Shown one piece after another: positions 1 to 64,000 of a stretch of DNA of 64,000 bases. The notes under the pieces are model-generated. The model worked only from the letters and a program-made list of their open reading frames with translations, was not told the DNA's origin and did no database searches. How positions within the stretch are numbered: the stretch's first letter is position 1; each line of letters starts with the position of its first letter. This DNA comes from Candidatus Saccharimonadales bacterium. GTDB taxonomy: Bacteria; Patescibacteriota; Saccharimonadia; Saccharimonadales; JBGSXW01. The DNA lies in the NCBI GenBank assembly GCA_041751215.1, contig JBGSXW010000002.1, forward strand, positions 67,123 through 131,122. Reading direction: 5' to 3'. The position numbers and the translations under genes are program-made.

Positions 1-78
1 TCCTAGGCTTCGGTATCCTAGACTTGAAATGTCTTCTTTCTTGGCTTGTCGTAAAATTCGCTTTTGAATTATGTGCAT
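1..78 (-). CDS. 5' end (26 codons) of a gene running off the window; N-terminus resembles an HTH-type regulator
   Basis: ATG at 78-76, open to position 1: MHIIQKRILRQAKKEDISSLGYRSLG. Truncated, so absent from the ORF track. Confidence 0.3.
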   Translation of the reverse strand, partial: MHIIQKRILRQAKKEDISSLGYRSLG

Positions 79-81
79 GCC

Positions 82-145
82 TCAAGAGTATAGGGGTCAA
101 AGCGCTTTGTCAAGAGGTTCAAGAGTGTTCAAGAAAAAGTCTTGA
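82..145. promoter_or_regulatory. phased TCAAGA(G) hexamer repeats, candidate operator/activator sites
   Basis: TCAAGA at 82-87, 110-115, 119-124, 129-134 (9-10 bp phasing of the last three). Inverted TCTTGA at 140-145 overlaps the -35. Confidence 0.35.
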
Positions 146-171
146 CACAACGTTTGTGTCGGCGCTATTAT
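142..171 (+). promoter_or_regulatory. sigma70-like promoter
   Basis: TTGACA 142-147, 18-nt spacer, TATTAT 166-171. Confidence 0.45.
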
Positions 172-212
172 AAATGAGCACAAGAGCAAAAATAACAAGC
201 AGGGAGGGAGAT

Positions 213-422
213 ATGCGACGACAAACCAAAAACCAATTCGTAGACTTGGTAATCAGTGAGGCTAAACCCTCAGCGATTAAAAAAGTTAGTCGAAATTATC
301 GTATATGTACCCTAACCCGCTCTAAAGGGCAACAGACCATCAATCTGCGAGTACCAGAGTCCGTCCAGGACCGAATACTCGACGCCTACAAGAGCGGAAA
401 GACTGTTCGTATCTTTGCCTAA
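213..422 (+). CDS. small basic hypothetical protein (69 aa)
   Basis: ORF 174..422. Start moved to ATG 213, which follows SD GGGAGGGAG (202-210) and lies downstream of the predicted -10. Confidence 0.5.
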   Translation: MRRQTKNQFVDLVISEAKPSAIKKVSRNYRICTLTRSKGQQTINLRVPESVQDRILDAYKSGKTVRIFA

Positions 423-523
423 ATAGTGCACCAGAGAGACGTCTGTGTGAGGTGCAGAATATGAAACCGTTGCGTGCCCGGTAGCTCACGCGCAGTGGCG
501 AAATATCGGCCCTCAGTAAGACG

Positions 524-562
524 AATAAACCCGTTAGCTTCACACCTGACGGGTTTATTTAT
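524..562 (+). terminator. rho-independent terminator
   Basis: AATAAACCCGT (524-534) pairs with ACGGGTTTATT (548-558), followed by a T-rich tract. Confidence 0.55.
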
Positions 563-575
563 TTGTTGGCGGTAA

Positions 576-848
576 CTACTGAATCCTAATGTAGAACCGA
601 GTAACTTCGGTTTTTAGAACCTGGTTAAGATTTTGTATAACGGCATGTTGTTGTAGCCTGAGCTCCGAAGCCAACACTGAGCTTCTGGTCACTACCTGTA
701 CCGCGCCTTTATCGCTAAACTTTTGCGCTTGGACTTTGCCTTCAAACAATCGATCTAATTCTTCTTGAACTAGCGCGAGTTCTTCGCGGACAGTATCGCC
801 GTCAAACGCAGCCGCTTTCTTTTTGAGCAAGTCACCTAGTGAATCCAT
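576..848 (-). CDS. DUF721/DciA-family protein
   Basis: 90 aa. N-terminal LGDLLKK and the core GAVQVVTRSSVLASELRLQQHAVIQNLN match the DUF721 pattern from memory. Confidence 0.5.
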   Translation of the reverse strand: MDSLGDLLKKKAAAFDGDTVREELALVQEELDRLFEGKVQAQKFSDKGAVQVVTRSSVLASELRLQQHAVIQNLNQVLKTEVTRFYIRIQ

Positions 849-863
849 ATCTTAACTTTAGCA
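793..863. repeat. copy A of a ~70-bp imperfect direct repeat (5' end plus upstream of the DUF721 gene)
   Basis: CAAACGCAGCCGCTTTCTTTTTGAGCAAGTCACCTAGTGAATCCATATCTTAACTTTAGCA aligns to 1733-1792 with about 4 mismatches and 2 small indels. Confidence 0.8.
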
Positions 864-994
864 CCCAGCTAACTACAAAGCTAAATTAGGTTCTTGATTT
901 GAGGCTGGCGCTTTGCTGGCTAGGCAGCGGCACATGAAGCTTTTTTGGCCGCTAGATTTACTAAAAAACCTAAACTTATGATAAAAATAGACTA

Positions 995-1720
995 ATGCTT
1001 CCTAAAAAATGCCCTGTCTGTAAGAAGAAAACACTTTCGTTTAATGAAAAGTATATTTTCTGCACTAACTGTACTGTCTACAAGAAGCCGCTAAGCATAT
1101 TTCAGAAGCCGTTAGCCTGGGCGAGCAAAAAACATTGGTGGTGGAGGCTACCGATACTTGGCTGGTTTATTGCCATGCTTATAGGGAACCTGCGGAATCA
1201 TTCCTTCTCTTTAAACCGCCTTAGTAATCCGTTTTCAGCGCTTGATTTTGGCTTGCATGAGCTTGGGCATGCGCTATTTTCACCCTTTGGAGAGTTTATG
1301 CATATCGCCGGCGGATCCATATTTCAGTGTCTCGTTCCTCTGCTAGCATTAGCTGGATTTTTGCAGAAGAAGTGGTACTTTGCTGCTTCGCTGTGTTTTT
1401 GCTGGCTTGGGCTAAATCTATTTGATGTCGCGACATATGCAGCCGACGCTCGTGCTCGGTTATTGCCGCTTTCTGTTGGCCCTGGAATATTAGGTATAAA
1501 TCCTGCCGATACAGATGCGGCCTATGATCGAGCTCACGACTGGTATCAACTGCTAAGTCGAATAGATCGCTTAGATTCGGACCTAGCGATTGCACAAGGG
1601 TTACGTGTTGCTGCCACGGTTGTATTTATAATCGGACTGACGCTTGCGAGTATCTTGCTTCTACAAATGATATTGAGCTCAGTAAAAAGACTATTTAAGG
1701 GCTCAAATAGCACTATTTAG
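995..1720 (+). CDS. polytopic membrane protein with N-terminal Zn-ribbon and HExxH motif (metalloprotease-like)
   Basis: 241 aa. CPVC..CTNC at the N-terminus, HELGH motif, several hydrophobic helices. Confidence 0.45.
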   Translation: MLPKKCPVCKKKTLSFNEKYIFCTNCTVYKKPLSIFQKPLAWASKKHWWWRLPILGWFIAMLIGNLRNHSFSLNRLSNPFSALDFGLHELGHALFSPFGEFMHIAGGSIFQCLVPLLALAGFLQKKWYFAASLCFCWLGLNLFDVATYAADARARLLPLSVGPGILGINPADTDAAYDRAHDWYQLLSRIDRLDSDLAIAQGLRVAATVVFIIGLTLASILLLQMILSSVKRLFKGSNSTI

Positions 1721-1792
1721 TATTCGCGCCACCAAACGCAGCCACTTTCTTTGAGCAAGTCGCCCAGTGAATCCATGTCTTAACTTTTAGCA
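1720..1792. repeat. copy B of the direct repeat; truncated 5' fragment of a DUF721-like gene
   Basis: Minus strand reads MDSLGDLLKESGCVWWREY-stop. It abuts the stop codon of the 995..1720 gene. Confidence 0.8.
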
Positions 1793-1955
1793 TCAATTAG
1801 TGCTCTTGCATCTGGGGGCCTCCAACATTCTTGCATACTCCGAAGAACACATAGATCATGTGATTGAAGTGACAGGGTTTGCTTATGGTCTGCTCGACTT
1901 CTTCGTAGGCGCAAGCCACAACTCAAACTTCTATAGACTTTGCTTGCCAGTATCT

Positions 1956-2348
1956 TTAACCTTGAGTTCTGGCAAAAGCTCGCTGACGTTTTAAGCGGCG
2001 CCGCTCACGTTCGGATAGTCCGCCCCAAATTCCGAATTTTTCTCCGTTTTGGAGGGCATATTCAAGACAATCAACTTTAACCACGCAGCCCAGACAGACC
2101 GCCTTAGCTTCTTTTGAACTTTCACCTCTTTCCGGGAAGAACAGCTCTGGGTCTACTCCTTGGCAGTGGGCAAGGTCCTGCCATGCTTTAACGCTGTCAT
2201 CTACAAGCGCCACACTCCTTACGCCGATTGCACCAACTGCTTGAGCGCTCTCGTTGTCTTGGGCTGTTTGCTGCTCAGTGGTGTCTTCTGCTAGCTCTAT
2301 AGCCTCAACGAGATCTGAGCTTAGGTCGGGGCTAGATGCTTCTGGCAC
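1956..2348 (-). CDS. whiB: WhiB-like (Wbl) Fe-S transcription factor with acidic N-terminal extension
   Basis: 130 aa. Four Cys in the C..CxxCxxxxxC arrangement (HCQG...CLGCVVKVDC) and a GIWGG turn followed by a basic tail. Confidence 0.8.
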   Translation of the reverse strand: MPEASSPDLSSDLVEAIELAEDTTEQQTAQDNESAQAVGAIGVRSVALVDDSVKAWQDLAHCQGVDPELFFPERGESSKEAKAVCLGCVVKVDCLEYALQNGEKFGIWGGLSERERRRLKRQRAFARTQG

Positions 2349-2567
2349 TTAAAGATACCCTCGCTCTGTGCGCGCGTCTGGTTCTTTGGTGGTTCGGCGC
2401 CAACTAAGGTTGCCTGACGGGTCTATCTCAATACCGCCGGGGTTAACCTTAAACTCCGGAATATCTACCGGTTGAGGCAAGTGCTGGGGAGGCACGCCAT
2501 CTAAGGGTATCGCTGTTTCAAATCCCCCTTCGGGGATAAATGTTGGTCCTTGCTCAGTCATTAACAA
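2349..2567 (-). CDS. hypothetical protein (72 aa), directly abutting the whiB-like start
   Basis: ORF track. The stop at 2349 abuts the whiB start at 2348, on the same strand. Confidence 0.4.
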   Translation of the reverse strand: MLMTEQGPTFIPEGGFETAIPLDGVPPQHLPQPVDIPEFKVNPGGIEIDPSGNLSWRRTTKEPDARTERGYL

Positions 2568-2695
2568 GATTTTGAACTCATTCTAGCTTGGGTGCAAGCA
2601 TGAGCGACTTTACTGTGGCCCACAAACAAGGGCCACTCCTTGCGACCGAACTTTCCGGCCAATGCCGGACACGGTTCGAATCCAAGTCTCAACAA

Positions 2696-2731
2696 TGCAA
2701 AAAGCCAGGCCAAATGACCTGACTCTTTGCA
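2696..2731 (-). terminator. stem-loop directly after the tRNA-Gln 3' end
   Basis: TGCAAAAAGCCAGG / CCTGACTCTTTGCA give 12 of 14 pairs with an 8-nt loop. The minus strand ends CUUUUUGCAUUGUUG. Confidence 0.45.
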
Positions 2732-2805
2732 TGGCTGGGGCGGCAGGATTCGAACCTACGATCCCGGGACCAAAACCCGGTGCCTTACCACTTGGCCACG
2801 CCCCA
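2732..2805 (-). tRNA. tRNA-Gln (UUG), CCA encoded
   Basis: Minus strand TGGGGCGTGGCCAAGTGGTAAGGCACCGGGTTTTGGTCCCGGGATCGTAGGTTCGAATCCTGCCGCCCCAGCCA. Cloverleaf folds by hand; anticodon loop is UUUUGGU. Confidence 0.9.
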
Positions 2806-2813
2806 TTGATAAC

Positions 2814-3053
2814 CTATTTTGTCAGATTACTGATTATTTCTCTACCCTTTCCTGATTTGAGAAACTTTTCACGCACAATCGCCTCGCTTCTAGTGTTGTA
2901 CGTTTCAGAATAAACTAACACCCATGGACCTCTGCCTTTAGTGTATCGGGAAAGCTCTTGGTTGTGAGCGTCAAGCCTCCGCTCCAAGTTAGAGGTTTGG
3001 CCCACGTATCTCTTTCCGGTAGATTGGCTTTGCAGTATATAAACGCAGAACAT
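2814..3053 (-). CDS. small GIY-YIG nuclease-domain protein (79 aa)
   Basis: MFCVYILQSQSTGKRYVGQTSNLERRLDAHN... Start moved to ATG 3053, preceded by GAGG. The ORF's N-terminal 13 codons read through a tRNA-like fragment. Confidence 0.75.
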   Translation of the reverse strand: MFCVYILQSQSTGKRYVGQTSNLERRLDAHNQELSRYTKGRGPWVLVYSETYNTRSEAIVREKFLKSGKGREIISNLTK

Positions 3054-3063
3054 ATTAGCCTCA

Positions 3064-3098
3064 CGGTGCCTTATCCGCCTAAGGCGGACCACGCCCCA
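3064..3098 (-). pseudogene. partial duplicate of the tRNA-Gln 5' portion with the D-arm replaced by a GC hairpin
   Basis: 3089-3098 equals 2796-2805 and 3064-3073 equals 2778-2787 (10/10 each). The central 8 nt are replaced by TCCGCCTAAGGCGGA. Confidence 0.6.
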
Positions 3099-3150
3099 AT
3101 ACGCGACTTAGTATACCTTTAACAGATGTCTTTGACTACCGCAGGTTTTG

Positions 3151-4338
3151 CTAAGCGGCTCTTTCCCACTCTTGGTATTGTCCCGGAGTATGAATGCCGG
3201 CACTTTTAATAAGTATGCTGCTTTGTTTTGTAACCTCACCGATTTCTTTGGCTTCCATGCCGTGTTCGTTGGCCAGGGCGATAAGCTTAGCTGGTTCCGG
3301 TGTCGCGCCGATCAATCCTTGACCGCCGTGCCAAGTGGCGTAAAGTTCGCGGTCGGTCATCTTTCTTGGCTCTTTGCCGTCCTCTTCGATTATGGCTTTT
3401 TCTTGCGCAAGTCGCTGAATATCCGGTAGTTCAAACGGCTCCGAAATTACTGCCCCAAGACCGCTTTCGTGCAGAGCTCGGCCTAGCTTTTCGGGAATGC
3501 CGCCGCCAGTTACGTGAGCTACTCCGTGGAGCGGAACCCTTTCTTGCCGTCTTTCGTCATAGCCTCCAGTAGCATCAACTAACATCTTAGAGTAAATCAC
3601 GGATGGAGTTAGGGCTAGCTCACCAATTCTTTGCCCAAGCTCATTGGTTTCCTCGTGCCACTCTTCGCCGTAGGCTCGTTTAAAGATTTTGCGAACCGCT
3701 GAAATACCGTTTGATCTAAAGCCGGGATCGGCTATTCCCACCAATGTGTCGCCTTGCTTGATTTTTTGCCCGGTGATTACGCGCTCCCTATGGATTGCTC
3801 CAGAAACAACAGCATTCCAGTTGAGATGGAACTCACCGTAGCCACCAACCCGGTCACCAAGCTCGGCAGTCTCGCCGGTAAAGACCGCGATTTGAGCGGC
3901 CGCAGCAGCTGCGATGGTGCCAAGTGCTAGGTCGCGGATGTAAGGCATGGTGCGCTCGTTAATGACATTGACGTCTAAGATTGCGGTAACCCAAGCCGGT
4001 TCTCCGCCGGCAGCAGCTAAATCATCGGCTGCCATGGCGTATAAATCAAAGGCCAGAGTGTTAAAAATCAATAAGCGCTCGGCGATTTCTGGTTTTGTGC
4101 CGATACCGTCAGCACTCTCGCTGCCTTTTACGGATTCGACGTCGCGGATTCTACCGAAGTCGATTATGCGCTGGCTAGCAAAGGTGTCGCCCAGCATCTC
4201 TGGCTCGCCAAACAGCTCCGCGCGGTTAGCGTGAGTATGCAAAGAAGCTTCGTAGGCGTACTTAGAGGCGTCGTTTCCTAGATCTAAATCAACTCCAAAT
4301 GAGCGGTACGCGGCGCTGCTATCGACTTGCTCACTCAT
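3151..4338 (-). CDS. PurM/AIR-synthase-related protein
   Basis: ADGIGTKPE (PurM-type DGxGTK) and VTGGG motifs. Start set to ATG 4338 after SD AGGAG; the track start at 4353 is TTG. Confidence 0.6.
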   Translation of the reverse strand: MSEQVDSSAAYRSFGVDLDLGNDASKYAYEASLHTHANRAELFGEPEMLGDTFASQRIIDFGRIRDVESVKGSESADGIGTKPEIAERLLIFNTLAFDLYAMAADDLAAAGGEPAWVTAILDVNVINERTMPYIRDLALGTIAAAAAAQIAVFTGETAELGDRVGGYGEFHLNWNAVVSGAIHRERVITGQKIKQGDTLVGIADPGFRSNGISAVRKIFKRAYGEEWHEETNELGQRIGELALTPSVIYSKMLVDATGGYDERRQERVPLHGVAHVTGGGIPEKLGRALHESGLGAVISEPFELPDIQRLAQEKAIIEEDGKEPRKMTDRELYATWHGGQGLIGATPEPAKLIALANEHGMEAKEIGEVTKQSSILIKSAGIHTPGQYQEWERAA

Positions 4339-4472
4339 GCAATCTCCTAACAAATTTGAACTAAGTATATCTGCCTGTTGCGCTCAAGCAAGCACAAGCG
4401 GCATTGGAATAACTCGGGTTTAGAGTCAACATTGCGCAGTTTGCTACTATAAGTGTATTAAGGAGGCTTGGT

Positions 4473-4595
4473 ATGAATATTTTTGCTCACCACGCGGTGA
4501 ACCATATTACAGATAACGGAGTGCTAATTGTGGTTGGCAGCCTGGCTTTAGCAGCGCTACTAGTCTTAGCAAAATGGAGGAAAAATGAAGGTTAA
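4473..4595 (+). CDS. 40-aa small membrane ORF overlapping the sodC start
   Basis: AGGAGG (4461-4466) lies 6 nt before the ATG. MNIFAHHAVNHITDNGVLIVVGSLALAALLVLAKWRKNEG has one TM helix. Too short for the ORF track. Confidence 0.4.
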   Translation: MNIFAHHAVNHITDNGVLIVVGSLALAALLVLAKWRKNEG

Positions 4596-5106
4596 CTTAG
4601 ATACCGATCAAAAAAAAGTTTCAGCTACTGCCGAGGCGCGAGTAGAAGGCCCGGACGTTAAAGGCCAGGCTACGTTTACCGAGTACGATGTTGATGGCTG
4701 GAAGTATGTTCATCTTCGACTAGAGGTTGCCGGCGACCCAATAGTTCTAGCACCGGGCAAGCACGCCGTGCATATTCACGAAAAGGGCGACTGCGAGTGT
4801 GAGGGCTTTAAGTGCGCCGGCGGCCACTTTGATCCAGGCCCCAATGGCAACAGCGATGCTGACGCCAACCACGGTTACCACGCCGGTGATCTGCCAAGCA
4901 TCACAATCGATGAGTCTGGGAAAGGTATCCTAGAAGCGATTACCACCCGCGTAACTTTATCTGATGGTCCAGTATCAATCTTGCAGCCCGAGGGAGGCAC
5001 ATCATTGATGGTTCATGCCAACCCCGATCCTCATACTCCGGGCGAGACCGGCTCAGGCCACAGCGGGGGCCCTCGTCTAGCCTGTGGGAAGATTGAGCGT
5101 GCTTAA
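4585..5106 (+). CDS. sodC: Cu/Zn superoxide dismutase
   Basis: HAVHIHEKGDC, GGHFDP, HAGDLP and RLACGKI motifs. SD GGAGG at 4576-4580. Confidence 0.85.
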   Translation: MKVNLDTDQKKVSATAEARVEGPDVKGQATFTEYDVDGWKYVHLRLEVAGDPIVLAPGKHAVHIHEKGDCECEGFKCAGGHFDPGPNGNSDADANHGYHAGDLPSITIDESGKGILEAITTRVTLSDGPVSILQPEGGTSLMVHANPDPHTPGETGSGHSGGPRLACGKIERA

Positions 5107-6458
5107 AGGCTGTTGACGAGCTCTTTAAATTTAGTGCCGAACTCCACATTATCTTTATAGGTTGGCCCACTAGATGGTCCGCTGTCGGGTTGAGCTTTGA
5201 TGGCTCCTCCCTGAGATAGCAAGATTACGTCTCCCGGCTGGGCGTATCGTCTGGCTTCGGCCACGATTTCTGGCAAGTTTAGGTCAACCATAGATATACT
5301 GGTGAATCCGCGCTCGGCCAGCTTGGTTTTAAACTCCTCGGCCAGCTGGCCAATCAATACGATGTGCTTAACGCTAGACTTTACGATAGCGTCCAGCATC
5401 GGATCAAATGACACGCCCTTACCGTTTCCACCTAGAATCAATACTGTCGGACGTGAGTAAACCTGAACAGCCGCAATAGTAGAGTCCTGGGCTGTGGCGT
5501 AGGCATCATTAACAAAAGTGACACCGTCTAGGTCACGCACGACTTCAAAGTGGTGAGGCAAGCCTTTAAACGACCCAACGGCTTGCTTAATTGCCTCGAT
5601 GTTGCCATCGATTATCGGCCAGACCACAGCAACCGCTGCGCAGACATTTTGCAGGTTGTAATGACCTGGCAGTGCTACTTCGTCTACTTTACATACCTGA
5701 GTTTGTTCAAAATACACGGCGCCGTTTAAAACGTAGGCACCGGTCTTAGTGCTCGGTTCGTCAGCTGCAGTTTTGCCAACACTGTACGGTACTTTCTTGG
5801 CTTGGCTAGGTTCTACTATCTTAAGAGCGTTTGTAGAGTCGGCATTATAAACGACTGTTCCTTCTGAATCTTGCGAGCGAAACAACTGAGCCTTTGCTTC
5901 AATATATTCATCGAGGTCGGCGTGCCAATTAAGGTGCTCGGCAGTAATTGATAAGCACACAGTGTGCTTAATGCTCTGTTTGAAATCGATTAATTGAAAG
6001 CTAGACAGCTCTAACACTACCCAGTGATCGCTTTGGATTTCAGATAAAAGCTCTAGCGGCGCCTTGCCAATGTTGCCTCCAACGTGCACGCGCTTGCCAT
6101 CGGCTTCGAGCATCTTAGCCGCTAAAGTAGCGGTTGTACCCTTGCCCTTGGTGCCGGTAATGCCGATGATGTTTTGGCTAGGGCAAGCAGCTACAAACTC
6201 GTTTAATGAGGTAGTTACTCTGCTCATCGCCTCGCTGTTGGCTTCGGCAATCAGACGCGGGTGCATGCCAGCGGTGCGAACAATCAAATCAAATTCATCA
6301 AGATTGTTTAAGTAGTTCTCACCGAGCTGGGTTTGATACGTGCTCGGAACCTCAGCGTTCTCGTTTTTGTCGCAAACTGTAACGATATCGCCCTTAGCCT
6401 GCCAATACTGCGCAGAAATTTTTCCTTCGATTCCGTAGCCTAAAACTGCAACTTTCAT
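5103..6458 (-). CDS. murD: UDP-N-acetylmuramoylalanine--D-glutamate ligase
   Basis: 451 aa Mur ligase. GITGTKGKGTT P-loop and N-terminal Rossmann VLGYGIEG, typical of MurD. Confidence 0.7.
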   Translation of the reverse strand: MKVAVLGYGIEGKISAQYWQAKGDIVTVCDKNENAEVPSTYQTQLGENYLNNLDEFDLIVRTAGMHPRLIAEANSEAMSRVTTSLNEFVAACPSQNIIGITGTKGKGTTATLAAKMLEADGKRVHVGGNIGKAPLELLSEIQSDHWVVLELSSFQLIDFKQSIKHTVCLSITAEHLNWHADLDEYIEAKAQLFRSQDSEGTVVYNADSTNALKIVEPSQAKKVPYSVGKTAADEPSTKTGAYVLNGAVYFEQTQVCKVDEVALPGHYNLQNVCAAVAVVWPIIDGNIEAIKQAVGSFKGLPHHFEVVRDLDGVTFVNDAYATAQDSTIAAVQVYSRPTVLILGGNGKGVSFDPMLDAIVKSSVKHIVLIGQLAEEFKTKLAERGFTSISMVDLNLPEIVAEARRYAQPGDVILLSQGGAIKAQPDSGPSSGPTYKDNVEFGTKFKELVNSL

Positions 6459-6462
6459 TCTG

Positions 6463-7521
6463 CTATCTTACACCAGCAACGGCGTGCTCAATAGCCCCTG
6501 AGCCGACAGCAAAAATTAACTGAGGATCAACTATGCGTGGTTCAACCTCGACTTGCTGAAGAAGTTCTGGGTCTTGGGTAGCCACTACCCTTCGCTGCCA
6601 GCGGTCGGTTCCGTCAAACTTGGGCAGTCGATCTTCGCTGTATCCCTCGCGCCCATGCAAGACTCGGCGGTTGTCGATTAGCAGTAGGTCTCCAGGTGTT
6701 GGCGGGATAACAACCTCTTGACTCTTCATTACCTCTGCAAGTTCAATCAGAGCCATAATTTCTCTGGCGTCGCATTCGCTGAGATCGAGCGTAGCTGTAT
6801 TTAGTCTAATCCAGGGGTGCTCCGTGTCGCCGTAAAATGGTGCCACAGCCCGCAGGTTATCGTTCGCCGAACCACCTTGGCCAGGATTGGTGCGGTTAAC
6901 CAAGAACGGTCGAGATAAAGTTTCTTGAGCAGCTGGGCTCAAAGTATAGAAGTCGGGCATGGATAGAGTTGTGCCGACATCATCCGGGTTGCGCAAAAAG
7001 TCTAAGGTTAAAAAGTCAGGACTAAATGGATCGTAAGAAGCGTCTTCGGTGTGCTTTTTGAGTGGTCTTAGGCTGGCGCTGATGCCATTAGCGTCGGCAT
7101 ATTCAGGTATGGCAATGACATTATTATGAATGTTGCGAGGTTGCTGGGAGGTGTAGCCATAGCCGTACCACTGGGCTACGCCGAGTAAAATTGCGCGGTG
7201 GCCATCGTGTTTAAGCCAAGGGTTCTGCTCGGGCGAAAGATAGCTTGTTGGTGTTGACCCAATCTCCGCATCGTCCGGTTCGGCAAGTCTGACAATTATT
7301 GCACCCCAGCTTCTGTGGGTAGAAAATTCTTCTAATACTTCATCTAAAACTGGCAAGTCTGGTCGTAGGTCGGCGCCAACTTTGGCGTGTAAATCAAAGG
7401 CTTCGGCTTCTGTTAGGCCGTCAATTTCATCGAAAATATCTTCGACAGCCCCCCTTATTGTTTGTATTTCATCAGTCGGCAACTCAAATCGCCGACCAAC
7501 GCTCCCCTCGCTTTGAGACAT
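6463..7521 (-). CDS. clavaminate-synthase-like / TauD-family Fe(II)/2-oxoglutarate oxygenase
   Basis: 352 aa. KHTEDAS (HxE facial-triad type) and LLIDNRRVLHGREGY motifs. Confidence 0.55.
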   Translation of the reverse strand: MSQSEGSVGRRFELPTDEIQTIRGAVEDIFDEIDGLTEAEAFDLHAKVGADLRPDLPVLDEVLEEFSTHRSWGAIIVRLAEPDDAEIGSTPTSYLSPEQNPWLKHDGHRAILLGVAQWYGYGYTSQQPRNIHNNVIAIPEYADANGISASLRPLKKHTEDASYDPFSPDFLTLDFLRNPDDVGTTLSMPDFYTLSPAAQETLSRPFLVNRTNPGQGGSANDNLRAVAPFYGDTEHPWIRLNTATLDLSECDAREIMALIELAEVMKSQEVVIPPTPGDLLLIDNRRVLHGREGYSEDRLPKFDGTDRWQRRVVATQDPELLQQVEVEPRIVDPQLIFAVGSGAIEHAVAGVR

Positions 7522-7584
7522 GTGGTTTTACCGTTACCACTATGATAGTAACAGCATTAGCGGATTTGGCAAATTCGCTTGTGG

Positions 7585-9045
7585 TTAGGGTTTTAGCAGC
7601 CTTGCAACCAGGCTTTGCGCCTGCTCCTGAGTAGTGATTTCCTTGTTAAAAAAGGCTTGATTTAAGCTGTCCAAAACTTGACCGAGTTGCTCGCCGGGCG
7701 GAACTTTAAACTTTTGCATGACCCACTGTCCGTCTATACCGAGCTCTGATTTAATCGTTGGCTTTGGTTTGCCGCCAAGCTCTTTTAAGTAGCCCTCATA
7801 AAGTGAATCTAGCTCACTAAAGCCTAGATCTTGTTGTGCTCCGTCTTCCCCGTTGTGAGACTGGCTCCAAGCAGCTCTGGCATCAGCTTTGTGTAGTTCT
7901 AGCAAATCCGGAAAGGCCGGATGACTCATATAGTGATGTTGATGTGCTGGAGTCATGTTGGGCAGATCATCGACCGACATATGATAGTGAATAAGCCAGG
8001 TTATGTCGGAAATAACTTTGTTAGAAAACTTGAGTTCTTTCAATCGCTTAGCGGCTAGTTCGGCTCCGATCTGAGCGTGGGAGTCAAAGCGAATCCGATC
8101 GCCTGTTTGTGACGTTGGGCGAGCAGTTACCGGCTTACCGATGTCGTGCATCAAAGTTGCCCAGACTAAGCGCCGAGATGACTGCTCTGGTAGATATGAA
8201 AGTGCTGTAACAGTATGCTCAAATACATCGGCAGAGCCATGATAATCGGCCGGTTGGTCGACATCAGTTCCGGCTGCAACTTCAGGTAGTATCTGGGCTA
8301 GGATGCCATAGCTAGCAAGATCTCTCAGGGCATTTGCACGAGCCGGTGCGGTAAGCATTTGCGTAAGTTCGTCGCTAATTCGATCGGTAGCAATTGTTGT
8401 CACTGCCCCGGTCTTAACGGCCGCTTTTATGCTGGTGTGGGTCTCTGGCTCCAGCTCAAAACCTAACTGATGAACAAAACGTAGTCCACGCAGTAGGCGC
8501 AGAGGGTCCTCCTGTATACGGGCTGCCGGATCGCCAATAAAACGCACTAGCTTATGTTCAAGATCGCGCAGACCGCCTACAAGGTCGATTAAAAAATCTG
8601 CTTCAAGATCAAGAGCCAGGGCATTGATTGTAAAATCGCGGCGCATGACGTCATCTTCTATGTTGGCAAACTCGACCTTTGTTAGTTTGCGGCCCAGGTG
8701 AGCTTCGATGTCGCGACGATAGGTTGCTATCTCTAAATGGCTTGCGACCAGCTCGCCTTGATACTCTACCTCTAAAACAACACGGGTCACTCCAAAAGCC
8801 TGGGCGGTGTCTTTATACTTACTGCCGGAAAATTCTTTGATACTTTGAATCTCTGAGGGCAAAGAGTTTGTTACTAAGTCGAAGTCCTTAGGTAGATGTC
8901 CAAGCAACAGATCACGCACTGCTCCACCAACTAAGTAGGCTTCATAGCCATGCGAGCGCAGAATCTCAGCAGCACGTTCGGCAGCAATAAAATGGGCTTC
9001 CCCGCTTGAGGATTGTTTAATAACCATAATTACATTGTCCATCAA
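7585..9045 (-). CDS. cca: CCA-adding tRNA nucleotidyltransferase with HD domain
   Basis: LVGGAVRDLLLG..DFDL nucleotidyltransferase motif and a C-terminal HDIGK HD domain. Confidence 0.75.
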   Translation of the reverse strand: MMDNVIMVIKQSSSGEAHFIAAERAAEILRSHGYEAYLVGGAVRDLLLGHLPKDFDLVTNSLPSEIQSIKEFSGSKYKDTAQAFGVTRVVLEVEYQGELVASHLEIATYRRDIEAHLGRKLTKVEFANIEDDVMRRDFTINALALDLEADFLIDLVGGLRDLEHKLVRFIGDPAARIQEDPLRLLRGLRFVHQLGFELEPETHTSIKAAVKTGAVTTIATDRISDELTQMLTAPARANALRDLASYGILAQILPEVAAGTDVDQPADYHGSADVFEHTVTALSYLPEQSSRRLVWATLMHDIGKPVTARPTSQTGDRIRFDSHAQIGAELAAKRLKELKFSNKVISDITWLIHYHMSVDDLPNMTPAHQHHYMSHPAFPDLLELHKADARAAWSQSHNGEDGAQQDLGFSELDSLYEGYLKELGGKPKPTIKSELGIDGQWVMQKFKVPPGEQLGQVLDSLNQAFFNKEITTQEQAQSLVARLLKP

Positions 9046-9087
9046 GGCTAGGGTCCTGACAAGCTCGGCAGGTGTTAAAATGTAGTA

Positions 9088-9858
9088 GTGAATAAATCAA
9101 AGAAACTAACCCTGGCTCTGGTACTTATCGTTTCCGTCGTAGCCGGCAGTTTGATGTTCGGTGTATTTGAGGAACCCGCTGCCGCGCCAGTTGCCGAGTA
9201 TAGCCTAGAGAGTATTACGCAAAACAATGACGTGTTGGGCTTAAAACAGCTAAATCCGCGTGAGTTCAAAAGCATTTTTGATTCGCTTGGCTTACCAAAT
9301 CTTACTCCAATCGTGCAGGCGCCTGTGATAACTGGTTTTGCTTCGGATGATCGCTTAATTAGAGAAACAGCAGAGGCTAGAGGTTACAAAATGTGGTCAG
9401 TTCCGTCTCTTGCTTTGGTTGGCGCTCAAAAGACAGAACTACAACCGCTGGCGGCCGCCAGCTGGAAGGCGCTTGAAGCAGCCGCAAAAGAAGACGGAAT
9501 CAACCTTAAAATTAACTATGGATATCGCTCAGTTGACGAGCAGCGACAACTTTTCTTGGCCTCGCTTGCCAGTGTTGGTGGTCGAAATGTGACAGCTATT
9601 AGTAAAGTTCTAGAACAAGTGGCTCCTCCTGGCTATTCTAAGCATCACACCGGATACACCCTTGATCTAGCGGATGCCGATTCACTAGGGTCGACCTTTG
9701 AGTACACTCCAGCTTATCGTTGGCTAGCTAAAGATAACTTTAATAACAGCAAGCGTTTTGGTTTTATTCCAAGCTACCCTAACGGAAAGCTGCTGCAAGG
9801 CCCTGAGCCCGAACCGTGGGAGTTTGTTTGGGTTGGCGAAGCGGTGCTAAGAAACTAG
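9088..9858 (+). CDS. membrane-anchored VanY-like D-alanyl-D-alanine carboxypeptidase (M15)
   Basis: N-terminal TM helix. YRSVDEQRQLF and PGYSKHHTGYTLDL motifs. Confidence 0.7.
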   Translation: MNKSKKLTLALVLIVSVVAGSLMFGVFEEPAAAPVAEYSLESITQNNDVLGLKQLNPREFKSIFDSLGLPNLTPIVQAPVITGFASDDRLIRETAEARGYKMWSVPSLALVGAQKTELQPLAAASWKALEAAAKEDGINLKINYGYRSVDEQRQLFLASLASVGGRNVTAISKVLEQVAPPGYSKHHTGYTLDLADADSLGSTFEYTPAYRWLAKDNFNNSKRFGFIPSYPNGKLLQGPEPEPWEFVWVGEAVLRN

Positions 9859-9909
9859 GACAAAACTTGCATCTTGTAGCCAGAGTAGCCATACTTAACA
9901 GTAATAAAC

Positions 9910-10980
9910 GTGAGCATCATGAAGAACAACAACGTCACAATTAATATCGACAACCGCACGGTAGTGAGGTTGATGATTGTAATAGTGGCGTTCTTTTTAG
10001 GCCTCGAATTTTTATCGGCCGTTCGACCCGCCTTAACTCTGATCTTTATATCGGCCTTTTTAGCAGTTGCTGTTAACCCGCCGGTCACTTATCTTACATC
10101 CCGAATTGCTGGCGGAAGCCGCATGGCTGCTACGGCCATCGCGTACCTAGTCGTGATGAGTTTTATTGGCTTGTTTTTGTACGTATTGGTACCGCCGCTA
10201 ATCAGTCAGTCTAGAACTTTTGTTGATAAGGTGCCCGAATACGTCGACACGATTCAAGAAGAAGACAATTTTGTTTCCGATATCGTTAACCGCTACGATC
10301 TTGGATCGGAGATTGATGAAATCGGTGGCAACCTGCAAGACCGACTGGGCGATGTTAGCGGCCCGGTTTTCTCGAGCATTGGGCGCGTATTAACAGCAAT
10401 TGTATCTATTGTGACCGTTCTTGTACTAACATTTCTAATGTTAACAGAGGGTCCAGGTTGGATTGACAGGTTCTGGCAGTTGCATCCAGCTCATAATCGC
10501 AAGCACCGTCAGCAGCTCGCCAAACGGATGTACCATGTAATAACTGGCTACGTAAACGGCCAACTAGTAATAGCGACTCTTTCGGCAATGTCTTCCCTGG
10601 TGGCCATGCTGATACTGGGAATTCCATTTGCTTTGCCGCTGGCCGGTTTGGTTGGGCTGTTTAGTCTGATACCGCTTGTTGGGGCCACACTTGGTGCTGG
10701 TGTTGTTGTGCTCGTCGGGCTGTTCCAGTCTTTAACAACAGCAATAATACTGGCTGTGTTCTTCTTGGTTTACCAACAGATCGAGAACAACGTCATTCAA
10801 CCAATAATCCAGTCTAAGGCGCTAGATGTCTCACCGCTTTTAGTTTTAGTTGCGGTGATCTTAGGAATTTCAGTCGGCGGTCTTTTAGGGGGCTTTATCG
10901 CAATCCCAGTTGCTGCTTGTGTTCGAATACTGATGCTAGATGCTTACGAGCGTCGCCAAAACTCCAAAGTGCTTAGTTAG
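9910..10980 (+). CDS. AI-2E (PerM/UPF0118) family transporter
   Basis: 356 aa polytopic protein with family-typical GYVNGQL and PLVGATLG segments. GTG at 9910; an alternative ATG is at 9919. Confidence 0.7.
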   Translation: MSIMKNNNVTINIDNRTVVRLMIVIVAFFLGLEFLSAVRPALTLIFISAFLAVAVNPPVTYLTSRIAGGSRMAATAIAYLVVMSFIGLFLYVLVPPLISQSRTFVDKVPEYVDTIQEEDNFVSDIVNRYDLGSEIDEIGGNLQDRLGDVSGPVFSSIGRVLTAIVSIVTVLVLTFLMLTEGPGWIDRFWQLHPAHNRKHRQQLAKRMYHVITGYVNGQLVIATLSAMSSLVAMLILGIPFALPLAGLVGLFSLIPLVGATLGAGVVVLVGLFQSLTTAIILAVFFLVYQQIENNVIQPIIQSKALDVSPLLVLVAVILGISVGGLLGGFIAIPVAACVRILMLDAYERRQNSKVLS

Positions 10981-12392
10981 CTAGATCTCGCCCATACTTG
11001 ACCGTTGTCGGTGTCCCTGACTTCTATGCCGCGGTCTTTAAGTTGCGCTCTTAGCGCATCAGACTTATCCCACTCATTTGATTTTCTGGCGGCTTCTCGC
11101 TGCACGATTAGTTGTTTCTCTTCGCTAGTTATGTCTGGTCGATTACTGATATTAATTCCTAACAACTCGTCTATAAAAGCTAGCGTGCCGTCGGTGTGCG
11201 TGCCTTCTACTCCCGGAACAGGATTCTTAAACATCCAGCTCACAAGTTGATTTAGACTGGCCAGGGCTTCCGGTGTATTGATGTCATTCGCCATGCTGTC
11301 GCTCATTTGTTGTCTGGTTTTCCTAAACAATTCATCAAGTTCATCTGACATAGACTCAGCGCTCGGTTGGTGGCGCAAATCAGACCAATCTCGAATACTG
11401 ACTAGTCTGTTTTGTGCTGCCTCTAAGGCCTCCCAGGTAAAATTAGCCTGACTTCGGTAGTGCGACTGTAACACCATTAGCCTAAAAGCCAGCGGGTCAA
11501 AATACTTAGCTTTAATGTCTTCTAATGTGTAGAAATTATCTAAACTCTTGCTCATTTTTTTGCCGTCAACCATAACATGCTCGTTGTGAAAGAATAATTG
11601 AGCCATGAGCGGATCTTCTTGTCCGGCAGTGCTCTGGGCAATTTCATTTTCGTGGTGAGGAAACTTTAGGTCTACGCCGCCGGTATGAATATCAAACGGC
11701 AAACCCAGGGCTGCCGTGCTCATGGCGGAACACTCGATATGCCAACCCGGCCGTCCAGCTAGTTGCTGGCCGTCAAGTTCAAAGTCCCAGCTTGGTTCGT
11801 CGGGCTTTTTAAGTTTCCACAAAGCAAAGTCGTGCACCGATTCTTTATCGTACTCATCGTTTTGAATCCTTGACTGGCTGGTATTTGAGCTGTCGATCGG
11901 CGTGAGTTGTCCGTAGGTCTTTCCGGAATCAGTATAAGCTTTGATAGAGAAATAAACGCCGTCGTCAGCAATGTAAGCAAAGCCATCGGCGTGAAGTTTT
12001 GCGATTAACTTTTGCATAGATTCGATAGATTCTGTGGCGCGAACAAACTTAATTCCGTCTACGTTGTTGCCAACGCTAATCATGTCGCGCTTAAAGACTT
12101 CTTCGTATTCTTTGGCGAGCTTATCAAGTGCTTCTGTTGGCTCGAGATCAGGATACTTTTCTTTGCTGCGAGCAATCATTTTGTCATCAATATCAGTGAT
12201 GTTCATGACATGCTCAACTTCGTATCCAGCGGACTTAAGCGCACGACAGAGGGTGTCGGCGTAAATAAAGCTGGCAAGGTTACCGATGTGTATATGGTCG
12301 TAAACTGTTGGTCCGCAACTATAAATTCGCACCTTGTTATCAAGTGGTGTGAATTCTGAAACTGATTTTGAAAGGGTGTTATATAGACGCAT
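10977..12392 (-). CDS. cysS: cysteinyl-tRNA synthetase
   Basis: MRLYNTLS..CGPTVYDHIHIGN (HIGH) and KMSKS motifs. Confidence 0.9.
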   Translation of the reverse strand: MRLYNTLSKSVSEFTPLDNKVRIYSCGPTVYDHIHIGNLASFIYADTLCRALKSAGYEVEHVMNITDIDDKMIARSKEKYPDLEPTEALDKLAKEYEEVFKRDMISVGNNVDGIKFVRATESIESMQKLIAKLHADGFAYIADDGVYFSIKAYTDSGKTYGQLTPIDSSNTSQSRIQNDEYDKESVHDFALWKLKKPDEPSWDFELDGQQLAGRPGWHIECSAMSTAALGLPFDIHTGGVDLKFPHHENEIAQSTAGQEDPLMAQLFFHNEHVMVDGKKMSKSLDNFYTLEDIKAKYFDPLAFRLMVLQSHYRSQANFTWEALEAAQNRLVSIRDWSDLRHQPSAESMSDELDELFRKTRQQMSDSMANDINTPEALASLNQLVSWMFKNPVPGVEGTHTDGTLAFIDELLGINISNRPDITSEEKQLIVQREAARKSNEWDKSDALRAQLKDRGIEVRDTDNGQVWARSS

Positions 12393-13389
12393 GCTGTTCG
12401 TTGCTTTTCAGAAGTTCTTTTACTTTATTATGACACTCCAACTTTACACTATCGAGATCTTTGCCCTTTACCTTAAAGCCAGCTGCGTATGGGTGACCGC
12501 CACCCCCAAACGATTCGGCTAGGTCTTTGGCAATTCCAAAACCATGATTGGCCCGGATTTTAGCAGTTATTCTGCCGTCAGGATAAGACTTAAAAGCAGC
12601 CGCAATCTTTACGCCTTCGGTCATTCGCATGTCTTCGAGGACTAGCATCGACGGATTGTATTGCTCGCTATACTTTTCGATCTCTTCCCAGGGGATGTCG
12701 ATGGTTGCCAGGCCGTCATCGTTAAAGTCGATGCGACTAAGTAGCTGGCCCTTGTACTTTGTTAGCTCGGCCGATCGTCGCATCAGTGCCCGGCGCTGCT
12801 CATCTAGAGACGTTAAACTAACGCCCATGTCCACTAGTTCGGCGACGATATGAATCGTTCTTGAAGTGGTGGCTTCAGTAACCAAACCAAGCGAGTCGTA
12901 CATGATCGAACTTGCTAGAAGTGATGCAGCCTCAACACTGATCGGCCAATCTAAAGACCTAGCGATTTCGTATATGGCCTCTCCGGTTGCAACGGCGCTG
13001 TCGTAAAGCAAAGGCAGGTTATCAAAACTTAGAGTGCTCTTAGTGGCGTGGTGATCGATAACAACTACTGGAACTTTCGTTAATATCGGCCGCGCCCCGG
13101 CGCCCATGGCCTTTTCGAGTAAAGATTCACTTGAAGTATCAACAATAATTACTAAATCTGGCTTGGCCGGTAAGGTGTTTGTCACTCTGTCCCAGCCCGG
13201 TAAATGTCGTAAGTGGCGAGGCATCTCGCTGGCGCAGTACATTGTCACCTTCTTGTCCTGCTCTTCGATTAGGTGCTCAAGTGCTAGCGAGCTCGCCAGG
13301 CTGTCGCCGTCTGGGTTTTCTGCCTGAATTACCAACACGTGCGAGCTGGATTTAAGCCAAGCCCCTAGCTGTTTAAGCGAGTCTTCCAT
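12379..13389 (-). CDS. DHH-family phosphoesterase (NrnA-like)
   Basis: DGDSLAS, VIIVDT, IDHH and GGGH motifs. Confidence 0.7.
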   Translation of the reverse strand: MEDSLKQLGAWLKSSSHVLVIQAENPDGDSLASSLALEHLIEEQDKKVTMYCASEMPRHLRHLPGWDRVTNTLPAKPDLVIIVDTSSESLLEKAMGAGARPILTKVPVVVIDHHATKSTLSFDNLPLLYDSAVATGEAIYEIARSLDWPISVEAASLLASSIMYDSLGLVTEATTSRTIHIVAELVDMGVSLTSLDEQRRALMRRSAELTKYKGQLLSRIDFNDDGLATIDIPWEEIEKYSEQYNPSMLVLEDMRMTEGVKIAAAFKSYPDGRITAKIRANHGFGIAKDLAESFGGGGHPYAAGFKVKGKDLDSVKLECHNKVKELLKSNEQHASI

Positions 13390-13997
13390 TAAAATACCTG
13401 GCGCCCTTCCAGGGCCCTAACTAGTGTGGTTTGGTCAGCGTACTCAAGTTCAAGATTAGCTGGCAGGCCGCGAGCCAGACGGGTAATTTTAAGCTTGCTA
13501 TCGCCAATCTTTTTTCGTAAGTAGTGAGCAGTAGTTTCACCCTCGACGCTAGAGTCGATGGCCAGAATAAGCTCGCTTACTTTGTCGTCTTTAATTCGCT
13601 TTACTAGTTCGTTAATTCTAAGATGCTCGGGGTTGATGCCATCGATCGGTGAGATCAAGCCGCCCAAGACATGATAGGTGCCTTTGTACTGACCGGTTTT
13701 TTCTAAAGCCACAACGTCTAGCGCATCTTCAACGACTGCAATCTGCGACTTATCACGTGAGCTGTCACTGTAGAGCTTGGAAATTTTTTCACCAGGCTCA
13801 ACAAAGAAAAACGTTTTTTCGCAGTAACTAACTCCTTCGTGAAGATCGTCCAGAGCCTTTGCCAGTTGCTTGCTGGAGTTATCTGGAGACTGCAGCAAAT
13901 GAGTCGCGTATCGTTCTGCCGTCCGAGGGCCAACGCCTGGCAAAACTCCGAGCTCCTCTATCAACTGAACTAAAGCCTTGGGCAGAATTGACGACAT
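13389..13997 (-). CDS. recR: recombination protein RecR (Cys4 zinc finger degenerate)
   Basis: LPGVGPRTAERYATHLL HhH motif and a Toprim region. Only one Cys where the C4 finger normally sits. Confidence 0.8.
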   Translation of the reverse strand: MSSILPKALVQLIEELGVLPGVGPRTAERYATHLLQSPDNSSKQLAKALDDLHEGVSYCEKTFFFVEPGEKISKLYSDSSRDKSQIAVVEDALDVVALEKTGQYKGTYHVLGGLISPIDGINPEHLRINELVKRIKDDKVSELILAIDSSVEGETTAHYLRKKIGDSKLKITRLARGLPANLELEYADQTTLVRALEGRQVF

Positions 13998-14012
13998 ATT
14001 AGTAGCTTGCTG

Positions 14013-14300
14013 CTAGAGTCCTAGGTTCCCGAGCTGCCCCATTACTGGTTTCATTTTTTCAGCTGCAACTTGCTGGCTTCGAACAATTGCATCTTTGACT
14101 GCAGTTTCAACCCAGTCTTCTAGCTCAGAAATGTTATCAAGATCGACTTTGTCTGGATCGATTTCGACCTTCTTGATTTTTTGCTCGCCGTTGATGCGAA
14201 CCACAACCGCGCCATCCCCGGCCTCGACTTCAATGTGCTCGTTGGCGAGTTCCTTTTGCAGTTTTTTCATTTTCATAACTAATTTGGCTTGGTTTAACAT
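14013..14300 (-). CDS. ybaB: YbaB/EbfC nucleoid-associated protein
   Basis: 95 aa. KMKKLQKELANEHIEVEAGDGAVVVRINGEQKI; lies in the dnaX..recR neighbourhood. Confidence 0.8.
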   Translation of the reverse strand: MLNQAKLVMKMKKLQKELANEHIEVEAGDGAVVVRINGEQKIKKVEIDPDKVDLDNISELEDWVETAVKDAIVRSQQVAAEKMKPVMGQLGNLGL

Positions 14301-14363
14301 TTAATAACCCCTTTTCTCTAGTGTTTTAAGAATCTATTCGAGTAGTCTTATTGTAGCAACTGC

Positions 14364-15866
14364 TTAAGGTGTAACCAAGTCGAAGCGGTAATATGACACC
14401 GGTCGCTTTTGGCTGCTGGTGGTAACTCTTTGCGGCGCAACGCCGAGGCTAAGCGCTAATTCAGATATTGTCAAAGATCCTGACTCCACAAAAACAACGT
14501 CTATTCCGTCTACGCCTTCCACCTCAGAAAACTCCGATGGTTCTTTTATGGTCACGTAAACATTGCTTGGGAGATTGCTCAGCGCAAACTCAACTCGGTC
14601 TTTATCCTTAGTAACAACTAAGATAGCTCGCTCGGCTTCCGGAAATGTCGCGACCGAGTCCTTGAGAGACTGCGCGTTTTCTGAAAAGACCTCCTTGGTT
14701 TCAGGCGCCCGCGCCCAGGCTACGAAATAGCGATGTGAGTGATAGTAAGCTGTTACCAATAGGACCGCTCCTAGCGGAAGAATCGCTACCGTCCGAGCAA
14801 TCGGATTCTTGGGGAATATTGCGTACCACTGCGTCAGCATAGTAATCACCCCGGTGGCGGCAAATATATAAACAAATGGAAGCAAGGCGATGAGCAGCAT
14901 GGGACTGCCACTCAGGCCGGTGCCAAGCAGTACGGCAAAAAATCCGATCATAAGTAACCGCGTTCGATGATGGTCATAATGTCGCTCGTAGTGATAAAGC
15001 CCAAGTGCGGTCATTGAGGCGGTAAAAATATCCAGCAAGGCTAGCGTGCCTAGGTGAAGTGCTGGAAATTCTTCCGATCTCCAAAATACGGCCCCAAAAG
15101 CACTTAGTGCGTTCAGCATTACATCGGCTAGAGACGGGATATATCCAGGAAGTCCTAGAATCTCTCGGGCAACACCGGTGTCATTAAATATTGCCCAGGC
15201 AACGGGTGCTAAAACAAGCAGCGAGATTAGCCCGGCTGCAGCTAGTTGATAGTTAGACAAGGCCTTAATGTGTCGCCAGATTAGTTTGTAGTGAGCTAAA
15301 ACTGCTACCCCCAAGAAGTAAATGACAAGAGGTGTATAGAGCGAAAGCGCCACCACGGCTCCCAGCAGAAGCAAGCTCTTTATGCTTTTGTTGTCTGCGT
15401 GATGAAACCATGCCGACACCAGCAGTACTGCCACAATCATGGTGGCAACAACAATTGCAGGCGTACCGAACCTAGCAAAGTTCAAGAACCAGCTCGAAGC
15501 AGCTACAAACAAAGTTCCGATGATCGCTATTCTTGGCTGGTGCCAGATATGAAACAGCTTAAACATACCAACGAGTAGCAAAATACCGAATATTACGCTT
15601 GGCAAGCGCACTGCCCAAGCTGTTGGGCCAAGGAGTGTGATGCTCAGGTATTGTAGAAGCTGGTAAGGAAAGTTAACTGGATTGCTAAGTATTCCGCCTA
15701 AATCCTGGCTTTGCAGAGCAGATCTAGCCTCCAAAGCATTTAGTCCGGGCGTAAGGTCGCCGAGCTTAACTAGCAATAGCAGCAAAGGCACCACGAGTAG
15801 CAAAGCATAGCTAATCTGGTAGCGATACTTATATATAGACAACTGCTCAACGAGCGTAGATTTCAT
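14364..15866 (-). CDS. polytopic membrane protein, ArnT/PMT-like GT-C glycosyltransferase (putative)
   Basis: 500 aa with about 12 hydrophobic helices followed by a soluble C-terminal domain. Family call is from overall architecture only. Confidence 0.4.
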   Translation of the reverse strand: MKSTLVEQLSIYKYRYQISYALLLVVPLLLLLVKLGDLTPGLNALEARSALQSQDLGGILSNPVNFPYQLLQYLSITLLGPTAWAVRLPSVIFGILLLVGMFKLFHIWHQPRIAIIGTLFVAASSWFLNFARFGTPAIVVATMIVAVLLVSAWFHHADNKSIKSLLLLGAVVALSLYTPLVIYFLGVAVLAHYKLIWRHIKALSNYQLAAAGLISLLVLAPVAWAIFNDTGVAREILGLPGYIPSLADVMLNALSAFGAVFWRSEEFPALHLGTLALLDIFTASMTALGLYHYERHYDHHRTRLLMIGFFAVLLGTGLSGSPMLLIALLPFVYIFAATGVITMLTQWYAIFPKNPIARTVAILPLGAVLLVTAYYHSHRYFVAWARAPETKEVFSENAQSLKDSVATFPEAERAILVVTKDKDRVEFALSNLPSNVYVTIKEPSEFSEVEGVDGIDVVFVESGSLTISELALSLGVAPQRVTTSSQKRPVSYYRFDLVTP

Positions 15867-15916
15867 AGCTAAAGTTTGTTTACACCAATTCGTTTATGCT
15901 TATGACTTTAATTGTA

Positions 15917-17284
15917 TCATTCGACGGGGCTATGTGCAGCCTCATGTGATTTATCAATCGACAAGAACTGCAGTCGTTCTGGGCTAAAGTACAGCTCGAC
16001 ATTGCCAATTGGGCCGTTTCGGTGCTTGCGAATGATTATGTCGGTAATATGTTGACGGTCCGTATCCGGATTATAGTAATCCTCGCGGTAAATAAACATA
16101 ACAACATCGGCATCTTGCTCGATTGATCCGGATTCGCGCAAGTCGGCTAGGTGTGGAATCTGCGGGCTTCGGCTTTCTACGGACCTTGATAGCTGAGATA
16201 GAGCAATCACCGGTACATTTAGTTCTCTGGCCAAGGCCTTAAGACCTCGAGATATCTCAGAAATCTCTTGAACACGGTTGTCGCCGCCCATTCGCGCAGA
16301 TGACGACATCAGCTGCAAGTAATCCACTAGGATCAGCCCAAGGGGCCTCTGGTGCTGCTGGCGACGTGCCTTGGTGCGCATTTCCATGATATTCATGCCA
16401 GGAGTGTCATCTATGTAGATTGGAGCTTCAGACAATGACCCCATGGCTTGACCAAGCTTTTCAAAATCAGTATCGGTCAAGTTACCAGTTCTGATGTTCC
16501 AGGCGTCAACCCCGGCTTCGGCCGCCAAAAGACGGTCCACTAGCTGCTCTTTACTCATTTCTAAGCTGAACACCAGTACAGATTGCTGTTCCTTGGTTGC
16601 AACGTGGTGGGCTAAGTTCATGGCGAGCGTTGACTTACCCATCGATGGGCGAGCAGCCAAAATAATCAGATCAGACTTTTGCAGTCCTGCCAGTAAGTTG
16701 TCCATGTCTTTAAATCCGGTTGATAGGCCGCGAATTTTGGATTTGTCTTTGTGCAAGTCATCTAAACGATCAAAGCTCTCAGACAGGATTTCCTCAATCG
16801 ACACAAGATCGTGCTTAACATGGCGCTGAGAAACGTTGAATAGTTTAGATTCAGCTTCTTCAAGCAGATTCTCAAGAGTGGCAGTTTCGTTAAAGCTCGA
16901 ACGAGTTATTTCTTCGGCGGCCTTAATAAGACGCCGACGAACCGCCTTGCTCGCCACAATATCAGCGTAATGTTCAGCATGGGCTGCTGTTGGCACTAAG
17001 TTTGTAAGCTCGGTAATGTAGCTAGAGCCACCCGACTCGTCTAGCAGTTCTAGTGACTTAAGCTGGTTAGACAGAGTTAGTACATCGATTGGTTGGCGCT
17101 TTTCATAAAGCTGCAGCACGGCTTTATAAATGTAGCCGTGTCGTGGGTCGTAAAAATCATTCTCGCTGACCTTGTCGGCGACTTTAACTAACGCATCGCC
17201 GTCTAGTAATATTGATCCTAGTAAGCTAGCCTCGGCGTCCAGATTGTGTGGAGGGATGCTAGCTCGCTTTACCTCATCGTTCAT
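15917..17284 (-). CDS. dnaB: replicative DNA helicase DnaB
   Basis: PPHNLDAEASLLGSILLD and a RecA-like ARPSMGKST Walker A. Confidence 0.9.
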   Translation of the reverse strand: MNDEVKRASIPPHNLDAEASLLGSILLDGDALVKVADKVSENDFYDPRHGYIYKAVLQLYEKRQPIDVLTLSNQLKSLELLDESGGSSYITELTNLVPTAAHAEHYADIVASKAVRRRLIKAAEEITRSSFNETATLENLLEEAESKLFNVSQRHVKHDLVSIEEILSESFDRLDDLHKDKSKIRGLSTGFKDMDNLLAGLQKSDLIILAARPSMGKSTLAMNLAHHVATKEQQSVLVFSLEMSKEQLVDRLLAAEAGVDAWNIRTGNLTDTDFEKLGQAMGSLSEAPIYIDDTPGMNIMEMRTKARRQQHQRPLGLILVDYLQLMSSSARMGGDNRVQEISEISRGLKALARELNVPVIALSQLSRSVESRSPQIPHLADLRESGSIEQDADVVMFIYREDYYNPDTDRQHITDIIIRKHRNGPIGNVELYFSPERLQFLSIDKSHEAAHSPVE

Positions 17285-18753
17285 AGTGAAACAACCTCTC
17301 CCCCACCAAATGTCTCCATTATTTTGTCTACGTTGCTACTTTCGTTGCTGTGCGTATAGGCAGGCGGTAAAACTTCTAGGCTCTTGTCTACTATCGTTTC
17401 AACGATGATGCTCTGACTAATCACCTGAGACGCGGCATCTGTAACGATCGAAAAGTTTTTGGAGGCTGTGACCCTAGCTTGATGAAACGGGAACTTGAAT
17501 CCAAGGCGAAGCGATGACTCAGAAACTGAGGGCTTGGCCATTCTCAGGGCGGCATAGAGGGTATTGTTTTGTTCTTTTACTAAGTTGATAATCTCTTGCC
17601 AGCTATTAGCATCTAAGTCGATGTAGCTTCCATCGGCTGGTGTGCTTGCCTTGGGTGCTGGTTCGGTGGGTTCTTCGTTGTTCGGAGCAGCCTGTTTTCT
17701 TTCTTTTGGCTCCTTAGCAGGGGCAGTTTGAGGTTCCGCGCGATCTGGCTGATCCGGACGGGAGACGTCTACCACCGGCTTGTCTGCTAGCTCTAGGTTT
17801 GCTCGGTAAAGCACCGTTTCGAGCTTGAGCTTCGGATCGTAGCTGCGTGAAACTTCACCAAGCTTGTCTATCAAATCTAAAACAACACTGGCTTGCGACT
17901 GATAGTCACCGGCAATAAACTCCTCACGAACCAGCCTGGCTAGCTGGGAGGCAATTATTGCCGGAACCACACCATGATCGTAGGCCTGCTCAAGTCGTCC
18001 GCTGATCGCAGAGGGCGTATCGGACAAAGCTTGCTTGAGTTCTCTAACAAGCTCGGCCGGAGCTTGACCGAGTAAAGTCCTGACGTCCTCTGCAGTTATC
18101 GTGCGGTCGCCCAGCGAGGAAACACGGTCAAGAATCCCGATGCTGTCACGGAAACTGCCGTTACCTTGCTCGGCAACTAAAAGTAAAGCTTCGCGCTCAA
18201 TACTGATCGATTCTTTTTTAGCGATATTGCCTAGGTGCTCAACAATTTGCTCGTTGCTGATTGGCTTAAAATTGTGCTGTTGAGTACGAGAAATTATTGT
18301 TGCAGGTAGCTTGTGAGCTTCTGTCGTCGCTAAGATAAATATTACATGTGAGGGTGGTTCCTCCAGTGTTTTCAAGAGTGCGTTAAAGGCCTCCTTGGTC
18401 AACATATGAACCTCGTCAATTATGTAGACCTTAAATTTAGCGCTGCTCGGCGCAGTATGAACTTTTTCGCGTAAGTCTCTGATTTCATCTATGCGACGAT
18501 TTGAAGCTGCGTCAATCTCGATAATATCTAAGTGGTTGGACTCAAAATCGTAAGGCAGGTCGTTAACTTCATGCGCCAGGATTCTGGCCACACTTGTCTT
18601 GCCTACGCCGTGAGGGCCAGTCAATAGATAGGCATGACTAATAGAGCCGCTTTTTAGCGAACTCTCTAGTGTCTTCGTAATATGATCTTGGCCGACAATT
18701 TCTGAAAACGAGCGGCCTCGATATTTACGGTATAGAGTTTTACTCTCTACCAC
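17281..18753 (-). CDS. dnaX: DNA polymerase III gamma/tau subunit
   Basis: YRKYRGRSFSEIVGQDH..HAYLLTGPHGVGKTS. Confidence 0.9.
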   Translation of the reverse strand: MVESKTLYRKYRGRSFSEIVGQDHITKTLESSLKSGSISHAYLLTGPHGVGKTSVARILAHEVNDLPYDFESNHLDIIEIDAASNRRIDEIRDLREKVHTAPSSAKFKVYIIDEVHMLTKEAFNALLKTLEEPPSHVIFILATTEAHKLPATIISRTQQHNFKPISNEQIVEHLGNIAKKESISIEREALLLVAEQGNGSFRDSIGILDRVSSLGDRTITAEDVRTLLGQAPAELVRELKQALSDTPSAISGRLEQAYDHGVVPAIIASQLARLVREEFIAGDYQSQASVVLDLIDKLGEVSRSYDPKLKLETVLYRANLELADKPVVDVSRPDQPDRAEPQTAPAKEPKERKQAAPNNEEPTEPAPKASTPADGSYIDLDANSWQEIINLVKEQNNTLYAALRMAKPSVSESSLRLGFKFPFHQARVTASKNFSIVTDAASQVISQSIIVETIVDKSLEVLPPAYTHSNESSNVDKIMETFGGGEVVSL

Positions 18754-18870
18754 CCGTTCCTCCCCGATTTAATATCAATCTAACGTCTAGTATACCGTAA
18801 CATCGGTAGTAATTTTACGGGTTGTGTATAGCTTGCGGATAGATTGTTTAGAAATCAGCTGAATCTAAGA

Positions 18871-19383
18871 CTAAAGCGCTGCTTCGATCGCAGCCCATTT
18901 AACGTCTTCATCTTCGTCTTCTGGGACAACCACGCTGATTTGATCACCAGCTTTGGCCTTAAAGTAAGTAACACTAGCTAGCAGAACTCTGTATCGCTTT
19001 TTCTCGACGTCAACGTAGTAGTGGCCTTCTTCTTGGATGAGCGTACCGATTACCTGCTTTCGTGGAACTGGGCCAATTTGCTTGTAAATAAAGCTGCCAT
19101 CATCGGCAATGGTGAGCTTAAGGATGTCACCTTGTACCAGCTTAGACTTGGAGGCGTAGTTTGCGGGCACAGGATAAGTCTTTCCATCTGGACCAACCAT
19201 ATTCTGGCCATCGAAAACGCCTTCTAGAACCTTGCCGGTAGCTTCATCGATAGTCGCGGCTGTAACTTCTGGCTCATCACCAACTAAACTTACTAATAAT
19301 TCTTTTGCGCAGGCTAAATTTGTCTCCGCATCTTGTATCAACGATCGCAGTCGTTTGATCTGCTTTTCCGGTAATTCTGACAT
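18871..19383 (-). CDS. hypothetical protein (170 aa)
   Basis: ORF track; same-strand context. No family recognised. Confidence 0.5.
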   Translation of the reverse strand: MSELPEKQIKRLRSLIQDAETNLACAKELLVSLVGDEPEVTAATIDEATGKVLEGVFDGQNMVGPDGKTYPVPANYASKSKLVQGDILKLTIADDGSFIYKQIGPVPRKQVIGTLIQEEGHYYVDVEKKRYRVLLASVTYFKAKAGDQISVVVPEDEDEDVKWAAIEAAL

Positions 19384-19508
19384 ATTAACGCACCTTGTTT
19401 GTTTACCATAACACTCAGATACAACGTATCAGGTTTTTTATCAGTAGTCAAAGGAGTTATCCCCAGGTGGTTGTTTGCCTTAACTTCAGCAATCCAAAGG
19501 GACAATAA

Positions 19509-19547
19509 TAAAAACCCCCACAATCTGTACGATTGCAGGGGTTTTTC
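19509..19547 (-). terminator. rho-independent (bidirectional-looking) terminator after rplL
   Basis: AAAAACCCCCACAATC / GATTGCAGGGGTTTTT stem with a 5-nt loop. Confidence 0.7.
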
Positions 19548-19560
19548 GAGAGTACAGCGG

Positions 19561-19968
19561 TTACTGTAGCTCTACTGTAGCGCCAGCTTCTTCAAGCTTT
19601 TTCTTAGCTTCTTCGGCTTCTTCTTTAGGTACGCTTTCTTTGACAGGCTTTGGAGCACCATCAACGATTGCTTTGCTTTCGCCTAGGCCAAGTCCGGTAA
19701 TTTCTTTAACGGCCTTGATGACGGCAACTTTTTGCGCGCCAGTGTCAGCTAGGATGACATCGAATTCGCTTTTTTCTTCAGCAGCATCGGCTTCACCACC
19801 GGCAGCTGGTGCAGCAGCAACAGCCATCGGAGCAGCAGCTGAAACACCAAAGTGGTCTTCCAGTACCTTTACAAGCTCGCTTAGTTCTAGTGCGCTTAGG
19901 TCGCTGATTTCCTTAACAAGCTTTTCAAACTTGGCTGGGATTTCAACTTTCTTTTCTTCTTCTGACAT
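19561..19968 (-). CDS. rplL: 50S ribosomal protein L7/L12
   Basis: Ala-rich hinge and the C-terminal domain [23 protein letters not shown]. Confidence 0.95.
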
Positions 19969-20000
19969 AGTAGTCTCCTTAAATTCTTAATTATGGGAAC

Positions 20001-20154
20001 CTGTTTCCTAAGCCCATTTCAGCCTAAAATCATCCTAGTTGGCTGCAAATAGGCTCAAAACTCGTCAACGTATCTTTTAGATATGCTTTCTCGTTTTACG
20101 CCCTTTTCACTCAACAAGATCTGATTTTACTTCTGAAAGCGACTTAGGAAACAG
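20001..20154 (-). ncRNA. candidate structured RNA / repeat element, copy S2, inserted in the rplJ-rplL spacer (unclassified)
   Basis: 12-nt perfect terminal pairing CUGUUUCCUAAG/CUUAGGAAACAG, reaching 15 bp with one G-U on the minus strand. Homologous to 39115-39273. Confidence 0.5.
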
Positions 20155-20159
20155 ATTCT

Positions 20160-20693
20160 TTATGACTCAAGTTGCTCTTGGCGAGCATTGAGTACGTTAA
20201 CCATTCCACGCAAGTTGCCTGAGAGCACACCGACGAATCCAGATAGTGGAGCAGCGATTGTGCCAACAAGTTGAGCCCGTAGCTGATCCTTGGTAGGAAG
20301 CTCGGCCAGCCTCTTGATTTCATCGGCACTTAGTACGGTGCCGTCGGCTGCGATGGCCCCCACTAGGACGAGGTTCGGGTGTTCCTTGGCGAAGTTTGCC
20401 AGCACTTGAGCTGGAGCTACTTCGTCCTCATTGCCAAAAGCGAACATAAGTTGGCCTTTGAGCAGCGAGGTGTCGGAATCCTTAAGCGCGTCAACCTTAC
20501 TCATGGCCTTCATGAGCAGTCGGTTCTTTGTAACCTTAAGGCTGGTGGCGTTTTCGCGAGCTACTGCGCGGAGTGACTGTAGTTCTTTGACGCTTAACCC
20601 AGTGTATTGGGCTAATACAGTCATTTTTGATGATTCTAGCTTTGCAACCAAATCATCAATAACTGCGGTCTTGTCGTCTCGGCTTAATGCCAT
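20160..20693 (-). CDS. rplJ: 50S ribosomal protein L10
   Basis: 177 aa, upstream of rplL, L10-like sequence. Confidence 0.9.
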   Translation of the reverse strand: MALSRDDKTAVIDDLVAKLESSKMTVLAQYTGLSVKELQSLRAVARENATSLKVTKNRLLMKAMSKVDALKDSDTSLLKGQLMFAFGNEDEVAPAQVLANFAKEHPNLVLVGAIAADGTVLSADEIKRLAELPTKDQLRAQLVGTIAAPLSGFVGVLSGNLRGMVNVLNARQEQLES

Positions 20694-20744
20694 ATGACTA
20701 GTCCTCCTTATTTTAAGTAGTATTGATCTGTTAAGGTGGCCAAT

Positions 20745-20773
20745 TAAAAAATCTTTGGCTTATTTACCAAAGA
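20745..20773 (-). terminator. rho-independent terminator upstream of rplJ
   Basis: TCTTTGG / CCAAAGA stem with an 8-nt loop; U6 tract on the minus strand. Confidence 0.55.
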
Positions 20774-20891
20774 CTTTAATAAAAACAAGTTGTTTTTACC
20801 TCGGTAGCGCTCTTAGTGAACCGGAGTCCAAGCTACTGTCTTTGGCGGATAACTTGTTAACGATAACAGATCGGTCATCAGATTGCAATGC

Positions 20892-21272
20892 CTATTCAGG
20901 CAGTTCTAGCTCGCGTACCGGCAACCTAGCGGGCCGGTTTCGAGATACGTTTCTTGCGCGGCTTAATCTATCGGCGTACATCTGGGCAAAGTCTGCGCCG
21001 AGTCGTTTTTTGGCGGCTGTGATTACGGCCCAAGCGAACACGTCCGCCTGTTCATGCGCAAAGCGAGGGGCTTTAGTGCTAGCATGCGCGTAAAGGTTAT
21101 CGACGTCATCAGCGCGAGTGTTTAGGGCCTCGATTGACTCGATGGCGCTATCATTAGGACACTGTTCTAGTAGATAACTAGCTAAGTCTTTGACCATCAG
21201 GACTCGTTCTTCACTGTCCAAGCCGCCCACCTCGGCCACCGAACCGTAAACTGCTTCTTGTTCTGCTCCCAT
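20892..21272 (-). CDS. hypothetical acidic protein (126 aa)
   Basis: ORF track. SD AAGGAG lies before the ATG at 21272. Confidence 0.5.
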   Translation of the reverse strand: MGAEQEAVYGSVAEVGGLDSEERVLMVKDLASYLLEQCPNDSAIESIEALNTRADDVDNLYAHASTKAPRFAHEQADVFAWAVITAAKKRLGADFAQMYADRLSRARNVSRNRPARLPVRELELPE

Positions 21273-21302
21273 GAATTATCTCCTTTTCAAATAAGTGCAA
21301 TT

Positions 21303-21322
21303 AAAAAAGCCCCTTTTGGGGC
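21303..21322 (-). terminator. rho-independent terminator (minus strand)
   Basis: GCCCC-TTTT-GGGGC; the A6 run at 21303-21308 gives U6 on the minus strand. Confidence 0.6.
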
Positions 21323-21750
21323 CGTTTCGGTTGCTCTATTTTATGGCAATTACCGACAAGACCCCGCAGCGGGCTTAATAATGTCGATAATTATGATGTT
21401 GCCTCGATTTGCCATCGAATCGAGAATACACCTGTAAATACTATGCGTCAACGGTGACAGTGCCTGTAACACTGGCAAGGCCATGTGCTGTCTATTGAAG
21501 CTTCGCATTGATCTATACGCTGCTTCTTGTATCTGTTGAGTCAAGAACTTACTTGACACCGAGTATGATTATTTGGTAAAAAAGATGACGTTATGACGAT
21601 GCAATCCAGCATGCCAATTACAAAAGAGCTCCGCCACCTACTAGTGGTCGCTCTTAACGTGGCATAAGGATTGAGGTTCGTTAGACAATAACAAGAAGAT
21701 AAATAGCCGGGCCTCAATCAACCAAGAGCGCTCGGTTTTTCTATGCCTCT

Positions 21751-21827
21751 CTATGAATCATCTCTCGAAGATGGTTCATAGTAGGGCGAAAGTCCTAAGT
21801 CCTCTGTCGCACCTCGGTGCAGCAGAG
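21751..21827 (+). other. three consecutive stem-loops, the middle one with a GAAA tetraloop
   Basis: H1 21751-21781 (12 bp with bulges), H2 21782-21797 (TAGGGC-GAAA-GTCCTA), H3 21802-21827 (CTCTG..GCACC-TC-GGTGC..CAGAG). Confidence 0.4.
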
Positions 21828-21834
21828 TGTTACC

Positions 21835-22276
21835 AGGTAGGAGCAGACCACGATGCTAGGGGGCAAGAGTGGCCAACAAGCTTGAGCAAGAGATCATCGC
21901 CATCATCAAACGCAACAAAGGAAGCCTCGAGTGCAATGGCGATCCGATCACGCGCCTGATGGGCGCCACCAGAGCCATGCGCGCACAGCGCAAGCTCTGG
22001 AGAGAGGCGCTCGACTCGCTCACAGTGGGGAAGCGCGTAAGGCGTAGCTATAGCAAGGAGAAGCGGGCAACCATTCTCTCGCTGCGCTAGCACAAGGCCT
22101 CTCAGGCAACCGTTCCGGAGATGGTCAACGTAATTAGGCGAGACCGTCTTTAGTGCCTGAGCTTCGGGTGGACTGAGGAGAAAGCGACGAGCTTACCCAG
22201 CATCGTCGTGCGGATGAACGGGCAATCCCCACTCATTCGCCTCCTCGGCCCCCACCCGTAAATTCTGCTCCTACCT
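21835..22276. mobile_element. GC-rich segment bounded by a 12-bp perfect inverted repeat (decayed mobile-element candidate)
   Basis: AGGTAGGAGCAG 21835-21846 pairs with CTGCTCCTACCT 22265-22276. Hand counts give about 53-70% GC per 60-nt line, versus about 38% in the adjacent spacer. Confidence 0.4.
21869..22153 (+). pseudogene. HTH-like ORF interrupted by an in-frame TAG
   Basis: GTG 21869 after GGGGG. ...RRSYSKEKRATILSLR-TAG(22088)-HKASQATVPEMVNVIRRDRL-TAG(22151) resembles a transposase/resolvase-type HTH. Confidence 0.4.
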
Positions 22277-22279
22277 AAA

Positions 22280-22762
22280 CTACTCCCCAGTTTCTGATCT
22301 TATTACTTCCGCAATTTCAGCTATAGCTCTTAGTAAATCGCTTTCTTGTCTTTCTCTGGTATAAACCCAGTCTAGTACTGGCTCAGCGCCTACAATAATG
22401 CCGTCAAGCTTCAGGCTGTTGTCGGCTGAAGCCGTTTCGCTTAAAACCAGAGATGGACTAAGCAGCGATTCCTCAAACAACTCTGTTTTGGGTCTTTTTA
22501 CGGAGTCAAGCCGAATTCGGGTGGCGGGTCCGCTGGTGGGAACCGTCCACCAGCCTCCATCCCAATCCCAACTACCGAGCTCAACATCGTCAGGAAGAAC
22601 AAATAAAACAACTGCAGTGTCTTTAGTATCTACTGCTGGTGCCAGAATCAGCTTATTTGTAGCGCTAAGAAGTCTTTCGCTAACGATCTGTTCGGTAGCT
22701 TCCGGCGGTGGGACTTTCGGTTCGCCGGCATACCAGGGTTTTTGATCGGCATCGATAGTCAT
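22280..22762 (-). CDS. hypothetical protein (160 aa)
   Basis: ORF track. Lies 5 nt downstream of the Tmk-ThyX gene on the same strand. Confidence 0.5.
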   Translation of the reverse strand: MTIDADQKPWYAGEPKVPPPEATEQIVSERLLSATNKLILAPAVDTKDTAVVLFVLPDDVELGSWDWDGGWWTVPTSGPATRIRLDSVKRPKTELFEESLLSPSLVLSETASADNSLKLDGIIVGAEPVLDWVYTRERQESDLLRAIAEIAEVIRSETGE

Positions 22763-22767
22763 CTTAG

Positions 22768-25110
22768 CTAATTATTGGCGTTAGATTTATCGAGCTGCTT
22801 AAGTTTGTACTGGGTGTACTTTTCAGCCGCAAGACGAGTTAGTTCGTCGTCTTCGCCTTTATTTACAAAGATCATAGAATCAGCAATCAGCGGATGAACT
22901 TCGGCTAAAACATCGTGCATTTCTTTAACTAGCTTTCGGTAACCAGGGTGACCCTGAGGTGAAGTCCTTAGTTCATGAAAATGAAAGGCTTCGCGGGCAT
23001 TGTAGGCTATCTTCCAGCGCATTTTGTGTCCCAGCAAAGTGGCATACTGCGCTTCTAGGTGATAGCCGGCCGACTGCAATTGGCTATAAAGCTCGTAGCT
23101 GATGTCAAAGCAGGATTCAAACAAATCAGATAACCCCGCGTCCTCTACCAGTTTAGGCACTTCGTATCCGTATCGAGGGCTTAGCTCCTGCCAGTTTAAG
23201 TCGTTAACCATTCGATGGCGCTGTAGATCGCGGAAGATGCCGTAGTCGCAAACTAACTCCCATGAGTAATGGGCTTGCTCTAGCGCTCTCCCGGGCTTGT
23301 GCCGACGGTTAAGTCGCTCGCCCATATAGGCCTTAAAAGCATTGAGTTTTTCGTCGTATGTCCAGCTATCAACTTCTTGTTCGATTTGCTCGAGGGGCAG
23401 GCTTGAGTGATCAAACAGCATCTGCGGCAACAGGTCGAGTTCATTCTTAGGGTAGTGGCTAATTAGTTTTACAGCCTTAGTTTCAGGACTAAGACTTTGC
23501 GGCAGCTTGCTGTCGGCGAGCTGTTTCATTGTCTTGTTGGTGTTGGCGCGGTAAGCCACCCAAGCCCCCCCGCGGCCTGGCTTATCGGCTCGCTCTAGAA
23601 ATACCGGAATAATCTTTCGAGCTTCTTTTAGCAGCTGGTCGCCGGTGTCGCGAGCTTCTTGCAGCTCGTCGCTTTGCAGATGCATTATTAAGCTCTCCAG
23701 CGCCTGGCCAGAGGCAAATATACCCACAGTCGCCTTGGTTGCTACCGGTAGGACGTTTCGGATGGCGTCACAAGCCTGAGCCCTTGTTGCGCCCTTCCAG
23801 GCTCCGTCGCGCTCAGCCTCTGGGGTATTTGAGTTGTTGCGAACGTAGTCTGTCAGCTTGCGCACCATGGTTGAGTAGGTGTCAAAAATTTTGTCCATTG
23901 ATTCTTCGTAGACTCGAGCCGTGTCGGCATCGAGGTTTTTAGGCGTGAAGTATTTATAGTTACCTCTAGAATCCTTTTGATCGAAGAATATATAGCGCGT
24001 GGACTGCTCTAGGTAAGCAGCCAGTCGGCCCCACTCGAGCTTTTTGGTCAAGATGTTAGAAGCGTTCTCGACTACGAGATGCAGTCCAACCAGTTGCTGA
24101 ACCGAGTCATCGCCGTAAGCCGTAATGACGCGTTTCAGCAAACCTTCGTCCTTACCTTCGCCCTCGGCGAACTCGTCTAGAAGAGTTACGCGCATGTCAT
24201 CGCCTCGGCGACTCAACCTTGCCATAGCAGCAGCTATAGTGGCTGCCGAGAACTTATCAGTAAAGGCATACACGTCGCCGTCTAGGTCGGTCACGGCGTC
24301 TTTTAGCAGCTCACGGCCATTTGCCGTCATCTTGAACCCGCCGTTGTCGGCTTTTTCTACGTATTTCTTTACGGGCTTGGAGTTATGTTTTTTTTTAGCA
24401 TCGCTTTGGTTGCTCGGTCCTTTTGATTTGCCTTTTGATCGTTTTGGTAGCATTGGCTCCAACCTTTCCCATATCATGTTGCTAACTTTTTGTCGGCTCA
24501 GCTCGTTAGTGTCTTTAACGCCGCTGATCTGAACGAATCCTTTTGGAAATAACTGACACAACTCTTCATATACTTGAATCGAGCGTTTAATGTGGCTGCT
24601 GTCTTCTTGATGAATGTCTTTTTTGTCGTCATCGCGTTGTTGGTACCGCTTTTGGGCAATCTCAAAGGGAACCGTTAGGACTATATTAAGATCGGGCCGC
24701 GGGATGCCGAGGGTTTCAAATTCCAGATTGTCGAGCCAAGTAAAGTAGCCAAGACGTTCCTGCGCATTCTTAAACTTGGTGCCTTGGTGTGCCATGTTTG
24801 ACCCGACGTATCGATCGGCCACCACAACCTTGCCCTCGGCTAGCGCCGTCCGAATGTCCTTGGCGGCGTGGTATCGGTCGAGAGCAAAAAACAAGGACCC
24901 GGTGTAAGGGCTAACATCATCTGCTTGCCCGTACTTTCCGTCTAAATATTGACGGATAAAAAAAGAGGAATCTTCTGAGTAGCGCGGAAAGTCGATGGTA
25001 TAGACTTCTCGACCCTCGGCCCGCAAGCGGTCAATTAACAGCTTAGTCTGCGTCTCTTTGCCAGAGCCGTCTGAGCCTTCGATGACAATGAATATTCCTC
25101 TATCGGACAT
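22768..25110 (-). CDS. fusion protein: N-terminal thymidylate kinase plus C-terminal (tandem) ThyX-like flavin-dependent thymidylate synthase
   Basis: N-terminus FIVIEGSDGSGKETQ..DRY (Tmk). C-terminal ~530 aa carries LQRHRMVNDLNWQELSPRY (ThyX RHR..S.RY-type) plus an upstream degenerate half. Confidence 0.7.
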   Translation of the reverse strand: MSDRGIFIVIEGSDGSGKETQTKLLIDRLRAEGREVYTIDFPRYSEDSSFFIRQYLDGKYGQADDVSPYTGSLFFALDRYHAAKDIRTALAEGKVVVADRYVGSNMAHQGTKFKNAQERLGYFTWLDNLEFETLGIPRPDLNIVLTVPFEIAQKRYQQRDDDKKDIHQEDSSHIKRSIQVYEELCQLFPKGFVQISGVKDTNELSRQKVSNMIWERLEPMLPKRSKGKSKGPSNQSDAKKKHNSKPVKKYVEKADNGGFKMTANGRELLKDAVTDLDGDVYAFTDKFSAATIAAAMARLSRRGDDMRVTLLDEFAEGEGKDEGLLKRVITAYGDDSVQQLVGLHLVVENASNILTKKLEWGRLAAYLEQSTRYIFFDQKDSRGNYKYFTPKNLDADTARVYEESMDKIFDTYSTMVRKLTDYVRNNSNTPEAERDGAWKGATRAQACDAIRNVLPVATKATVGIFASGQALESLIMHLQSDELQEARDTGDQLLKEARKIIPVFLERADKPGRGGAWVAYRANTNKTMKQLADSKLPQSLSPETKAVKLISHYPKNELDLLPQMLFDHSSLPLEQIEQEVDSWTYDEKLNAFKAYMGERLNRRHKPGRALEQAHYSWELVCDYGIFRDLQRHRMVNDLNWQELSPRYGYEVPKLVEDAGLSDLFESCFDISYELYSQLQSAGYHLEAQYATLLGHKMRWKIAYNAREAFHFHELRTSPQGHPGYRKLVKEMHDVLAEVHPLIADSMIFVNKGEDDELTRLAAEKYTQYKLKQLDKSNANN

Positions 25111-25116
25111 AGCTTC

Positions 25117-25809
25117 TTAAGTATCCTTGGGTGTTACGCGTTTGTCTTTGTAGGCTCTTGGCAGCATTTGCTCGGGCGTCCAGTCTCTGATGATGTCGCT
25201 TAGGCCTTGCTCGCCTTCTTGCTGGTACTTGCCGGTTAGAGAGGCGTATTCGTGCTCTACTGGACCGGTGTGATAAAAAACCAACTGAGCGATTCGCTCA
25301 CCCACCGGAAGGACTACTGCTTCGTGCTCGTTCATGTTGTAAATCTCTAGGGTCCAGCGATTGATATAGCCCGGATCGCCCCAGCCGGCGTCTAAACAAA
25401 CTGCTACGCCGTTTCGCCCCCACGTGGAGCGGGCTTGCATGGTGCTGGTCCCGGGTGCCTTGATGCCGATAAATTCATGGGTATGGCCAAGAATTCTTTG
25501 TCCTGGCTGCAAAACAATGATTGGGTGATCTGCCGGAATGCCCTTAAAAAGCTTGCGACCGTTTTCCTCGCACCATAGTCGGTGCGGTGTAGCGTGCCTC
25601 GGACCGTCGAAGTAACGATGCACATCCTCCTCGTCAAAAGGGTTATAGACGCCCTTGCCGGCGTTGTGCTCGGTAACGTAATACCAATGCCCTAGCGTTA
25701 CGTCTACGCTGCTGCCCCTAATGTGCGCCTCGGTGTAGGGATGAAAGATAATATGACCGTCTTTCACGGCCTCTTTAATCTGGATGTCGCTGTATACCCC
25801 TGTTTGCAT
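25117..25809 (-). CDS. dcd: dCTP deaminase family protein (dUTPase fold)
   Basis: SSVDVTLG, ARSTWGRNG and GWGDPGYINRWTLEIYN motifs. Confidence 0.7.
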   Translation of the reverse strand: MQTGVYSDIQIKEAVKDGHIIFHPYTEAHIRGSSVDVTLGHWYYVTEHNAGKGVYNPFDEEDVHRYFDGPRHATPHRLWCEENGRKLFKGIPADHPIIVLQPGQRILGHTHEFIGIKAPGTSTMQARSTWGRNGVAVCLDAGWGDPGYINRWTLEIYNMNEHEAVVLPVGERIAQLVFYHTGPVEHEYASLTGKYQQEGEQGLSDIIRDWTPEQMLPRAYKDKRVTPKDT

Positions 25810-25890
25810 TTTTCCTCACATATTTCTCTAATAGTTTACGCGACTAGGCTCACACCCAGCAAGCACAAGCGCAATGAATAATCCAAAGTC

Positions 25891-26661
25891 CTACTTGATC
25901 TGGGCGGAGAATTCGCTTGCCCGGTATTGCTTTGCCGTTTTATCTTTTTGAATGTCCGACCATAGCCGGTTTGTGCAAGCGAAAAGTTGCTCCAGGCTGC
26001 CATCGTTGATGACTGTAATATCTGGCACGATTTGGTTTCTCTCGCGCTCGGTTGGGTCGTCAAGGTCTGGTTCTGGTGCAGATGGTCGATTGATACTTAT
26101 AATTATTCCCCCAGCTTCTCTAACCTCCTGCTCGTCGGTTAAGAATCGCAAGCCGGATGCAATAAACAGCTGTCTGCCTTTTTTAGAGTCTTTGTGGCTA
26201 CGGTTAATAATTTCGCGGTACCAAATACCCGGAGACTTAATAGCTAGGTAGCCTCCGAGCCACTGCAACAAGGGGCGGTGCCAGTTCTTGTTTTCTGGTG
26301 TGATGATTTGACCGAATCGTTTTGGCTCTGCCTTTAATTTTGCAAAATACTCAAATATTTTTACAAACAAAGCATTATCGGCAGCAGCCGCGTCTCGTGT
26401 TGCAAGAATCTCTTCAAGTTTGATGTCTGTGTGCAAGTGTTCTTTAACAATCGGCACCAGCTCACTTAGCCAATCGTTGAGCGCATTAAAGTCTTGCTCG
26501 CCGTCTGGCAGCTGTTGCAGCTTAGTAAGCCATTGATTTGCAACTTCACTAACCAAGGTGGAAGATTCCATGCTGGTACTGCTAGGCTCAATGTCTTGCA
26601 GGAAATCAGTCAGCGATGTTTTGCCGTGGTGGATTCCACCAGTAACCCCAAGTAGTTTCAT
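25891..26661 (-). CDS. P-loop NTPase, nucleotide-kinase-like (putative)
   Basis: GVTGGIHHGKTS Walker A at the N-terminus; first gene of the dcd/tmk-thyX operon. Confidence 0.35.
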   Translation of the reverse strand: MKLLGVTGGIHHGKTSLTDFLQDIEPSSTSMESSTLVSEVANQWLTKLQQLPDGEQDFNALNDWLSELVPIVKEHLHTDIKLEEILATRDAAAADNALFVKIFEYFAKLKAEPKRFGQIITPENKNWHRPLLQWLGGYLAIKSPGIWYREIINRSHKDSKKGRQLFIASGLRFLTDEQEVREAGGIIISINRPSAPEPDLDDPTERERNQIVPDITVINDGSLEQLFACTNRLWSDIQKDKTAKQYRASEFSAQIK

Positions 26662-26685
26662 AGGCTAATACTATGAGATTAATCG

Positions 26686-27633
26686 TTAGAGAGCAACGCG
26701 GATACTAGGACCCATAGAGGTTGTTAAGGCGACAGACTCAATATAGGTGCCTTTAATGGAGCTAGGCTTTGCGGCCTTTACTGCTGCTACGACTGCCTCG
26801 GCGTTACTAAGTAATTTTTCGCCCCCGAAGCTTACTTTGCCGATGCGGCAATGCACGATGCCCTGCGAATCAACGCGCAGTTCTATGCGTCCAGCCTTGG
26901 CTTCTTTTACAGCTTTAGCAACGTCCTTTGTAACGGTTCCGCTCTTTGGGTTAGGCATAAGGCCCTTTGGTCCGAGCAGTTTGGCGTATCTACCAAGCTG
27001 AGCCATAACTTCAGGAGTTGCAATTAAAACGTCAAAATCTATCACTTCTTTCTTAAGCTGTTCTAAGAAATCAGCTTCACCAACGATATCGGCGCCAGCC
27101 TTGGTAGCTGCATCGTGCAAATCTGCACCTGCAAAGACGGCAACGCGCAAAGTTTTTCCGGTGCCTTCAGGCAGCACAACGGTTTCGCGAATGTTTTGAT
27201 CGGCTTGCTTGGGGTCAACTCCTAGGCGCATGTGAAGCTCAACAGCAGCATCGAATTTAACTGGGGAGGTCTTTGTTGCTAGCTCGCAGGCGCTTTTAAG
27301 GTCGTAAAGCTTATCGGCCTCTATTAGTTCGTTGACTTTACGGTAACCTTTGCTTCGGCGCTCTAATTTTGTGCGAGTTTTTGGAGCCGGTCCTTTTTTA
27401 GGCTGAGCGTCTGGGTCTTCTGACTTGCGAGCTTCCTTTGCCTTAACTTCTTCGACTTCTTTTACGGCTTTGGCGCTTCGCTTACCAGCCTTAGCGACCT
27501 TTTGTTCTGAAGTTTCTTCTGGAGCTTCTTCAGGAGTCTCGACTGGAGTTTCGACAGCTTCAGGTTTTTCTTCTGGAGTCTCAACTACTTTAGCTTCAAC
27601 TTCATCAGTCTTCTTAGTTTTCTTCTCTGCCAT
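26686..27633 (-). CDS. rplA: 50S ribosomal protein L1 with ~90-aa E/K/P-rich N-terminal extension
   Basis: The L1 core begins around [10 protein letters not shown]. Start set to ATG 27633 after AAGGAG. Confidence 0.9.
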
Positions 27634-27691
27634 GATTATCTCCTTCGTGGTGCAAGCCCCGCCGTTTGGCAGGTCCCACAAATTATATTGT

Positions 27692-28126
27692 TTACTCTAC
27701 TTCAACACCCATGCTTCGAGCAGTGCCAGCAACCATTCGCTTAGCTTGTTCGAGGTCAATGGTGTTTAGGTCTTCCATCTTTGCCTTTGCAATGTCCTCA
27801 AGCTGGGCCTGAGTTAGCTTGGCGACTTTTTCTTCATGTGGACGGCCAGAACCTTTCTGGATGCCGGCAGCTTTGCGAATTAAGTCGTCTGTCGGTTCGC
27901 CAACAATCCTAAAGTCCATGCTGCGGTCGTCGTAGACTGTGATGTGCGCAGTAATAATACCCTGCATGTCTTTAGTCTGATCGTTGAACGGACCAATAAA
28001 GTCCATCATGTTTACGCCGTACTGACCGAGGGTTGAACCAACTGGTGGCGCCGCGCTGGCTTTGCCGGCTGGAATCTTCATCTTAATACTGGCGTTTGCC
28101 TTCTTTGCTGCTTTCTTTATAGCCAT
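27692..28126 (-). CDS. rplK: 50S ribosomal protein L11
   Basis: IKMKIPAGKASAAPPVGSTLGQYGVN. Confidence 0.95.
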   Translation of the reverse strand: MAIKKAAKKANASIKMKIPAGKASAAPPVGSTLGQYGVNMMDFIGPFNDQTKDMQGIITAHITVYDDRSMDFRIVGEPTDDLIRKAAGIQKGSGRPHEEKVAKLTQAQLEDIAKAKMEDLNTIDLEQAKRMVAGTARSMGVEVE

Positions 28127-28136
28127 AGTGTTTCTC

Positions 28137-28682
28137 CTATACTCGCTTTACCTGTAGGCCGTCAAGCTCAACTGGGGTCTCGCGTCCAAACATGTTAACC
28201 AATACTTTAATCTTGCCTTTTTGCGGATCGATTTCGTTGATTGCTCCATCGAAGCCCTTAAATGGACCATCAACGATGCTAACAACTTCCCCAACTTGAT
28301 AATCAATCTTGTGCTTTGGCTCTTCAACGCCCATGCGACGCATAATCTTATCCATTTCGTCGTCGGCTACTGGGGTCGGTTCGCTGCCTGATCCAACAAA
28401 GCCAGTAACGCCAGGCGTGTTGCGGACAATGTACCAGGCATCTTCGCCCATTTTCATCTCGACTAACACGTAGCCCTGAAAAATTCGCTTTTCAACTACC
28501 TTGCGTTTGCCGTTTTTGATTTCGATCTGCTTTTCCTTCGGTACCAATACCTTGAAAATTTTGTCGTTCATATCAAGCGATTCTGCTCGTTGTCGAATAG
28601 ACTCGGCTACCTTTTCCTCGTAACCAGAATAGGTATGAATTGCATACCATTGCTTTGATGAATCATATCGATGGGTGCTCAT
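28137..28682 (-). CDS. nusG: transcription antitermination factor NusG
   Basis: WYAIHTYSGYEEKV NGN domain and a C-terminal KOW domain. Confidence 0.9.
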   Translation of the reverse strand: MSTHRYDSSKQWYAIHTYSGYEEKVAESIRQRAESLDMNDKIFKVLVPKEKQIEIKNGKRKVVEKRIFQGYVLVEMKMGEDAWYIVRNTPGVTGFVGSGSEPTPVADDEMDKIMRRMGVEEPKHKIDYQVGEVVSIVDGPFKGFDGAINEIDPQKGKIKVLVNMFGRETPVELDGLQVKRV

Positions 28683-28969
28683 TACAGGAAAATCCTTTCT
28701 GCAAGATTTTTAAATACAATGTCGGCTAGAGCAATTACTACTGCAAAGAAGGCGCTGAATATAAACACAGCTAGCGTTAGGCGTAGTGATTCCTTGCGTG
28801 TAGGCCAATTAACCTTGCGGAGTTCAGACCAGGCACCAGAGAAATACTTTGGCACAGGTAGCTTAAACTTCCTCGAGGAAGTTTTCTTGACTGACTTCTT
28901 AGCAACTTCGCGCTTTGAAGTTAGCTTCGAAGAAGCTTTACTGTCGTCCTTAGTTTGGCGCTTTGCCAT
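28682..28969 (-). CDS. secE: preprotein translocase subunit SecE
   Basis: C-terminus ELRKVNWPTRKESLRLTLAVFIFSAFFAVVIA. Start set to ATG 28969 after GGAG. Confidence 0.8.
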   Translation of the reverse strand: MAKRQTKDDSKASSKLTSKREVAKKSVKKTSSRKFKLPVPKYFSGAWSELRKVNWPTRKESLRLTLAVFIFSAFFAVVIALADIVFKNLAERIFL

Positions 28970-28985
28970 AAAAACTCCAATTTCA

Positions 28986-29012
28986 TTAAAAAGATCATTA
29001 GAAAGATCATTA
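28986..29012 (-). repeat. 12-nt phased tandem repeat (UAAUGAUCUUU-like, about 2.5 copies) in the secE leader
   Basis: AAGATCATTA at 28991-29000 and 29003-29012; a third CATTA at 28984-28988. Confidence 0.6.
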
Positions 29013-29054
29013 AAAAAGAGCCTCAAACTAGTAAGTTCTTGGCCACTTGAGTCA

Positions 29055-29083
29055 AGTCTAACAGGGTTCTTCTCAGGGGTCAA
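29055..29083 (-). promoter_or_regulatory. sigma70-like promoter for secE-nusG-rplKA
   Basis: Minus strand: TTGACC (29083-29078), 17 nt, TAGACT (29060-29055). Confidence 0.45.
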
Positions 29084-29122
29084 CTACTAAATGATTTTTA
29101 AGCGTTGTGGTACATTACACTT

Positions 29123-30592
29123 ATGCATGAGTTAACAAAGCTTACATTACTTTGGGCGGTTATCTCTCTCTTAGCTCCGCTTTTGGCCCTGTTAACTAAA
29201 AAGAAACTTCTATTGCAATTTACCGGCGGTATCGCGACTTTTTTCGGCATATTGGCCTTAACTTCCCTGTTTGCCTCTAATCAAACCATTTTTGGCATGG
29301 TTTATTTGCTAGTTGTTCTGTTTGGTATCTTCAATGCTCTGCGGCTTGTTTTGCTCCGACAACCTGCCGAATATTTAACAGCCCAAGCCCCGCGGGACGC
29401 AGTCGGCTTGCTGCTTCTTTTGGCATTGAGCGGATTGTTAATGACCTACGCTCAATCAAATTTACAGCTAGAGACGGTCTTTGGCGCCACGGCCGCTTGG
29501 TTTTTCCTCGGCTGCTCGCTGGCGTTGCTTGGTTCGGTGCTTAGGTCCCGTTGGCGTTTTTCGCCGCCGCCTGCCGCCAGCAATGGTGGGCAGTTGCCGA
29601 CTTTAACTTTAGCTATTCCGGCCAGAAACGAAACGAAGCAACTGGTAGACTCGCTTAACTCTGCCTTGAGTCAAGACTACGACAGGATCGAGATTATTGT
29701 TTTTGATGACTTCTCGCACGACAAGACCCCTGAGATACTCGCAGACTTTGCTCGCCGCGGCGTTAGGTTTGTTCGCGGAACCAAGCCTGCTAATGGTTGG
29801 CTGGGAAAGAACCTTGCATACAAAACGCTGTCGGAGCAAGCCAGTGGTGACTATATTTTGTTCTGCGGAGCGGATGTTAGGCTCGGTCGCTTAACGGCGC
29901 GTAATCTTGTTCGATATATGCAAAAGAACGAGGTTGAAATGGTTTCATTGATGCCGCTGCAAAAAAAGCCAATCAACACACTTCGTTATCAGTGGCAATT
30001 ATTGCTACCGCATGTACTTAGGCGCACACCCCCAGTTCTAGGGACAATATGGTGTATTAAGCGCGATGCACTTTCTGGCCTCGGCGGTATTGCTGGGCTT
30101 AAAGCTGCAGTTGTTCCCGAGCGGTACCTGGCAAGAAGTCTGGCGCCGAGCGGAAAATATCGTTTCTTCTTTGCTCACGGATCGTTTCACGCCGGCTCAG
30201 TTAAAAACTACCGGGCGCAGATAGATACTCAAATTCGCATGTACTACCCGCTCCTACGACGCTCGTTAACTCTCGCGGCTGTGGCATCGGCGTACATGAT
30301 CTTTGGGATAATTGTTCCAATTTTTACAGTTATCGGCTGGCTTTTTATGGACCTAAGTTTGAGCTGGCAAGCCTTAGCCCTGAGCGGTTTAGTTAGTCTC
30401 GTTGCTCTGATCTTAGCTACTTCTTCTTGTTTGGATCGCAAACTTTGGAAGTGGCAGGCCTTGCTGCCACTACTGATGCTGCGTGAAGCGGAGTTGCTGC
30501 TCAGATCTACACTGCAGTACGAGTTCTCAGAGGTTTGGTGGAAGGGTCGAAACGTCAGTCGAACTATCCTGGGCGGGCGCAGCCGGCATTGA
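29123..30592 (+). CDS. membrane-embedded family-2 glycosyltransferase
   Basis: LAIPARNE..DYDRIEIIVFDDFSHDKT GT2 motif flanked by TM helices. ATG 29123 preferred over TTG 29105. Confidence 0.7.
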   Translation: MHELTKLTLLWAVISLLAPLLALLTKKKLLLQFTGGIATFFGILALTSLFASNQTIFGMVYLLVVLFGIFNALRLVLLRQPAEYLTAQAPRDAVGLLLLLALSGLLMTYAQSNLQLETVFGATAAWFFLGCSLALLGSVLRSRWRFSPPPAASNGGQLPTLTLAIPARNETKQLVDSLNSALSQDYDRIEIIVFDDFSHDKTPEILADFARRGVRFVRGTKPANGWLGKNLAYKTLSEQASGDYILFCGADVRLGRLTARNLVRYMQKNEVEMVSLMPLQKKPINTLRYQWQLLLPHVLRRTPPVLGTIWCIKRDALSGLGGIAGLKAAVVPERYLARSLAPSGKYRFFFAHGSFHAGSVKNYRAQIDTQIRMYYPLLRRSLTLAAVASAYMIFGIIVPIFTVIGWLFMDLSLSWQALALSGLVSLVALILATSSCLDRKLWKWQALLPLLMLREAELLLRSTLQYEFSEVWWKGRNVSRTILGGRSRH

Positions 30593-32251
30593 GGTTGGCT
30601 GGCTAACTTGAGTCTGAGTCGCTGCTGAACCTTTTACGCTCGGAATAATGATTGAAAAAGTGGTTCCTTTGTTGAGTTCGCTTTCTACTTCCAGGGTCGC
30701 ACCTATTAGGTTTGCTAGCTTCTTGGTTACATAGAGTCCAAGTCCGGTGCCGCTAGTTTCCCGCGTTCGGTAGTCCTCAGAACGGAAGAACTTTTCGAAC
30801 ACGTGCTTAATGTCGGCTTTGGATATGCCGATGCCAGTATCGCTAACTGTAAACACAATGCCCTTCTCGTGGGGCTTGGCTGTGACCGTCACTGAACCCG
30901 AAGCTGTGTATTTAATCGAGTTGGTTACAAAGTTCTGCAAAATTTCTTGCACATAGAGTTTTGAGGAAACAAACCTAGGCGCATTTGAATCTGATTGAAC
31001 AATTAGCTCCAAGCCTTTATCGGTAGCCTCCTTAGTGTAGTTATCGGTCAGTGACTTAAGAATTTCGTTCGGGTCTAGTTCTTCGGGGCTCACCTCGAGC
31101 TTGCCGCGTTCGGCTCGGGACAAAGTGGACAGATCGTTAATCATGGCAGCTAAAAATACTACCTGGTCGTGAGCTTGCTGAAGAGTCTTGGCGACCTTCT
31201 CCATGTCCGCGCCCTTTTTGGTAAGTAGCTGTGCGTTTGAGATGTCACCTTCGGCAATTGCAATTGGTGTTCGCAACTCATGCGAGACAACCGAAATAAA
31301 CTCATCACGTTCTTCTTCTAGGGATTTTTCTTTGGTTATATCACGCAATAGAATTACGTAACCGTGAGCGCCTCCACTTTCGTAGCCAATGCGAACTGGC
31401 GAGATGCTCAAGTACAGCTTTATAACTTCGTTGTCGGTCAGGCTCAGAGATAGATCGCGGGACACGTAGTATGTGCGCGAGGCCTTTGCTAATTCAAAAA
31501 TATCCACCGGGTTTCCTTTTTTATCGATCAACTTCACGTAATTACCGAGAGGTTTTCCTTCAAGCGATAGGTTTATGTCTAGTAACTCTAAGGCAGCGCC
31601 GTTATAAAGCACCACAAACCCAGACCTGTCTGTTGTTATGACCGCATCGGCCATGCTGTTGATTAAAGCCTGGAGGCGTTCGCGCTCTAGTAGCACTAAC
31701 CGCGCGTGAGCAGGGTTGTCTTGTTGCTCTGCGCGGACAATGATCGTTGCAGTAACGAGCGTGACCAATACCAATAACCCAACTTGCAACGCCGGCTCGA
31801 TCAATAAGCTAAAGTCGCCATAGTTTTGAACTCGCCTAAATACTCCGGCTTCCACAGCCACAACTAGTAGGCCGCCAGTTAGCAAAGTTATGCGAGCATC
31901 TAAAGATCGAGCGGCAAGGAGCACGATTAAAAAATTCACCCCGTAATAAGGACTTGTTAGTGGGATGTAAAAAATCAACATCGCCATCCATGTAAACAGC
32001 GAAACACCGAGGACTAACAGCTGTCGTGATTTTGATGTCTTTAGCGACAGCATTATAACCAAAGCCACACCAAGTCCGATAGTAAGAAGGCTGGTTATGT
32101 TAGCAACTTGACTGGCCGGGGCGTGCAAAGCTAGAGCGCTCTGACAAATTACGGCGACCGCAACCAGAGTAAAAGTGTACTCTGTAAACAAGCGTTCCTG
32201 AACGCTCTGAAGGGTGCCTTGCTGCTTAGACTTTTTTGACATTACTTCCAT
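30527..32251 (-). CDS. sensor histidine kinase (multi-TM, PAS, HisKA, HATPase)
   Basis: VSHELRTPI H-box and GTGLGL G-box. No response regulator adjacent. Confidence 0.85.
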   Translation of the reverse strand: MEVMSKKSKQQGTLQSVQERLFTEYTFTLVAVAVICQSALALHAPASQVANITSLLTIGLGVALVIMLSLKTSKSRQLLVLGVSLFTWMAMLIFYIPLTSPYYGVNFLIVLLAARSLDARITLLTGGLLVVAVEAGVFRRVQNYGDFSLLIEPALQVGLLVLVTLVTATIIVRAEQQDNPAHARLVLLERERLQALINSMADAVITTDRSGFVVLYNGAALELLDINLSLEGKPLGNYVKLIDKKGNPVDIFELAKASRTYYVSRDLSLSLTDNEVIKLYLSISPVRIGYESGGAHGYVILLRDITKEKSLEEERDEFISVVSHELRTPIAIAEGDISNAQLLTKKGADMEKVAKTLQQAHDQVVFLAAMINDLSTLSRAERGKLEVSPEELDPNEILKSLTDNYTKEATDKGLELIVQSDSNAPRFVSSKLYVQEILQNFVTNSIKYTASGSVTVTAKPHEKGIVFTVSDTGIGISKADIKHVFEKFFRSEDYRTRETSGTGLGLYVTKKLANLIGATLEVESELNKGTTFSIIIPSVKGSAATQTQVSQPTSMPAAPAQDSSTDVSTLPPNL

Positions 32252-32280
32252 TATGCCACATAACGCTCATGGTTTGAGCA

Positions 32281-32955
32281 CTAGCTTGCTGCCAGGCCTG
32301 GCCGCATGCTTTGAAGTCGCTTGCGCAGGCTTTGGTAGTCTGGGCAACTGCGAGCCACCTCGTTCCAAAAATTGCGAGAGTGGTCCAGGAACTTTAGATG
32401 GCTTAGTTCATGAATAATAATGTAGTCGAGTAGCTCATCATCAAGCTGCGCACAGTAGATTGAAAAGTTTAAAGACCCTTGCTCGGTACAACTTCCCCAC
32501 CGCGAAGTCATATGCTTGACGCTAATAGACTTGTAGTTAACGTCGAGTTGTTTGGCGAGCTGATCTACTCGGGCAACAACTCGTTGCTTGCTCTCGATTC
32601 TTAGCGCCTTAACTGCTTGAGCTCTTGCTTCTTTGCTTAGATCTTTTCCTCCCTTGAGTCCAACATTAATCACTCCGTTCTTTGTGAATGAACGAGATAT
32701 GTCATGCCGAAGGGCTATGGTATGGTGGCGCCCAATTTTGGTACCCTCGACTGGATTAAAGCTATATTTGTCTCTGGTTTCAATTAACTTTGCGCGGTGA
32801 GTAAGACATAACGGCACAGCTGATCGATAGGGGGCAAAGAGGGGTATGCTAGCGGCAATGGTACCATCTGGCTTAACTCGCACAGTTATTCGCGTCTGGT
32901 GCCTGCGTTTTGTAACCGACACTGGTCCCAGCCCTTCAACTTGCAGTATCTTCAT
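32281..32955 (-). CDS. YgjP/DUF45-family metal-dependent hydrolase
   Basis: SRWGSC...IIHELSHLKFLDHSRNFW. Start set to ATG 32955, 1 nt after the upstream stop. Confidence 0.7.
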   Translation of the reverse strand: MKILQVEGLGPVSVTKRRHQTRITVRVKPDGTIAASIPLFAPYRSAVPLCLTHRAKLIETRDKYSFNPVEGTKIGRHHTIALRHDISRSFTKNGVINVGLKGGKDLSKEARAQAVKALRIESKQRVVARVDQLAKQLDVNYKSISVKHMTSRWGSCTEQGSLNFSIYCAQLDDELLDYIIIHELSHLKFLDHSRNFWNEVARSCPDYQSLRKRLQSMRPGLAAS

Positions 32956-32956
32956 G

Positions 32957-33544
32957 TTAACGAATGCTAATCTGGCGTCGCTTAAAGTCAACTCGCCCAC
33001 CAAGCTTTGCCTGTGGTGCTGCATCTTGGGCCGCTTTTTTGCCTGATGCACCCAACAGCCCAATGGCCATGAGTTTGCGCTCAATTACGGCAAGCTGAGA
33101 CTTAAATGGATGCTTACCACTTATAACTACCGAGTCTTCTTGGCTGGGCTTTTGCAGGTGCTTAGCTGCTGCAATAAAATCTGGTTTTGAAACAGCTTTA
33201 TTCTTAAGCAGTCGCTTCATTGCGGTGTCGGTATCTGTTTGAATCCAGACAACAATTGCATGGGCTTTGTGTTTTTGCGCAAGGTTTCGGAGTTTTCTGC
33301 GACGAGCCAGCCTAGAAGCGTCAATGTCGAGTATGACTGATCCTCCAGTTTTTAAGATCTCTTCAGTTATGTAGTCTGCCAGTTTATCTACATTTTCTGA
33401 GCCACCGAGCTCATTCGAGATGCGATCATCGTGAATGTGAGCCATGCCCAAGTGGCTTGATAGCGAAGCAGCAAATGTCGTCTTTCCGGCTCCAGGAAGT
33501 CCGATGACGATCATTAACGACGGCTGACTTACGCGCTTATCCAT
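32957..33544 (-). CDS. P-loop kinase-like ATP-binding protein (AAA_33-like)
   Basis: MIVIGLPGAGKTT Walker A. Start set to ATG 33544; the longer track ORF runs through tRNA-Trp. Confidence 0.55.
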   Translation of the reverse strand: MDKRVSQPSLMIVIGLPGAGKTTFAASLSSHLGMAHIHDDRISNELGGSENVDKLADYITEEILKTGGSVILDIDASRLARRRKLRNLAQKHKAHAIVVWIQTDTDTAMKRLLKNKAVSKPDFIAAAKHLQKPSQEDSVVISGKHPFKSQLAVIERKLMAIGLLGASGKKAAQDAAPQAKLGGRVDFKRRQISIR

Positions 33545-33678
33545 ACAACAATCTATACCAGAAAAACTCACTACATGAAAGAGAGGGCGCACCCTTTGCT
33601 CGACTGAGCCTTGAAAAAACCGTATGATATGTATAGTGTTTCTCAAGAAAGCGCACCTTGAATTTGGAAATTTTTGAT

Positions 33679-33754
33679 AGGAGTGTAGCTCAGTTGGTAG
33701 AGCACAGGTCTCCAAAACCTGGTGTCGGGGGTTCAAGTCCCTCCACTCCTGCCA
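33679..33754 (+). tRNA. tRNA-Trp (CCA), CCA end encoded
   Basis: AGGAGTGTAGCTCAGTTGGTAGAGCACAGGTCTCCAAAACCTGGTGTCGGGGGTTCAAGTCCCTCCACTCCTGCCA. Cloverleaf folds by hand. Confidence 0.9.
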
Positions 33755-33811
33755 AAAACGTCCAAATTTACGTACTAAAATGCGCCTAGTATAGTCTTTG
33801 CCTCAAAGTGC

Positions 33812-33840
33812 TTGTGCTCCTCTGTTAGATCCCCTATAAT
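33812..33840 (+). promoter_or_regulatory. sigma70-like promoter of the alpha-glucan operon
   Basis: TTGTGC 33812-33817, 17 nt, TATAAT 33835-33840. Confidence 0.5.
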
Positions 33841-33879
33841 TTACGCGAGATAAACGTAAGAATATTGCAGCGAGGTGGC

Positions 33880-35082
33880 GTGAAGGTATTGATGCTGGGC
33901 TGGGAGTTGCCCCCACACAACAGTGGCGGCTTAGGGGTGGCATGCTATCAGCTCTGCAAGTGGTTGGCTAGCGACAGCGTGGACATTGAATTTGTTATGC
34001 CATACCGACATGATCAGTCGGTAGAGTTTATGCGCATAACGAGCGCTACAAACTTGGAGCCAGGCAAAGACCTGCCATTTGTCGGAGCGTACGAAAGCAA
34101 TACCTACAAGCTAGCCAATCTTTCTGGCGCACCCCAACCCATACAGGACCTCTTTGGTCTAGAGACTTATTATCAAAAAGCCATTGAGCGGATAGTCCCT
34201 CTACGGCAGTTTGATGTTATCCACGCTCACGACTGGCTGACCTTTAGGGCGGGCCTTCGGGCTAAGGAGTTAACGGGTGCGCCGCTGATTGTCCACTTTC
34301 ATGCTACTGAATTTGACCGAGCTGGCGGTAACCCCGGCAACCCGTTAGTTCATGAAATCGAAGCCGAAACCTTGCAACTCGCTGATCGTGTGATTGCCGT
34401 TAGCAACCACACTAAACAGGTGTTGATTGAGGGCTATAACGTTCCCGAGTCGACTATAGAAGTGGTTCACAACGGACTCGACACTGAGTCGCTTCTTGAT
34501 CCTGTAGAAAACTCAACCCTTAAGTACATCGACCAGCTTAAGGCTGATGGCTACGGGGTTGTAGTTAACGTTGGTCGCTTAACTATGCACAAGGGACTTG
34601 CAAATCTTTTAGAAGCGGCTAAAAAAGTAATTGATAAGCAGCCAAAGACGGTGTTTCTGATCGGCGGTGACGGCGAACAGTATCAAGAGCTTGTAGAAAG
34701 GTCTGCGGATTTGGGCATTGCCTTCAATGTAATTTTTACCGGCTTCTTACGAGGATCTAGGTGGCGCGATGTCTTTGCGCAGGGTGATCTGTTTGTTTTG
34801 CCCTCTATTTCTGAACCATTTGGCTTGACGCCGCTCGAGGCGGCTTTTTATCGCATGCCCTCGGTCGTTTCTAAGCAAGCTGGAATTGCCGAGGTGTTTC
34901 GTAGCTGCTTAAAGGTTGATCATTGGGATGTAGATAAAATGGCCGATCAAATACTGTCAGTGCTTAATCACCAAGGCCTTCATGATGAGTTGGCAAATAA
35001 TGCTTTTGCTGAGCTGTCGTCGTTTAAGTGGCAAAAACCAGCCAGCAACATTAAACAAATTTACGACGGAGTTACGGCATGA
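33880..35082 (+). CDS. glycogen-synthase-like glycosyltransferase (GT4/GT5)
   Basis: (M)KVLMLGWELPPHNSGGLG and EPFGLTPLEA. GTG 33880 after GAGG preferred over TTG 33865. Confidence 0.7.
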   Translation: MKVLMLGWELPPHNSGGLGVACYQLCKWLASDSVDIEFVMPYRHDQSVEFMRITSATNLEPGKDLPFVGAYESNTYKLANLSGAPQPIQDLFGLETYYQKAIERIVPLRQFDVIHAHDWLTFRAGLRAKELTGAPLIVHFHATEFDRAGGNPGNPLVHEIEAETLQLADRVIAVSNHTKQVLIEGYNVPESTIEVVHNGLDTESLLDPVENSTLKYIDQLKADGYGVVVNVGRLTMHKGLANLLEAAKKVIDKQPKTVFLIGGDGEQYQELVERSADLGIAFNVIFTGFLRGSRWRDVFAQGDLFVLPSISEPFGLTPLEAAFYRMPSVVSKQAGIAEVFRSCLKVDHWDVDKMADQILSVLNHQGLHDELANNAFAELSSFKWQKPASNIKQIYDGVTA

Positions 35083-36287
35083 GTCGCAGCGTCTGCCTTT
35101 ACATGCACGTTCATCAGCCGTTTAGGGTTGGAGCGTATTCGATCTTCGACGTAGGCAACCGCCACGATTACTTTGACAGCCCTGATGACTCCCCTTTTAG
35201 TAACCGTTCATTGATTGATAAAGTTTCGGCCAAGTCGTACCTTCCCACGAACAAACTTCTCAAACAACTACTAGATCAACACGATGATTTTAAGCTCAGC
35301 CTTTCGATTACCGGCGTTGTGATCGAGCAGCTCGAGAAGTGGCGTCCAGACGTTCTCGATACATTTAAGGAGTTGGTGAACACAGGTAAGGTTGAGCTGC
35401 TGTCGGAAACCTACCACCACAGCCTGGCTTTCTTCTATCATCGGCAGGAGTTTGAGGCTCAAGTTGAAATGCATAGACAAAAAATTCGCGATGTTTTTGG
35501 AGTAGAGACTAAGGTTTTTAGAAACACTGAGCTTTCATACAACAATGAGCTCGCAGATTGGGCAAAGCAGGCGGGTTTTGAGGGTGTACTGCTCGAGGGT
35601 TGGGATCCAGTCTTGGAATGGCGCAGTCCAAACTATGTTTATGGTTCACCGGGCGACAACGGAATTCCGTTGCTACTTAAAAATTACCGTCTATCCGATG
35701 ACATTGCCTTTAGGTTTTCTGAACAGAGTTGGCACGGCTGGCCCTTAACGGCTGATAAATTTGTGGATTGGCTAGACGCCATACCAGATGACCAGCCACT
35801 AGTTAACTTGTTTGTAGATTATGAAACCTTCGGCGAGCATCAGTGGGAAGAAAGCGGCATATTTACCTTTCTCGAGAATATGCCAGAACTCTTTTTAGAA
35901 AAAAGTGGTAATAGTTTTAAGACTGTTTCTGAGGCCATTGCCATGATGGATCCTGTAGATGTTATCGACGTGCCTGATGTTTTAACCTGGGCCGACACAG
36001 AACGAGATCTCTCGGCATGGACTGGTAATTCGATGCAGCAAGAAGCTCTAAAATCACTTTACGATTTAGCTCCGCGCATCGAAGAGAAGTTTGATCTAGC
36101 AATTTGGGAAGATTGGCGAAAACTACAAACGTCGGACCATCTCTACTATATGTGCACCAAATGGTTTAACGACGGTGACATCCATGCCTACTTTAGTCCT
36201 TACGAGTCTCCCTATGAAGCGTTTATCTATTACATGAATGCGCTTCGGGATATTGATTATCGTTTGCGCTCGGAGGGTCAAAACTAA
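35079..36287 (+). CDS. GH57-family glycoside hydrolase (alpha-amylase / glucanotransferase type)
   Basis: LYMHVHQPFRV, DYETFGEH. Confidence 0.7.
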   Translation: MSRSVCLYMHVHQPFRVGAYSIFDVGNRHDYFDSPDDSPFSNRSLIDKVSAKSYLPTNKLLKQLLDQHDDFKLSLSITGVVIEQLEKWRPDVLDTFKELVNTGKVELLSETYHHSLAFFYHRQEFEAQVEMHRQKIRDVFGVETKVFRNTELSYNNELADWAKQAGFEGVLLEGWDPVLEWRSPNYVYGSPGDNGIPLLLKNYRLSDDIAFRFSEQSWHGWPLTADKFVDWLDAIPDDQPLVNLFVDYETFGEHQWEESGIFTFLENMPELFLEKSGNSFKTVSEAIAMMDPVDVIDVPDVLTWADTERDLSAWTGNSMQQEALKSLYDLAPRIEEKFDLAIWEDWRKLQTSDHLYYMCTKWFNDGDIHAYFSPYESPYEAFIYYMNALRDIDYRLRSEGQN

Positions 36288-38245
36288 TGTCGCGGCCAAT
36301 ATCACTCGCAAACGGCAGCATGCTAATCGGCCTAGATCGCTATGGCTTGGTCCATGACTTTTACTATCCGTATGTTGGCATGGAAAATCACGCCAATGCC
36401 CGAGGGATGCGTCACCGCATCGGCGTATACGTCGACGACCAATTTAGCTGGCTCGACGACGGCAGCTGGCAAGTAGATCTATCCCTTGAGGAAGAGGCAA
36501 TGATGGGGCGCGTCAGTGCGGTTAATGATCATCTGGAGCTAGCGTTAGAGTTTACAGACTTTGTTGACTTTAACTACAACGTCTTATGCCGCAACGTTCA
36601 TGTGCTTAACAAGTCAGATAGAAACCGAGAAGTTCGGCTCTTCTTTCATCAAGTTTTTAGAATCTCAGATTCAAACCGCGGCGACACGGCTCTTTACGTA
36701 CCTGAAGATCACTACATCTTGGATTACAAAGGTCGATGCAGCTTTTTGATCTACGCCGAAAAGGCTGATGGCACTCCTTTTGATCAGTACAGTATTGGAA
36801 TCCACGGTATTGAAGGCAAAGAAGGAACTTATCGTGACGCCGAGGACGGAGTGCTAGAAGGCCATCCAGTAGAGCATGGTTCGGTGGACTCTACCGTGCG
36901 CTTAACTTGCAATCTGTCTGCCCTATCTTCCGAAAGAGTTCACTACTGGGTTGCAGCCGCTGGAAGTCATGACGATGCGCTAAAAGTGCACCAACTGCTT
37001 GTAGGAGATGGCTTTACCGATCGGCAAGAAAAAACTCAGCAAGCCTGGTCGGAATGGTTAACAACTGCAAAAAACAACAATCTTAAATTTGAGAACAATA
37101 ACCTAAAGCAACGGTTTAACCAGTCCTTGTTCATCATCAAGTCTCACATCGACCGTCGCGGTTCGATTCTGGCTTCTGGCGATTCTACGATGCTTAACTA
37201 CGCCCGAGACAATTACAGCTACTGTTGGCCGCGCGATGCCGCATATGTGCTATGGCCACTAATCAGACTTGGGTACAGCGAGGAGCCACGGGCTTTCTTT
37301 GAGTTTGCCCGAGATGTGCTAACAGAGCGCGGCGCCCTAATGCATAAGTTTCAGCCAGACAGAGCAGTTGGCAGTACCTGGCACCCACTAGTCCACAAAG
37401 GAAAGCCGGAGCTTGCTATCCAAGAGGACGAAACCGGCATTGTGCTTTTCATGCTGCACCAGTACCTTCAATACTCAAAGGACGAGGACTTTGTTAGGCG
37501 AGTCTATAGCTCGTTGACCCAACCATCGGCTAACTTTTTAGAGAACTTCATTGATAAGTCAACCGGCCTGCCGCATGCCAGCTATGACTTATGGGAGGAG
37601 AAGTTCTTAACTAGCGCCTACACTACGGCTACTGTCTATGCTGGACTAATGGCGGCATCAAAAATGGCCGAGCAATTTGAGTATCCTGATGATTCTGTGC
37701 GTTGGCAAGCTGCCGCCGCCGAACTTAAACGAGCGGCGCAAAAGAAGTTCTTTAATGCCGACAAACAGTATTTTTATAAGGGCTTTTTGCTTGATGCCGA
37801 CGCAAGCAAAGAGCTCGAGTATGACTCTACCATCGACACTTCGAGCCTTTACGGAGCAGTCATGTTTGGACTTTATCCGTTGGACCACGAACATATTAGT
37901 GTGTCACTCAAAACCTTAGAAACCGAGCTGCTCAATTCTGCACCAGTTGGTGGTGTCCCACGCTATGAAAATGATCAATACTGTCGACCTGAGCATGATG
38001 ATCCACACAATGGAAATCCTTGGTTCGTGACAACTTTATGGTTGGCCCAAATTTATATAGAACTAAGACGTCTTGATGACGCTAAGAAATTAATTGACTG
38101 GACGCTCTCGCACACTTTGAGCACTGGCGTTCTCTCGGAGCAGATTAATCCAGAGACCGGCGATCCATTATCAGTCGCTCCGCTAATCTGGAGCAGCGCA
38201 GAGCTGGTAAGTACCATCATTGACATTGCCGAGGAGGAATCATGA
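36287..38245 (+). CDS. GH15-family glycoside hydrolase (glucoamylase/glucodextranase type)
   Basis: YSYCWPRDAAY and the (alpha/alpha)6-typical WEE...TSAYT segments. Confidence 0.7.
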   Translation: MSRPISLANGSMLIGLDRYGLVHDFYYPYVGMENHANARGMRHRIGVYVDDQFSWLDDGSWQVDLSLEEEAMMGRVSAVNDHLELALEFTDFVDFNYNVLCRNVHVLNKSDRNREVRLFFHQVFRISDSNRGDTALYVPEDHYILDYKGRCSFLIYAEKADGTPFDQYSIGIHGIEGKEGTYRDAEDGVLEGHPVEHGSVDSTVRLTCNLSALSSERVHYWVAAAGSHDDALKVHQLLVGDGFTDRQEKTQQAWSEWLTTAKNNNLKFENNNLKQRFNQSLFIIKSHIDRRGSILASGDSTMLNYARDNYSYCWPRDAAYVLWPLIRLGYSEEPRAFFEFARDVLTERGALMHKFQPDRAVGSTWHPLVHKGKPELAIQEDETGIVLFMLHQYLQYSKDEDFVRRVYSSLTQPSANFLENFIDKSTGLPHASYDLWEEKFLTSAYTTATVYAGLMAASKMAEQFEYPDDSVRWQAAAAELKRAAQKKFFNADKQYFYKGFLLDADASKELEYDSTIDTSSLYGAVMFGLYPLDHEHISVSLKTLETELLNSAPVGGVPRYENDQYCRPEHDDPHNGNPWFVTTLWLAQIYIELRRLDDAKKLIDWTLSHTLSTGVLSEQINPETGDPLSVAPLIWSSAELVSTIIDIAEEES

Positions 38246-38847
38246 AGAAACACCTAAAGAAAGCAGTACACGCAGTTAAAAAACCGAACTATGTTTTGCT
38301 CTTTTCGAAGCGCCACGATCTGGTTTTTTTTGGAGACGTCGGCGCTAAAGACGAGATCCAAACACCAAAAGGCTTCACTTATAGTGCCAAGGCTGTAGAC
38401 AGTTCATACGCCCACGGCAATCTTCAAGGATTTGAGCTAAGCGTCCTAATAAGACAAAGCAGTCGCGGTAGCGCCAAGACAACAGTGGTGCGCGTATACC
38501 TTACTAGATCAGAGCTGCCGCACTTTTTAAGTTTTAGTAACGAATTACCATTAGACTTTCAGAATGCTGCTTTATCTTCGGATAGCAATCTGCACGATTA
38601 TCAACTTGTTGGTCTCAATAACTCCAGAAGATTTATCGGCCAGCCCCAAGCAGTCGTGGATTTTAATCAAAGAGTTGCCGTGGCAGTGCCACAGATTATG
38701 AACCTACCACCACAGGTTAGTTTGGAAATTAAAGATAGCGATTTAATACTGGCAGACCATCGGCCACTGAGTAGCGTCAATCAGCTCGAAGAACTAGTTG
38801 GCAGTGCTTTAACATTGGCTTCAGCTCTAGAGGAAGTAAACGAGTAA
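38242..38847 (+). CDS. hypothetical protein (201 aa), last gene of the glucan operon
   Basis: ATGA overlap with the GH15 stop. No family recognised. Confidence 0.5.
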   Translation: MKKHLKKAVHAVKKPNYVLLFSKRHDLVFFGDVGAKDEIQTPKGFTYSAKAVDSSYAHGNLQGFELSVLIRQSSRGSAKTTVVRVYLTRSELPHFLSFSNELPLDFQNAALSSDSNLHDYQLVGLNNSRRFIGQPQAVVDFNQRVAVAVPQIMNLPPQVSLEIKDSDLILADHRPLSSVNQLEELVGSALTLASALEEVNE

Positions 38848-38849
38848 AA

Positions 38850-39038
38850 CTATTCGTTTCGACCTAAGTTCTTTTTGGTCTCAACGTATTTAGCATGCTT
38901 GCGAGCAACTGGGTCGTACTTCTTTAGTTCGAGCTTGTCTGGAGTATTTTGTGTGTTCTTTTTAGTTACGTACGTGCGATGACCGCTCAGTTCGCTGACT
39001 AAGCCGACAATCTTGCGCTTTGCACCCTTTTTGGCCAT
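38850..39038 (-). CDS. rpmG: 50S ribosomal protein L33 (Cys-free form)
   Basis: [48 protein letters not shown]. Confidence 0.85.
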
Positions 39039-39068
39039 CTTATTTCCTTAACTTTATCAATCTGATGT

Positions 39069-39096
39069 ATTTTATCATTAACAGTAGTAATTGCAA
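39069..39096 (-). promoter_or_regulatory. sigma70-like promoter for rpmG
   Basis: Minus strand: TTGCAA (39096-39091), 16 nt, TAAAAT (39074-39069). Confidence 0.45.
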
Positions 39097-39114
39097 CTGG
39101 AAATATGGGCAGTA

Positions 39115-39273
39115 GCCTGTTTGGCAATTCGCTTTTAGTTATAAAATCATGAGTTTTGTGCGAAAACGATGAAGAACGAGGAGGCATCCGCCAGTCGGCG
39201 GACGTTGACGAGTTCTGAATTGTTTGCAGCCAAAAAGAGTGGTTTTAGGATAAAATGGAATTATCAAACAGGC
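39115..39273 (+). ncRNA. candidate structured RNA / repeat element, copy S1 (unclassified)
   Basis: Closing helix GCCUGUUUG/CAAACAGGC. Collinear homology to 20154-20001 with compensatory changes in 3 helices. Confidence 0.5.
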
Positions 39274-39307
39274 TACATTAGTTTACAATGCTCTGGTACT
39301 GTTTTAT

Positions 39308-39382
39308 GCCTCGATAGCTCAGTGGTAGAGCGCATCCATGGTAAGGATGAGGTCGCGAGTTCAATCCTCGCTCGAGGCTCCA
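39308..39382 (+). tRNA. tRNA-Thr (GGU), CCA encoded
   Basis: GCCTCGATAGCTCAGTGGTAGAGCGCATCCATGGTAAGGATGAGGTCGCGAGTTCAATCCTCGCTCGAGGCTCCA. Confidence 0.9.
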
Positions 39383-39473
39383 TGCAGATTGACTGTCATC
39401 CTTGAATTGTTAACTCCGTACTTCGCTCCCGCCTTTCAGGCGATCGCTCGTCTCATCGCCAAGACTTTTGGCC

Positions 39474-39509
39474 ATGAGGTCGCGAGTTCAATCCTCGCTC
39501 GAGGCTCCA
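39474..39509 (+). repeat. perfect 36-bp duplicate of the tRNA-Thr(GGU) 3' end (att-like)
   Basis: 39474-39509 is identical to 39347-39382 (ATGAGGTCGCGAGTTCAATCCTCGCTCGAGGCTCCA). Confidence 0.9.
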
Positions 39510-39521
39510 GAAGTTCATAAT

Positions 39522-39551
39522 AAAATCACCGCCTCCACAGCGGTGATTTTT
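39522..39551 (+). terminator. rho-independent terminator
   Basis: ATCACCGC / GCGGTGAT 8-bp stem, 7-nt loop, T5. Confidence 0.7.
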
Positions 39552-39644
39552 GTGCAATTGCACACCTCCCTAAACTCAACCCGACCCTACTCCAGTCCTT
39601 TCAGATGATCTCGCATGACATCCGAAGTGGTGGACTCGTAGTTC

Positions 39645-39721
39645 TGGAGCCGGTGGAGGGATTCGAACCCACGACCCACGGTTTACAAAACCGTTGCTCT
39701 GGCCATCTGAGCTACACCGGC
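39645..39721 (-). tRNA. tRNA-Thr (UGU), CCA encoded
   Basis: Minus strand GCCGGTGTAGCTCAGATGGCCAGAGCAACGGTTTTGTAAACCGTGGGTCGTGGGTTCGAATCCCTCCACCGGCTCCA. One U-U in the T stem. Confidence 0.85.
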
Positions 39722-39868
39722 ATTAACCGTTGATCGCACTAGCATAATGCTAATGTCTTCCCTCCGCGCAGTTTACTGCGTTTAAACTGAAACGAACTTT
39801 GTTCAGTCACTACATGATAGCAGCGAACTTTCTCGAGAGCAACGGCTCATAAAAGCGCTTGTGTAAAA

Positions 39869-40522
39869 CTAGTAGATAACTCGGCGTGGACGCGTGATGG
39901 TCTTTGGTTTTGTCTTTGACTTCTCGGCTCGCTTAAGTTTTTGCTTAACCAGCTTGGCTTCATCGTTTTGACCAGTAAATTCGTAGGCCTGAGCAAGTAG
40001 TCTTAGAGTCTGCGCGCTGGGCTCGAGCTCTACGGCTTGAGTTAAAGATGCAATCATCTGAGGTCCGTTGCCAAGTTTTTCTTGAACTTTAGCGTATGCA
40101 ATGTGTCTAGCGGCTAGGTTGTCCTCGAGTTTCAGTGCGGCTTCAAATGCGGCTGCGGCTTTCTCGTAGTTTTCAGTCTCGTAGTAGATAAGCCCCAAGT
40201 TGTGCAGACTTGGCGCACTAGGCTGAATACTAGAGGCAATCTCAAAACACTCGATTGCGTCCTTGTATTCCTTTTGACGAGAATAAAGGATCCCCAGTCT
40301 GTTATAGGCTGGGGCGTTGCGCTTATCTAGACGCAAGATTGTCAGTAAAGCTTTTTCCGCCCGCAAATAATGCCGATCGCGCATTCCCGCTTGAGCAATT
40401 TCAGCCAATTTCTGTAGTCGTAAACTAAGTTTTTGCGACAATGGCGTCATACTTCGCTCGGCCTGATGAAGGCTGAGGAGTGCAATAATTCCAAATAGTC
40501 CGATGGCACCGCTTGCTAACAT
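39869..40522 (-). CDS. membrane-anchored TPR-repeat protein
   Basis: N-terminal TM helix followed by repeated A..Y...G.....A...F..AL TPR-like units. Confidence 0.6.
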   Translation of the reverse strand: MLASGAIGLFGIIALLSLHQAERSMTPLSQKLSLRLQKLAEIAQAGMRDRHYLRAEKALLTILRLDKRNAPAYNRLGILYSRQKEYKDAIECFEIASSIQPSAPSLHNLGLIYYETENYEKAAAAFEAALKLEDNLAARHIAYAKVQEKLGNGPQMIASLTQAVELEPSAQTLRLLAQAYEFTGQNDEAKLVKQKLKRAEKSKTKPKTITRPRRVIY

Positions 40523-40568
40523 TTAAGAAATTATACCACGCAACTACACAAAACTTAGATCTAGCCCC

Positions 40569-41420
40569 CTAGATCGCCATGCAGAGATTAGTAGCAGCTA
40601 GCTTTACGTTGGCATTGCGCACAAGAGCTTCACGTACCTTGTATGAGGCTTCTAGCTTTTCGAGCAGGCTGTTTAGCTGCTTGGTGTTGTTAGACCTGGC
40701 AGATAGCCGAACGGCGCTCCCTAGTACAATCGAAAGTGCCTCGACCAGCCCGATTAGCGCACGTCGGTCAGCTAGCTTTATTTCAGAACTTGTTAGCCGC
40801 TCGTGACTGGTTTGAGATAAAAACTGCTTTGCCAAAGATATATTATGCTTAAAATCGTCGTCTTCGGGCGCATCATTGCTAAGTAAGCTTTGGATTAGTT
40901 CAATTCGCCCACCGGTGGATATCAAAAGTCGCTCTAGCGAAGGGGTTTGATCCTTGCTAAAGTGTTCTCGCAGTAGATTAGCTGGCGGATCGAATATTTC
41001 GAGCCGACCTAGCCTCGAGCAGACGGTTTTAAGCAATAGATCTGGCTGGGTGGTGGCAACAATAAAGTATGTGTTTTGACCAGGTTCTTCAAAAGTCTTT
41101 AAAAGAGCATTCTGAGCCTCATTTGTCATTCGCTCGGCGCGGTTCATTACAATAAATCGCAGTTGATCTGGCTGGGCCCGATGTTTTAGGCGACCCAAGA
41201 GCAAGCGAGCTTCATCAACCGTGATGCTTTCTTTGTCTTCTGTGCTGGCATCAATAATCTCAACTTTGCTAAATCGACTCGTAATTTCAGACACCAAGTA
41301 CTCGGTGATGGTTTTAATCCCGCACCCAGGAGCTCCAGTAACGAGCAGGCTGAAAGGTCTCTGTAAAAAGCCTTCTAGCTCAGATTCAGTTAAAGGATGA
41401 AGCGGTATCGATGAATTCAT
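40569..41420 (-). CDS. holB: DNA polymerase III delta-prime-like clamp-loader subunit
   Basis: LLVTGAPGCGIKT, LLKTFEEP, VCSRL. Start set to ATG 41420. Confidence 0.65.
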   Translation of the reverse strand: MNSSIPLHPLTESELEGFLQRPFSLLVTGAPGCGIKTITEYLVSEITSRFSKVEIIDASTEDKESITVDEARLLLGRLKHRAQPDQLRFIVMNRAERMTNEAQNALLKTFEEPGQNTYFIVATTQPDLLLKTVCSRLGRLEIFDPPANLLREHFSKDQTPSLERLLISTGGRIELIQSLLSNDAPEDDDFKHNISLAKQFLSQTSHERLTSSEIKLADRRALIGLVEALSIVLGSAVRLSARSNNTKQLNSLLEKLEASYKVREALVRNANVKLAATNLCMAI

Positions 41421-41421
41421 A

Positions 41422-42279
41422 CTAAAGATATTCTTGCATGTCGCTAGGCACGTCTGCAACAAACTCTTGATCTTTTCCCGATGGCATTTTTAACGACAAT
41501 CTATGGGCATGCAGCAAAATTCGACCGTTTAGGTCAACTTCGGAGCCGTATAGAACGTCGCCAATAATCGGCGCTCCTAGGTTTGCTAAGTGAACTCGAA
41601 TTTGATGAGTGCGACCGGTTTCTGGCTGGCATTCTGCTAGGCTTGCGTCTTCGTTTCGTTTTAGCACCTTAACGTTTGTTACGGCGGGCTTGCCGTTAGC
41701 ACCAACTCTGAAGGTCTGGGGTTTTTTGGGGTTTCTCTCGATTGGCCATTCTAATCTATAGGCGCTGTTATCGAGTTCTGCGTTAACAACGGCGAGGTAT
41801 GTTTTGGTCGCTTTGCGATCAGCAAATTGCTTTTGCAAGTGAGTCATGGCAGATTGATTTTTAGCACAAACAATTAAACCCGAGGTCACTCTGTCTAGTC
41901 TATGAACTATCCCCGCTCGATTTGAGTCACTTCCTTTCCACCACTTTGCTATTAAGTCTGCAACGGTCTGCTCGTTGTTAAGAGCACCTTTGCTGTGTGT
42001 CAACATGCCAGACGGCTTGTTAAAAACAATTAAATCGTCATCTTCGTAGACAGTTGGAACATCGAATTCTTGATACTCTCGCTCTGGAAGCTTTACCGAA
42101 ACTACATCGGCATTGCTTAGCTGGGTTTTGTTGTCTGCTGGCTGGTCGTTTATAAGCACGTATCCGTCCGCAATCAGCTTCTGCCAGCGACTGCGACTAA
42201 TTGCGGGGTCATTTTTAGCCAGCCATTGATCTAGTCGCTGACCGCTATTGTCTTCTGAGATGGTATAGAGCTTTTCCAT
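41422..42279 (-). CDS. rluD: RluA/RluD-family pseudouridine synthase
   Basis: S4-like N-terminus and the HRLDRVTSGL catalytic motif. ATG 42279 preferred over TTG 42309. Confidence 0.8.
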   Translation of the reverse strand: MEKLYTISEDNSGQRLDQWLAKNDPAISRSRWQKLIADGYVLINDQPADNKTQLSNADVVSVKLPEREYQEFDVPTVYEDDDLIVFNKPSGMLTHSKGALNNEQTVADLIAKWWKGSDSNRAGIVHRLDRVTSGLIVCAKNQSAMTHLQKQFADRKATKTYLAVVNAELDNSAYRLEWPIERNPKKPQTFRVGANGKPAVTNVKVLKRNEDASLAECQPETGRTHQIRVHLANLGAPIIGDVLYGSEVDLNGRILLHAHRLSLKMPSGKDQEFVADVPSDMQEYL

Positions 42280-42289
42280 TACTTCTGCG

Positions 42290-43324
42290 CTAAAGTGGTC
42301 GAAGGCCAACAGCTTTTTGGACCTTGTTTAAGATTGCAGTGGCGGTTTTGTTCATTTGCGCCTCTGAACTGCCGAGTTTATCGTTAATTTTTGACTCATC
42401 AACGCCCTGCAGGTTTTCCTGAAACTTGGTGAGGAATTCTTTAACGGTGGTTGCCACGCGTTCTTTGAGCGGACCGTACTGTGTTTGTCCATCGAACTCT
42501 TGAACAATCTCATCGGTTGATTTTGATTCGAGCAATGCCAAAATTTGCATCAGGTTACTGATGCCGGGCTGGTTAGTTTCATCGTAAGCGATTTTGCTTA
42601 AACTGTCAGTAGTAGCGGACATGACTTTTTGAGCCGCCACAGCAGGATCGTCGGCTAAAAATATCACCCCTTTTCCAGATTCGTCAGACTTGCTCATCTT
42701 CTTGGTCGGTTCGACTAGATCTTTAATTCTGAGTCCTTGATCCTTGCCAAAGAAGGAATGCTGTTCTGCTACTGACTTAGGAACTACAAACAGATCTCCG
42801 AACTGATTGTTGAGTCGTTGCGCAATGTCGCGGGTGTATTCAATGTGCTGAGATTGATCGTCTCCTACTGGTACGTACTCGGCTCCGTAAAGCAAAATAT
42901 CGGCGGCCATTAGCACAGGGTAGTTGAACAGACCAACACTAATTCGGTCGTCGCCTAATTTTGCAACCTTATCCTTGTACTGAGTCATTCGGCTCATCTC
43001 GCCAACACCGGTAAAACAATCTAGGATCCATGTTAGCTCGCTATGAGCCGAGACATAGCTTTGTCGGTAGATGTGGACATCTGCGTGTTCAAGCGGCAAG
43101 CCAGCTGCGACAAATACCCTTAAATTGTGCATGATTTGCGACTGAAGCTGTTTGTGATCGATCGGCGTAGTAAAACTATGTAGATCAGGCACAAATAAGT
43201 TGACTTGATAATCTTCAGCCTTAGAGTTGGCCATATCCACTAATGGCAAAAGTGCGCCAAAGTAATTACCTAATTGCAGGTCGTTATTAGCTCTCAGGCC
43301 AGTAAGAATTACGGGTTTTGACAT
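42290..43324 (-). CDS. trpS: tryptophanyl-tRNA synthetase
   Basis: ILTGLRANNDLQLGNYFGA N-terminus and KKMSKSD. Confidence 0.85.
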   Translation of the reverse strand: MSKPVILTGLRANNDLQLGNYFGALLPLVDMANSKAEDYQVNLFVPDLHSFTTPIDHKQLQSQIMHNLRVFVAAGLPLEHADVHIYRQSYVSAHSELTWILDCFTGVGEMSRMTQYKDKVAKLGDDRISVGLFNYPVLMAADILLYGAEYVPVGDDQSQHIEYTRDIAQRLNNQFGDLFVVPKSVAEQHSFFGKDQGLRIKDLVEPTKKMSKSDESGKGVIFLADDPAVAAQKVMSATTDSLSKIAYDETNQPGISNLMQILALLESKSTDEIVQEFDGQTQYGPLKERVATTVKEFLTKFQENLQGVDESKINDKLGSSEAQMNKTATAILNKVQKAVGLRPL

Positions 43325-43343
43325 AAGTTAACTCCATTATAGC

Positions 43344-43562
43344 CTATTCTTCTTCAACCCGCCTGTATACCGCCTGACCCCAAGCGACCGATTGCACGAT
43401 AAATCCTCTCTCTGCCATTACGGCGATATCTTGCTCGTCAAAGGTGCCTGTTGCTTCCTCCGAAACCAGTTCAAGTTTTGACTCGGCTTGTAGCTGCGGC
43501 AATACATCTAGCCCCATTATATCGGGACACTTGCTGGTAGTTATTGGTTCTCGTTCTGACAT
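43344..43562 (-). CDS. hypothetical acidic protein (72 aa), first ORF of the trpS operon
   Basis: AAGGAG SD before the ATG at 43562. Confidence 0.5.
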   Translation of the reverse strand: MSEREPITTSKCPDIMGLDVLPQLQAESKLELVSEEATGTFDEQDIAVMAERGFIVQSVAWGQAVYRRVEEE

Positions 43563-43592
43563 GTTCTCTCCTTATGTATCTAAAATCGTATT

Positions 43593-43618
43593 AAAAAACC
43601 CGCTCTGGGCGGGTTTTT
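43593..43618 (-). terminator. rho-independent terminator (segments 3:4 of the candidate attenuator)
   Basis: Minus strand AAAAACCCGC-CCAGA-GCGGGUUUUUU. Confidence 0.75.
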
Positions 43619-43656
43619 AAGTTCATGCTGCTTATTTTAAATCAACAAAAATCCCG

Positions 43657-43713
43657 CTAAGGTCGTGTGCGGGCAAACCATGCGTAGTATTTGTTGGTTT
43701 CTCTTGAAATCAT
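43657..43713 (-). CDS. candidate 18-codon leader peptide
   Basis: AUG 43713, MISRETNKYYAWFARTRP, UAG 43659-43657. The stop overlaps hairpin segment 2. No SD, so possibly leaderless. Confidence 0.3.
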   Translation of the reverse strand: MISRETNKYYAWFARTRP

Positions 43714-43721
43714 ATTAGAAG

Positions 43722-43750
43722 ATAATAAGCCCAAGACTTGATCATGTCAA
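43722..43750 (-). promoter_or_regulatory. sigma70-like promoter immediately downstream of rpsI
   Basis: Minus strand: TTGACA (43750-43745), 17 nt, TATTAT (43727-43722). Confidence 0.5.
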
Positions 43751-43757
43751 CGCAATA

Positions 43758-44162
43758 TTAACGCTTGGTGTATTGTTCGGCTTTGCGGGCGCGCTTAAGG
43801 CCGTACTTCTTGCGTTCTTTTTCTCTAGGATCACGCTTGAGCAGCCCAGCTTTTTTAAGGGTTCCACGTGCGTCCTCGTTAAGACCTGACAGGGCCTTGC
43901 TGATCGCAAGCGTGCAGGCATCAACCTGTCCTCTTAGGCCACCGCCTTCAACTTTAAGGCTGATGTCGTATGCCTTAGTCTTTTCAAGCAATTGTAACGG
44001 TCGCTGCAATTCGTGTAGTAGTTTGCCGCTATCAGCTAGGTATTCGGCAGCTGGCTTTTCGTTTATGGTGATATTGCCTTTGCCGCTGCTGTAAAGTCGG
44101 GCGCGAGCAGTTGCAGCTTTTCTGCGACCTAGACCGTAGTGATACTGAGCTTTGGTGGCCAT
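43758..44162 (-). CDS. rpsI: 30S ribosomal protein S9
   Basis: C-terminus ...RKKYGLKRARKAEQYTKR; follows rplM. Confidence 0.95.
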   Translation of the reverse strand: MATKAQYHYGLGRRKAATARARLYSSGKGNITINEKPAAEYLADSGKLLHELQRPLQLLEKTKAYDISLKVEGGGLRGQVDACTLAISKALSGLNEDARGTLKKAGLLKRDPREKERKKYGLKRARKAEQYTKR

Positions 44163-44164
44163 AG

Positions 44165-44608
44165 TTATTTCTCCTGTCCGGTTAAGTCAATGACAATAGG
44201 CTGCTGGGCAATGTGAGGGTGGTTCTCGCCGGTGAACACCTTGAGACGCGCTTGTCGTCCGTCTTGGAGTTTGTTCTTAGGGAGCATGCCCTTTACGGCT
44301 GCCTCTAGAACGCTGTTGGAGTCTCGCAAGATTTTATCCGATAGTGTCTCATCTTTTAGGCTTCCTGGTCGTCCGCTGTGAGAGTAGTAGTGCTTTTGCT
44401 CGGCTTTGCGACCAGTAACGTTGACCTTGGAGCTGTTAATGATAATTACAAAGTCTCCACTATCGATATGTGGTGTGTAGTCTGGGCGGTGCTTTCCGAT
44501 TAGGTGGTTGGCGGCTGCAGTTGCGACACGTCCAAGCGGAGCCTGAGAAGCATCAATTACTACCCAGTCTCGCTTTACGTCACCTTGTTTTAAGCTAAAG
44601 GTTTTCAT
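44165..44608 (-). CDS. rplM: 50S ribosomal protein L13
   Basis: WVVIDASQAPLGRVAT... Confidence 0.95.
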   Translation of the reverse strand: MKTFSLKQGDVKRDWVVIDASQAPLGRVATAAANHLIGKHRPDYTPHIDSGDFVIIINSSKVNVTGRKAEQKHYYSHSGRPGSLKDETLSDKILRDSNSVLEAAVKGMLPKNKLQDGRQARLKVFTGENHPHIAQQPIVIDLTGQEK

Positions 44609-45081
44609 TTCTTTGCTCCAGTCTTAGGCTTGGCTGCCGGCTTTTTGGCCGCTGTCTTAGCAGGCGCCTTCTTGGCGGGGGCAGCCTTTGGCTTAGTGGT
44701 TTTAGGAGCAGCTACCGGTACGGATAAATCATCCACAAACTCTACTCGTGCTAGCTGAGCGTTGTCGCCACGTCTTAAGCTTGTTTTAACAATACGCAAA
44801 TGTCCGCTGGTTCGCTTGGTTTTAGGTACAATCTCATCTACGAGCTTATGGCCAGCAGCAACAGTATCAAGACCTGAAATTACTTTTCGTCGAGAGTGCA
44901 AGCCGCCCTTTTTAGCTTGAGTGATCAGTTTCTCTGCGTAAGGAACTACGACTTTAGCTTTTGGCAAAGTTGTTTCAATATGTCCTTCAACAACTAAAGA
45001 AGTTGCTAGGCCACGAACCAGCAAGCGTCGCTGATCGCGTTCTCGTCCTAGTTTCTTTCCTTCGTAGCCGTGCCGATGCAT
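44605..45081 (-). CDS. rplQ: 50S ribosomal protein L17 with Lys/Ala/Pro-rich C-terminal tail
   Basis: MHRHGYEGKKLGR...; tail AAPKTTKPKAAPAKKAPAKTAAKKPAAKPKTGAKK. Confidence 0.9.
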   Translation of the reverse strand: MHRHGYEGKKLGRERDQRRLLVRGLATSLVVEGHIETTLPKAKVVVPYAEKLITQAKKGGLHSRRKVISGLDTVAAGHKLVDEIVPKTKRTSGHLRIVKTSLRRGDNAQLARVEFVDDLSVPVAAPKTTKPKAAPAKKAPAKTAAKKPAAKPKTGAKK

Positions 45082-45084
45082 AGT

Positions 45085-46014
45085 TTAAAGCTCCAGCTCC
45101 ACCATCTTGTCTTTAACTTCGTCTAGAGCTTTTGCGCCGAATCCCTTTAGTTCGCGAAGTTCGGTGTCGCCTAATGTAACCAAGTCTTTGATGGTATTGA
45201 TATCGTTGTTAATTAGCGCGTTTGTTGTACGAGCAGATAAGTTGAGGTCTTCGATGGGGGTCATCAACTCAGGTGGTTCTTCCCCGTCTTCCTCTTCTTG
45301 TACGCCGAGCGGTGCAGCTGCCTGTACGCGAGTTTGGCCAGCTAGGGCTGTGTATTGATTGATCAAGATAGCTGAGGCTTCTTCAAACGCTTCTTTAGGA
45401 GAGATGCTGCCGTCGGTATCAACTGTCAGGCTAAGCTTATCAAGGTCGGTTATCTGTCCGACACGAGTGTCAGAAACTTTGTATCGAACTCGTTCTACAG
45501 GACTAAACAAAGCATCAACTGCAATCATGTCTGATGCTTGTCGCTTTGCACTTTCATCGACTGTGCGGTATCCACGTCCGGTCTCAACCACAATATCCAT
45601 AATGATTTCGGTCTTCGGATCATCGATGGTGGCAATCTGTTGATCGGCGTTAACTACTTCAACGTCGGCATTGGTAGTAATATCCTTGGCTGTAATTTTG
45701 CCTTTGCCCTTTTTAACTAAGCGAAGAGTTTGCGGCTCGTCACTGTAAACCTTGAAGTGAGTTCGCTTAAGATTAAGCATGATGTCTACAACATCTTCTT
45801 TAACACCAGGAATTGTTGTGAATTCGTGGGTTGCTCCCTCAATTCGGAAGCTAGTTACTGCGGCACCGCCGATGCTCGAAAGCAATACTCTTCGCAGAGA
45901 ATTACCAAGGGTCATCCCGTATCCAGTGTGCAATGGCTCGATCACAAATGTCGCGCTCGTTGCCGAGTGCTCATCAATGTTCGCGAGTTGTGGTGTGTGG
46001 ATGGCTTTTGTCAT
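45085..46014 (-). CDS. rpoA: DNA-directed RNA polymerase alpha subunit
   Basis: FVIEPLHTGYGMTLGNSLRRVLLSS and a C-terminal domain with LNLSARTTNAL. Confidence 0.95.
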   Translation of the reverse strand: MTKAIHTPQLANIDEHSATSATFVIEPLHTGYGMTLGNSLRRVLLSSIGGAAVTSFRIEGATHEFTTIPGVKEDVVDIMLNLKRTHFKVYSDEPQTLRLVKKGKGKITAKDITTNADVEVVNADQQIATIDDPKTEIIMDIVVETGRGYRTVDESAKRQASDMIAVDALFSPVERVRYKVSDTRVGQITDLDKLSLTVDTDGSISPKEAFEEASAILINQYTALAGQTRVQAAAPLGVQEEEDGEEPPELMTPIEDLNLSARTTNALINNDINTIKDLVTLGDTELRELKGFGAKALDEVKDKMVELEL

Positions 46015-46035
46015 TATAATTCTCCTTCTTTGATC

Positions 46036-46656
46036 TTAACGTGAGTAGTACTCGACGATTAGCTGTTCATTAATTTCTGGTTCAGCCTCTTCGCGACTTG
46101 GCTTACCGGTGATAGTTATCTCAAACTTTTTGCGATCTACTTTTAGCCAACTTGGCACTGGGTTATCTCCGGCAACTAAATCGTCGATGTGCTTGAAGTA
46201 GTCGTTCTGGATACTTTTGTCTCGCAGTTGGATCACGTCGCCTGGTTTCACTTGGATGGATGGAATATCTACTCGCTTACCATTTAGTAAAAAGTGTCCG
46301 TGGGTTGTTAGCTGTCTTGATGCGCGGCGGCTAGTAGCTAGGTTGGCGCGGTAAACTGCATTGTCTAAGCGCATCTCAAGCAGAACAAGCAGGTTTTCAC
46401 CGGTTTGACCAGGCTGTCTGGTTGCTGTTTTCATAAGGTTTCTAAACGGCTTTTCTAGTAAACCGTAGAGTCTACGAACCTTTTGCTTTTCGCGCAGCTG
46501 AATAGCGTACTGACTCTGCTTTGGTTGACGACGAGCTTGAGCGGCCTGCTGTCCTGGAGCGCTGGTGCGCTTCATCATGATTTTGTGAGCCTTTGGATGC
46601 AAGGCATAGCCTTCGCGTCGACTCTGTTTGGTGATTGGTGATAAATCTCTTGCCAT
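46036..46656 (-). CDS. rpsD: 30S ribosomal protein S4
   Basis: S4 domain LEMRLDNAVYR. Confidence 0.95.
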   Translation of the reverse strand: MARDLSPITKQSRREGYALHPKAHKIMMKRTSAPGQQAAQARRQPKQSQYAIQLREKQKVRRLYGLLEKPFRNLMKTATRQPGQTGENLLVLLEMRLDNAVYRANLATSRRASRQLTTHGHFLLNGKRVDIPSIQVKPGDVIQLRDKSIQNDYFKHIDDLVAGDNPVPSWLKVDRKKFEITITGKPSREEAEPEINEQLIVEYYSR

Positions 46657-46671
46657 AATAATTACCTAACC

Positions 46672-47076
46672 TTACGGTTTACGTGGTCCTCGTGGTCTTA
46701 CTCCTCCGTGTGGAACTGAAGTAACGTCTCTAATAGAATCAACTCCGATATCAACATTCTGCATAGCTCTAATAGCTGCGTCTCTGCCTAGCCCAATTCC
46801 TTTAACGTAAACATCGACTCGGCTAAGGTTGTGGTTCTGCTTAGCGGTGCTCAGGGCCTTTTCGCTAGCAATCTGAGCTGCGTAAGCTGTTCCCTTTTTA
46901 GATCCTCTAAATCCACAGGCACCGGCGCTAGATGCTATTAAAACAGCTCCTTGCTTGTCGGTTACTGTAATAATCGTGTTGTTGAACGTCGCCTGGATAT
47001 GAACCTGCCCTGAAGGAACGCTACGCTTAGCTTTCTTCTTGCGAGAGGATGTAACTGGTTTTGTTGCTTCTGCCAT
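46672..47076 (-). CDS. rpsK: 30S ribosomal protein S11
   Basis: VHIQATFNNTIITVTD. ATG 47076 preferred over TTG 47082. Confidence 0.95.
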   Translation of the reverse strand: MAEATKPVTSSRKKKAKRSVPSGQVHIQATFNNTIITVTDKQGAVLIASSAGACGFRGSKKGTAYAAQIASEKALSTAKQNHNLSRVDVYVKGIGLGRDAAIRAMQNVDIGVDSIRDVTSVPHGGVRPRGPRKP

Positions 47077-47088
47077 CTTCAATTACTC

Positions 47089-47475
47089 CTAGGTCTTAGT
47101 TGCTGCTTTAGGTTTGACACCACCGATTGCAACTCTGCGTCCTCGTCTGGTCCGGCCGTTGGTTTTAGTTCGCTGGCCTCTGGATGGTAATCCGGCTTTA
47201 TGGCGTGATCCTCGGTATGAGTTAATCTCTTTAAGTCGCTTAATGTTAGTGGAAACAACGCGTTGAAGTTCTCCTTCAACTGTGTAGCTACCACTAATTT
47301 CGTCGCGGATCTTGGTGAGCTCTTGCTCGGCTAGGTCCTTTGTTCTAACAGTCGGATCGATTTTACAAGCTGCCAAGATCTTGGCGCTACTTGTTGGGCC
47401 AATGCCGTAAACGTAAGTCAATGCGTGACCGATTTGTTTATCTGAGGGAATAGTAATACCAGCTATTCGCGCCAT
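47089..47475 (-). CDS. rpsM: 30S ribosomal protein S13
   Basis: MARIAGITIPSDKQ... Confidence 0.95.
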   Translation of the reverse strand: MARIAGITIPSDKQIGHALTYVYGIGPTSSAKILAACKIDPTVRTKDLAEQELTKIRDEISGSYTVEGELQRVVSTNIKRLKEINSYRGSRHKAGLPSRGQRTKTNGRTRRGRRVAIGGVKPKAATKT

Positions 47476-47477
47476 GA

Positions 47478-47594
47478 TTAACCTTGCCTCTGCTTATGTC
47501 GGGGCTTTTTCTTATTAATCACATAAAGCCGCCCCTTGCGGCGGACAATTTGATCGTCTGGACTAATTTTCTTTACGCTAGCGCGTACTTTCAC
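47478..47594 (-). CDS. rpmJ: 50S ribosomal protein L36 (Cys-free form), GTG start
   Basis: Hand translation [38 protein letters not shown] after GAGGAG. Too short for the ORF track. Confidence 0.85.
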
Positions 47595-47618
47595 GGTGTG
47601 CTCCTCGCTTAATTACCG

Positions 47619-47837
47619 TTAATGGCGATAGGTGATTCTGCCCTTCGTAAGATCGTACGGGGTCAACTCAACCGTAACGCTGTCACCAGGTACGATGCGG
47701 ATATAGTGCTTCCTCATCTTACCGGCAACGTGTGCTATGATCTGATGTCCGTTTTCGAGCTCGACCTTAAACCGGGCGCCTGGTAGCGTCTCGGCAATGG
47801 TACCTTTCAGCTCAATTACTTCTTTCAATCCAGCCAT
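47619..47837 (-). CDS. infA: translation initiation factor IF-1
   Basis: [41 protein letters not shown]. Confidence 0.95.
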
Positions 47838-47852
47838 GAGTCACGATCCAAA

Positions 47853-47881
47853 ATTATACCTGAACGACCACTGTATGTAAA
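47853..47881 (-). promoter_or_regulatory. consensus-like sigma70 promoter for infA-rpmJ-rpsM...
   Basis: Minus strand: TTTACA (47881-47876), 17 nt, TATAAT (47858-47853). Confidence 0.55.
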
Positions 47882-47910
47882 GGGTTTTTATAGATGTAGG
47901 CATCGTTAAG

Positions 47911-49326
47911 CTATTGATCGCCGTCATAAGTAACCATTAAAGCCCGGGATTCAACCTTGCGAAGCGTCTCAATTGCAACCGAAACAGTAATCAAAAGACC
48001 GGTTCCACCGATGGTGAGCTGACTGGAGATTGGCGTGCCAAATATGTTAATAACAACTGCGTCGATTAAGAACGGCATGATCGCAAGTAGCCCTAGTGAG
48101 ATCGCCCCAAATAGCGTTAGTCGGTTCACTACTTTTCGCAGGTAGTCCTCGGTTTGCTTGCCGGGTCTGATTCCAGCGATAAATCCGCCTTGTTTCTGTA
48201 GGTTCTCAGCAATTTCCTTAGCGTTAAAAATAATGCTGGTGTAGAAGTAGGTAAATAACACGACTAGCGCAAAGTACACTCCTGGGTATATGAAGCTTGA
48301 GATGTCGGTCGAGGATTTATCGGCAAGCCCGTTTGGATCAAACCAAAGCAATAAGTTCTGTCCAAGATCTGCCATCCACATTGTTGGAGAAGTACTGATT
48401 AGCTGGCCTATAAAGTAAGGAACTGATAGCAGCGCGACGGCAAAGATAATCGGGATAACACCGGCAGTTATGAGCTTAACGGGCAAAACAGTGTTGACTC
48501 CGCCATAGGCTCGGTTGCCGCGGACGCGTTTAGCATAGCTTAAAGTAATTGGTCTATGGGCTTCATTTAGCTTAACAACAAAGTATGTGGCGATAATTGC
48601 AACTAAGAGCAACGACAAGACAAACAGAGACCCAGAGCCGCTAATTGGAAGTGTAAACCAACCAAAGACACTTAGGCCTGCGCTACCTCCGGTAACCGTA
48701 CTAATGAGGGTGGAGATAATTGAAGGAAGTTGACTCACGATACCGGCAAAAATAAGTATAGAGATTCCGTTTCCGACCCCTTGTTCGCTCATTACTTCGC
48801 CTAGCCACATTAAGAGCATTGAACCCCCGGTTAGGGCCGAGATCATTAAGATCCACTGCCAGATATCAGCGCCCGCAGTTAGGTCGATTCCGCTAATCTG
48901 GCTGGCCTGCTGGCGGATAAGTAGGATGAATCCAACTGACTGAATGATGGCCAGAGGTAAGGTAAGAATTCTGGTGTACTGAGTAATCTTTCGACGACCG
49001 GCTTCACCCTCTTTGTTAAGGGTTTCTAGCCTTGGTACGGCGTGCGTTAATAGCTGCATGATAATTGAGGCATTAATGTACGGTCCGAGTCCTAGGAGTA
49101 CGATCGAGAAGTTAGACAACGCACCGCCAGATAACAGATCGAGAAAGCCTAGTAATTGCTGGCCTTCAAAAATACTATCGAGCAGCTGCCTTAGCTGGGT
49201 TGGCTCAGCGAGTGGCACAGGAATAAAGGACAGGGCACGGAAAATGATAACAATTAATAGAACCCATAAAATGCGCTTACGCATATCTGGGTTGCTAAAT
49301 GCCTTCCCTATTAGCCGCCAACTCAT
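47911..49326 (-). CDS. secY: preprotein translocase SecY
   Basis: 471 aa with 10 TM helices; lies after rplO. Confidence 0.95.
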   Translation of the reverse strand: MSWRLIGKAFSNPDMRKRILWVLLIVIIFRALSFIPVPLAEPTQLRQLLDSIFEGQQLLGFLDLLSGGALSNFSIVLLGLGPYINASIIMQLLTHAVPRLETLNKEGEAGRRKITQYTRILTLPLAIIQSVGFILLIRQQASQISGIDLTAGADIWQWILMISALTGGSMLLMWLGEVMSEQGVGNGISILIFAGIVSQLPSIISTLISTVTGGSAGLSVFGWFTLPISGSGSLFVLSLLLVAIIATYFVVKLNEAHRPITLSYAKRVRGNRAYGGVNTVLPVKLITAGVIPIIFAVALLSVPYFIGQLISTSPTMWMADLGQNLLLWFDPNGLADKSSTDISSFIYPGVYFALVVLFTYFYTSIIFNAKEIAENLQKQGGFIAGIRPGKQTEDYLRKVVNRLTLFGAISLGLLAIMPFLIDAVVINIFGTPISSQLTIGGTGLLITVSVAIETLRKVESRALMVTYDGDQ

Positions 49327-49367
49327 GGTTTTTAGTATACCCTCCAGTGTTTAAACAGACTAGGCTG

Positions 49368-49841
49368 TTATTTCGTGTCTTTTTTTGCTTTGCTAACTGG
49401 GCGATGTATTCCCACTAGCTTTACGCTTCCGCCCTTGGCTTCGATTGCAGCCTTTGCATTCTTGCTAATACCCTGAACTTCAAGATCGAGCTTCTTAGTA
49501 ACTTCGCCATTTAGGATTACTTTAACTCGGCCGTGAGTACTAGAAATCAGGCCACTTTCGAGTAGCTTAGGTGCATCGATTTTTCCGGACAGGTCATTGA
49601 GCTGAGAGGTGTAAATCGTAAAGGTAGTCGTGCGCTGCAGGGATTTAAATCCACGCTGCTTTGGCAGACGCTGCATCAATGGGTTCTGACCACCTTCAAA
49701 TCCCGGTCGGACTTTTCCGCCGGTACGTGAGCTTTGTCCTTTGGTTCCGCGACCAGCAGTTTTTCCGCCACCAGCAGAAATTCCACGACCAACTCGCTTA
49801 GTGCCGCGATTTGCTTTGACGTTTAGTTTGTTCGGCTTCAT
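49368..49841 (-). CDS. rplO: 50S ribosomal protein L15
   Basis: KRVGRGISAGGGKTAGRGTKGQ. Confidence 0.95.
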   Translation of the reverse strand: MKPNKLNVKANRGTKRVGRGISAGGGKTAGRGTKGQSSRTGGKVRPGFEGGQNPLMQRLPKQRGFKSLQRTTTFTIYTSQLNDLSGKIDAPKLLESGLISSTHGRVKVILNGEVTKKLDLEVQGISKNAKAAIEAKGGSVKLVGIHRPVSKAKKDTK

Positions 49842-50365
49842 TACTTTGCTTCCTTTTTGGTGCTAACTTTGTTCTTTGTAGTTACCCAGTCCTCAGACTT
49901 TGTAAGCTTTGTTAGAGCATCAATGGTAGCGTAGGCATTGTTAATCTTGTTTGAAGATCCAAGAGACTTAGATAGGACGTTGTGTAAGCCCGCAACTTCA
50001 ACGATTGTTCTAACAACTCCACCGGCTATTAGTCCAGTACCTTCGCTGGCAGGCTTTAACAGAACGTGTGCTCCGGACTGTTTTCCTTCACTGTCGTGCG
50101 GGATTGTTCCTTTAGATATCGGAATGTCGATCATGTCTTGCTTGGCAGCAGAAACAGCTTTAGTGATGGCTGTTTGCACATCGGCGCCCTTTGCCACACC
50201 AATTCCGACCCGCCCTTTAGTGTCGCCCACTACTAATAGTGCGCGGAATCTAAAGCGTCGGCCGCCTTTTACAACTCGTGATACGCGGTCGATGCTAACT
50301 ACTTCCTCTCGAAGTGAGGGTTCTGTGCTTTGTTCTGTAAAATCTTTTCTGTTCATATCGGCCAT
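49841..50365 (-). CDS. rpsE: 30S ribosomal protein S5
   Basis: VVSIDRVSRVVKGGRRFRFRALLVVGD. Abuts rplO directly, so there is no L30 gene. Confidence 0.95.
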   Translation of the reverse strand: MADMNRKDFTEQSTEPSLREEVVSIDRVSRVVKGGRRFRFRALLVVGDTKGRVGIGVAKGADVQTAITKAVSAAKQDMIDIPISKGTIPHDSEGKQSGAHVLLKPASEGTGLIAGGVVRTIVEVAGLHNVLSKSLGSSNKINNAYATIDALTKLTKSEDWVTTKNKVSTKKEAK

Positions 50366-50367
50366 AA

Positions 50368-50718
50368 TTAAAACTCCAATCCTTCAGCTCGAGCTTTGTC
50401 GGCAAAAACTTTAACGCGACCGTGATATTTGCGTTCGCCTCGGTCTAAGACGACCTTGCTTACCTTGGCGGCCTTGGCTGCTTTAGCAATTTCTGCGCCA
50501 GCAACTTCAGCCTGAGATGTTAGTGAAACTCCGGTCTTTGGAGCTACGGTTACGGCGCAAATGGTTTTGCTAAGCTCGTCATTGATTACCTGAGCCCAGA
50601 TGCGACGATTAGTTATCCGTACACAAAGTCGAGGGCGCTCGGCAGTGCCGGTGACGTTGCTGCGAACACGGTTGCTGCGTCTTGTAGCGTTTTGTCGCTT
50701 GTGGTCTAGTCTATTCAT
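50368..50718 (-). CDS. rplR: 50S ribosomal protein L18
   Basis: PRLCVRITNRRIWAQV...YHGRVKVFADKARAEGLEF. Confidence 0.95.
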   Translation of the reverse strand: MNRLDHKRQNATRRSNRVRSNVTGTAERPRLCVRITNRRIWAQVINDELSKTICAVTVAPKTGVSLTSQAEVAGAEIAKAAKAAKVSKVVLDRGERKYHGRVKVFADKARAEGLEF

Positions 50719-51263
50719 TAGTCACCGCCTCCAGTTGCAGTCTTACCAGCTTTTCGTACGATCTGCTCATCAATATACTTGATTCCCTTGCCCTTGTACG
50801 GCTCTGGTTTTCGCAAACTTCGGATCTCAGCTGCTACTTGTCCTACTTTTTGACGATCAATACCGCTAACATTTATCAAGTTACCGTCTACTGCAATCTC
50901 AATAGCCTCAGGGATTTGATAGTTAACCGGGTGCGAGAAGCCAAGAGCTAGTTTTAGCGTCTTGCCAGAAACATCAGCTTTGTAGCCGACGCCGTTGACC
51001 TCTAGTTGCTTTTTAAAGCCTTCGTGCACTCCAGTGACCATATTCTGAATGAGTGCTCGTTGTAGTCCATGTCTAGCTCGGGCTAGTTTGCTGTCGTCTG
51101 TGCGGTCAACCTGAACGACACCTTCATTAACTGCAACCTTAGTATAGGATTGCATCTGAGAGCTTAGAGTGCCCTTCGGACCCTCGACAGATATGTTCTT
51201 GCCAGACACGCTGACAGTGACACCTGCAGGGATTGTGATTGGTTGTTTACCTACGCGACTCAT
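50718..51263 (-). CDS. rplF: 50S ribosomal protein L6
   Basis: MSRVGKQPITIPAGVTV. Confidence 0.95.
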   Translation of the reverse strand: MSRVGKQPITIPAGVTVSVSGKNISVEGPKGTLSSQMQSYTKVAVNEGVVQVDRTDDSKLARARHGLQRALIQNMVTGVHEGFKKQLEVNGVGYKADVSGKTLKLALGFSHPVNYQIPEAIEIAVDGNLINVSGIDRQKVGQVAAEIRSLRKPEPYKGKGIKYIDEQIVRKAGKTATGGGD

Positions 51264-51265
51264 CT

Positions 51266-51664
51266 TTAATACACCTTACAGATTAATTCGCCGCCCAGTT
51301 TTTTCTTCTGAGCTTCGTTTCCGGTCATTACGCCTTTAGATGTTGAGACTAAAACTACGCCGCGACCGTTTTTTACTCGAGGGATATCGCCAACTTTGGC
51401 GTACATTCGTCGTCCTGGCTTAGAAACACGTTCAATATGCGTAATTTTTACAGGTTGATTCTGGTCGGCAATCTCGATCTGAATTACTTTGAACTTGCCG
51501 TCCTCTAAGACTTTGACGCCCTTTAGGAATCCGGCAGCTTGAAGTTGCTGGGCAACGACGTTTTTAAGCTTTGAATAAGGGACATCTACACTATTGCGAT
51601 TTACAGCAATAGCATTGCGGATGCGGGTCAACATGTCAGCGATGGGGTCGGTACTTGTAAGCAT
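51266..51664 (-). CDS. rpsH: 30S ribosomal protein S8
   Basis: DPIADMLTRIRNA. Confidence 0.95.
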   Translation of the reverse strand: MLTSTDPIADMLTRIRNAIAVNRNSVDVPYSKLKNVVAQQLQAAGFLKGVKVLEDGKFKVIQIEIADQNQPVKITHIERVSKPGRRMYAKVGDIPRVKNGRGVVLVSTSKGVMTGNEAQKKKLGGELICKVY

Positions 51665-51674
51665 CTTGTCTCCT

Positions 51675-51944
51675 TTACCAGCTCGACTTAGTTACGCCAG
51701 GAATTTCGCCCTTGGATGCGTGTTCGCGAAATGCGATTCTCGACAATCCAAAACGGCGCATGTATGAACGAGATCGACCGGTCTCGCTGCAACGATTCTT
51801 CCATCTGGTTGGGCTAGAGTTTCGAGGAAGTCGCGCCAGGCCATCTCTGTCGCCAGCTGCCTTTAACTCTTCGCGCTTATCGGCGTATTTAATGATCATT
51901 TCCTGTCGCTTTTTATCGCGAGCGATTACTGATTTGCGCGGCAT
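51675..51944 (-). CDS. rpsN: 30S ribosomal protein S14 (long, non-zinc form)
   Basis: [14 protein letters not shown]...[29 protein letters not shown]. Start set to ATG 51944. Confidence 0.9.
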
Positions 51945-51945
51945 C

Positions 51946-52530
51946 TTAACGTTCCTCCTGTTTTTCAAATGGCATGCCGAGTGCAAGCAATAAAGCCTTA
52001 CTGTTGTCTACATTCTGGCCGGTCGTAATGAAAGTTATTTCTAGACCATGCGGTGTGGTTACTTCATCAAATTCTAATTCCGGGAAGACAGACTGCTCTG
52101 TTAGGCCAATGCTGTAATTACCTGCTTTATCAAAAGACTTTACAGGAACACCATGAAAATCACGTAGACGAGGCATGACAATATTGATCAGTCGATCCAT
52201 AAATTCGTACATGCGATCGCCGCGTAAAGTTACTTTTAGACCAACTTTATTGCCTTCTCTTAGCTTAAAGCTGGCAATCGATTTTCGAGCAATAGTTACA
52301 ATTGGTTCCTGGCCAGAAATTTTGCGCAGCGTATTAGTCGCAACTTCAAACAGCTTCTTGTCGTCCTTGCCACGACCTAATCCGATGTTAATCACGATCT
52401 TTTCGAGCTTTGGGACCTGATGAGTGTTGCTAACGTCCAGATCTTTTAACAATGCCGGCACTACCTCTGACACGTAAAGCGTCTTAAGGCGTGGTGCGGT
52501 TGATTCAGATTTCTTCACTGCACTCGGCAT
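51946..52530 (-). CDS. rplE: 50S ribosomal protein L5
   Basis: Position in the spc order and an L5-like sequence. Confidence 0.95.
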
Positions 52531-52844
52531 TACTTGATCTCCTTATTACTGGCCTGCTTAAGCACCCGAACTTTGCCGGTTTTCTTGACCAGATAGCCGA
52601 CTCGACTAGTTGCACCCTTTTTAGTTGGGTGAACAAGACCAACGTTAGCTACACTTATCGGTCGGGGCTCTTTACTGACGCCGCCTTCACGCTTTGCAGC
52701 AGTTGGCTTGTTGTGCTTCGTTACTATATTTATACCATCAACAGTAACCTTATTCAACTTAGGGTTTACGGCTGTAACTTTGCCGGTTTTACCCTTGTCA
52801 GAACCACGCCTTACCATAACTGTGTCGCCGATACGAAGTTTCAT
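52530..52844 (-). CDS. rplX: 50S ribosomal protein L24
   Basis: KLRIGDTVMVRRGSDKGKTGKV KOW motif. Confidence 0.95.
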   Translation of the reverse strand: MKLRIGDTVMVRRGSDKGKTGKVTAVNPKLNKVTVDGINIVTKHNKPTAAKREGGVSKEPRPISVANVGLVHPTKKGATSRVGYLVKKTGKVRVLKQASNKEIK

Positions 52845-52845
52845 A

Positions 52846-53214
52846 CTAAAGAACCTCCGGTGCGAGCGAGATTATTTTGCCGTAGCCCTGTTCGCGAAGC
52901 TCTCGAGGAACAGGTCCAAAGACGCGAGTTGCTCTTGGCTGCTTGTCGTCACCAAGAATAACGGCTGCATTGTCATCAAACTTAATTGTAGAGCCATCTG
53001 GGCGCTTGATTGTCGATCGAGTGCGTACTACAACGGCTTTGACGACCTGCTTGCGCTTAACGGCACCAGTTGGAGAAGCAGACTTAACAGAAGCAGTAAT
53101 TACGTCGCCTACGCGAGCGTAGCGTCGTTTGCTTCCACCTAGGACTCTAATGCAAAGAATTTCTTTAGCACCACTGTTGTCGGCAACTAGTAATCGGCTT
53201 TCTTGCTGAATCAT
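52846..53214 (-). CDS. rplN: 50S ribosomal protein L14
   Basis: [18 protein letters not shown]. Confidence 0.95.
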
Positions 53215-53462
53215 TACTTGTTCTCCTTGCCAATGACTGACTTCAAAAGCCAGTGCTTACTTCGGCTAATTGGACGACTCTCTTCGATCTCAACCTTGTC
53301 TTCTAGCTGAGCCTCGTTCTTTGGGTCGTGCGCTCGGTATTTAGTGACTGTTGTGTATTGCTTGCGGTAAAGTGGATGCGTTTTGCGCTCAGTAACCTTA
53401 ACAGTAATAGTCTTGTCTTGGCTGTTTGCAACCACGATACCAGTAATTATTCGACGGCTCAT
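53214..53462 (-). CDS. rpsQ: 30S ribosomal protein S17
   Basis: [29 protein letters not shown]. Confidence 0.95.
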
Positions 53463-53674
53463 TGTGCTTGCTCCTTGGTGTCTTCTTCTAATGCTTTTTC
53501 TCGTAAAACGGTCATTGTTTGAGCTAATTCACGCTTCAAGACTTTAGTCTGTCGGTAGTTTTGCAGTTCACCGGCATGCCGCTTTTGCACAGAATCGTTA
53601 ATGTCTGCTTTAAGTGTGTCGATTCGTTTAATCAAGTCTTTGTCGGTCTTGGTTCGCATTTCTGTAACATTCAT
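53459..53674 (-). CDS. rpmC: 50S ribosomal protein L29
   Basis: Position between rplP and rpsQ; 71 aa, helical. Confidence 0.9.
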   Translation of the reverse strand: MNVTEMRTKTDKDLIKRIDTLKADINDSVQKRHAGELQNYRQTKVLKRELAQTMTVLREKALEEDTKEQAQ

Positions 53675-53676
53675 GA

Positions 53677-54090
53677 TTAGAGCTCCTGCTTTATGACAAA
53701 CTTAGTTTTAACAGGTAGCTTGTGGGCTGCTAGACGCATAGCTTCTTGGGCCTGTTCGGGTTCAACACCGTCCATCTCAAACAAAATAGTTCCGCTTTTG
53801 ACTTTAGCTGCAAAGAATTCAGGGTTACCTTTACCGCTACCCATCTTTACGTCCTGAGGCTTGCGAGTAATAGGAGTGTGAGGGAAAACTCTAATCCAAA
53901 TCTTACCGCCGCGCTTTACGTATCGAGTCATAGCCTGACGGGCTGCCTCAATTTGACGAGAAGATATTCTTCCTTGTTCGAGTGATTGCAGGGCGTACTT
54001 ACCAAAAGCCACGTAATCACCTTTGCTGGCCACGCCTTTAATGCGACCCTTGCGAACTTTTCGGTACTTGGTTTTCTTAGGCATCAACAT
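53677..54090 (-). CDS. rplP: 50S ribosomal protein L16
   Basis: [19 protein letters not shown]. Confidence 0.95.
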
Positions 54091-54098
54091 AATATGTC

Positions 54099-54731
54099 CT
54101 AGTCGACCCTTTCGCCCTTGTTAATCCAGACCTTAACGCCAATAGTACCAGCGCCAGTCTTTGCTACGGCTAATGCATAGTCGATGTCGGAACGGATGGT
54201 GTGTAGCGGTACGGATCCTTGAATTTCTTTTTCGTAACGAGCCATTTCAGAGCCGTTTAAGCGGCCTGACATCTCGATTCGAACTCCTTTAGCACCGGCA
54301 CGCATAGTTGCGCCAGCAGCAGATTTCATTGCTCGGCGTGAGGACATGCGTCGCTCGAGCTGGAATGCTATATTCTCGGCTACTAGCTTCGCGTACATCT
54401 CAGGCTTTTTGAGTTCTTCGATGTTAACTCTTACTGGAACGCCGAATATCTTTTCAATGTCGGCCTTAATCTCTTGAGCACCAGATCCGCCTCTACCGAT
54501 AACCACACCAGCTTTAGCTGTGTGAATTGTAACGGTTACTAGATTAGGTGATCGCTCAATGTTGACGGTATTAATAGCAGCTCGTGATCCATAACGGGTC
54601 TGGACTAGTCGTCGGACCTCAAGATCTTGGTTTAGATATCTGGTGTAGTCTCGTTTACCTACGAACCACTTTGATCGCCAGTCCTTGGTGACCTGAAGTC
54701 GCATGCTAATTGGATTTACTTTCTGTCCCAT
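54099..54731 (-). CDS. rpsC: 30S ribosomal protein S3
   Basis: [12 protein letters not shown]. Confidence 0.95.
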
Positions 54732-54732
54732 A

Positions 54733-55137
54733 CTACTTCTCCTCCTTGGTGTTCTCGGTCTTGGCTGTAGATTTCATCTTGGCTGCTTCTTGAACCGGCT
54801 CGCCGCTCAATACTACTCGGACGCTACTTATTCGATGGCGGTAAGGCTTGGCTCGTCCCTGAGCTCCGGGTCGGTATCGTTTCATCATGCCAGTACCATT
54901 AACTTCTAGTGTTTCGATAGTCAAAGTCTTGGGGTCAAGCTTGTGATTGTTCTTGGCATTAGCCTGAGCACTTAAGATGACTTTACTGATTGGTCTTGCG
55001 GCGCTTTTTGGAGTGTGTTCGAGTATGGTTACTGCGTCTTCAACTGTACGTCCGCGAACTAGAGACGCCACTAATCCGACCTTTCGTGAGGACATACGGA
55101 TTCCGTTGCTGGTTGCAGATACAGTTTTAGTACTCAT
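54733..55137 (-). CDS. rplV: 50S ribosomal protein L22
   Basis: Position between rpsS and rpsC; an L22-like core with a C-terminal tail. Confidence 0.9.
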   Translation of the reverse strand: MSTKTVSATSNGIRMSSRKVGLVASLVRGRTVEDAVTILEHTPKSAARPISKVILSAQANAKNNHKLDPKTLTIETLEVNGTGMMKRYRPGAQGRAKPYRHRISSVRVVLSGEPVQEAAKMKSTAKTENTKEEK

Positions 55138-55139
55138 GT

Positions 55140-55409
55140 TTATCCTTTAGCCAACTTTCCACCATGGCTGCGAAACTTCCTGGTAGGTGCAAATTCACCG
55201 AGCTTGTGGCCAACCATGTTTTCAGTTAAGAACACTGGTACGTGAACTCGGCCGTTATGAACAGCAATAGTCTTACCGACCATCTCTGGGGTAATGGTGC
55301 TGCTTCGTGACCAAGTTTTAATCACGGTTCGATCATTATTAGCCATGGCCGAAACCTTAGCGGCTAATTTTGGTTCTACAAATGGTCCTTTTTTCAGTGA
55401 ACGGCTCAT
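55140..55409 (-). CDS. rpsS: 30S ribosomal protein S19
   Basis: [15 protein letters not shown]. Confidence 0.95.
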
Positions 55410-55417
55410 ATTACTCC

Positions 55418-56251
55418 TTAACGCTTCGCCTTATGACGTGATCGTACAATCATTTTATTAGTTGATTTGCGGCGTCTTGTCTTGTATCCGAGAGTTGGTT
55501 GACCCCATGGAGTCTTTGGGTTTCGGCCAATACCGTGGGCACCACCGTCACCACCACCGTGCGGGTGATCAACAGCGTTCATTACCTTACCTCTGACCTG
55601 TGGTCGTCGTCCTAGGCGTCGATTTCGGCCGGCATTACCAAGCTTAACGTTTTGGTGTTGCTCGTTGCCAACTGCGCCAAGGTTTGCGTAGCAACTTAGG
55701 CTCACTAGACGAACTTCTCCGCTAGGTAACCTTACTTGGGCGTAGCCGTTCTCTTTTGCCAGTAGTTGAGCTTGAGCTCCGGCACTGCGCACCATTTGAC
55801 CGCCTCGGCCAGGATTAATCTCAATGTTATAGATTTGACTTCCAGGTGGAATTTTCTCTAGTGGCAGGCGGTTAGCGCGCTCAATTGGGGCTTTTTCGCC
55901 GCCGTGCAAAACTTGACCGACTTTCATGGTGCCTTCGGCAATTACGTAGTAGTACTTGCCGCTGTCGTCTTTAACGCGGGCAATGTTGGCAGAGCGATTT
56001 GGGTCATACTCGATTGCTTCAATCGTGGCCTTAAAGTCGGTTTGGTGCTTGAAGTCAACAAGTCGGTAGAAGCGCTTTACGCCGCCTCCACGGTGTCGAA
56101 CCGTGATGCGACCACTGTTGTTTCGTCCTGATCCGGTTTTTTTACTGCGTCGTAGTGACTTGATCGGCTTTTTAGCCGTTACTGCACTAAAGTCTCGGTT
56201 AGTCATTCCGCGTCGGCTAGGAGTTGTTGGTCGGTAAGTCTTGAGTGCCAT
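55418..56251 (-). CDS. rplB: 50S ribosomal protein L2
   Basis: [15 protein letters not shown]. Start set to ATG 56251 after GAGGAGG. Confidence 0.95.
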
Positions 56252-56252
56252 C

Positions 56253-56561
56253 TTATTTAACCTCCTCAAACATTGGGATTGTGTCGCCCTTTTTAAGAGT
56301 CACATAAGCCTTTTTGGTGTCGCTTCGTTGTCCAGCCTGCGGTTGTGCTCGGCGTCTTGCCGAGCGCTTTACTTTACCCTTAGAAATCAGCGTTCGAACA
56401 TCAACAACGGTTACTTTAAACTGCGATTCAACTGCAGCTTTAACATCATTTACGTTGGCCGACATAGGAACGTTAAATGTGTAGATGTCGCTGCTGCTTA
56501 GCGCATAAGTCTTTTCGCTGATGCGCGGTATAAGTGTGATTAGCTTACTCATCTTTTCCAC
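56253..56561 (-). CDS. rplW: 50S ribosomal protein L23
   Basis: Position between rplD and rplB; L23-like. Confidence 0.9.
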   Translation of the reverse strand: MEKMSKLITLIPRISEKTYALSSSDIYTFNVPMSANVNDVKAAVESQFKVTVVDVRTLISKGKVKRSARRRAQPQAGQRSDTKKAYVTLKKGDTIPMFEEVK

Positions 56562-57186
56562 CTAACCAAGCATCAACTGCCGCAACTGCGCCTGTGGTCA
56601 TGACTACTGAATCAGAGTTTAGCAAGTCATAAACGCTCAAGTACTTAGCAGAGACAAGCTTTACATTTTCTAGGTTGTTAAACGCTCGAGAGACTTCTTC
56701 GGTCTTGGTGTCAACAACCACAATAGCCTTGCGGGTAACGCCAAGCTTGCTGAGTAGAGATGCAGCTTCCTTAGTTTTAGCCTCTTTAAACGCTAATGAC
56801 TCAATGATTTTTAGGTCACCGTCTTTGGCAATAACAGAAAGAGCCTGAGCTACTGCTGTTCGCTTAGCCTTCTTAGAAAGTGGCTTCTTGTAGTTCTCGT
56901 TGCCCTGAGGTCCGAAGGTTATGCCGCCGCCGCGCCAAATTGGACTACGAATTGAACCAGCACGAGCTCGACCGGTTCCTTTTTGACGCCATGGTTTGCG
57001 TCCACCACCGCGCACCTTACCCTTGGTCAGAGTAACTGCTTGAGCGCTGCGAGCATTTGCTAAGTAGGCGTTGTAAGCATAGTTGAGCAAATCAAAGCTT
57101 GGGACTTCCTTGCTAAACACATCTTTGTTTAGCTTAGGTGCAGTAGCGCTCTTGGTGCCAGATTTGGTATAAGCAGTCACACTCAT
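56545..57186 (-). CDS. rplD: 50S ribosomal protein L4
   Basis: GGGRKPWRQKGTGRARAGSIRSPIWRGGG. Confidence 0.95.
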   Translation of the reverse strand: MSVTAYTKSGTKSATAPKLNKDVFSKEVPSFDLLNYAYNAYLANARSAQAVTLTKGKVRGGGRKPWRQKGTGRARAGSIRSPIWRGGGITFGPQGNENYKKPLSKKAKRTAVAQALSVIAKDGDLKIIESLAFKEAKTKEAASLLSKLGVTRKAIVVVDTKTEEVSRAFNNLENVKLVSAKYLSVYDLLNSDSVVMTTGAVAAVDAWLGGKDE

Positions 57187-57190
57187 GCTA

Positions 57191-57805
57191 CTAAGCCCCT
57201 TGAATCATTATTAGGCTGTCTCTTGGGCCAGGAACGGCACCGCGTACGGCAACAATGTTGCGATCAACATCGATAAGCTCAACGGTAACGTCTCGAAGGC
57301 TGATGCGGTCTCCGCCCATTTGACCGGCCATCTTCTTGCCTTTGAAGATCTTCTGAGGATACATTGAGCCAATAGAGCCAGGTCGGCGGTAGTTAGAAGA
57401 ACCATGAGTCTTAGGACCGGTGTTAAAGTTGTGCCGTTTAACGTTTCCGGCAAAACCCTTACCTTTGCTAGTCCCAGAGATCCGAACGCGGTCTCCGATC
57501 TCAAAATTAGCAACGCTCAAGATGTCGCCTGGATTTAGGTCGTCTGAGATTTCATCGGCTCGGAATTCTCGTAACACGGCTGGCGAAGCTTTTGAGTTCT
57601 TTACGTGGCCACTCAGAGGCTTCGTCAAACGTGTTCGGCTACCATAGCCCATTTGGACTGCCGCGTAACCATCACGCTCTGCGGTCTTAATGTCAATCAC
57701 CGGACACGGGCCCGCTTGAATTAAAGTAACAGGAATAGCGGCTCCGTCTTCGCGTAGCAGTTGAGACATTCCAACTTTCCGACCAATGAGCGCTTTCACC
57801 GTCAT
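57191..57805 (-). CDS. rplC: 50S ribosomal protein L3
   Basis: GTSKGKGFAGNVKRHNF. Confidence 0.95.
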   Translation of the reverse strand: MTVKALIGRKVGMSQLLREDGAAIPVTLIQAGPCPVIDIKTAERDGYAAVQMGYGSRTRLTKPLSGHVKNSKASPAVLREFRADEISDDLNPGDILSVANFEIGDRVRISGTSKGKGFAGNVKRHNFNTGPKTHGSSNYRRPGSIGSMYPQKIFKGKKMAGQMGGDRISLRDVTVELIDVDRNIVAVRGAVPGPRDSLIMIQGA

Positions 57806-57920
57806 AACTCCTGTTTAGTGACATAAAAAAAGACCGGCTCGTCTGTGGTATCCGCCTCAGGCGGACCTGCAGATCAACCAACCATTGCAAAAAGTAACGG
57901 CTAGAAATCTACTTCATATG

Positions 57921-57950
57921 ATTCTATCAGTTACACCCCTGATGTGTCAA
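57921..57950 (-). promoter_or_regulatory. sigma70-like promoter upstream of rplC, with a ~115-nt structured leader
   Basis: Minus strand: TTGACA (57950-57945), 18 nt, TAGAAT (57926-57921). The leader contains the GUCCGCC-UGA-GGCGGAU hairpin (57866-57850). Confidence 0.5.
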
Positions 57951-57967
57951 ACCCTATTACAGCTTAT

Positions 57968-58255
57968 TTAAATGACTAGCACAAACCCGGTTGGCGCAAA
58001 AAAACTAATCACTGCAGCGGCTAGCAACACGGCATATTCAATCTTGCGATCAATCTGAAAGTGATCATGCGATGCAAAGACAGCACCAACAACCAAGCCA
58101 ATGGGAAACGCAGCGCTATCTGACCCGGCAATACTGACAGAATCAAGCTGCAGCCAGAGGGAACCAACAATAAAGTAGAGGATCAGCTTAAGGACATATA
58201 CGCTGTCTGGCTCAGAGTTGGATCTAGACCGCTTGGTTTTTTTAGCCACACCCAC
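57968..58255 (-). CDS. small membrane protein (95 aa, ~3 TM) between rpsJ and rplC
   Basis: GTG start. Hydrophobic segments [52 protein letters not shown]. Confidence 0.55.
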
Positions 58256-58269
58256 CCCCGATATTGTTG

Positions 58270-58602
58270 TTACATCTTAATTTCAGCGTCACAACCAGCT
58301 GGTAGCGACAAGTTCATCAGAGAATCGATAGTCTTTGGTGTTGGCTCGCTGATATCAATAAGCCGTTTGTGCACTCGCATTTCAAACTGTTCTCGGCCTT
58401 TTTTGTAGACGTGAGGGCTTTTAATGACCGTATAGGTACTTTTGCGGGTTGGCAATGGAATAGGGCCAGAAATGTTAGCACCAGTTCTTAGCGCGGTGTC
58501 GATGATTTGCTTAGCCGACTGGTCAATAACCTTATGATCATAGGCCTTTAAACGAATCCTGATTCGTTGCTTGATTGGCGGAGTGGCTTTGTCGGCTACC
58601 AT
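58270..58602 (-). CDS. rpsJ: 30S ribosomal protein S10
   Basis: [20 protein letters not shown]. Confidence 0.95.
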
Positions 58603-58610
58603 TGGATTGC

Positions 58611-59795
58611 TTACTTGCTAATCTTTGTTACAACACCGGCACCAACAGTGCGGCCACCTTCGCGGATAGCGAAGCGCTGACCTTGGTCCATAGCAATTGG
58701 CTGAAGAAGTTTCACCTTGAAGGTGATGGTGTCGCCAGGCATGACCATTTCTTTGTCGGCTGGAAGTTCAACTTCACCGGTTACGTCAGTGGTACGGAAG
58801 TAGAACTGTGGCTTGTAGCCCTTGAAAAATGGTGTGTGACGACCACCTTCATCTTTGGTCAGAACGTAAACTTCAGCGTCAAATTCGGTGTGTGGAGTAA
58901 TTGAACCTGGCTTGGACAAAACTTGACCACGCTCGATGTCTTCGCGCTCAATGCCGCGGAGCAATACACCAACGTTGTCACCAGCTTGTCCTTGGTCTAG
59001 GTTCTTCTTGAACATCTCAACACCGGTTACAACACTCTTGCGAGTATCCTTAACGCCGACGATTTCGATTTCTTCGTTAACCTTTACAATACCTTGTTCA
59101 ATTCGGCCGGTAGCAACAGTGCCACGACCCTTGATGCTAAAGACGTCTTCAACGGCCATTAGGAATGGCTTGTCTAGGTCGCGCTTTGGCTCAGGAATGT
59201 TTTCATCAAGAGCTTTTACAAGTTCCATGATGTTGTCCATCTCTTTTTCGTCGCCTTCAAGCGCCTTAAGAGCTGAACCCTTGATGATAGGTACGTTGTC
59301 GCCATCAAATTCGTACTTGGTAAGCAGTTCGCGAACATCAAGCTCAACGAGCTCAACTAGTTCAGGATCTGCTTGGTCCATCTTGTTTAGGAAGACTACG
59401 ATAGCTGGAACGCCAACCTGACGAGCAAGCAGCACGTGCTCACGAGTCTGAGGCATTGGGCCATCAGCAGCTGAAACAACCAAAACAGCACCGTCAACCT
59501 GAGCGGCACCGGTAATCATGTTCTTGATGTAGTCTGCGTGTCCAGGCATGTCGATGTGAGCGTAGTGACGCTTATCGCTTTCATACTCCTGGTGAGAAAC
59601 GGCAATAGTGATTCCGCGCTCTTTTTCTTCTGGTGCGTTGTCGATCTGGTCGTAGTTAACGGCTTTGTTAACTTCACTTGGCAGCTTCTTTGCAAGTGTA
59701 GTAGTAATAGCTGCTGTTAAAGTTGTCTTACCGTGGTCAACGTGACCCATAGTACCGACGTTTACGTGTGGTTTGCTTCGATCAAAGTCTGCCAT
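58611..59795 (-). CDS. tuf: elongation factor Tu
   Basis: [15 protein letters not shown]. Confidence 0.97.
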
Positions 59796-59883
59796 GAATT
59801 CTCCTTCTTAGTTTATAGACTTAACTTCTATCGTTATCTAGTTTTTCGCATTCGAGCAATGCCCCCATAGCGAGTTACTGATG

Positions 59884-59912
59884 GATTATAGGGAAACTCT
59901 CGAGGTTTGTAA
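59884..59912 (-). promoter_or_regulatory. consensus-like sigma70 promoter for tuf
   Basis: Minus strand: TTTACA (59912-59907), 17 nt, TATAAT (59889-59884). Confidence 0.55.
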
Positions 59913-59920
59913 AGAGTTAA

Positions 59921-60352
59921 TCATGCTCTTTGACCGTCGTCGTTGATGGTTGCAAGGATCTGCGCAAATTCGTCGTCCATTCCCAGCACATCAAGGTCTG
60001 CTCTCATTCGCAAACCTTCTTCGATAGTTGCACACGATCCAGATGCAATTGCAGTTTCGACAAACTCATTAATCTCTGTCGCTTCCACCAGGAGTGAGCA
60101 CGCCAGATTTACGGCATCATCAATCTCGTCTTTAGGGACGCTTGGCTTGGAGTGATAATGTTCGCGCAGAGCAGCCATGAGATCCAGCCGGTTTGGCGCG
60201 TACTTCATGTTATCAACCGTCGTTAGTACGTCAGGCGGAAAGATATACCTTGCATTTAGCTTCTGAGCATACTCGGCCGCCAACCTTTTGGCTGCTTGAA
60301 CTTGCCAAAAACTGAGATCGCCACCCTTGCTTGAAGGATCGACGTCTGACAC
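59921..60352 (-). CDS. hypothetical acidic protein (143 aa) between fusA and tuf
   Basis: ORF track. GTG start 6 nt after the fusA stop. Confidence 0.45.
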   Translation of the reverse strand: MSDVDPSSKGGDLSFWQVQAAKRLAAEYAQKLNARYIFPPDVLTTVDNMKYAPNRLDLMAALREHYHSKPSVPKDEIDDAVNLACSLLVEATEINEFVETAIASGSCATIEEGLRMRADLDVLGMDDEFAQILATINDDGQRA

Positions 60353-60358
60353 TGCAGT

Positions 60359-62437
60359 CTACTTACTCTGTTTTGAGATGATGGTTTCGGCCACGTTTGG
60401 CGGTACATCAGCGTAGTGGTCAAGTTCCATGGTAGAACTGGCACGACCTTGAGTCATAGAACGCAAGTTGGTAGTGTATCCGAACATTTCTCCTAGTGGC
60501 ACAAAGGCATCAATGACCTTAGCGCCCATGCGATCGGTCATGGTTTCAACCTTGCCGCGCTTGGAGTTTAAGTCGCCGATGACGTCACCCATGAAGTCTT
60601 CAGGGGTTACAACTTCAACTTTCATGATTGGCTCAAGGAGCACTGGCTTGGCTTTCTTAACGCCGTCTTGTAGCGCCATGCTGGCTGCAACCTTAAAGGC
60701 AACTTCTGATGAGTCGACGTCGTGGTATGAACCGTCGTAGAGGGTAGCTTTAACGTCAACTACTGGGTATCCAGCAATAACTCCATTGTTGAGGGCTTCT
60801 TCAATACCGGCTTTAACCGGCGAGATGTATTCGCGAGGAACGACACCACCCTTGATGGAATCAACAAATTCAAAGCCTTTTCCGGCTTCTTGTGGCTCAA
60901 GTTTTAGCCATACATGGCCGTACTGACCGCGTCCACCTGATTGCTTGATGTACTTGCCTTCTGACTCTACAGAGTCTCGAATAGTTTCACGGTAAGCAAC
61001 TTGAGGCTGGCCAATATCGGCTTCTACCTTAAATTCGCGCTTCATTCTGTCAACGATAATCTCGAGGTGAAGCTCACCCATTCCAGAAATAATGGTTTGA
61101 CCGGTTTCGTGATCAACCTTAACTCTGAATGTAGGATCTTCCTCTGCTAGGCGCTGCAAAGCAGTCGACATCTTCTCTTGGTCGGCTTTAGTCTTTGGCT
61201 CAATAGCGATCGATACAGGAGGTTCAGGGAAGGTTATTGACTCAAGTATTACTGGATTTGCAGGATCGCAAAGGGTGTTACCGGTGGTAGTGTTCTTAAG
61301 ACCAACAATTGCGGCAATATCACCTGCAGCAACTTCTTCAACTTCTTCGCGGTGGTTGGCATGCATTCGAACAATACGGCCAACTCGCTCTTTTTCGCCA
61401 GTAGACGAGTTTAGGATGTAAGATCCTGATTTAAGCGTGCCGGCATACATTCTAAAGAATACGAGCTTACCTACAAAGGGATCAGTCGCAACCTTAAACG
61501 CAAGTGCAGCTACTGGATCTGAGGCATTTGGTGGGCGCTCAACGTCCTTTCCGGTCTTTGGATCGGTGCCTTTAGCGGCCGGAACGTCTAGTGGGCTAGG
61601 CAGATATGCATTAATAGCATCAAGAAGCATCTGTACACCCTTGTTCTTAAGGGCTGAGCCACAGAAGATTGGGTGAATCTTTACGTCGATTGTAGCCTGT
61701 CTGAGCGCTTTAACCAGCTCTTCCTTGCTAATGTCTTCGCCTTCCAGGAACTTCATAGTGAGTTCGTCATCGGTTTCGGCAATGCGCTCAACCATCTTGG
61801 CTCGCCACTCTTTGGCCTTTTCAGCCATGTCTTCAGGAATCTCTTGTTCCTCGAACTTCATGCCGTCATCGGTTGTGTAAACAAAAGCTTTCATCGTAAG
61901 CAGGTCAACGATACCGCTAAACCCGCCTTCCGAGCCAATTGGCAGCTGCATCGGTACGCCAAGCTTGGTTAGTCGGTTTTCAATACTATCTAGGTCGGCG
62001 TAGAAGTCAGCACCAGTTCGGTCTAGCTTGTTAATGAAGCAGATGCGAGGGACGTTGTACTTGTCGGCTTGGCGCCAAACAGTTTCTGTCTGTGACTCAA
62101 CTCCGGCCACGCCGTCAAATACAGTCACTCCGCCATCAAGAACGCGTAGACTTCGCTCAACTTCAACAGTAAAGTCTACGTGTCCTGGGGTGTCAATAAT
62201 GTTAATGCGATGATCGCGCCATACACAAGTTGTAGCAGCTGAGGTGATAGTAATACCACGCTCTTGCTCTTGTTCCATCCAGTCCATGGTAGCTTCACCT
62301 TCGTGAACTTCACCAATTTTGTGTGTAATACCGGTGTAGTAAAGAACTCGCTCGGTAGTTGTAGTCTTACCGGCATCAATATGCGCAATAATGCCAATGT
62401 TTCGGGTTTTATCTAGTTGGTAGTTCTTTGCTGACAT
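60359..62437 (-). CDS. fusA: elongation factor G
   Basis: [21 protein letters not shown]. Confidence 0.97.
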
Positions 62438-62456
62438 AATGATTCTTTACTTCCTG

Positions 62457-62750
62457 TTAATTAGTTTCTTCTATGGCAGCGAGTTCGTCGCTGTAAAGTT
62501 CCTGATAGATATCAAGTATTTCCTGGGGTACATCGGCTTCTTCGATGGCAACGGCTAGTCGAACGGCAGCATGTTTTGCGACCTCGTCGCCAAGTTCGAG
62601 TGCAAAGTCAAGATCTTGAGCGGCTTCACTTATTTTGCCGGACGCCATCCCAGTCTTATGAAAGAACTGATACAGTCTATCGGTGGCAGTGAGAAATCGG
62701 GGCGATTCAGCCGCGGCTTCCGTACTAGTAGCTTCTTCTTGCTCAACCAC
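62457..62750 (-). CDS. hypothetical acidic protein (97 aa) between rpsG and fusA
   Basis: ORF track. GTG start 11 nt after the rpsG stop. Confidence 0.45.
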   Translation of the reverse strand: MVEQEEATSTEAAAESPRFLTATDRLYQFFHKTGMASGKISEAAQDLDFALELGDEVAKHAAVRLAVAIEEADVPQEILDIYQELYSDELAAIEETN

Positions 62751-62761
62751 GCCCGTAACCC

Positions 62762-63250
62762 TTAGTACCTTGCAAAGTGAGCGAAGGCACGGTTGGCTTC
62801 GGCCATTCGATGCGTGTCTTCCTTCTTCTTTACTGCGCCACCGGTGCTGTTATAAGCGTCGAGTATTTCGGCTGCAAAAGCTTCGATTGAAGTTTTGCCC
62901 ATTCCACTGCGACGACTACGAGCTGCCTCGACAAACCACATCAAGGTTAGGTGAGTTTGACGCTGGCCACGTACTTCGAATGGAATTTGGTAGTTAGCAC
63001 CACCAACTCGGCGAGATCGAACTTCCATTTGCGGCGTGACGTTTTTAATAGCAGTCTCTAGCACATCGAGTGGGTTGTCGTTCTTTGCTCGTTTAGCGGC
63101 GAGTTCCATTGCACCGTAAATAGTCTTCTCGGCAATTTGCTTTTTGCCGGCAAGCATAGTTTTGTTAATCAACTTTTGCACTAGCACGCTGTTGTACTTG
63201 CGGTCCGGTTCAATAACTCGTTGTAGTGATTTAGTCTTTTTTCTTGGCAT
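62762..63250 (-). CDS. rpsG: 30S ribosomal protein S7
   Basis: MPRKKTKSLQRVIEPDRKYNS. Start set to ATG 63250. Confidence 0.95.
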   Translation of the reverse strand: MPRKKTKSLQRVIEPDRKYNSVLVQKLINKTMLAGKKQIAEKTIYGAMELAAKRAKNDNPLDVLETAIKNVTPQMEVRSRRVGGANYQIPFEVRGQRQTHLTLMWFVEAARSRRSGMGKTSIEAFAAEILDAYNSTGGAVKKKEDTHRMAEANRAFAHFARY

Positions 63251-63252
63251 AA

Positions 63253-63573
63253 TTAATCCTTTGTAGCTTCTGCGTAGCGCGATAAGGCAATGAAACAATT
63301 TATCTCTTTAGGGGCGCCTTTTGCGTGCATTTCTTTCATTATCTCTGGGCAGCGCTCAATCAAGTCCTCGTAAGTTGCGCCTTGTCCGGCATCAATGTAG
63401 GCCTGTGCGTAAGGACAGTCACCAGCAATAGCGTCACGGTAGGCTCTCATTTCATCATAAAGGCTTCGATCAAATGGAAGGTCGTCGTTCGCTTCTGGAC
63501 GGTCGGGTCGATTCTCACACAAGAATACAGGTGTTTCGGCGACTACTGGTGTGTCTGTGGCCTGCTCAGTCAT
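63253..63573 (-). CDS. hypothetical acidic Cys-containing protein (106 aa) between rpsL and rpsG
   Basis: Its ATG overlaps the rpsL stop (TAATG) and its stop lies 2 nt before the rpsG ATG. Four Cys, including two CP motifs. Confidence 0.55.
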   Translation of the reverse strand: MTEQATDTPVVAETPVFLCENRPDRPEANDDLPFDRSLYDEMRAYRDAIAGDCPYAQAYIDAGQGATYEDLIERCPEIMKEMHAKGAPKEINCFIALSRYAEATKD

Positions 63574-63989
63574 TACTTGCTTGTCGCCTTCTTAGCGCCG
63601 TACTTTGAGCGGCGCTGTTTACGTCCTTCGACACCCTGAAGATCAAGTGTGCCTCGAACAATGTGATATCTAACACCTGGAAGGTCTGGAACTCTTCCAC
63701 CGCGGATCAAGACAACTGCGTGCTCCTGGAGGTTGTGTCCTTCGCCGCCAATGTAGGCCCAGACTTCTTGGCCGTTGGTCAATCGAACTCGGGCAACCTT
63801 ACGAAGAGCCGAGTTTGGCTTCTTAGGAGTCTTGGTAGTAACTTTCACACAAACACCTCGTCTAAGAGGGTTGTTCTTCTCGTAGCTCTTGTTGTTTAAG
63901 GTGTTTTGAACCTTATGTAGAGCTGGAGATTTAGAACCTTTCTTAGAGGTTTTGCGTGGTTTTCTGACTAACTGATTAATGGTTGGCAT
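63573..63989 (-). CDS. rpsL: 30S ribosomal protein S12
   Basis: [13 protein letters not shown]...[16 protein letters not shown]. Confidence 0.97.
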
Positions 63990-64000
63990 ATCGAGGTACT

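Follow-up and report, generated by a model that had tools for sequence, protein, structure and literature searches.

A probable MITE-like palindromic repeat between rplJ and rplL of a Saccharibacterium, with a conserved core whose fold is strand-specific

Within the 64-kb stretch of Candidatus Saccharimonadales DNA analysed here (the window), the genes rplJ, for ribosomal protein L10 (20160-20693, minus strand), and rplL, for L7/L12 (19561-19968, minus strand), are separated by 191 nt, as the preliminary description had it and as the coordinates of the open reading frames (ORFs) bear out. The former was assigned from its ORF and from homologues with Pfam PF00466, and the latter from its ORF and from the neighbouring gene in relatives, which carries Ribosomal_L12 domains. 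Directly downstream of rplJ and directly upstream of rplL, the spacer holds a rod-forming element of 162 nt (copy 1; 19997-20158, minus strand), supported by its fold, by the score of a covariance model (R1) and by empty sites at two related loci (L070 and L071). More specifically, the insertion point lies 1 base past the rplJ stop codon, and the Shine-Dalgarno sequence of rplL (AAGGAG, 19975-19980) follows 16 nt further downstream, outside the rod. Copy 1 had been described as a block of 154 nt with ends that pair perfectly over 12 nt (20154-20143 with 20012-20001). That pairing is present in the sequence and the structured block exists, but the closing helix runs to 16 rather than 15 bp, with four extra pairs (one of them U·G) carrying it to G20158-C19997, and the block measures 162 nt. 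Likewise, its removal does leave the AAGGAG motif intact, but the remaining spacer is ~30 nt rather than 37 nt; this value agrees with the spacers of the two closest relatives (29 and 26 nt), as expected of a discrete insertion. Consensus scanning predicted neither a promoter nor a terminator in the copy 1 spacer, and no TA directly adjoins the ends of this copy.

A diverged second copy had been reported at 39115-39273. It is present, at 39113-39275 on the plus strand (copy 2; 163 nt, from sequence and covariance model), and aligns strand for strand with copy 1, to which it is ~70% identical. Scoring of the covariance model at every position of the window detected these two copies only, with 130.3 bits (sense) versus 48.4 bits (antisense) for copy 1 and 134.1 versus 42.3 bits for copy 2. 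Bounded by TA at both ends (TA|GCCTGTTTGG...CAAACAGGC|TA), the second copy has as its left neighbour rpmG (L33; 38850-39038, minus strand; Pfam PF00471), for which a promoter is predicted at 39096-39069 on the minus strand, and as its right neighbour tRNA-Thr(GGT) (39308-39382, plus strand). A sigma-70-type promoter of the tRNA gene was predicted by consensus scan at 39261-39289 (plus strand), with its -35 box (TTATCA, 39261-39266) within the right end of copy 2 and its -10 box (TACAAT, 39284-39289) in the flank outside. The only promoter-like site in the sense direction at copy 2 lies in its own left arm (39121-39150), and the scans predicted no promoter upstream of either window copy and no terminator at either. 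For the 201-aa neighbour of rpmG, an orphan, homologues were not found, and GC skew over the window is too flat for the direction of replication to be read.

Both positions are empty in the closest relatives. In the syntenic loci L070 and L071, the short rplJ-rplL spacers give no match to the covariance model, and the element is absent upstream of rpmG in nine related loci (L072-L080). Thus, each window position shows a presence/absence polymorphism.

Our folding data revealed that the minus (transcribed) strand of copy 1 forms a rod of -62.3 kcal/mol (z = -8.72; equalled by none of 200 shuffled sequences), compared with -47.5 kcal/mol for the plus strand. The nested helices noticed earlier, UUUCAG/CUGAAA and UAAAAUCA/UGAUUUUA, are both part of the minimum-energy fold. 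An internal loop of ~14x15 nt had also been proposed, but comparison of 18 homologues does not support it: the region is mostly paired or occupied by conserved G·A oppositions, and the largest loop in this part of the comparative structure is 2 x 3 nt. Across the family alignment (18 non-redundant copies), 91.3% of cells in the rod are paired, compensatory changes occur at 39 of 52 pairs, and the covariation score of 0.568 exceeds both that of shuffled alignments (0.194) and those obtained with the partners slid (at most 0.139). The outer helix comprises 18 aligned pairs and is 90.6% paired. In a mobile element that is palindromic, such covariation is not in itself proof of RNA function.

Searching publicly available genomes and metagenomes by sequence pattern recovered ~26 distinct homologous loci, mostly from Candidatus Saccharibacteria but including at least one other genome bin of the Candidate Phyla Radiation (CPR). 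Copy length is 159 to 166 nt in 17 of the 18 non-redundant copies, all of them full-length rods, and the copy at L023 is truncated to 139 nt. At least 12 near-identical copies at separate loci, plus a second subfamily, occur in one metagenomic organism, sampled by Ga0080064, Ga0209726 and JGI1357J11328; the evidence for a high copy number comes from this organism, the genome of the window contributing two diverged copies in 64 kb. One 3.9-kb locus (L061) contains three copies, and many others are found where a contig stops, as would result if the repeats break assemblies. In one subfamily, we could compare 12 distinct left and 12 distinct right flanks: TA abuts all 24 ends, the base before it is C in 9 of 12 cases and the base after it is G in 7 of 12, giving a target consensus of C|TA|G. 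The TA is itself a palindrome, and so, instead of marking a target duplication, it could form part of the inverted repeat. The termini are semi-conserved (TA-G(A/G)(A/G)CC...), and the element is A+T-rich, with 40 to 42% GC against ~47% in its surroundings.

All copies with assessable flanks are intergenic except one, often with 0 to 30 nt to the neighbouring gene. Approximately 9 to 10 copies run along both flanking genes and 7 run against them. The exception (represented by L033, L045 and L051) is a sense-oriented stem-loop of ~161 nt within a 23S rRNA gene, which also contains a group I intron and two further insertions. The family has no conserved ORF, its mini-ORFs differing between copies in frame, start codon and length; the MKNEE... 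peptide of L004 and copy 2, considered as a possible product, varies in the same three respects. Searches of phage, plasmid and viral-contig collections and of E. coli genomes gave no match to the element. Taken together, the block is a discrete insertion that belongs to a family of many dispersed copies with TA-flanked inverted termini and without coding capacity.

Sequence conservation in this family is concentrated in a central core of 72 to 74 nt, while the termini vary between subfamilies. From the conserved columns of the homologue alignment, with coordinates counted from the sequence, the core was placed at 20041-20112 (minus strand) in copy 1 and at 39158-39231 (plus strand) in copy 2. 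In copy 1, it reads in order GAGUGAAAA, ACGAGAAA, an apical hairpin, GUUGACGAGUU.UGA and then UUUGCAGCC. Only one of its strands can be read as a continuous helix, in which four tandem G·A mismatches occur, and G·A oppositions at eight column pairs are kept in 14 to 18 of the 18 sequences; the search patterns themselves dictated several of the invariant core columns, so that the apparent conservation is inflated. The GAGCGAAA/UUGCAGCC loop and the CGAG-type G·A pairs also occur in the subfamily with different termini, which was detected by the covariance model and not by the search pattern. Consistently, the sense strand folds better than its complement in all 22 distinct copies, by 9 to 29 kcal/mol with RNA parameters and by 0.5 to 12 kcal/mol with DNA parameters. 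This one-strand fold suggests that the element may act in single-stranded form, be it RNA or DNA, whether when it moves or once it has been co-transcribed.

We therefore regard the block as, very probably, one copy of a non-autonomous, MITE-like palindromic mobile repeat of ~163 bp, resident in Saccharibacteria and at least one other CPR bin. Bacterial MITEs have been defined as elements of <200 bp that are A+T-rich and have terminal inverted repeats (TIRs), 5'-TA-3' ends and target-site duplications (PMC2229807), and the element agrees with this published definition in size, base composition, inverted termini and TA ends. A mobile insert structured as RNA was one of two readings in the preliminary description, and the dispersed copies, TA-flanked inverted termini, mixed orientation and empty sites in relatives argue for it. 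A plain MITE, with many copies in either orientation, target-site duplications and no covariation, had been set apart from that reading: here, the copies and orientations are as such an element would have them and the ends are TA-flanked, but covariation is strong.

Mobilization would occur in trans, through a transposase with TA as its insertion site and a preference for C|TA|G; candidates are enzymes of the IS630/Tc1-mariner or IS5/IS427 types. In ~280 kb of related loci, a search for additional TIR pairs enclosing an ORF yielded no autonomous insertion sequence (IS) whose ends match those of the element, and neither a transposase gene nor any ORF cluster in multiple copies was detected. At L056, paralogous genes between two inverted copies encode type IV pilin-like proteins, not transposases. 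Copy 1 would have landed just 3' of the rplJ stop codon and would thereby be co-transcribed with rplJ-rplL, placing a rod of about -62 kcal/mol in the mRNA while leaving the rplL ribosome-binding site free. RNA hairpins of bacterial MITEs affect neighbouring mRNAs (PMC2229807), and, by analogy with Correia and ERIC elements, the rod is a likely substrate of RNase III or mRNA-stability element and could uncouple the rplJ and rplL cistrons. Similarly, copy 2 would have landed between the divergent promoters predicted for rpmG and tRNA-Thr, and the -35 box of the latter may come from it. The core would be needed in cis and single-stranded, most probably for propagation of the element.

The conserved one-strand core is the feature that a simple MITE model leaves unaccounted for, as ordinary MITEs of DDE transposases conserve their termini and not their interior. 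One explanation, to which we give limited credence, is that the mobile element carries a functional RNA module, its core being selected for use once transcribed, to the benefit of the host or of the element itself. It overlaps the MITE-like explanation and differs solely in where selection acts. The module could serve as a platform for protein binding, as a defined site of RNase processing, or as a stabilizer of mRNA or rRNA, and copy 1 would then be a cis-acting regulator of the L10/L12 ratio. The core is kept across subfamilies with differing termini, and its four tandem G·A sites include the thermodynamically favoured 5'-CGAG-3'/5'-CGAG-3'; however, young, near-identical copies inherit the sequence of their master copy, so that conservation need not mean selection at each site. 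Copy 1 is sense-oriented in the rplJL operon, in a spacer with no predicted promoter or terminator, and a sense copy is tolerated within an essential 23S rRNA gene, whereas copy 2, placed between divergent predicted promoters, may lack sense transcription. Basal arms contain somewhat more G·U than A·C oppositions (58 versus 35, p = 0.02, the copies not being independent), yet the strand asymmetry is also kept in the ~7 of 17 copies with informative flanks that are antisense to both flanking genes.

That the asymmetry belongs to the element, independent of the direction of host transcription, fits a hairpin element moved as single-stranded DNA, an explanation that we nonetheless consider unlikely. 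The folded sense strand would be recognized by a structure-specific enzyme, e.g., an HUH/Y1 transposase of the kind acting on IS200/IS605-derived elements or in REPIN/RAYT systems (RAYT, REP-associated tyrosine transposase), with the G·A-rich core as the recognition structure. Greater conservation of the interior than of the ends agrees with such a role, as does the persistence of the asymmetry, in weaker form, with DNA energy parameters. HUH elements of the IS200/IS605 type produce no duplication and insert beside a specific tetra- or pentanucleotide, and the element instead has TIRs, each bordered by TA, and a target of C|TA|G, which are the hallmark of DDE (cut-and-paste) transposition. Moreover, no RAYT or TnpA (Y1) gene was found among the handful of Pfam-annotated ORFs near copies. 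That miniature mobile DNA can be of a hairpin-forming kind has a precedent in REPINs (PMC3116915).

Paralogous stand-alone genes for a small RNA, 6S-like or otherwise regulatory, with copy 1 released from the rplJL transcript by processing, are very improbable: strong covariation, a strand-specific fold, conserved internal loops and a length of ~160 nt, within the 6S size range, would suit them, but the family is multi-copy, with the near-identical TA-flanked copies of a single organism numbering at least 12, in mixed orientation and once within a 23S rRNA gene, both window copies are missing in the closest relatives and lack a predicted terminator or upstream promoter, a large central bubble is missing from the consensus structure, and no Rfam family gives a relevant match at E <= 10. 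A resemblance to 6S RNA had been raised in the preliminary description; neither copy matches the 6S models of Rfam, whether the gathering threshold or E <= 10 is applied, and copy 2 sits between divergent predicted promoters. Using Rfam 15, we obtained no relevant match over the whole window at the gathering threshold and none for 17 related loci; the best chance matches, to a CRISPR repeat and a small RNA, had E values of ~0.6 to 0.9.

Several other motifs were examined and rejected, most of them by eye. A hammerhead ribozyme is contradicted by the C3-equivalent position of the CUGANGA box, which varies among U, C and G, and by a GAAA that is not conserved; the loops of hairpin ribozymes and the K-turns of C/D-box RNAs are contradicted by the absence of a 3-nt bulge. 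With domain IV of SRP RNA and with the GTPase-centre and sarcin-ricin motifs of 23S rRNA, the element has only short strings in common. An internal sigma-70 promoter based on TTGACG in the core has no acceptable -10 box 16 to 18 nt downstream, and the scan of copy 1 gave none.

Returning to the MITE-like repeat, we tentatively entertain the further idea that its core is a functional single-stranded nucleic-acid module, spread through CPR genomes on a transposon chassis; the module would be a straight helix in which four tandem sheared G·A pairs are accompanied by one bulged A and one bulged pyrimidine. If this were true, it might be an RNA cassette that a specific protein binds or cleaves, a portable control of mRNA or rRNA processing in regulator-poor organisms that could bear on the L10:L12 ratio, dnaK-dnaJ expression or 23S maturation; or the core might be the structure recognized in a hitherto undescribed mode of transposition, in which TA-flanked inverted ends go together with a single-strand intermediate that is folded. 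The G·A-rich core, conserved on one strand, offers a concrete hint, open to testing, of action as folded RNA or single-stranded DNA.

For the locus itself, the odd 191-nt rplJ-rplL spacer finds its explanation in a transposon insertion, and a false lead towards a 6S-like RNA is removed. Saccharibacteria and other CPR bacteria have genomes of ~1 Mb with very short spacers, and clean insertion of a repeat into such genomes, between genes that are essential and co-transcribed (rplJ/rplL, dnaK/dnaJ) and even within 23S rRNA, bears on their tolerance of mobile DNA. The repeat also helps to account for assembly breaks in these genomes, and covariance model R1 can be used for a census of the family. 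Our literature searches brought up no account of MITEs from Saccharibacteria or from other members of the CPR; in the text searched, two surveys of MITEs in prokaryotes name neither group, and combining Saccharibacteria or CPR with MITE, 6S or IS630 as search terms returned nothing relevant.

Among known systems, 6S RNA (RF00013 and relatives) shares a length of roughly 160 to 190 nt, ends that pair as a closing stem and a rod shape, but the present family is multi-copy and mobile, without a dedicated promoter or terminator, a model match or the large central bubble. In 23S genes, intervening sequences (IVSs) form extended stem-loops, which RNase III removes, and insertions in CPR rRNA genes are reportedly well documented (Brown et al. 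are said to have described them in 2015). The family member within the 23S rRNA gene resembles an IVS, but it is a single case, the other ~25 loci lying between protein-coding or tRNA genes. [quoted passage not shown]

Closer still are the ERIC elements. Their central inverted repeat is said, after Hulton and colleagues in 1991, to be their most conserved part, and we know of no G·A-rich one-strand helix described for them. ERIC sequences (also IRU; Enterobacteriaceae and Vibrionaceae) are imperfect palindromes of ~127 bp, located intergenically or within operons in both orientations, that are co-transcribed, affect mRNA stability in an orientation-dependent manner and are regarded as MITEs (PMC2229807, PMC10969869). 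They differ from the present element in size and host range, and blastn against 5,426 genomes of E. coli, a carrier of ERIC, detected no similarity to it. Correia elements (CREE/NEMIS) of Neisseria, compared here by description, bear no sequence relationship to the family and reside in Betaproteobacteria rather than CPR bacteria; moreover, they conserve 26-bp TIRs and an IHF site, whereas our family conserves its 72-74-nt core. In architecture, they are nonetheless alike: ~100 to 160 bp, palindromic over their full length, TA-ended, and present in dozens of intergenic copies in both orientations. Correia elements can provide promoter elements to neighbouring genes, as copy 2 may do, and, once transcribed with their neighbours, they form a long hairpin (PMC10969869, PMC2229807), which RNase III cuts at the TIRs (PMC10969869). 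The repeat described here is thus a new MITE-like family, nearest in kind to the Correia and ERIC elements.

The spacer between the rplJ (20160-20693) and rplL (19561-19968) open reading frames, both on the minus strand, measures 191 nt and reads GAAUCUGUUUCCUAAG ... CUUAGGAAACAGGUUC on that strand. The preliminary description had placed here a structured insertion of 154 nt with 12-nt perfectly pairing ends. We found this end pairing in the sequence and confirmed the insertion as a structured element, but not its extent: the helix runs four pairs further (one of them U·G), giving an element of 162 nt at 19997-20158 (minus strand; copy 1). The transcribed strand of the 154-nt block (20001-20154) folds into an unbranched rod of -62.3 kcal/mol (z = -8.72; 0 of 200 shuffled sequences as stable), and its complement reaches only -47.5 kcal/mol. 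The 14 x 15 internal loop described for this rod was an artefact of viewing a single sequence, as comparison of homologues resolved the region. The second, diverged copy is likewise present (39113-39275, plus strand; copy 2) and aligns sense-to-sense with copy 1; its folded stretch (39115-39273) reaches -68.0 kcal/mol versus -46.0 kcal/mol for the other strand. Scoring every position of the window with the family covariance model returned copies 1 and 2 and no others. Copy 2 ends in TA-GCCTGTTTGG...CAAACAGGC-TA, and copy 1 in GAATCTGTTTCC...GGAAACAGGTTC with no TA directly adjacent.

Comparison with relatives identifies both copies as lineage-specific insertions. More specifically, among L10 homologues whose contigs could be retrieved, the closest two (75% and 69% identity) share the gene order Tmk-ThyX, L10, L12, 170-aa ORF, DnaX, and DnaB with the window. 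In these two, rplJ and rplL are separated by 29 and 26 nt, and the spacers gave no match to the covariance model; the window spacer without the element is 30 nt. Similarly, the element is absent upstream of rpmG in nine relatives' loci (L33 identity of 85-89%). In these nine loci tRNA-Thr(GGT) runs in the same direction as rpmG; the window has it in the opposite orientation, the result of a rearrangement in this region. The 780-aa ORF at 22768-25110 (minus strand) is a thymidylate kinase fused to ThyX (Thy1), a fusion also found in relatives (777-aa and 756-aa products; PF02223 and PF02511). The 201-aa ORF adjoining rpmG (38242-38847, plus strand) matched only itself among 5.8 billion clustered proteins (E <= 1e-10), making it an orphan gene; at its position, relatives carry a 212-aa ORF without annotation.

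An exact pattern built from two blocks conserved between copies 1 and 2, applied to one genome per species, returned 23 matching stretches, and blastn comparison with copies 1 and 2 confirmed the true homologues among them. These came from two Saccharibacteria MAGs (loci L004, L009 with L005, and L023); in a Paceibacterota MAG (L018), a shorter match was later confirmed by the covariance model. The other stretches, which had no similarity beyond the pattern, were taken as chance matches. A second, independent pattern searched against metagenome contigs gave 46 loci, of which ~34 were genuine. One subfamily is nearly identical at many sites in the organism represented in Ga0080064, Ga0209726, and JGI1357J11328, where 12 different flanks occur on each side of it. 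TA abuts every end, with C before it in 9/12 and G after it in 7/12, and the insertion target looks like C-TA-G. Many of these copies lie at contig ends, as expected because repeats break assemblies. In the same organism, the covariance model detected a second, more diverged subfamily of unchanged length but different termini (TA-GGACTTTCGCAC...), and one 3.9-kb contig carries three copies. Across species, the termini are only semi-conserved (TA-G(A/G)(A/G)CC...). At four metagenome loci from different samples (L052, L061, L027, and L053), one and the same left flank is joined through the element to different right flanks (A-element-B, A-element-C, X-element-B, and X-element-C), which means either that copies have recombined or that assemblies are chimeric at the repeat.

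Of 18 non-redundant full copies, 17 have lengths of 159-166 nt, and the truncated L023 copy measures 139 nt. Their alignment describes a single rod of 52 pairs, with 91.3% of cells paired and compensatory (double) changes at 39/52 pairs; the covariation score was 0.568, compared with 0.194 for column shuffles and a maximum of 0.139 when partners were slid. The basal third, including the termini, is free to vary in sequence while pairing is kept, the middle third is subfamily-dependent, and the apical 72-74 nt (the core) are strongly conserved in sequence, with the consensus GAGCGAAAA-yyr-UGAAr-nAC-GAGGAr-[variable hairpin]-yUGAC-GAGU-nn-UGAAy-rr-UUUGCAGCC. With the core drawn as a hairpin, seemingly unpaired residues oppose each other as G·A/A·G in the 18 aligned sequences at column pairs 55·122 and 56·120 (18/18 each, with a bulged pyrimidine at column 121 between them), 64·111 (14/18), 65·110 (16/18), 71·104 and 72·103 (18/18 each), 74·101 (17/18), and 75·100 (18/18). 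Thus, on the sense strand (i.e., that on which it folds best), the core forms an uninterrupted helix that includes four tandem G·A sites; two of these have the 5'-CGAG-3'/5'-CGAG-3' arrangement that, by established thermodynamics, favors sheared G·A pairs. On the other strand these sites become C·U/U·C, a difference that accounts for most of the strand asymmetry. The sense strand was more stable in 22/22 distinct copies, by 9-29 kcal/mol under RNA parameters and 0.5-12 kcal/mol under DNA parameters; in the arms alone, the excess of G·U over A·C was modest (58 vs 35, p = 0.02, with copies that are not independent).

As the search patterns fixed several core columns (GAAAA, ACGAG, TGACGAGT and TGA, or GTTGACGAGTT and TTTGCAGCC), the invariance of those columns is partly ascertainment. 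The partner columns that the patterns left free are also conserved (64-65 and 74-75 in all sequences, 120-122 in the metagenome-pattern sequences), and the subfamily discovered by the model retains, as read from its sequence, the GAGCGAAA/UUGCAGCC loop and CGAG-type G·A pairs. Two apical hairpin types recur across species, one GC-rich (CCGCCAG-CUGGCGG) and one AU-rich (GCAUAWC...GWUACGU); the window copies carry one each and the multi-copy organism has both (compared in L028/L061, L068, and L039), pointing either to two old lineages or to a hairpin whose sequence matters. Extra nested hairpins, which may be secondary insertions or expansions, were seen as a 41-nt GC-rich stem-loop in the 5' arm adjoining the conserved GAGC (L027, 3041-3246; L047, 1489-1694; L056, 13262-13382) and as a 47-nt perfect hairpin inserted in the 3' arm of the Paceibacterota copy (~1508-1729).

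Copies are intergenic, often with neighboring genes 0-30 nt away. Where both neighbors lie on one strand, ~9-10 copies are co-oriented and 7 are anti-oriented (L018 included); for instance, copy 1 lies between rplJ and rplL in sense orientation, and the L023 copy lies antisense between dnaK and dnaJ, abutting the dnaJ ribosome-binding site. A 23S rRNA gene harbors one copy in sense orientation, placed in domain III with UCUAAG on one side and AAUUACAUUCGAAACCGUACC on the other; the same sequence occurs in three loci (L033, 103-265, plus strand; L045, 7030-7192, plus strand; L051, 1756-1918, minus strand). Also in this gene are a group I intron (RF00028, L033 869-1048) and two more unaligned insertions with hairpin-rich folds (~400-556 and 679-828); the copy may be removed in the manner of an intervening sequence or kept as an expansion segment. 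In locus L056, inverted copies (11800-11963, minus strand, and 13262-13382, plus strand) bracket two type IV pilin-like genes with an N_methyl motif (12112-12564 and 12606-13238), and a paralogous pilin pair adjoins copies in L053, which could represent a composite structure or a hotspot close to genes for surface proteins.

Neither a promoter nor a terminator was predicted in the rplJ-rplL spacer, and copy 1 is therefore expected to be part of the rplJ-rplL transcript, with the Shine-Dalgarno sequence of rplL 16 nt past the rod foot. Just upstream of rplJ, a ribosomal protein L10 leader (RF00557, 20737-20863, minus strand; 47.1 bits, gathering score of 44) indicates that the normal autoregulatory leader is present and separate from copy 1. 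Copy 2 lies between the predicted rpmG and tRNA-Thr(GGT) promoters, so its sense transcription is possibly absent. The -35 hexamer (TTATCA) of the predicted tRNA promoter (39261-39289, plus strand) falls within copy 2, at its right end, and the -10 hexamer (TACAAT) is in the flank; copy 2 may have created or replaced part of it. The 36-nt 3' half of tRNA-Thr(GGT) (39347-39382) recurs unchanged 91 nt past the tRNA (39474-39509), followed by a terminator-like hairpin (~39521-39553); this arrangement looks like the scar of a former integration into the tRNA 3' end.

The element is inserted, repeated, and hairpin-forming. TA duplication is performed by IS630/Tc1-mariner or IS5/IS427-group enzymes, and a TA-duplicating transposase would move the element in trans. 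In the rplJL transcript, a very stable rod would form, plausibly serving as an RNase III substrate or stability element while leaving rplL translation initiation accessible. The most economical reading of the core is that it is required in cis for mobility, in folded single-stranded form, such that only intact-core copies would propagate. Alternatively, the transcribed core could be functional, by binding protein, defining a processing site, or making operon and rRNA insertions harmless. Anti-oriented copies retain the strand asymmetry, which fits master-copy inheritance or a DNA-level role better than per-site selection on host transcripts. A plain MITE model leaves unaccounted for an interior that is better conserved than the ends, and strand-specifically so. 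The suggested likeness to 6S RNA fails, given no match to its Rfam model, no central bubble, and the wrong gene organization.

The element is small, non-coding, and A+T-rich (40-42% GC versus ~47% in its surroundings), and it matches the published description of bacterial MITEs (PMC2229807) in these features as well as in its TA-flanked inverted termini, dispersed copies, empty sites, and occurrence in either orientation. Those termini, the dispersal, and the empty sites in relatives also support the mobile insert that the preliminary description offered as an alternative to an RNA processed from the L10-L12 mRNA. No Rfam family matches the element, and no sequence relatives were found in ERIC-bearing E. 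coli genomes, plasmids, phages, or viral contigs. Literature searches turned up no account of MITEs, 6S RNA, or IS630-type repeats for Saccharibacteria or CPR bacteria, which go unmentioned in the searched portions of two surveys of prokaryotic MITEs. The family appears new and its kind is known; of interest are the conserved one-strand G·A-rich core and the insertion into essential operons and 23S rRNA of minimal genomes, and the family has a practical bearing on how CPR genomes are assembled and annotated. Correia elements and ERIC come nearest to it. Both are palindromic over their full length, are co-transcribed, and change what becomes of the mRNA: Correia transcripts are cut by RNase III at the TIRs, and ERIC exposes an RNase E site (PMC10969869).

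Follow-up and report, generated by a model that had tools for sequence, protein, structure and literature searches.

A GC-rich block in a Saccharimonadales genome as a candidate folded mRNA with paired ends, preceded by a riboswitch-like leader

Comparison with known systems

The closest described counterparts of the locus considered here are the type I toxin mRNAs of hok/Sok (plasmid R1) and aapA/IsoA (Helicobacter pylori). In hok and aapA, the Shine-Dalgarno (SD) sequence is occluded by an anti-SD sequence located far downstream, and this 5′–3′ long-distance interaction renders the full-length toxin mRNAs translationally inert (PMC6733600, PMC5416894). The block at positions 21835–22276 of the 64-kb window (the whole stretch of DNA that was analyzed) resembles these loci in that a small open reading frame (ORF) would be embedded in an mRNA that is compact and highly structured, a distant anti-SD close to the opposite end of the unit is predicted to sequester the SD, and complete folding is predicted to leave the RNA translationally inert (PMC6733600, PMC5416894, PMC9841398). 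The design is a variant of a known regulatory principle, namely long-distance pairing between SD and anti-SD. In contrast to hok and aapA, the protein of the module is hydrophilic, basic in the window copy, and has no membrane segment. Type I toxins are usually shorter than 60 aa, hydrophobic and membrane-active, whereas the window protein has 73 aa and a GRAVY of -0.61. The modules also differ from these toxin loci in their size (360–650 nt, with ORFs of up to 161 aa), in that no dedicated antisense RNA gene was found at the module, in that the 3′ arm is only a putative RNA end that is often followed by another gene, and in the presence of a preceding terminator/antiterminator leader, which is absent from those toxin loci.

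The leader (21589–21747) is comparable to attenuating riboswitches, as it has a predicted promoter, a covarying hairpin domain and a T-run, and as one of its strands has two alternative partners, one inside the domain and the other in the 5′ half of an intrinsic terminator. Unlike known riboswitches, it matches 0 of 4227 Rfam families, is rod-like with no multi-helix junction, and precedes hypervariable ORFans rather than a coherent regulon. Its orientation, towards the 3′ end of the Tmk-ThyX gene in nearly all matches, further distinguishes it from other attenuators. A long, GC-rich intergenic region is a recognized sign of a structured non-coding RNA (PMC8723152, PMC6429828), and the block shares a long GC-rich "intergenic" stretch and a strong fold with the RNAs recovered by GC/length screens (the DIMPL approach). 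The difference is that the structured RNA of the block appears, by analogy with its sister modules, to carry a translated small ORF.

The GC-rich block and its predicted fold

The block has a GC content of 58.8% (0.588) compared with a window mean of 47.7% (0.477, sd 0.027), the highest of all 442-nt stretches of the window, in agreement with an earlier note that had called it GC-rich relative to its surroundings. It is bounded by a perfect inverted repeat of 13 nt, AGGTAGGAGCAGA (21835–21847) and TCTGCTCCTACCT (22264–22276), which the earlier note had correctly described as perfect and had taken to be one nucleotide shorter (12 bp). Of Markov shuffles of the window, 33% contain at least one perfect inverted repeat of 13 nt within 600 nt (mean 0.6), so the repeat alone is not significant, and its weight comes from its coincidence with the edges of the block and its recurrence in other genomes. 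The sequences immediately outside the repeats are GTGTTACC and AAACTACT. The features of the block are as follows.

21835–21847, plus strand: 5′ arm of the predicted clamp, containing the Shine-Dalgarno sequence AGGAG (21839–21843)
21853–21885, plus strand: 10-codon ORF, its ATG at the canonical distance from AGGAG
21869–22090, plus strand: 73-aa ORF, with a GTG start 5 nt after GGGGG (21859–21863) and a TAG stop at 22088–22090
22101–22161, plus strand: predicted 3′UTR hairpin 1, in which CTCAGGC (22101–22107) pairs with GCCTGAG (22155–22161)
22165–22258, plus strand: predicted 3′UTR multi-helix domain, a closing stem GGGTGGA..GAGGAG / CTCCTC..CCCACCC around two hairpins (local z -5.6)
22264–22276, plus strand: 3′ arm of the predicted clamp, containing the anti-SD CTCCT (22268–22272)
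22280–22762, minus strand: p160, a convergent acidic ORFan (pI 4.3), given for context

The plus strand of the block folds with a minimum free energy of -202 kcal/mol and a z-score of -7.0 against shuffles, compared with -5.1 for the minus strand. Local fold windows favor the plus strand across the whole of 21600–22280. A separate z-score scan along the entire 64 kb, with 12 shuffles per fold window, was noisy. A structured RNA, the fallback reading of the earlier note, is supported. The internal pairings on which that reading drew exist, with CTCAGGC located at 22101–22107 rather than at 22091. The 5′ arm (21835–21847) pairs with 22264–22276 in both the minimum-energy and the centroid folds. 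Pairing of CCAC (21848–21851) with GUGG (21869–21872) lengthens this helix and covers the GTG start. The 3′ arm ends 3 nt before the stop codon of p160. No terminator was found after this arm, and in six sister loci a further gene follows the module on the same strand, so the arm may not be the 3′ end of the RNA.

Neither the window nor any of 6 sister loci matched a covariance model of Rfam 15 (4227 families) at gathering thresholds, searches of 21200–22400 at E≤10 returned chance-level matches only, and ARAGORN detected no tRNA or tmRNA in the block. Retrons, diversity-generating retroelements (DGR), OMEGA/guide RNAs, group I/II introns and RNase P/tmRNA were considered and set aside, as no reverse transcriptase, nuclease or host gene context and no Rfam signal is present.

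The 73-aa open reading frame

The earlier note described an ORF opened by a GTG at 21869 behind GGGGG, and this ORF indeed runs for 73 codons to the TAG at 22088–22090. It is also predicted by a gene caller (P0123), and its GC content by codon position is 0.55/0.47/0.78, that is GC3>GC1>GC2. Its length alone is not significant for the base composition of the block (p about 0.08), and an 87-aa ORF is present on the opposite strand. The predicted protein is basic (pI 11.2, GRAVY -0.61) with a maximum 19-aa hydropathy of 0.06, and a single-sequence AlphaFold2 model contains helices at residues 4–21 and 26–72 (pLDDT 72.6). Two helices are too unspecific a model to support a fold search.

The start region holds a second candidate ORF. 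The frame of the 10-codon ORF is offset by one base from that of the 73-aa ORF, with the G5 run (21859–21863) between the two starts, and removal of one G from this run would fuse the ATG at 21853 to the long ORF to give 78 aa. The short ORF may be a real upstream ORF, a homopolymer error or a frameshift. The window copy could be damaged, since the ATG that is canonically spaced from AGGAG does not share the frame of the long ORF.

A phmmer search of the 73-aa ORF against 1.84 billion protein representatives returned the protein itself and one repetitive 690-aa protein, with no other relative among these representatives, and a profile of five small module proteins searched against 5.8 billion proteins returned only its five inputs. 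The small module proteins thus appear from these searches to be lineage-specific ORFans. The earlier note had likened the ORF to the helix-turn-helix (HTH) of transposase OrfA or resolvase proteins, a resemblance that Pfam and NCBIfam do not bear out: neither gave any match, to an HTH or transposase family or otherwise, up to E≤10, whether the ORF ended at the TAG or was read through it. PHROGs and PADLOC gave no match to the 73-aa ORF, and the four collections gave nothing for the antisense 87-aa ORF, p160, p126, or the small and partner proteins of the sister modules. The same note regarded the ORF as interrupted by a stop. The sequence after the TAG matches the 3′UTRs of the eight sister modules in length and fold, and by this analogy the TAG at 22088 is best read as a true stop followed by a 186-nt structured 3′UTR. 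The coding status of the window ORF is likewise inferred by analogy with these modules.

Sister modules in other Saccharimonadales

Eight sister modules, in eight genomes, are unrelated in sequence to the window block and share its build. All of them occupy the same hypervariable site, antisense to the Tmk-ThyX fusion gene and downstream of it. With the window copy there are nine modules (window, L081, L041, L012, L042, L001, L058, L002 and L073). Each consists, in order, of an SD-containing arm, a gap of 2–10 nt, an ORF of 57–161 aa starting with ATG or GTG, a 3′UTR of 139–213 nt with multiple hairpins, and an anti-SD arm. Three of the nine proteins are acidic, and in all nine the maximum 19-aa hydropathy is below 0.7. 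The arm sequences vary between modules (AGGTAGGAGCAGA, AGGGGGAAGAATA, AATCTGGAGGAG, TGGAGGAATAG and others) and complementarity is retained. The sister arms were located by a search for complementarity, so that their covariation is partly selected for. Independent support for the arm pairing comes from control ORFs, which lack such pairings. No other ORF in the 64-kb window has an SD-containing 5′ arm that pairs (score ≥11) with 3′ downstream sequence, and at this score such pairings number 0 in 752 kb of loci outside the variable region and 4 in 146 kb of variable regions.

The nearest relative is L081, with a Tmk-ThyX identity of 74%. At the equivalent place, after a p160 homologue, it carries a GC-rich block (0.62 vs 0.52) that is bounded by a different 13-nt perfect repeat, AGAACAGGAAAGG; the equivalent strand has a z-score of -6.2 to -7.4, and its ORF, too, has a GTG start behind a G5 run. 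Each of the seven modules measured exceeds its own genome in GC content (+2.5 to +11 points) and folds with a z-score of -5 to -8. Between the L041 and L012 ORFs, substitutions fall 12/13/35 on the three codon positions, with 24 synonymous and 20 non-synonymous codon changes, a pattern of purifying selection on this pair as judged from the two sequences. All sister 3′UTRs have a closing G-rich/C-rich stem and 2–3 hairpins. Six of these 3′UTRs were not alignable and gave no consensus with MAFFT and RNAalifold, and the similarity of 3′UTRs between modules is architectural only, except within the group of L041, L012, L042 and L058. In loci without a module, the leader is directly followed by an acidic gene. 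In the species represented by L002, the orientation of the module is identical in all ten independent assemblies, with 3 SNPs in 661 nt.

Promoter and attenuator leader

Upstream of the block lie a putative promoter, the leader and a series of predicted 5′UTR hairpins.

21553–21582, plus strand: predicted sigma-70-type promoter, TTGACA (21553–21558), an 18-nt spacer and TAAAAA (21577–21582)
21589–21747, plus strand: attenuator (riboswitch-like) leader of about 150 nt, recognized from a covarying family and its fold
21594–21683, plus strand: long imperfect hairpin of the leader, from the fold
21668–21676 with 21712–21719, plus strand: antiterminator pairing of the leader (duplex -16.4 kcal/mol)
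21706–21736, plus strand: predicted intrinsic terminator of the leader (hairpin -14.8 kcal/mol) with a T-run (T5) at 21737–21741
21751–21781, plus strand: 5′UTR hairpin A, 13-bp stem
21782–21797, plus strand: 5′UTR hairpin B, GAAA tetraloop
21802–21827, plus strand: 5′UTR hairpin C, between terminator and clamp

A TTGACA-17/18-TACAxT box occurs at the equivalent upstream place in all seven modules aligned; a generic promoter scan missed the box at 21553–21582 because its -10 element lacks the final T. The plus-strand promoter, the transcribed strand and the RNA ends are predictions from these sequence features. All nine modules have the conserved promoter and leader, always in the same orientation. 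In the fold of the window copy, the antiterminator and terminator helices of the leader are mutually exclusive, and the antiterminator helix is independently recovered by RNAalifold, with GC-to-AU swaps.

Within 82 related loci, the leader family comprises 21 full-length nhmmer matches and 26 covariance-model matches, nearly all of which, including every strong one, are antisense to Tmk-ThyX. The leader covaries: across 26 sequences, 84% of cells are paired compared with 27–44% when slid, compensatory changes occur in 24 of 30 pairs, and 0 of 500 shuffles reach the score of the alignment. These figures lean in favor of the model, as the alignment was fitted to it. The window leader is a divergent member of the family, with a weak match (19.4 bits, E=0.0045 over 2 kb), and shows blastn similarity to L081. 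A metagenome scan with the leader motif GCCGN5ACGGN4GTGCTCGTGRTKG, a very GC-rich pattern, returned 20 matches, all of them chance occurrences in high-GC coding DNA. The region of the 5′UTR hairpins has a local z-score of -5.5 on the plus strand compared with -1.6 to -4.0 on the minus strand, and sister loci carry equivalent hairpins, including a conserved ATGGGAGCACCGCTTCC box.

Genomic neighborhood

The region lies between rplJ (20160–20693) and rplA (26686–27681), as the earlier note had placed it. What that note took for a local insert, containing a dNMP kinase, a dCTP deaminase and the Tmk-ThyX fusion, is a conserved synteny in more than 80 Saccharimonadales loci, and hypervariability is confined to the part from Tmk-ThyX to rplJ. 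The 1-kb ORF-poor gap at 21273–22279 is confirmed to contain no long ORF, as is the minus-strand terminator at its end, placed here at 21323–21298. The convergent p160 finds only itself among 5.8 billion proteins and has a 32% identical homologue in L081. No terminator was found between the p160 stop codon and the block, so read-through of the p160 operon would be antisense to the whole plus-strand unit up to 21323–21298. No minus-strand promoter-like site was found inside the block, leaving this read-through as the only candidate route to an antisense RNA. Exact look-ups of p160, Tmk-ThyX and p126 match their own contig only, indicating that strain-level relatives are absent.

Proposed mechanism and alternative explanations

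The block is probably, although far from certainly, a folded mRNA for a small basic protein, whose ends pair to hide its own ribosome-binding site and which lies behind a riboswitch-like leader. Transcription would start at the sigma-70 promoter near 21553–21582 and would first cross the leader of about 150 nt, in which an antiterminator helix would compete with the intrinsic terminator, so that only read-through transcripts would reach the module. There, a long-distance helix of 13–17 bp between the module ends would bury the Shine-Dalgarno sequence and the start codon. Once its 3′ arm is made, the finished RNA would close on itself and be compact, GC-rich, stable and translationally silent. 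Translation would be possible only in a co-transcriptional window or after the 3′ arm has been removed or opened. The GC excess would be the price of structure, paid largely at third codon positions.

That the block is instead a purely non-coding structured RNA is unlikely. Such an RNA could be a large ncRNA that the terminal helix closes, or it could form a long structured 3′ portion of the transcript that begins with the leader, with the 73-codon ORF incidental or decayed. It would account for the very strong fold, the unremarkable length of an ORF faced by an 87-aa antisense ORF, the lack of a homologue of the window ORF, the out-of-frame canonical ATG and the character of the block as a long GC-rich intergenic stretch (PMC8723152, PMC6429828). 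It is harder to reconcile with the codon-position bias of the L041/L012 ORF, which is typical of coding sequence, with ORF starts 2–10 nt after the SD-bearing arm in 9/9 modules, with GC3>GC1>GC2 in the frame of the window ORF, and with the lack of an Rfam family match. Quite improbable is a type I toxin–antitoxin system, in which a toxic protein would be encoded by an mRNA locked by the 5′–3′ clamp and freed once its 3′ end is trimmed. Neutralization of the active form would fall to an antisense RNA, either a dedicated sRNA or read-through of the convergent operon. [quoted passage not shown] Nevertheless, a hydrophobic segment is present in none of the nine proteins, which reach 161 aa and are acidic in three cases, no antisense promoter was found in the block, PADLOC and Pfam are empty, and the transcript often continues into a second gene.

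Two explanations based on DNA rearrangement are each very improbable. Perfect inverted repeats flanking a segment of a few hundred bp have a geometry like that of fimS-type switches, and here they flank 416 bp next to genes. As an inverton, the block would use its 13-bp repeats as recombination sites, and a flip would place the ORF behind either the leader or the convergent operon; with identical arms, it would by sequence logic keep the same SD-bearing arm in either orientation. However, no recombinase was found among annotated neighbors, and orientation does not vary among nine genomes and ten assemblies, being constant relative to the leader in 9/9 modules and constant in the ten independent L002-type assemblies, which have just 3 SNPs among them in 661 nt. 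Furthermore, the repeats always overlap the SD and the interior is a predicted, strongly structured coding RNA, neither of which is required of an inverton. The main idea of the earlier note was a decayed mobile element (a MITE or IS remnant) or foreign high-GC DNA, perhaps from an actinobacterial host. Its appeal lies in a small intergenic segment that has a terminal inverted repeat, a GC excess and high GC3, in the hypervariable setting full of ORFans, and in the impression of an insertion given by module-less loci, in which the acidic gene directly follows the leader. Against this idea, the block is single-copy in the window, its sequence is absent from the 82 related loci (blastn, nhmmer), no target-site duplication and no transposase or HTH trace is present, blastn of 21700–22300 against phage and plasmid collections gave no match, and no relative occurs among the protein representatives. 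The GC argument for foreign DNA is weakened by the GC enrichment of 7/7 modules measured, which accompanies strong folding. Conserved 5′UTR hairpins that occur only in module-bearing loci are located beyond the repeats, which therefore do not mark the ends of an inserted unit. The sister repeats differ in sequence and keep their complementarity and SD motif, which argues for RNA pairing rather than transposase binding sites. Syntenic conservation across relatives, which the earlier note held to speak against its own idea, is found at the level of architecture and not of block sequence.

The folded-mRNA reading could be extended, more doubtfully, to a Saccharimonadales-specific new riboswitch class or other metabolite- or protein-sensing attenuator. 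This leader would always be convergent to Tmk-ThyX and would gate both antisense transcription into Tmk-ThyX and the expression of fast-evolving small proteins, and the block would represent a new type of self-locking mRNA with a toxin-like or effector role, freed only in the "on" state of the leader.

Biological significance

Saccharibacteria and other Patescibacteria have tiny genomes, and to our knowledge almost nothing is known about their gene regulation. In a recent perspective, riboswitches appear merely as tools yet to be engineered (PMC11665869). The locus offers a conserved attenuator RNA that is supported by covariation and has no Rfam counterpart, as well as a recurring, predicted packaging of lineage-specific small proteins in mRNAs that would hide their own ribosome-binding site by end-to-end pairing, a strategy earlier tied to type I toxins. 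It also illustrates that not every GC-rich island with inverted repeats at its termini has to be mobile DNA. If the clamp and the leader work as proposed here, they would provide a testable regulatory circuit in an episymbiotic lineage, and a starting point for studying a hypervariable gene spot that may be linked to interaction with hosts or phages.

Genomic Context of the Block

The GC-rich block (21835–22276) lies between rplA and rplJ, in a region that the earlier note took for an insert. Genes do lie between these two in the window, but the nucleotide-metabolism genes represent ancestral synteny because related loci share the same rplA to rplJ-rplL order. A scan of one genome per species identified at least 80 Saccharimonadales loci encoding the same thymidylate kinase–ThyX (Tmk-ThyX) fusion protein with 61–67% identity, and the order common to these loci is rplA-(dNMPk)-dcd-TmkThyX-[0.3–5.5 kb variable]-rplJ-rplL. 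Hypervariability is restricted to the stretch from Tmk-ThyX to rplJ. The genes neighboring the block are all on the minus strand.

Genes surrounding the block
26686–27681, minus strand: rplA
between rplA and Tmk-ThyX, minus strand: dNMP kinase, then dCTP deaminase
22768–25110, minus strand: thymidylate kinase–ThyX fusion, 780 aa
22280–22762, minus strand: p160, an acidic ORFan
between p160 and p126: 1-kb gap
20892–21272, minus strand: p126, an ORFan
beyond p126, minus strand: L10 leader, rplJ and rplL

A search of 5.8 billion proteins returned only p160 itself, and a homologue with 32% identity is present in the related locus L081. Across 65 loci, the variable region is a hotspot of fast-evolving, mostly acidic ORFans of 70–185 aa, ranging in size from 0.3 kb (L062) to 5.5 kb (L015) in the examples at hand. 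These ORFans, a class that includes p160 and p126, form a few weakly related groups and have no Pfam, PHROG or PADLOC match. Throughout Saccharimonadales, the Tmk-ThyX fusion keeps its place between rplA and rplJ; a search at E ≤ 1e-100 gives 3667 relatives, and a triple Tmk-Dcd-ThyX fusion (1024 aa) occurs in one genome (L082:4810–7884). The Tmk part gives weak PADLOC matches to the candidate-defence models PDC-M51B and VakA. The rplA product, L1, is 331 aa long with the Pfam L1 domain confined to residues 137–325, leaving an N-terminal extension of ~135 aa; the called L1 genes in L081 (328 aa) and L082 (325 aa) are of similar length.

The minus-strand terminator said to end the gap is present as a strong intrinsic terminator (21323–21298), with the p126 start just ~25 nt further on. 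The same minus-strand stretch (21298–21451) contains a promoter-like site (21451–21423) and a hairpin with an 11-bp stem (AATTATCGACA...TGTCGGTAATT), and may be a second attenuator, or an operon terminator plus p126 leader. Positions 21299–21417 are 73% identical to L081:12327–12443, which is located upstream of an unrelated 152-aa gene.

Composition and Predicted Fold

The perfect inverted repeat bounding the block, first reported as 12 bp, is 13 nt long (AGGTAGGAGCAGA, 21835–21847, with its exact complement at 22264–22276). This repeat alone proves nothing, because perfect inverted repeats of 13 nt within 600 nt occur somewhere in one in three Markov-shuffled versions of the window. The reported GC richness also holds, with 58.8% GC in the block versus a mean of 47.7% (sd 2.7) for the window, and windowed GC places the maximum among 442-nt stretches of the 64-kb window at the block.

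The block is best read as a structured RNA, with the plus strand favored. The plus-strand minimum free energy is −202 kcal/mol versus −157 ± 6 in dinucleotide shuffles (z −7.0), the minus-strand fold gives z −5.1 against shuffles, and the plus strand is the more structured one throughout in 120-nt windows over 21600–22280. Folding 21560–22300 in one piece gives z −7.9, and the terminal repeat closes the whole predicted fold. None of the 4227 Rfam families matches the block at gathering thresholds, relaxing the cutoff to E ≤ 10 brings up nothing above chance level, and no tmRNA is predicted in it by ARAGORN. The earlier note allowed a structured RNA as its fallback; fold statistics and recurrence of the design favor this reading, which is incomplete in that the block appears to be a small-protein mRNA module.

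Strong local structure is also predicted elsewhere in the window. The rplJ-rplL intergenic region (19969–20159, minus strand) has a very strong fold (z about −11, from a noisy scan with 12 shuffles) and a 12-nt perfect inverted repeat (20001–20012/20143–20154), and the rplL-p170 intergenic region (19384–19560, minus strand) is unusually structured (z about −6.9). The region 2601–2800 (both strands), which adjoins tRNA-Gln, has a plus-strand z of about −13, far beyond the tRNA alone.

Sister Modules in Other Saccharimonadales

No sequence homologue of the block was found in related loci, phages or plasmids, and the collections searched contain no close relatives of the window genome. The closest relative obtainable, L081 (Tmk-ThyX 74% identical), has a different GC-rich block (0.62 vs 0.52) at exactly the same position, directly after the p160 homologue. 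Its edges are marked by a 13-nt perfect repeat of different sequence (AGAACAGGAAAGG), and the L081 block folds on the equivalent strand as well as the window block does. A search of the variable regions for the same design also identified L041, L012, L042, L001, L058, L002 and L073, giving nine units, each oriented antisense to Tmk-ThyX.

Parts of the module common to all nine units
part 1: 5' arm with a Shine-Dalgarno (SD) motif (GGAGG, AGGAG or GGGGG)
part 2: gap of 2–10 nt, then ATG or GTG
part 3: ORF of 57–161 codons
part 4: 3'UTR of 139–213 nt, with two or three hairpins enclosed by a G-rich/C-rich stem
part 5: 3' arm, complementary to the SD arm

The arms change in sequence between genomes and retain their complementarity. 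The seven modules measured have GC contents 2.5–11 points above their own genomes and fold z values of −5 to −8. As a control, all ORFs of 40–220 codons were examined for pairing (score ≥ 11) between an upstream segment with an SD and the region 3' of the same ORF. The block is the sole match in the 64-kb window, and four sister modules were recovered from 146 kb of variable regions; the eight matches in 752 kb outside these regions all have arms lacking an SD motif.

The Small ORF and Its Protein

The ORF beginning at GTG 21869 is confirmed, with 73 codons and a TAG stop (22088–22090), and had already been called by gene callers (P0123). The earlier note considered it a stop-interrupted frame resembling a helix-turn-helix (HTH) or transposase protein. 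Searches of Pfam, NCBIfam, PHROGs and PADLOC do not support this resemblance, even with the TAG read through, and TAG is read as a true stop because the sequence following it lies in 3'UTR hairpins with counterparts in every sister module. The GC content at codon positions 1/2/3 is 0.55/0.47/0.78. For such composition, an open frame of 73 codons is unremarkable (p about 0.08), and an 87-codon frame lies on the opposite strand. For the L041/L012 ORF pair, the substitutions at codon positions 1/2/3 (12/13/35), the excess of synonymous (24) over non-synonymous (20) codon changes and the kept stop indicate that this ORF is under protein-level selection.

The translation start has an unusual arrangement. 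ATG 21853 has the canonical spacing to AGGAG, and its frame is shifted by one base relative to the 73-codon ORF, with a G5 run (21859–21863) standing between them; G4 instead of G5 would give a 78-aa protein from this ATG. The offset at 21853–21885 could reflect a homopolymer error of sequencing or assembly, a genuine frameshift, or an upstream ORF that extends over the GTG start. Because the small ORF of L081 likewise begins with GTG after a G5 run, initiation at this GTG is plausible.

The predicted 73-aa protein, hydrophilic and basic with a pI of 11.2, has two helices in the structure model and has no relative besides itself among 1.84 billion protein representatives. The set of nine small proteins, which may not be homologous, includes several strongly basic and three acidic members, and no membrane-like segment was found in any of them. 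The window ORF and the window leader are the most divergent members of their sets.

Upstream Promoter and Leader RNA

All nine modules share an upstream unit on the same strand comprising a promoter, a leader and 5'UTR hairpins.

Upstream unit (window coordinates, plus strand)
21553–21582: predicted promoter, TTGACA-17/18-TACAxT, common to nine modules
21589–21747: leader, a conserved RNA of ~150 nt ending in an intrinsic terminator, common to nine modules
21594–21683: leader hairpin domain
21668–21676 with 21712–21719: leader antiterminator, −16.4 kcal/mol
21706–21736 plus T-run: leader terminator, −14.8 kcal/mol
21751–21827: two or three 5'UTR hairpins, common to nine modules

By nhmmer, 21 of the 82 loci contain a full-length leader, in every case antisense to Tmk-ThyX and, where the variable region can be delimited, within it. 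The covariance model gives 26 matches in these loci, nearly always (in strong matches always) convergent to Tmk-ThyX. Sister copies include L022:8755–8916, L066:8855–9016 and L001:9338–9503 (minus strand). In an alignment fitted to the model, and hence favorable to it, 84% of cells are paired versus 27–44% with slid partners, 24 of 30 pairs have compensatory changes, and none of 500 shuffles reaches the observed covariation. RNAalifold independently predicts an alternative helix, with GC-to-AU swaps, in which the strand immediately following the hairpin domain pairs with the terminator 5' half. The window leader is a divergent copy (19.4 bits, E 0.0045 over 2 kb) with blastn similarity to L081. 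The leader has no Rfam counterpart and is a candidate new riboswitch or attenuator.

Three arrangements occur 3' of the leader: a clamp module and then an acidic ORF, an acidic ORF of 110–160 aa directly, or nothing until the Tmk-ThyX stop. Consequently, the leader is considered the conserved part and the cargo the variable one.

Alternative Explanations

The proposal of mobile or foreign DNA carrying a broken HTH gene is wrong, as the block is single-copy in the window, has no HTH or transposase trace and yielded no homologue in the collections searched. Neither the repeat nor the block has a second copy in the 64-kb window, and no target-site duplication was found at the block. A MITE or IS remnant is largely ruled out by these features and by termini that vary within the family, and is also contradicted by the conserved, module-specific 5'UTR hairpins that stand outside the repeats. 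Foreign DNA is not demonstrable, given no homologue anywhere searched and a GC enrichment common to the module family.

An inverton would be bounded by inverted repeats and is improbable here, since the nine genomes and ten independent L002-type assemblies, the latter only three SNPs apart over 661 nt, all show the same orientation. No promoter for an antisense sRNA was found for the block. Finally, a type I toxin is unproven, given a protein without hydrophobicity and a 3' arm that is only a putative RNA end.

Proposed Mechanism

The block is most likely a structured small-protein mRNA module that clamps itself. The choice between terminator and antiterminator in the leader would gate transcription from the predicted plus-strand promoter, and the read-through RNA would carry the small ORF. 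The 3' arm, made about 420 nt later, would then pair with the SD arm, and in the predicted fold this clamp helix is extended over the GTG start by CCAC/GUGG. The outcome would be a closed, stable RNA out of the reach of ribosomes. The need for stable helices would account for the GC excess of the block, which falls mainly at synonymous positions. Additionally, the convergent Tmk-ThyX-p160 operon has no terminator before 21323, and its transcription probably runs antisense across the whole plus-strand unit, which may provide a second layer of control.

The proposed clamp follows the same SD/anti-SD logic as the hok and aapA toxin mRNAs, in which an anti-SD located far downstream creates a 5'-3' long-distance interaction and the full-length transcript cannot be translated before its 3' end has been trimmed (PMC6733600; PMC5416894; PMC9841398). 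In contrast to type I toxins, the predicted module protein lacks hydrophobicity. Sequence comparison points to the module as a recurrent, undescribed design in Saccharimonadales, located beneath a putative attenuator leader that is likewise undescribed, with clamp and leader resting on regulatory principles that are already known.

Follow-up and report, generated by a model that had tools for sequence, protein, structure and literature searches.

The DNA at positions 39,115 to 39,273 of the window, by which is meant the whole 64,000-nt stretch of Candidatus Saccharimonadales sequence that was analysed, is probably one copy of a non-autonomous DNA transposon (MITE) of about 160 bp, which inserts at the dinucleotide TA and duplicates it. 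The element has the features by which a MITE is recognised: it does not code for protein, it stays below the limit of about 300 bp, it ends in inverted repeats and shows a target-site duplication, and its dispersed copies vary in presence and absence. Taken together, the inverted repeats, the TA duplication, the lack of coding capacity, the dispersed copies and the polymorphism lead to this identification. On this reading, two peculiar, highly structured spacers at central translation loci in a Saccharibacteria genome are transposon insertions, not regulatory RNAs, and a MITE family is documented in the CPR/Patescibacteria, whose genomes are generally said to contain few mobile elements. A survey of MITEs in 183,232 genomes does not mention the CPR/Patescibacteria in its main text (PMC11602168), and the literature searched contained no report of hairpin-forming, TA-duplicating MITEs in CPR bacteria.

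The window contains two diverged copies of the one element: copy B on the plus strand (39113-39275, its flanking TAs included) and copy A on the minus strand (19997-20158). A sequence-only reading had already set 39115-39273 against the minus strand of 20154-20001, and this match is real and collinear. In pairwise alignment copy B runs end to end with the minus strand of 19997-20158, and a model-based alignment gives 67.5% identity between the copies over 160 aligned bases. The shared strings quoted in that reading are present, and ACGTTGACGAGTT and TTTGCAGCCAA occur twice each in the window, only within copies A and B.

Copy B itself is a 159-nt imperfect palindrome (39115..39273, plus strand), with covariance-model scores of 164.8 and 147.5 bits. 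Its left terminal inverted repeat, GCCTGTTTGGCAATTC (39115..39130), pairs with the right one (39258..39273), which contains TTATCA at 39261-39266; helix 1 shows covariation across the family at 17 of 18 pairs. The flanks read gggcagTA/GCCTG...CAGGC/TAcatt, so that a TA on each side (39113..39114 and 39274..39275) forms the target-site duplication; TA makes up 5.7% of the dinucleotides in the window. Between the repeats lie the two arms of a conserved core. The 5' arm, GUGCGAAAACGAUGAAGAACGAGGAGGCAU (39158..39187), is near-invariant family-wide and holds a GA/GCA internal-loop module together with the GAGGA half of a double tandem G-A motif, and the 3' arm, ACGUUGACGAGUUCUGAAUUGUUUGCAGCCAAAA (39202..39235), is the most conserved stretch in the family and served as the basis of the collection scans. 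The arms enclose a variable apical hairpin, CCGCC-aguc-GGCGG (39188..39201), whose sequence is different in each copy while its pairing is kept. All of these features are on the plus strand. The neighbours of copy B are the gene for tRNA-Thr(GGU) downstream (39308..39382, plus strand), which lies outside the element, and the divergent rpmG gene for ribosomal protein L33 upstream (38850..39038, minus strand).

Copy A (19997..20158, minus strand; covariance-model scores 146.4 and 135.9 bits) occupies the rplJ-rplL spacer in the sense orientation. It begins one base past the rplJ stop codon, and a 28-nt spacer bearing a Shine-Dalgarno (SD) site separates it from rplL; its conserved core, with the variable apical hairpin AUC-uaaaa-GAU, is at 20038..20112 (minus strand). 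The three closest relatives, whose L10 proteins are 75%, 67% and 66% identical, have the same gene order, and their rplJ-rplL spacers of 29, 26 and 99 nt give no model match and lack the element. Read against these spacers, copy A is a clean addition of about 160 nt.

The empty spacers bear directly on the idea that the element is a vertically inherited cis-regulatory leader or processing signal of translation-apparatus genes (rplL, tRNA-Thr, def, rpsB). Several copies do adjoin ribosomal protein or tRNA genes, directly 5' of start codons. However, the orthologous spacers of close relatives are without the element, other neighbours are functionally unrelated (pilM, recJ, holB, a membrane protein), and the orientation is mixed, all of which makes vertical inheritance of a leader highly improbable. 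In addition, a separate canonical ribosomal protein L10 leader (Rfam RF00557) is found upstream of rplJ at 20737-20863 on the minus strand, scoring 47.1 bits against a gathering score of 44; the rplJ operon therefore already has a known regulatory RNA, which is distinct from the MITE.

Further copies were sought with a scan pattern built from the two most conserved strings, and two covariance models, R1 and R2, were used to split members from chance matches. This yielded eight further insertions, or nine sequenced copies, two of which are orthologous. The scan of the genome collection gave the Saccharibacteria MAG copies L003 (= L062) and L006+L004 (= L019), and metagenome contigs gave more: L033 (= L036), L046, L013 (nearly identical to L045), and L028a, L028b and L028c (= L065), with the orthologue of L028b carried by L085. 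There are thus two copies in the 64-kb window, three in the 13.7 kb of L028 and one in the 20 kb of L085. In the MAG CAYLWZ01, the 3' end of contig L006 and the 5' end of contig L004 (also L019) break and overlap inside the element; the repeat evidently breaks up assemblies made from short reads, and copy numbers derived from MAGs are therefore probably underestimates. The L028 lineage belongs to the Patescibacteria and not to the Saccharibacteria, since the named S2 proteins closest to its own, at about 55% identity, come from Komeilibacteria, Kerfeldbacteria and Parcubacteria. As judged from these sequences, the family covers the Saccharibacteria and at least one other lineage of Patescibacteria, that is, at least two CPR lineages.

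By the covariance models, L001, L002, L005 and L007, together with most of the 63 pattern matches in metagenomes, are chance matches. No member was found among viral contigs (nine pattern matches, none of which fits the model), phage records or plasmid records. L032 and L034 share a 9-mer with the inverted repeat by coincidence: in both it falls in an unrelated element, found in a high-GC organism, that is about 375-390 bp long, has 22-nt terminal inverted repeats (AGAGTGCCTAACCTAATGAAAC), and lies at 458-850 in L032 and at about 5000-5390 in L034. In Rfam, neither window copy matches a family at the gathering score or at E values up to 10, the best of the noise matches being Ms_IGR-2 (14.7 bits, gathering score 45) and CRISPR-DR39 (20.8 bits, gathering score 39).

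The insertion process can be seen in filled and empty versions of the same site. L028 has three copies within 7 kb, beside holB, recJ and rpsB. The syntenic contig L085, whose S2 is 93% identical to that of L028, has the recJ copy only, and the contigs L086, L087 and L088 (S2 88%, 79% and 74% identical) have no copies. At holB the empty sites have the sequence ...ggtattcttaag(at)TATG..., and in L028 the filled site is ...cttaagttgTA[ GACCTTTTG...CAAAAGGTC ]TATGgaagg. Likewise, the recJ site is aacataTA[GACC...GATC]TATGcc when filled in L085 and aacacTATGcc when empty in L087. The empty sites hold one TA and the filled sites two; therefore TA is duplicated on insertion. In L087, the Fer4-recJ interval in which L028 and L085 carry the MITE contains a gene of the 23S_rRNA_IVP/bAvd family (13745-14128).

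The flanks of the remaining copies are less uniform. TA stands on both sides at five of the ten insertion sites (copy B, L003, L028a, L028c, and L028b as read in its L085 orthologue), the background TA frequency being 0.056-0.105. It is found on one side only in L013 and L033 and on neither side in L046 and L006/L004. The flanks of copy A are ambiguous, with a CATAA direct repeat 2-3 nt outside the helix, the left copy of which supplies the rplJ stop codon. A loose terminal consensus can be written as TA-GACCTTTTG...CAAAAGGTC-TA; in the window genome the ends are GCCTGTTTG...CAAACAGGC. The ends are similar within a genome, GACCTTTTG being found in L028, L033 and L085, and GCCTGTTTG and AATCTGTTTC in the window. 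The missing or partial TA flanks at five of the ten sites, including copy A and the copy in a 23S gene, count against the MITE reading.

The element lies in the sense orientation relative to its neighbours in copies A and B, L003, L033 (in the order tRNA-Trp, element, def), L006/L004 (upstream of pilM) and L046. It is opposite to the flanking genes at four of the ten sites, namely L013 and the three of the one contig L028. The expectation that homologues would sit in the sense orientation beside tRNA or ribosomal protein genes is thus not supported, for the neighbours also include pilM, recJ and holB, and one copy is within a 23S gene.

The two window copies each fold into a single long imperfect hairpin, a rod of about 160 nt, at -71.4 kcal/mol for copy B (z = -9.35) and -65.0 kcal/mol for copy A (z = -9.41). 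None of 200 shuffles folds as well as copy A or B, and the opposite strands of the two copies reach only about -49 kcal/mol. Between copies A and B, 36 of the 59 consensus pairs are identical, 14 have changed on both sides and still pair, 5 have changed on one side and still pair, and 4 are broken in one copy. In the alignment of ten family sequences, which was fitted to a covariance model and hence leans toward the structure, 95.1% of the pair cells are standard pairs and double changes occur at 38 of the 59 pairs; no shuffle out of 500 reaches this level of pairing and covariation, and pairing is only 32-49% when the structure is shifted by 1-3 columns. An independent MAFFT/RNAalifold alignment still has double changes at 32 of 47 pairs. 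The compensatory changes described in the sequence-only reading are real. The helices it named (b, e, the apical hairpin and the closing helix) all exist as well, with its S1 and S2 labels swapped: CCGCC-aguc-GGCGG, AGAAC/GUUCU and UUUUA/UAAAA belong to the copy at 39 kb, and UUUCAG/CUGAAA and AAAAC/GUUUU are the other variants.

Among the copies compared, the element is 158-163 bp long and the terminal helix is 16-23 bp in every one. Variation in the apical hairpin and in the basal helix is compensated. Conservation is highest in an asymmetric core, with a 5' arm GAGCGAAAAU..GAAGAACGAGGA and a 3' arm GUUGACGAGUUCUGAA..AUUUGCAGCC; as read from the alignments and folds, the core appears to consist of two GA/GCA internal loops and the double tandem G-A motif CGAGGA/GACGAG. 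No conserved open reading frame was found in the copies, for the frame that follows an AUG varies between them and copy A has no AUG. A small peptide gene was rejected on the same ground, that the frames differ between copies. Known RNA classes, compared by eye with the consensus, were also set aside: 6S RNA (the central bubble is absent, and the element occurs in several copies); SRP RNA (the context of the GCAGCC string is wrong); the L10 leader (the genuine one is the separate structure at 20737-20863); a C/D-box or k-turn (tandem G-A pairs are present and the 3-nt bulge is absent); the hammerhead and hairpin ribozymes (the cores do not match); and the 23S GTPase-associated centre (the likeness is at the level of hexamers only). 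An integron attC site was likewise rejected, since there is no terminal R''/R' consensus and the centre is not variable but conserved.

The fold is specific to one strand, as had been proposed from a single U-G pair. Across the family there are 38 G-U/U-G cells against 5 A-C/C-A cells, and in each copy the sense strand is more stable by 10-23 kcal/mol. Purines prevail at the unpaired positions (A 181, G 136, T 71, C 39). This bias is alike in copies that lie antisense to their host genes and in those that lie sense, so co-transcription with a host gene does not explain it.

Selection on the rod structure is supported, and the covariation is strong. Such properties would be expected if the copies were independent trans-acting small RNA genes, each with its own promoter and encoding a structured RNA of about 160 nt. 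The strong covariation, the strand-specific G-U pairs, the purine-rich loops and the conservation of internal-loop sequences across distant lineages all speak for small RNA genes, and so do a good promoter (TTGAAG-16-TATAAT) about 20 nt upstream of the L006 copy and a terminator-like hairpin that follows the L013 copy. The locations of the copies argue the other way. Copy A begins one base past a stop codon within an operon, another copy is inside a 23S rRNA helix, and the L028 copies abut start codons and have opposite-strand coding sequence upstream. Furthermore, a scan of the copies revealed no promoter or terminator common to them, synteny is not conserved, and the TA duplication points to insertion events. 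Small RNA genes are therefore quite unlikely. Of the earlier conclusion that selection acts on an RNA structure in a small ncRNA family, the first part stands, in that this is not random repeat DNA; the second gives way to mobile insertion, TA duplication and empty orthologous sites. Annotation pipelines should accordingly not take strong covariation within a hairpin as sufficient evidence of an ncRNA gene.

The strand bias could also reflect movement as DNA. A hairpin moved in single-stranded form by an HUH-type enzyme (a His-hydrophobic-His nuclease), as in REPIN/RAYT systems and IS200/IS605-derived palindromes, would have its fold as the enzyme's substrate, and the full-length hairpin, the conserved asymmetric loops and a one-strand bias of G-T over A-C that is independent of host gene direction would all follow. 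However, elements mobilised by HUH enzymes make no target-site duplications, and a TA duplication is seen here; in addition, the sequence examined contains no RAYT or TnpA gene and the copy number is low. There is accordingly little to commend HUH mobilisation, and its probability must be put very low.

A TA-duplicating MITE remains the favoured identity. TA duplication is the hallmark of the IS630/Tc1-mariner superfamily, the IS630 family included, and the duplication found at the filled sites is of this type. The step in which a trans-acting, TA-targeting transposase moves the element is well supported; the enzyme, encoded elsewhere, would presumably be an IS630/Tc1-mariner-type transposase of the DDE class (catalytic Asp-Asp-Glu). 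Within the 770 kb of sequence examined there is no longer element with the same ends, no transposase and no autonomous partner, and ten window open reading frames compared with Pfam gave housekeeping genes only, with no transposase.

Once inserted, the element would have consequences at the level of RNA. Since the whole element is an imperfect palindrome, RNA transcribed across it would fold into a very stable rod of about 60 pairs. This rod would be unable to pair with neighbouring sequence and so would not interfere with ribosome-binding sites or with the folding of rRNA, and it is a plausible substrate for RNase III. In compact, gene-dense genomes, selection probably retains only those copies that fold on themselves, which would explain the compensatory changes.

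Two further properties of the element count against the MITE reading. Across lineages the core is better conserved than the inverted repeats, the opposite of what a typical MITE shows, and cut-and-paste transposition needs neither a full-length hairpin nor a strand-specific G-U bias. Several accounts of the core may be considered. It could be a binding site for a host factor or a transposase cofactor, by analogy with the IHF site in the core of Correia elements, or it could be a processing signal or other function at the level of RNA; another option is that the conservation of the core and the strand bias are inherited from master copies that were selected in a single-stranded state. A more specific proposal is that the MITE carries a functional structured-RNA module, the core of which would serve RNase III, or some other RNA-binding protein, as a signal for recognition or processing and would yield a self-excising or self-insulating RNA. 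The basis for this proposal is that the core has been kept in both CPR lineages despite the divergence of the inverted repeats; it is tentative and somewhat doubtful. If it were true, the element could colonise rRNA helices, operon spacers and the 5' leaders of essential genes in ultra-small genomes, and dispersed MITEs would be linked to the unexplained short insertions, free of ORFs, in the rRNA genes of CPR bacteria.

The copy in L046 places the family within rRNA. There the element is a 154-nt insertion, in sense, at the tip of the helix 98 loop of a 23S rRNA gene (around positions 2820-2826 of the Rfam LSU model), and is followed by the 5S gene. In being a stem-loop of about 154 nt at the tip of a 23S helix, this member is like the known 23S intervening sequences (IVSs). 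The classic IVSs occupy helices 9, 25 and 45, and they are not known to form dispersed genomic repeats with target duplications. Many uncharacterised, ORF-less insertions, mostly under 200 bp, have been described in CPR rRNA genes; of 66 rRNA insertions in Saccharibacteria, 64 are short ones that are not introns and carry no endonuclease, and RNase III-type intervening sequences have been suggested as the nature of the short ones (PMC11270868). The element might then be a family of rRNA IVSs, excised from 23S by RNase III and spread to mRNA and tRNA spacers by recombination and not by transposition. The sense position in helix 98, the frequency of short uncharacterised insertions in CPR and Saccharibacteria rRNA (PMC11270868) and the rod shape would all fit. 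Only one of the ten insertion sites is in rRNA, however, and both window copies are outside it; moreover, the rRNA copy is among those without TA flanks, and the TA duplication at non-rRNA sites points to transposition, so that an origin as an IVS is unlikely. Conversely, the MITE family offers a concrete and testable candidate origin for some of the short rRNA insertions in CPR bacteria. The same 23S gene (L046 1-1900) also contains a group I intron, close to the sarcin-ricin loop, and upstream it appears to be interrupted by further insertions as well. The intron matches Rfam Intron_gpI at 1249-1428, below the gathering score, and the interrupted 23S sequence was read directly; a weak match to the element model at 1162-1312 is an AT-rich hairpin in this intron and not a member of the family.

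As analogues, the Correia, RUP and ERIC elements may be compared with this MITE. Correia elements, like the element described here, insert at TA and duplicate it. They are about 155 bp long, carry inverted repeats and a conserved core, have promoters at their ends, and form an mRNA hairpin that is bound or cleaved by RNase III; the IHF site in the core possibly serves synapsis of the ends (CREE/NEMIS of Neisseria; PMC2649163; PMC10969869). Both elements are non-coding, often lie 5' of genes and are present in some strains and absent from others, and Correia ends together with native sequence create promoters (PMC2649163; PMC10969869). Nevertheless, the hosts belong to different phyla, no sequence relationship is seen and the terminal sequences differ, so Correia can serve only as an analogue. 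The CPR element forms a rod over its full length and has a core more conserved than its ends, whereas Correia elements form a rod at the ends only; the CPR core is asymmetric with tandem G-A loops and no identified IHF site, whereas the Correia core has one; and there are few copies per genome in contrast to 100-250.

RUP of pneumococcus is likewise a short, non-coding and highly base-paired MITE with inverted repeats, for which mobilisation in trans by an IS630-family element (IS630-Spn1) has been proposed (PMC3049150). RUP is 107 bp long and its inverted repeats match a known resident IS, whereas the CPR element is about 160 bp and no matching IS is known. The ERIC (or IRU) element of enterobacteria is an imperfect palindrome over its whole length of about 127 bp; it is found in transcribed intergenic regions in both orientations at low to moderate copy number, and it affects transcript processing and stability (PMC10969869). 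ERIC differs from the CPR element in its hosts and sequence, and its transposition mechanism and target duplication are unclear, in contrast to the evident TA duplication seen here. According to Wilson and Sharp in 2006, ERIC sequences are reportedly more conserved than the neutral expectation.

The position of the ends relative to start codons suggests how an insertion might be tolerated. In L028a, L028b and L085 the terminal ...AAAAGGTC puts AAAGG 4 nt upstream of the start codon. Where the element lands on the TA of T/ATG, as at holB and recJ in L028 and L085, the duplication would restore the start codon, and the AAAGG at the end of the element is positioned like an SD site, so that element ends may supply expression signals. 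The element thus tolerates, and perhaps exploits, insertion exactly at start codons, since the duplicated TA gives back the ATG and the end of the element contains an SD-like AAAGG. Upstream of holB, the sequence TTGTTA-17-TATTCT-6-ATG is conserved in L085 (17040-17100), L086 (6320-6380) and L087 (16360-16410), a spacing which suggests that holB mRNA is leaderless in this lineage of Patescibacteria. The insertion in L028 displaces this leaderless-looking promoter by 160 nt.

Promoter-like sites are also found around copy B. At its 3' end, TTATCA (39261-39266) and TACAAT (39284-39289) face tRNA-Thr, and a second site (39096-39069) faces rpmG; these are consensus matches only, of which 4 were found against 1.4 expected. 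Copy B would in this way supply a -35-like TTATCA to tRNA-Thr. Should they prove real, copy B would be flanked by two divergent promoters and lie outside the tRNA-Thr precursor. Co-transcription of the element with tRNA-Thr, raised in the sequence-only reading, is consequently doubtful, given that the promoter-like site for the tRNA, as found in the consensus scan, is at or after the 3' end of the element. Downstream, the 3' part of the tRNA-Thr(GGU) gene (39347-39382) recurs at 39474-39509 as an exact 36-nt direct repeat, 127 nt away, and looks like an att-site scar from integrase-mediated insertion or excision at a tRNA. The Logan contig L084, from the same organism, ends within tRNA-Thr(GGU), which hints at assembly ambiguity or at population heterogeneity at this locus. 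Elsewhere in the window, a 780-aa open reading frame (22768-25110, minus strand) encodes an apparent fusion of thymidylate kinase and ThyX, and the same fusion (PF02223 + PF02511) is found in the three closest relatives, L008, L009 and L010.
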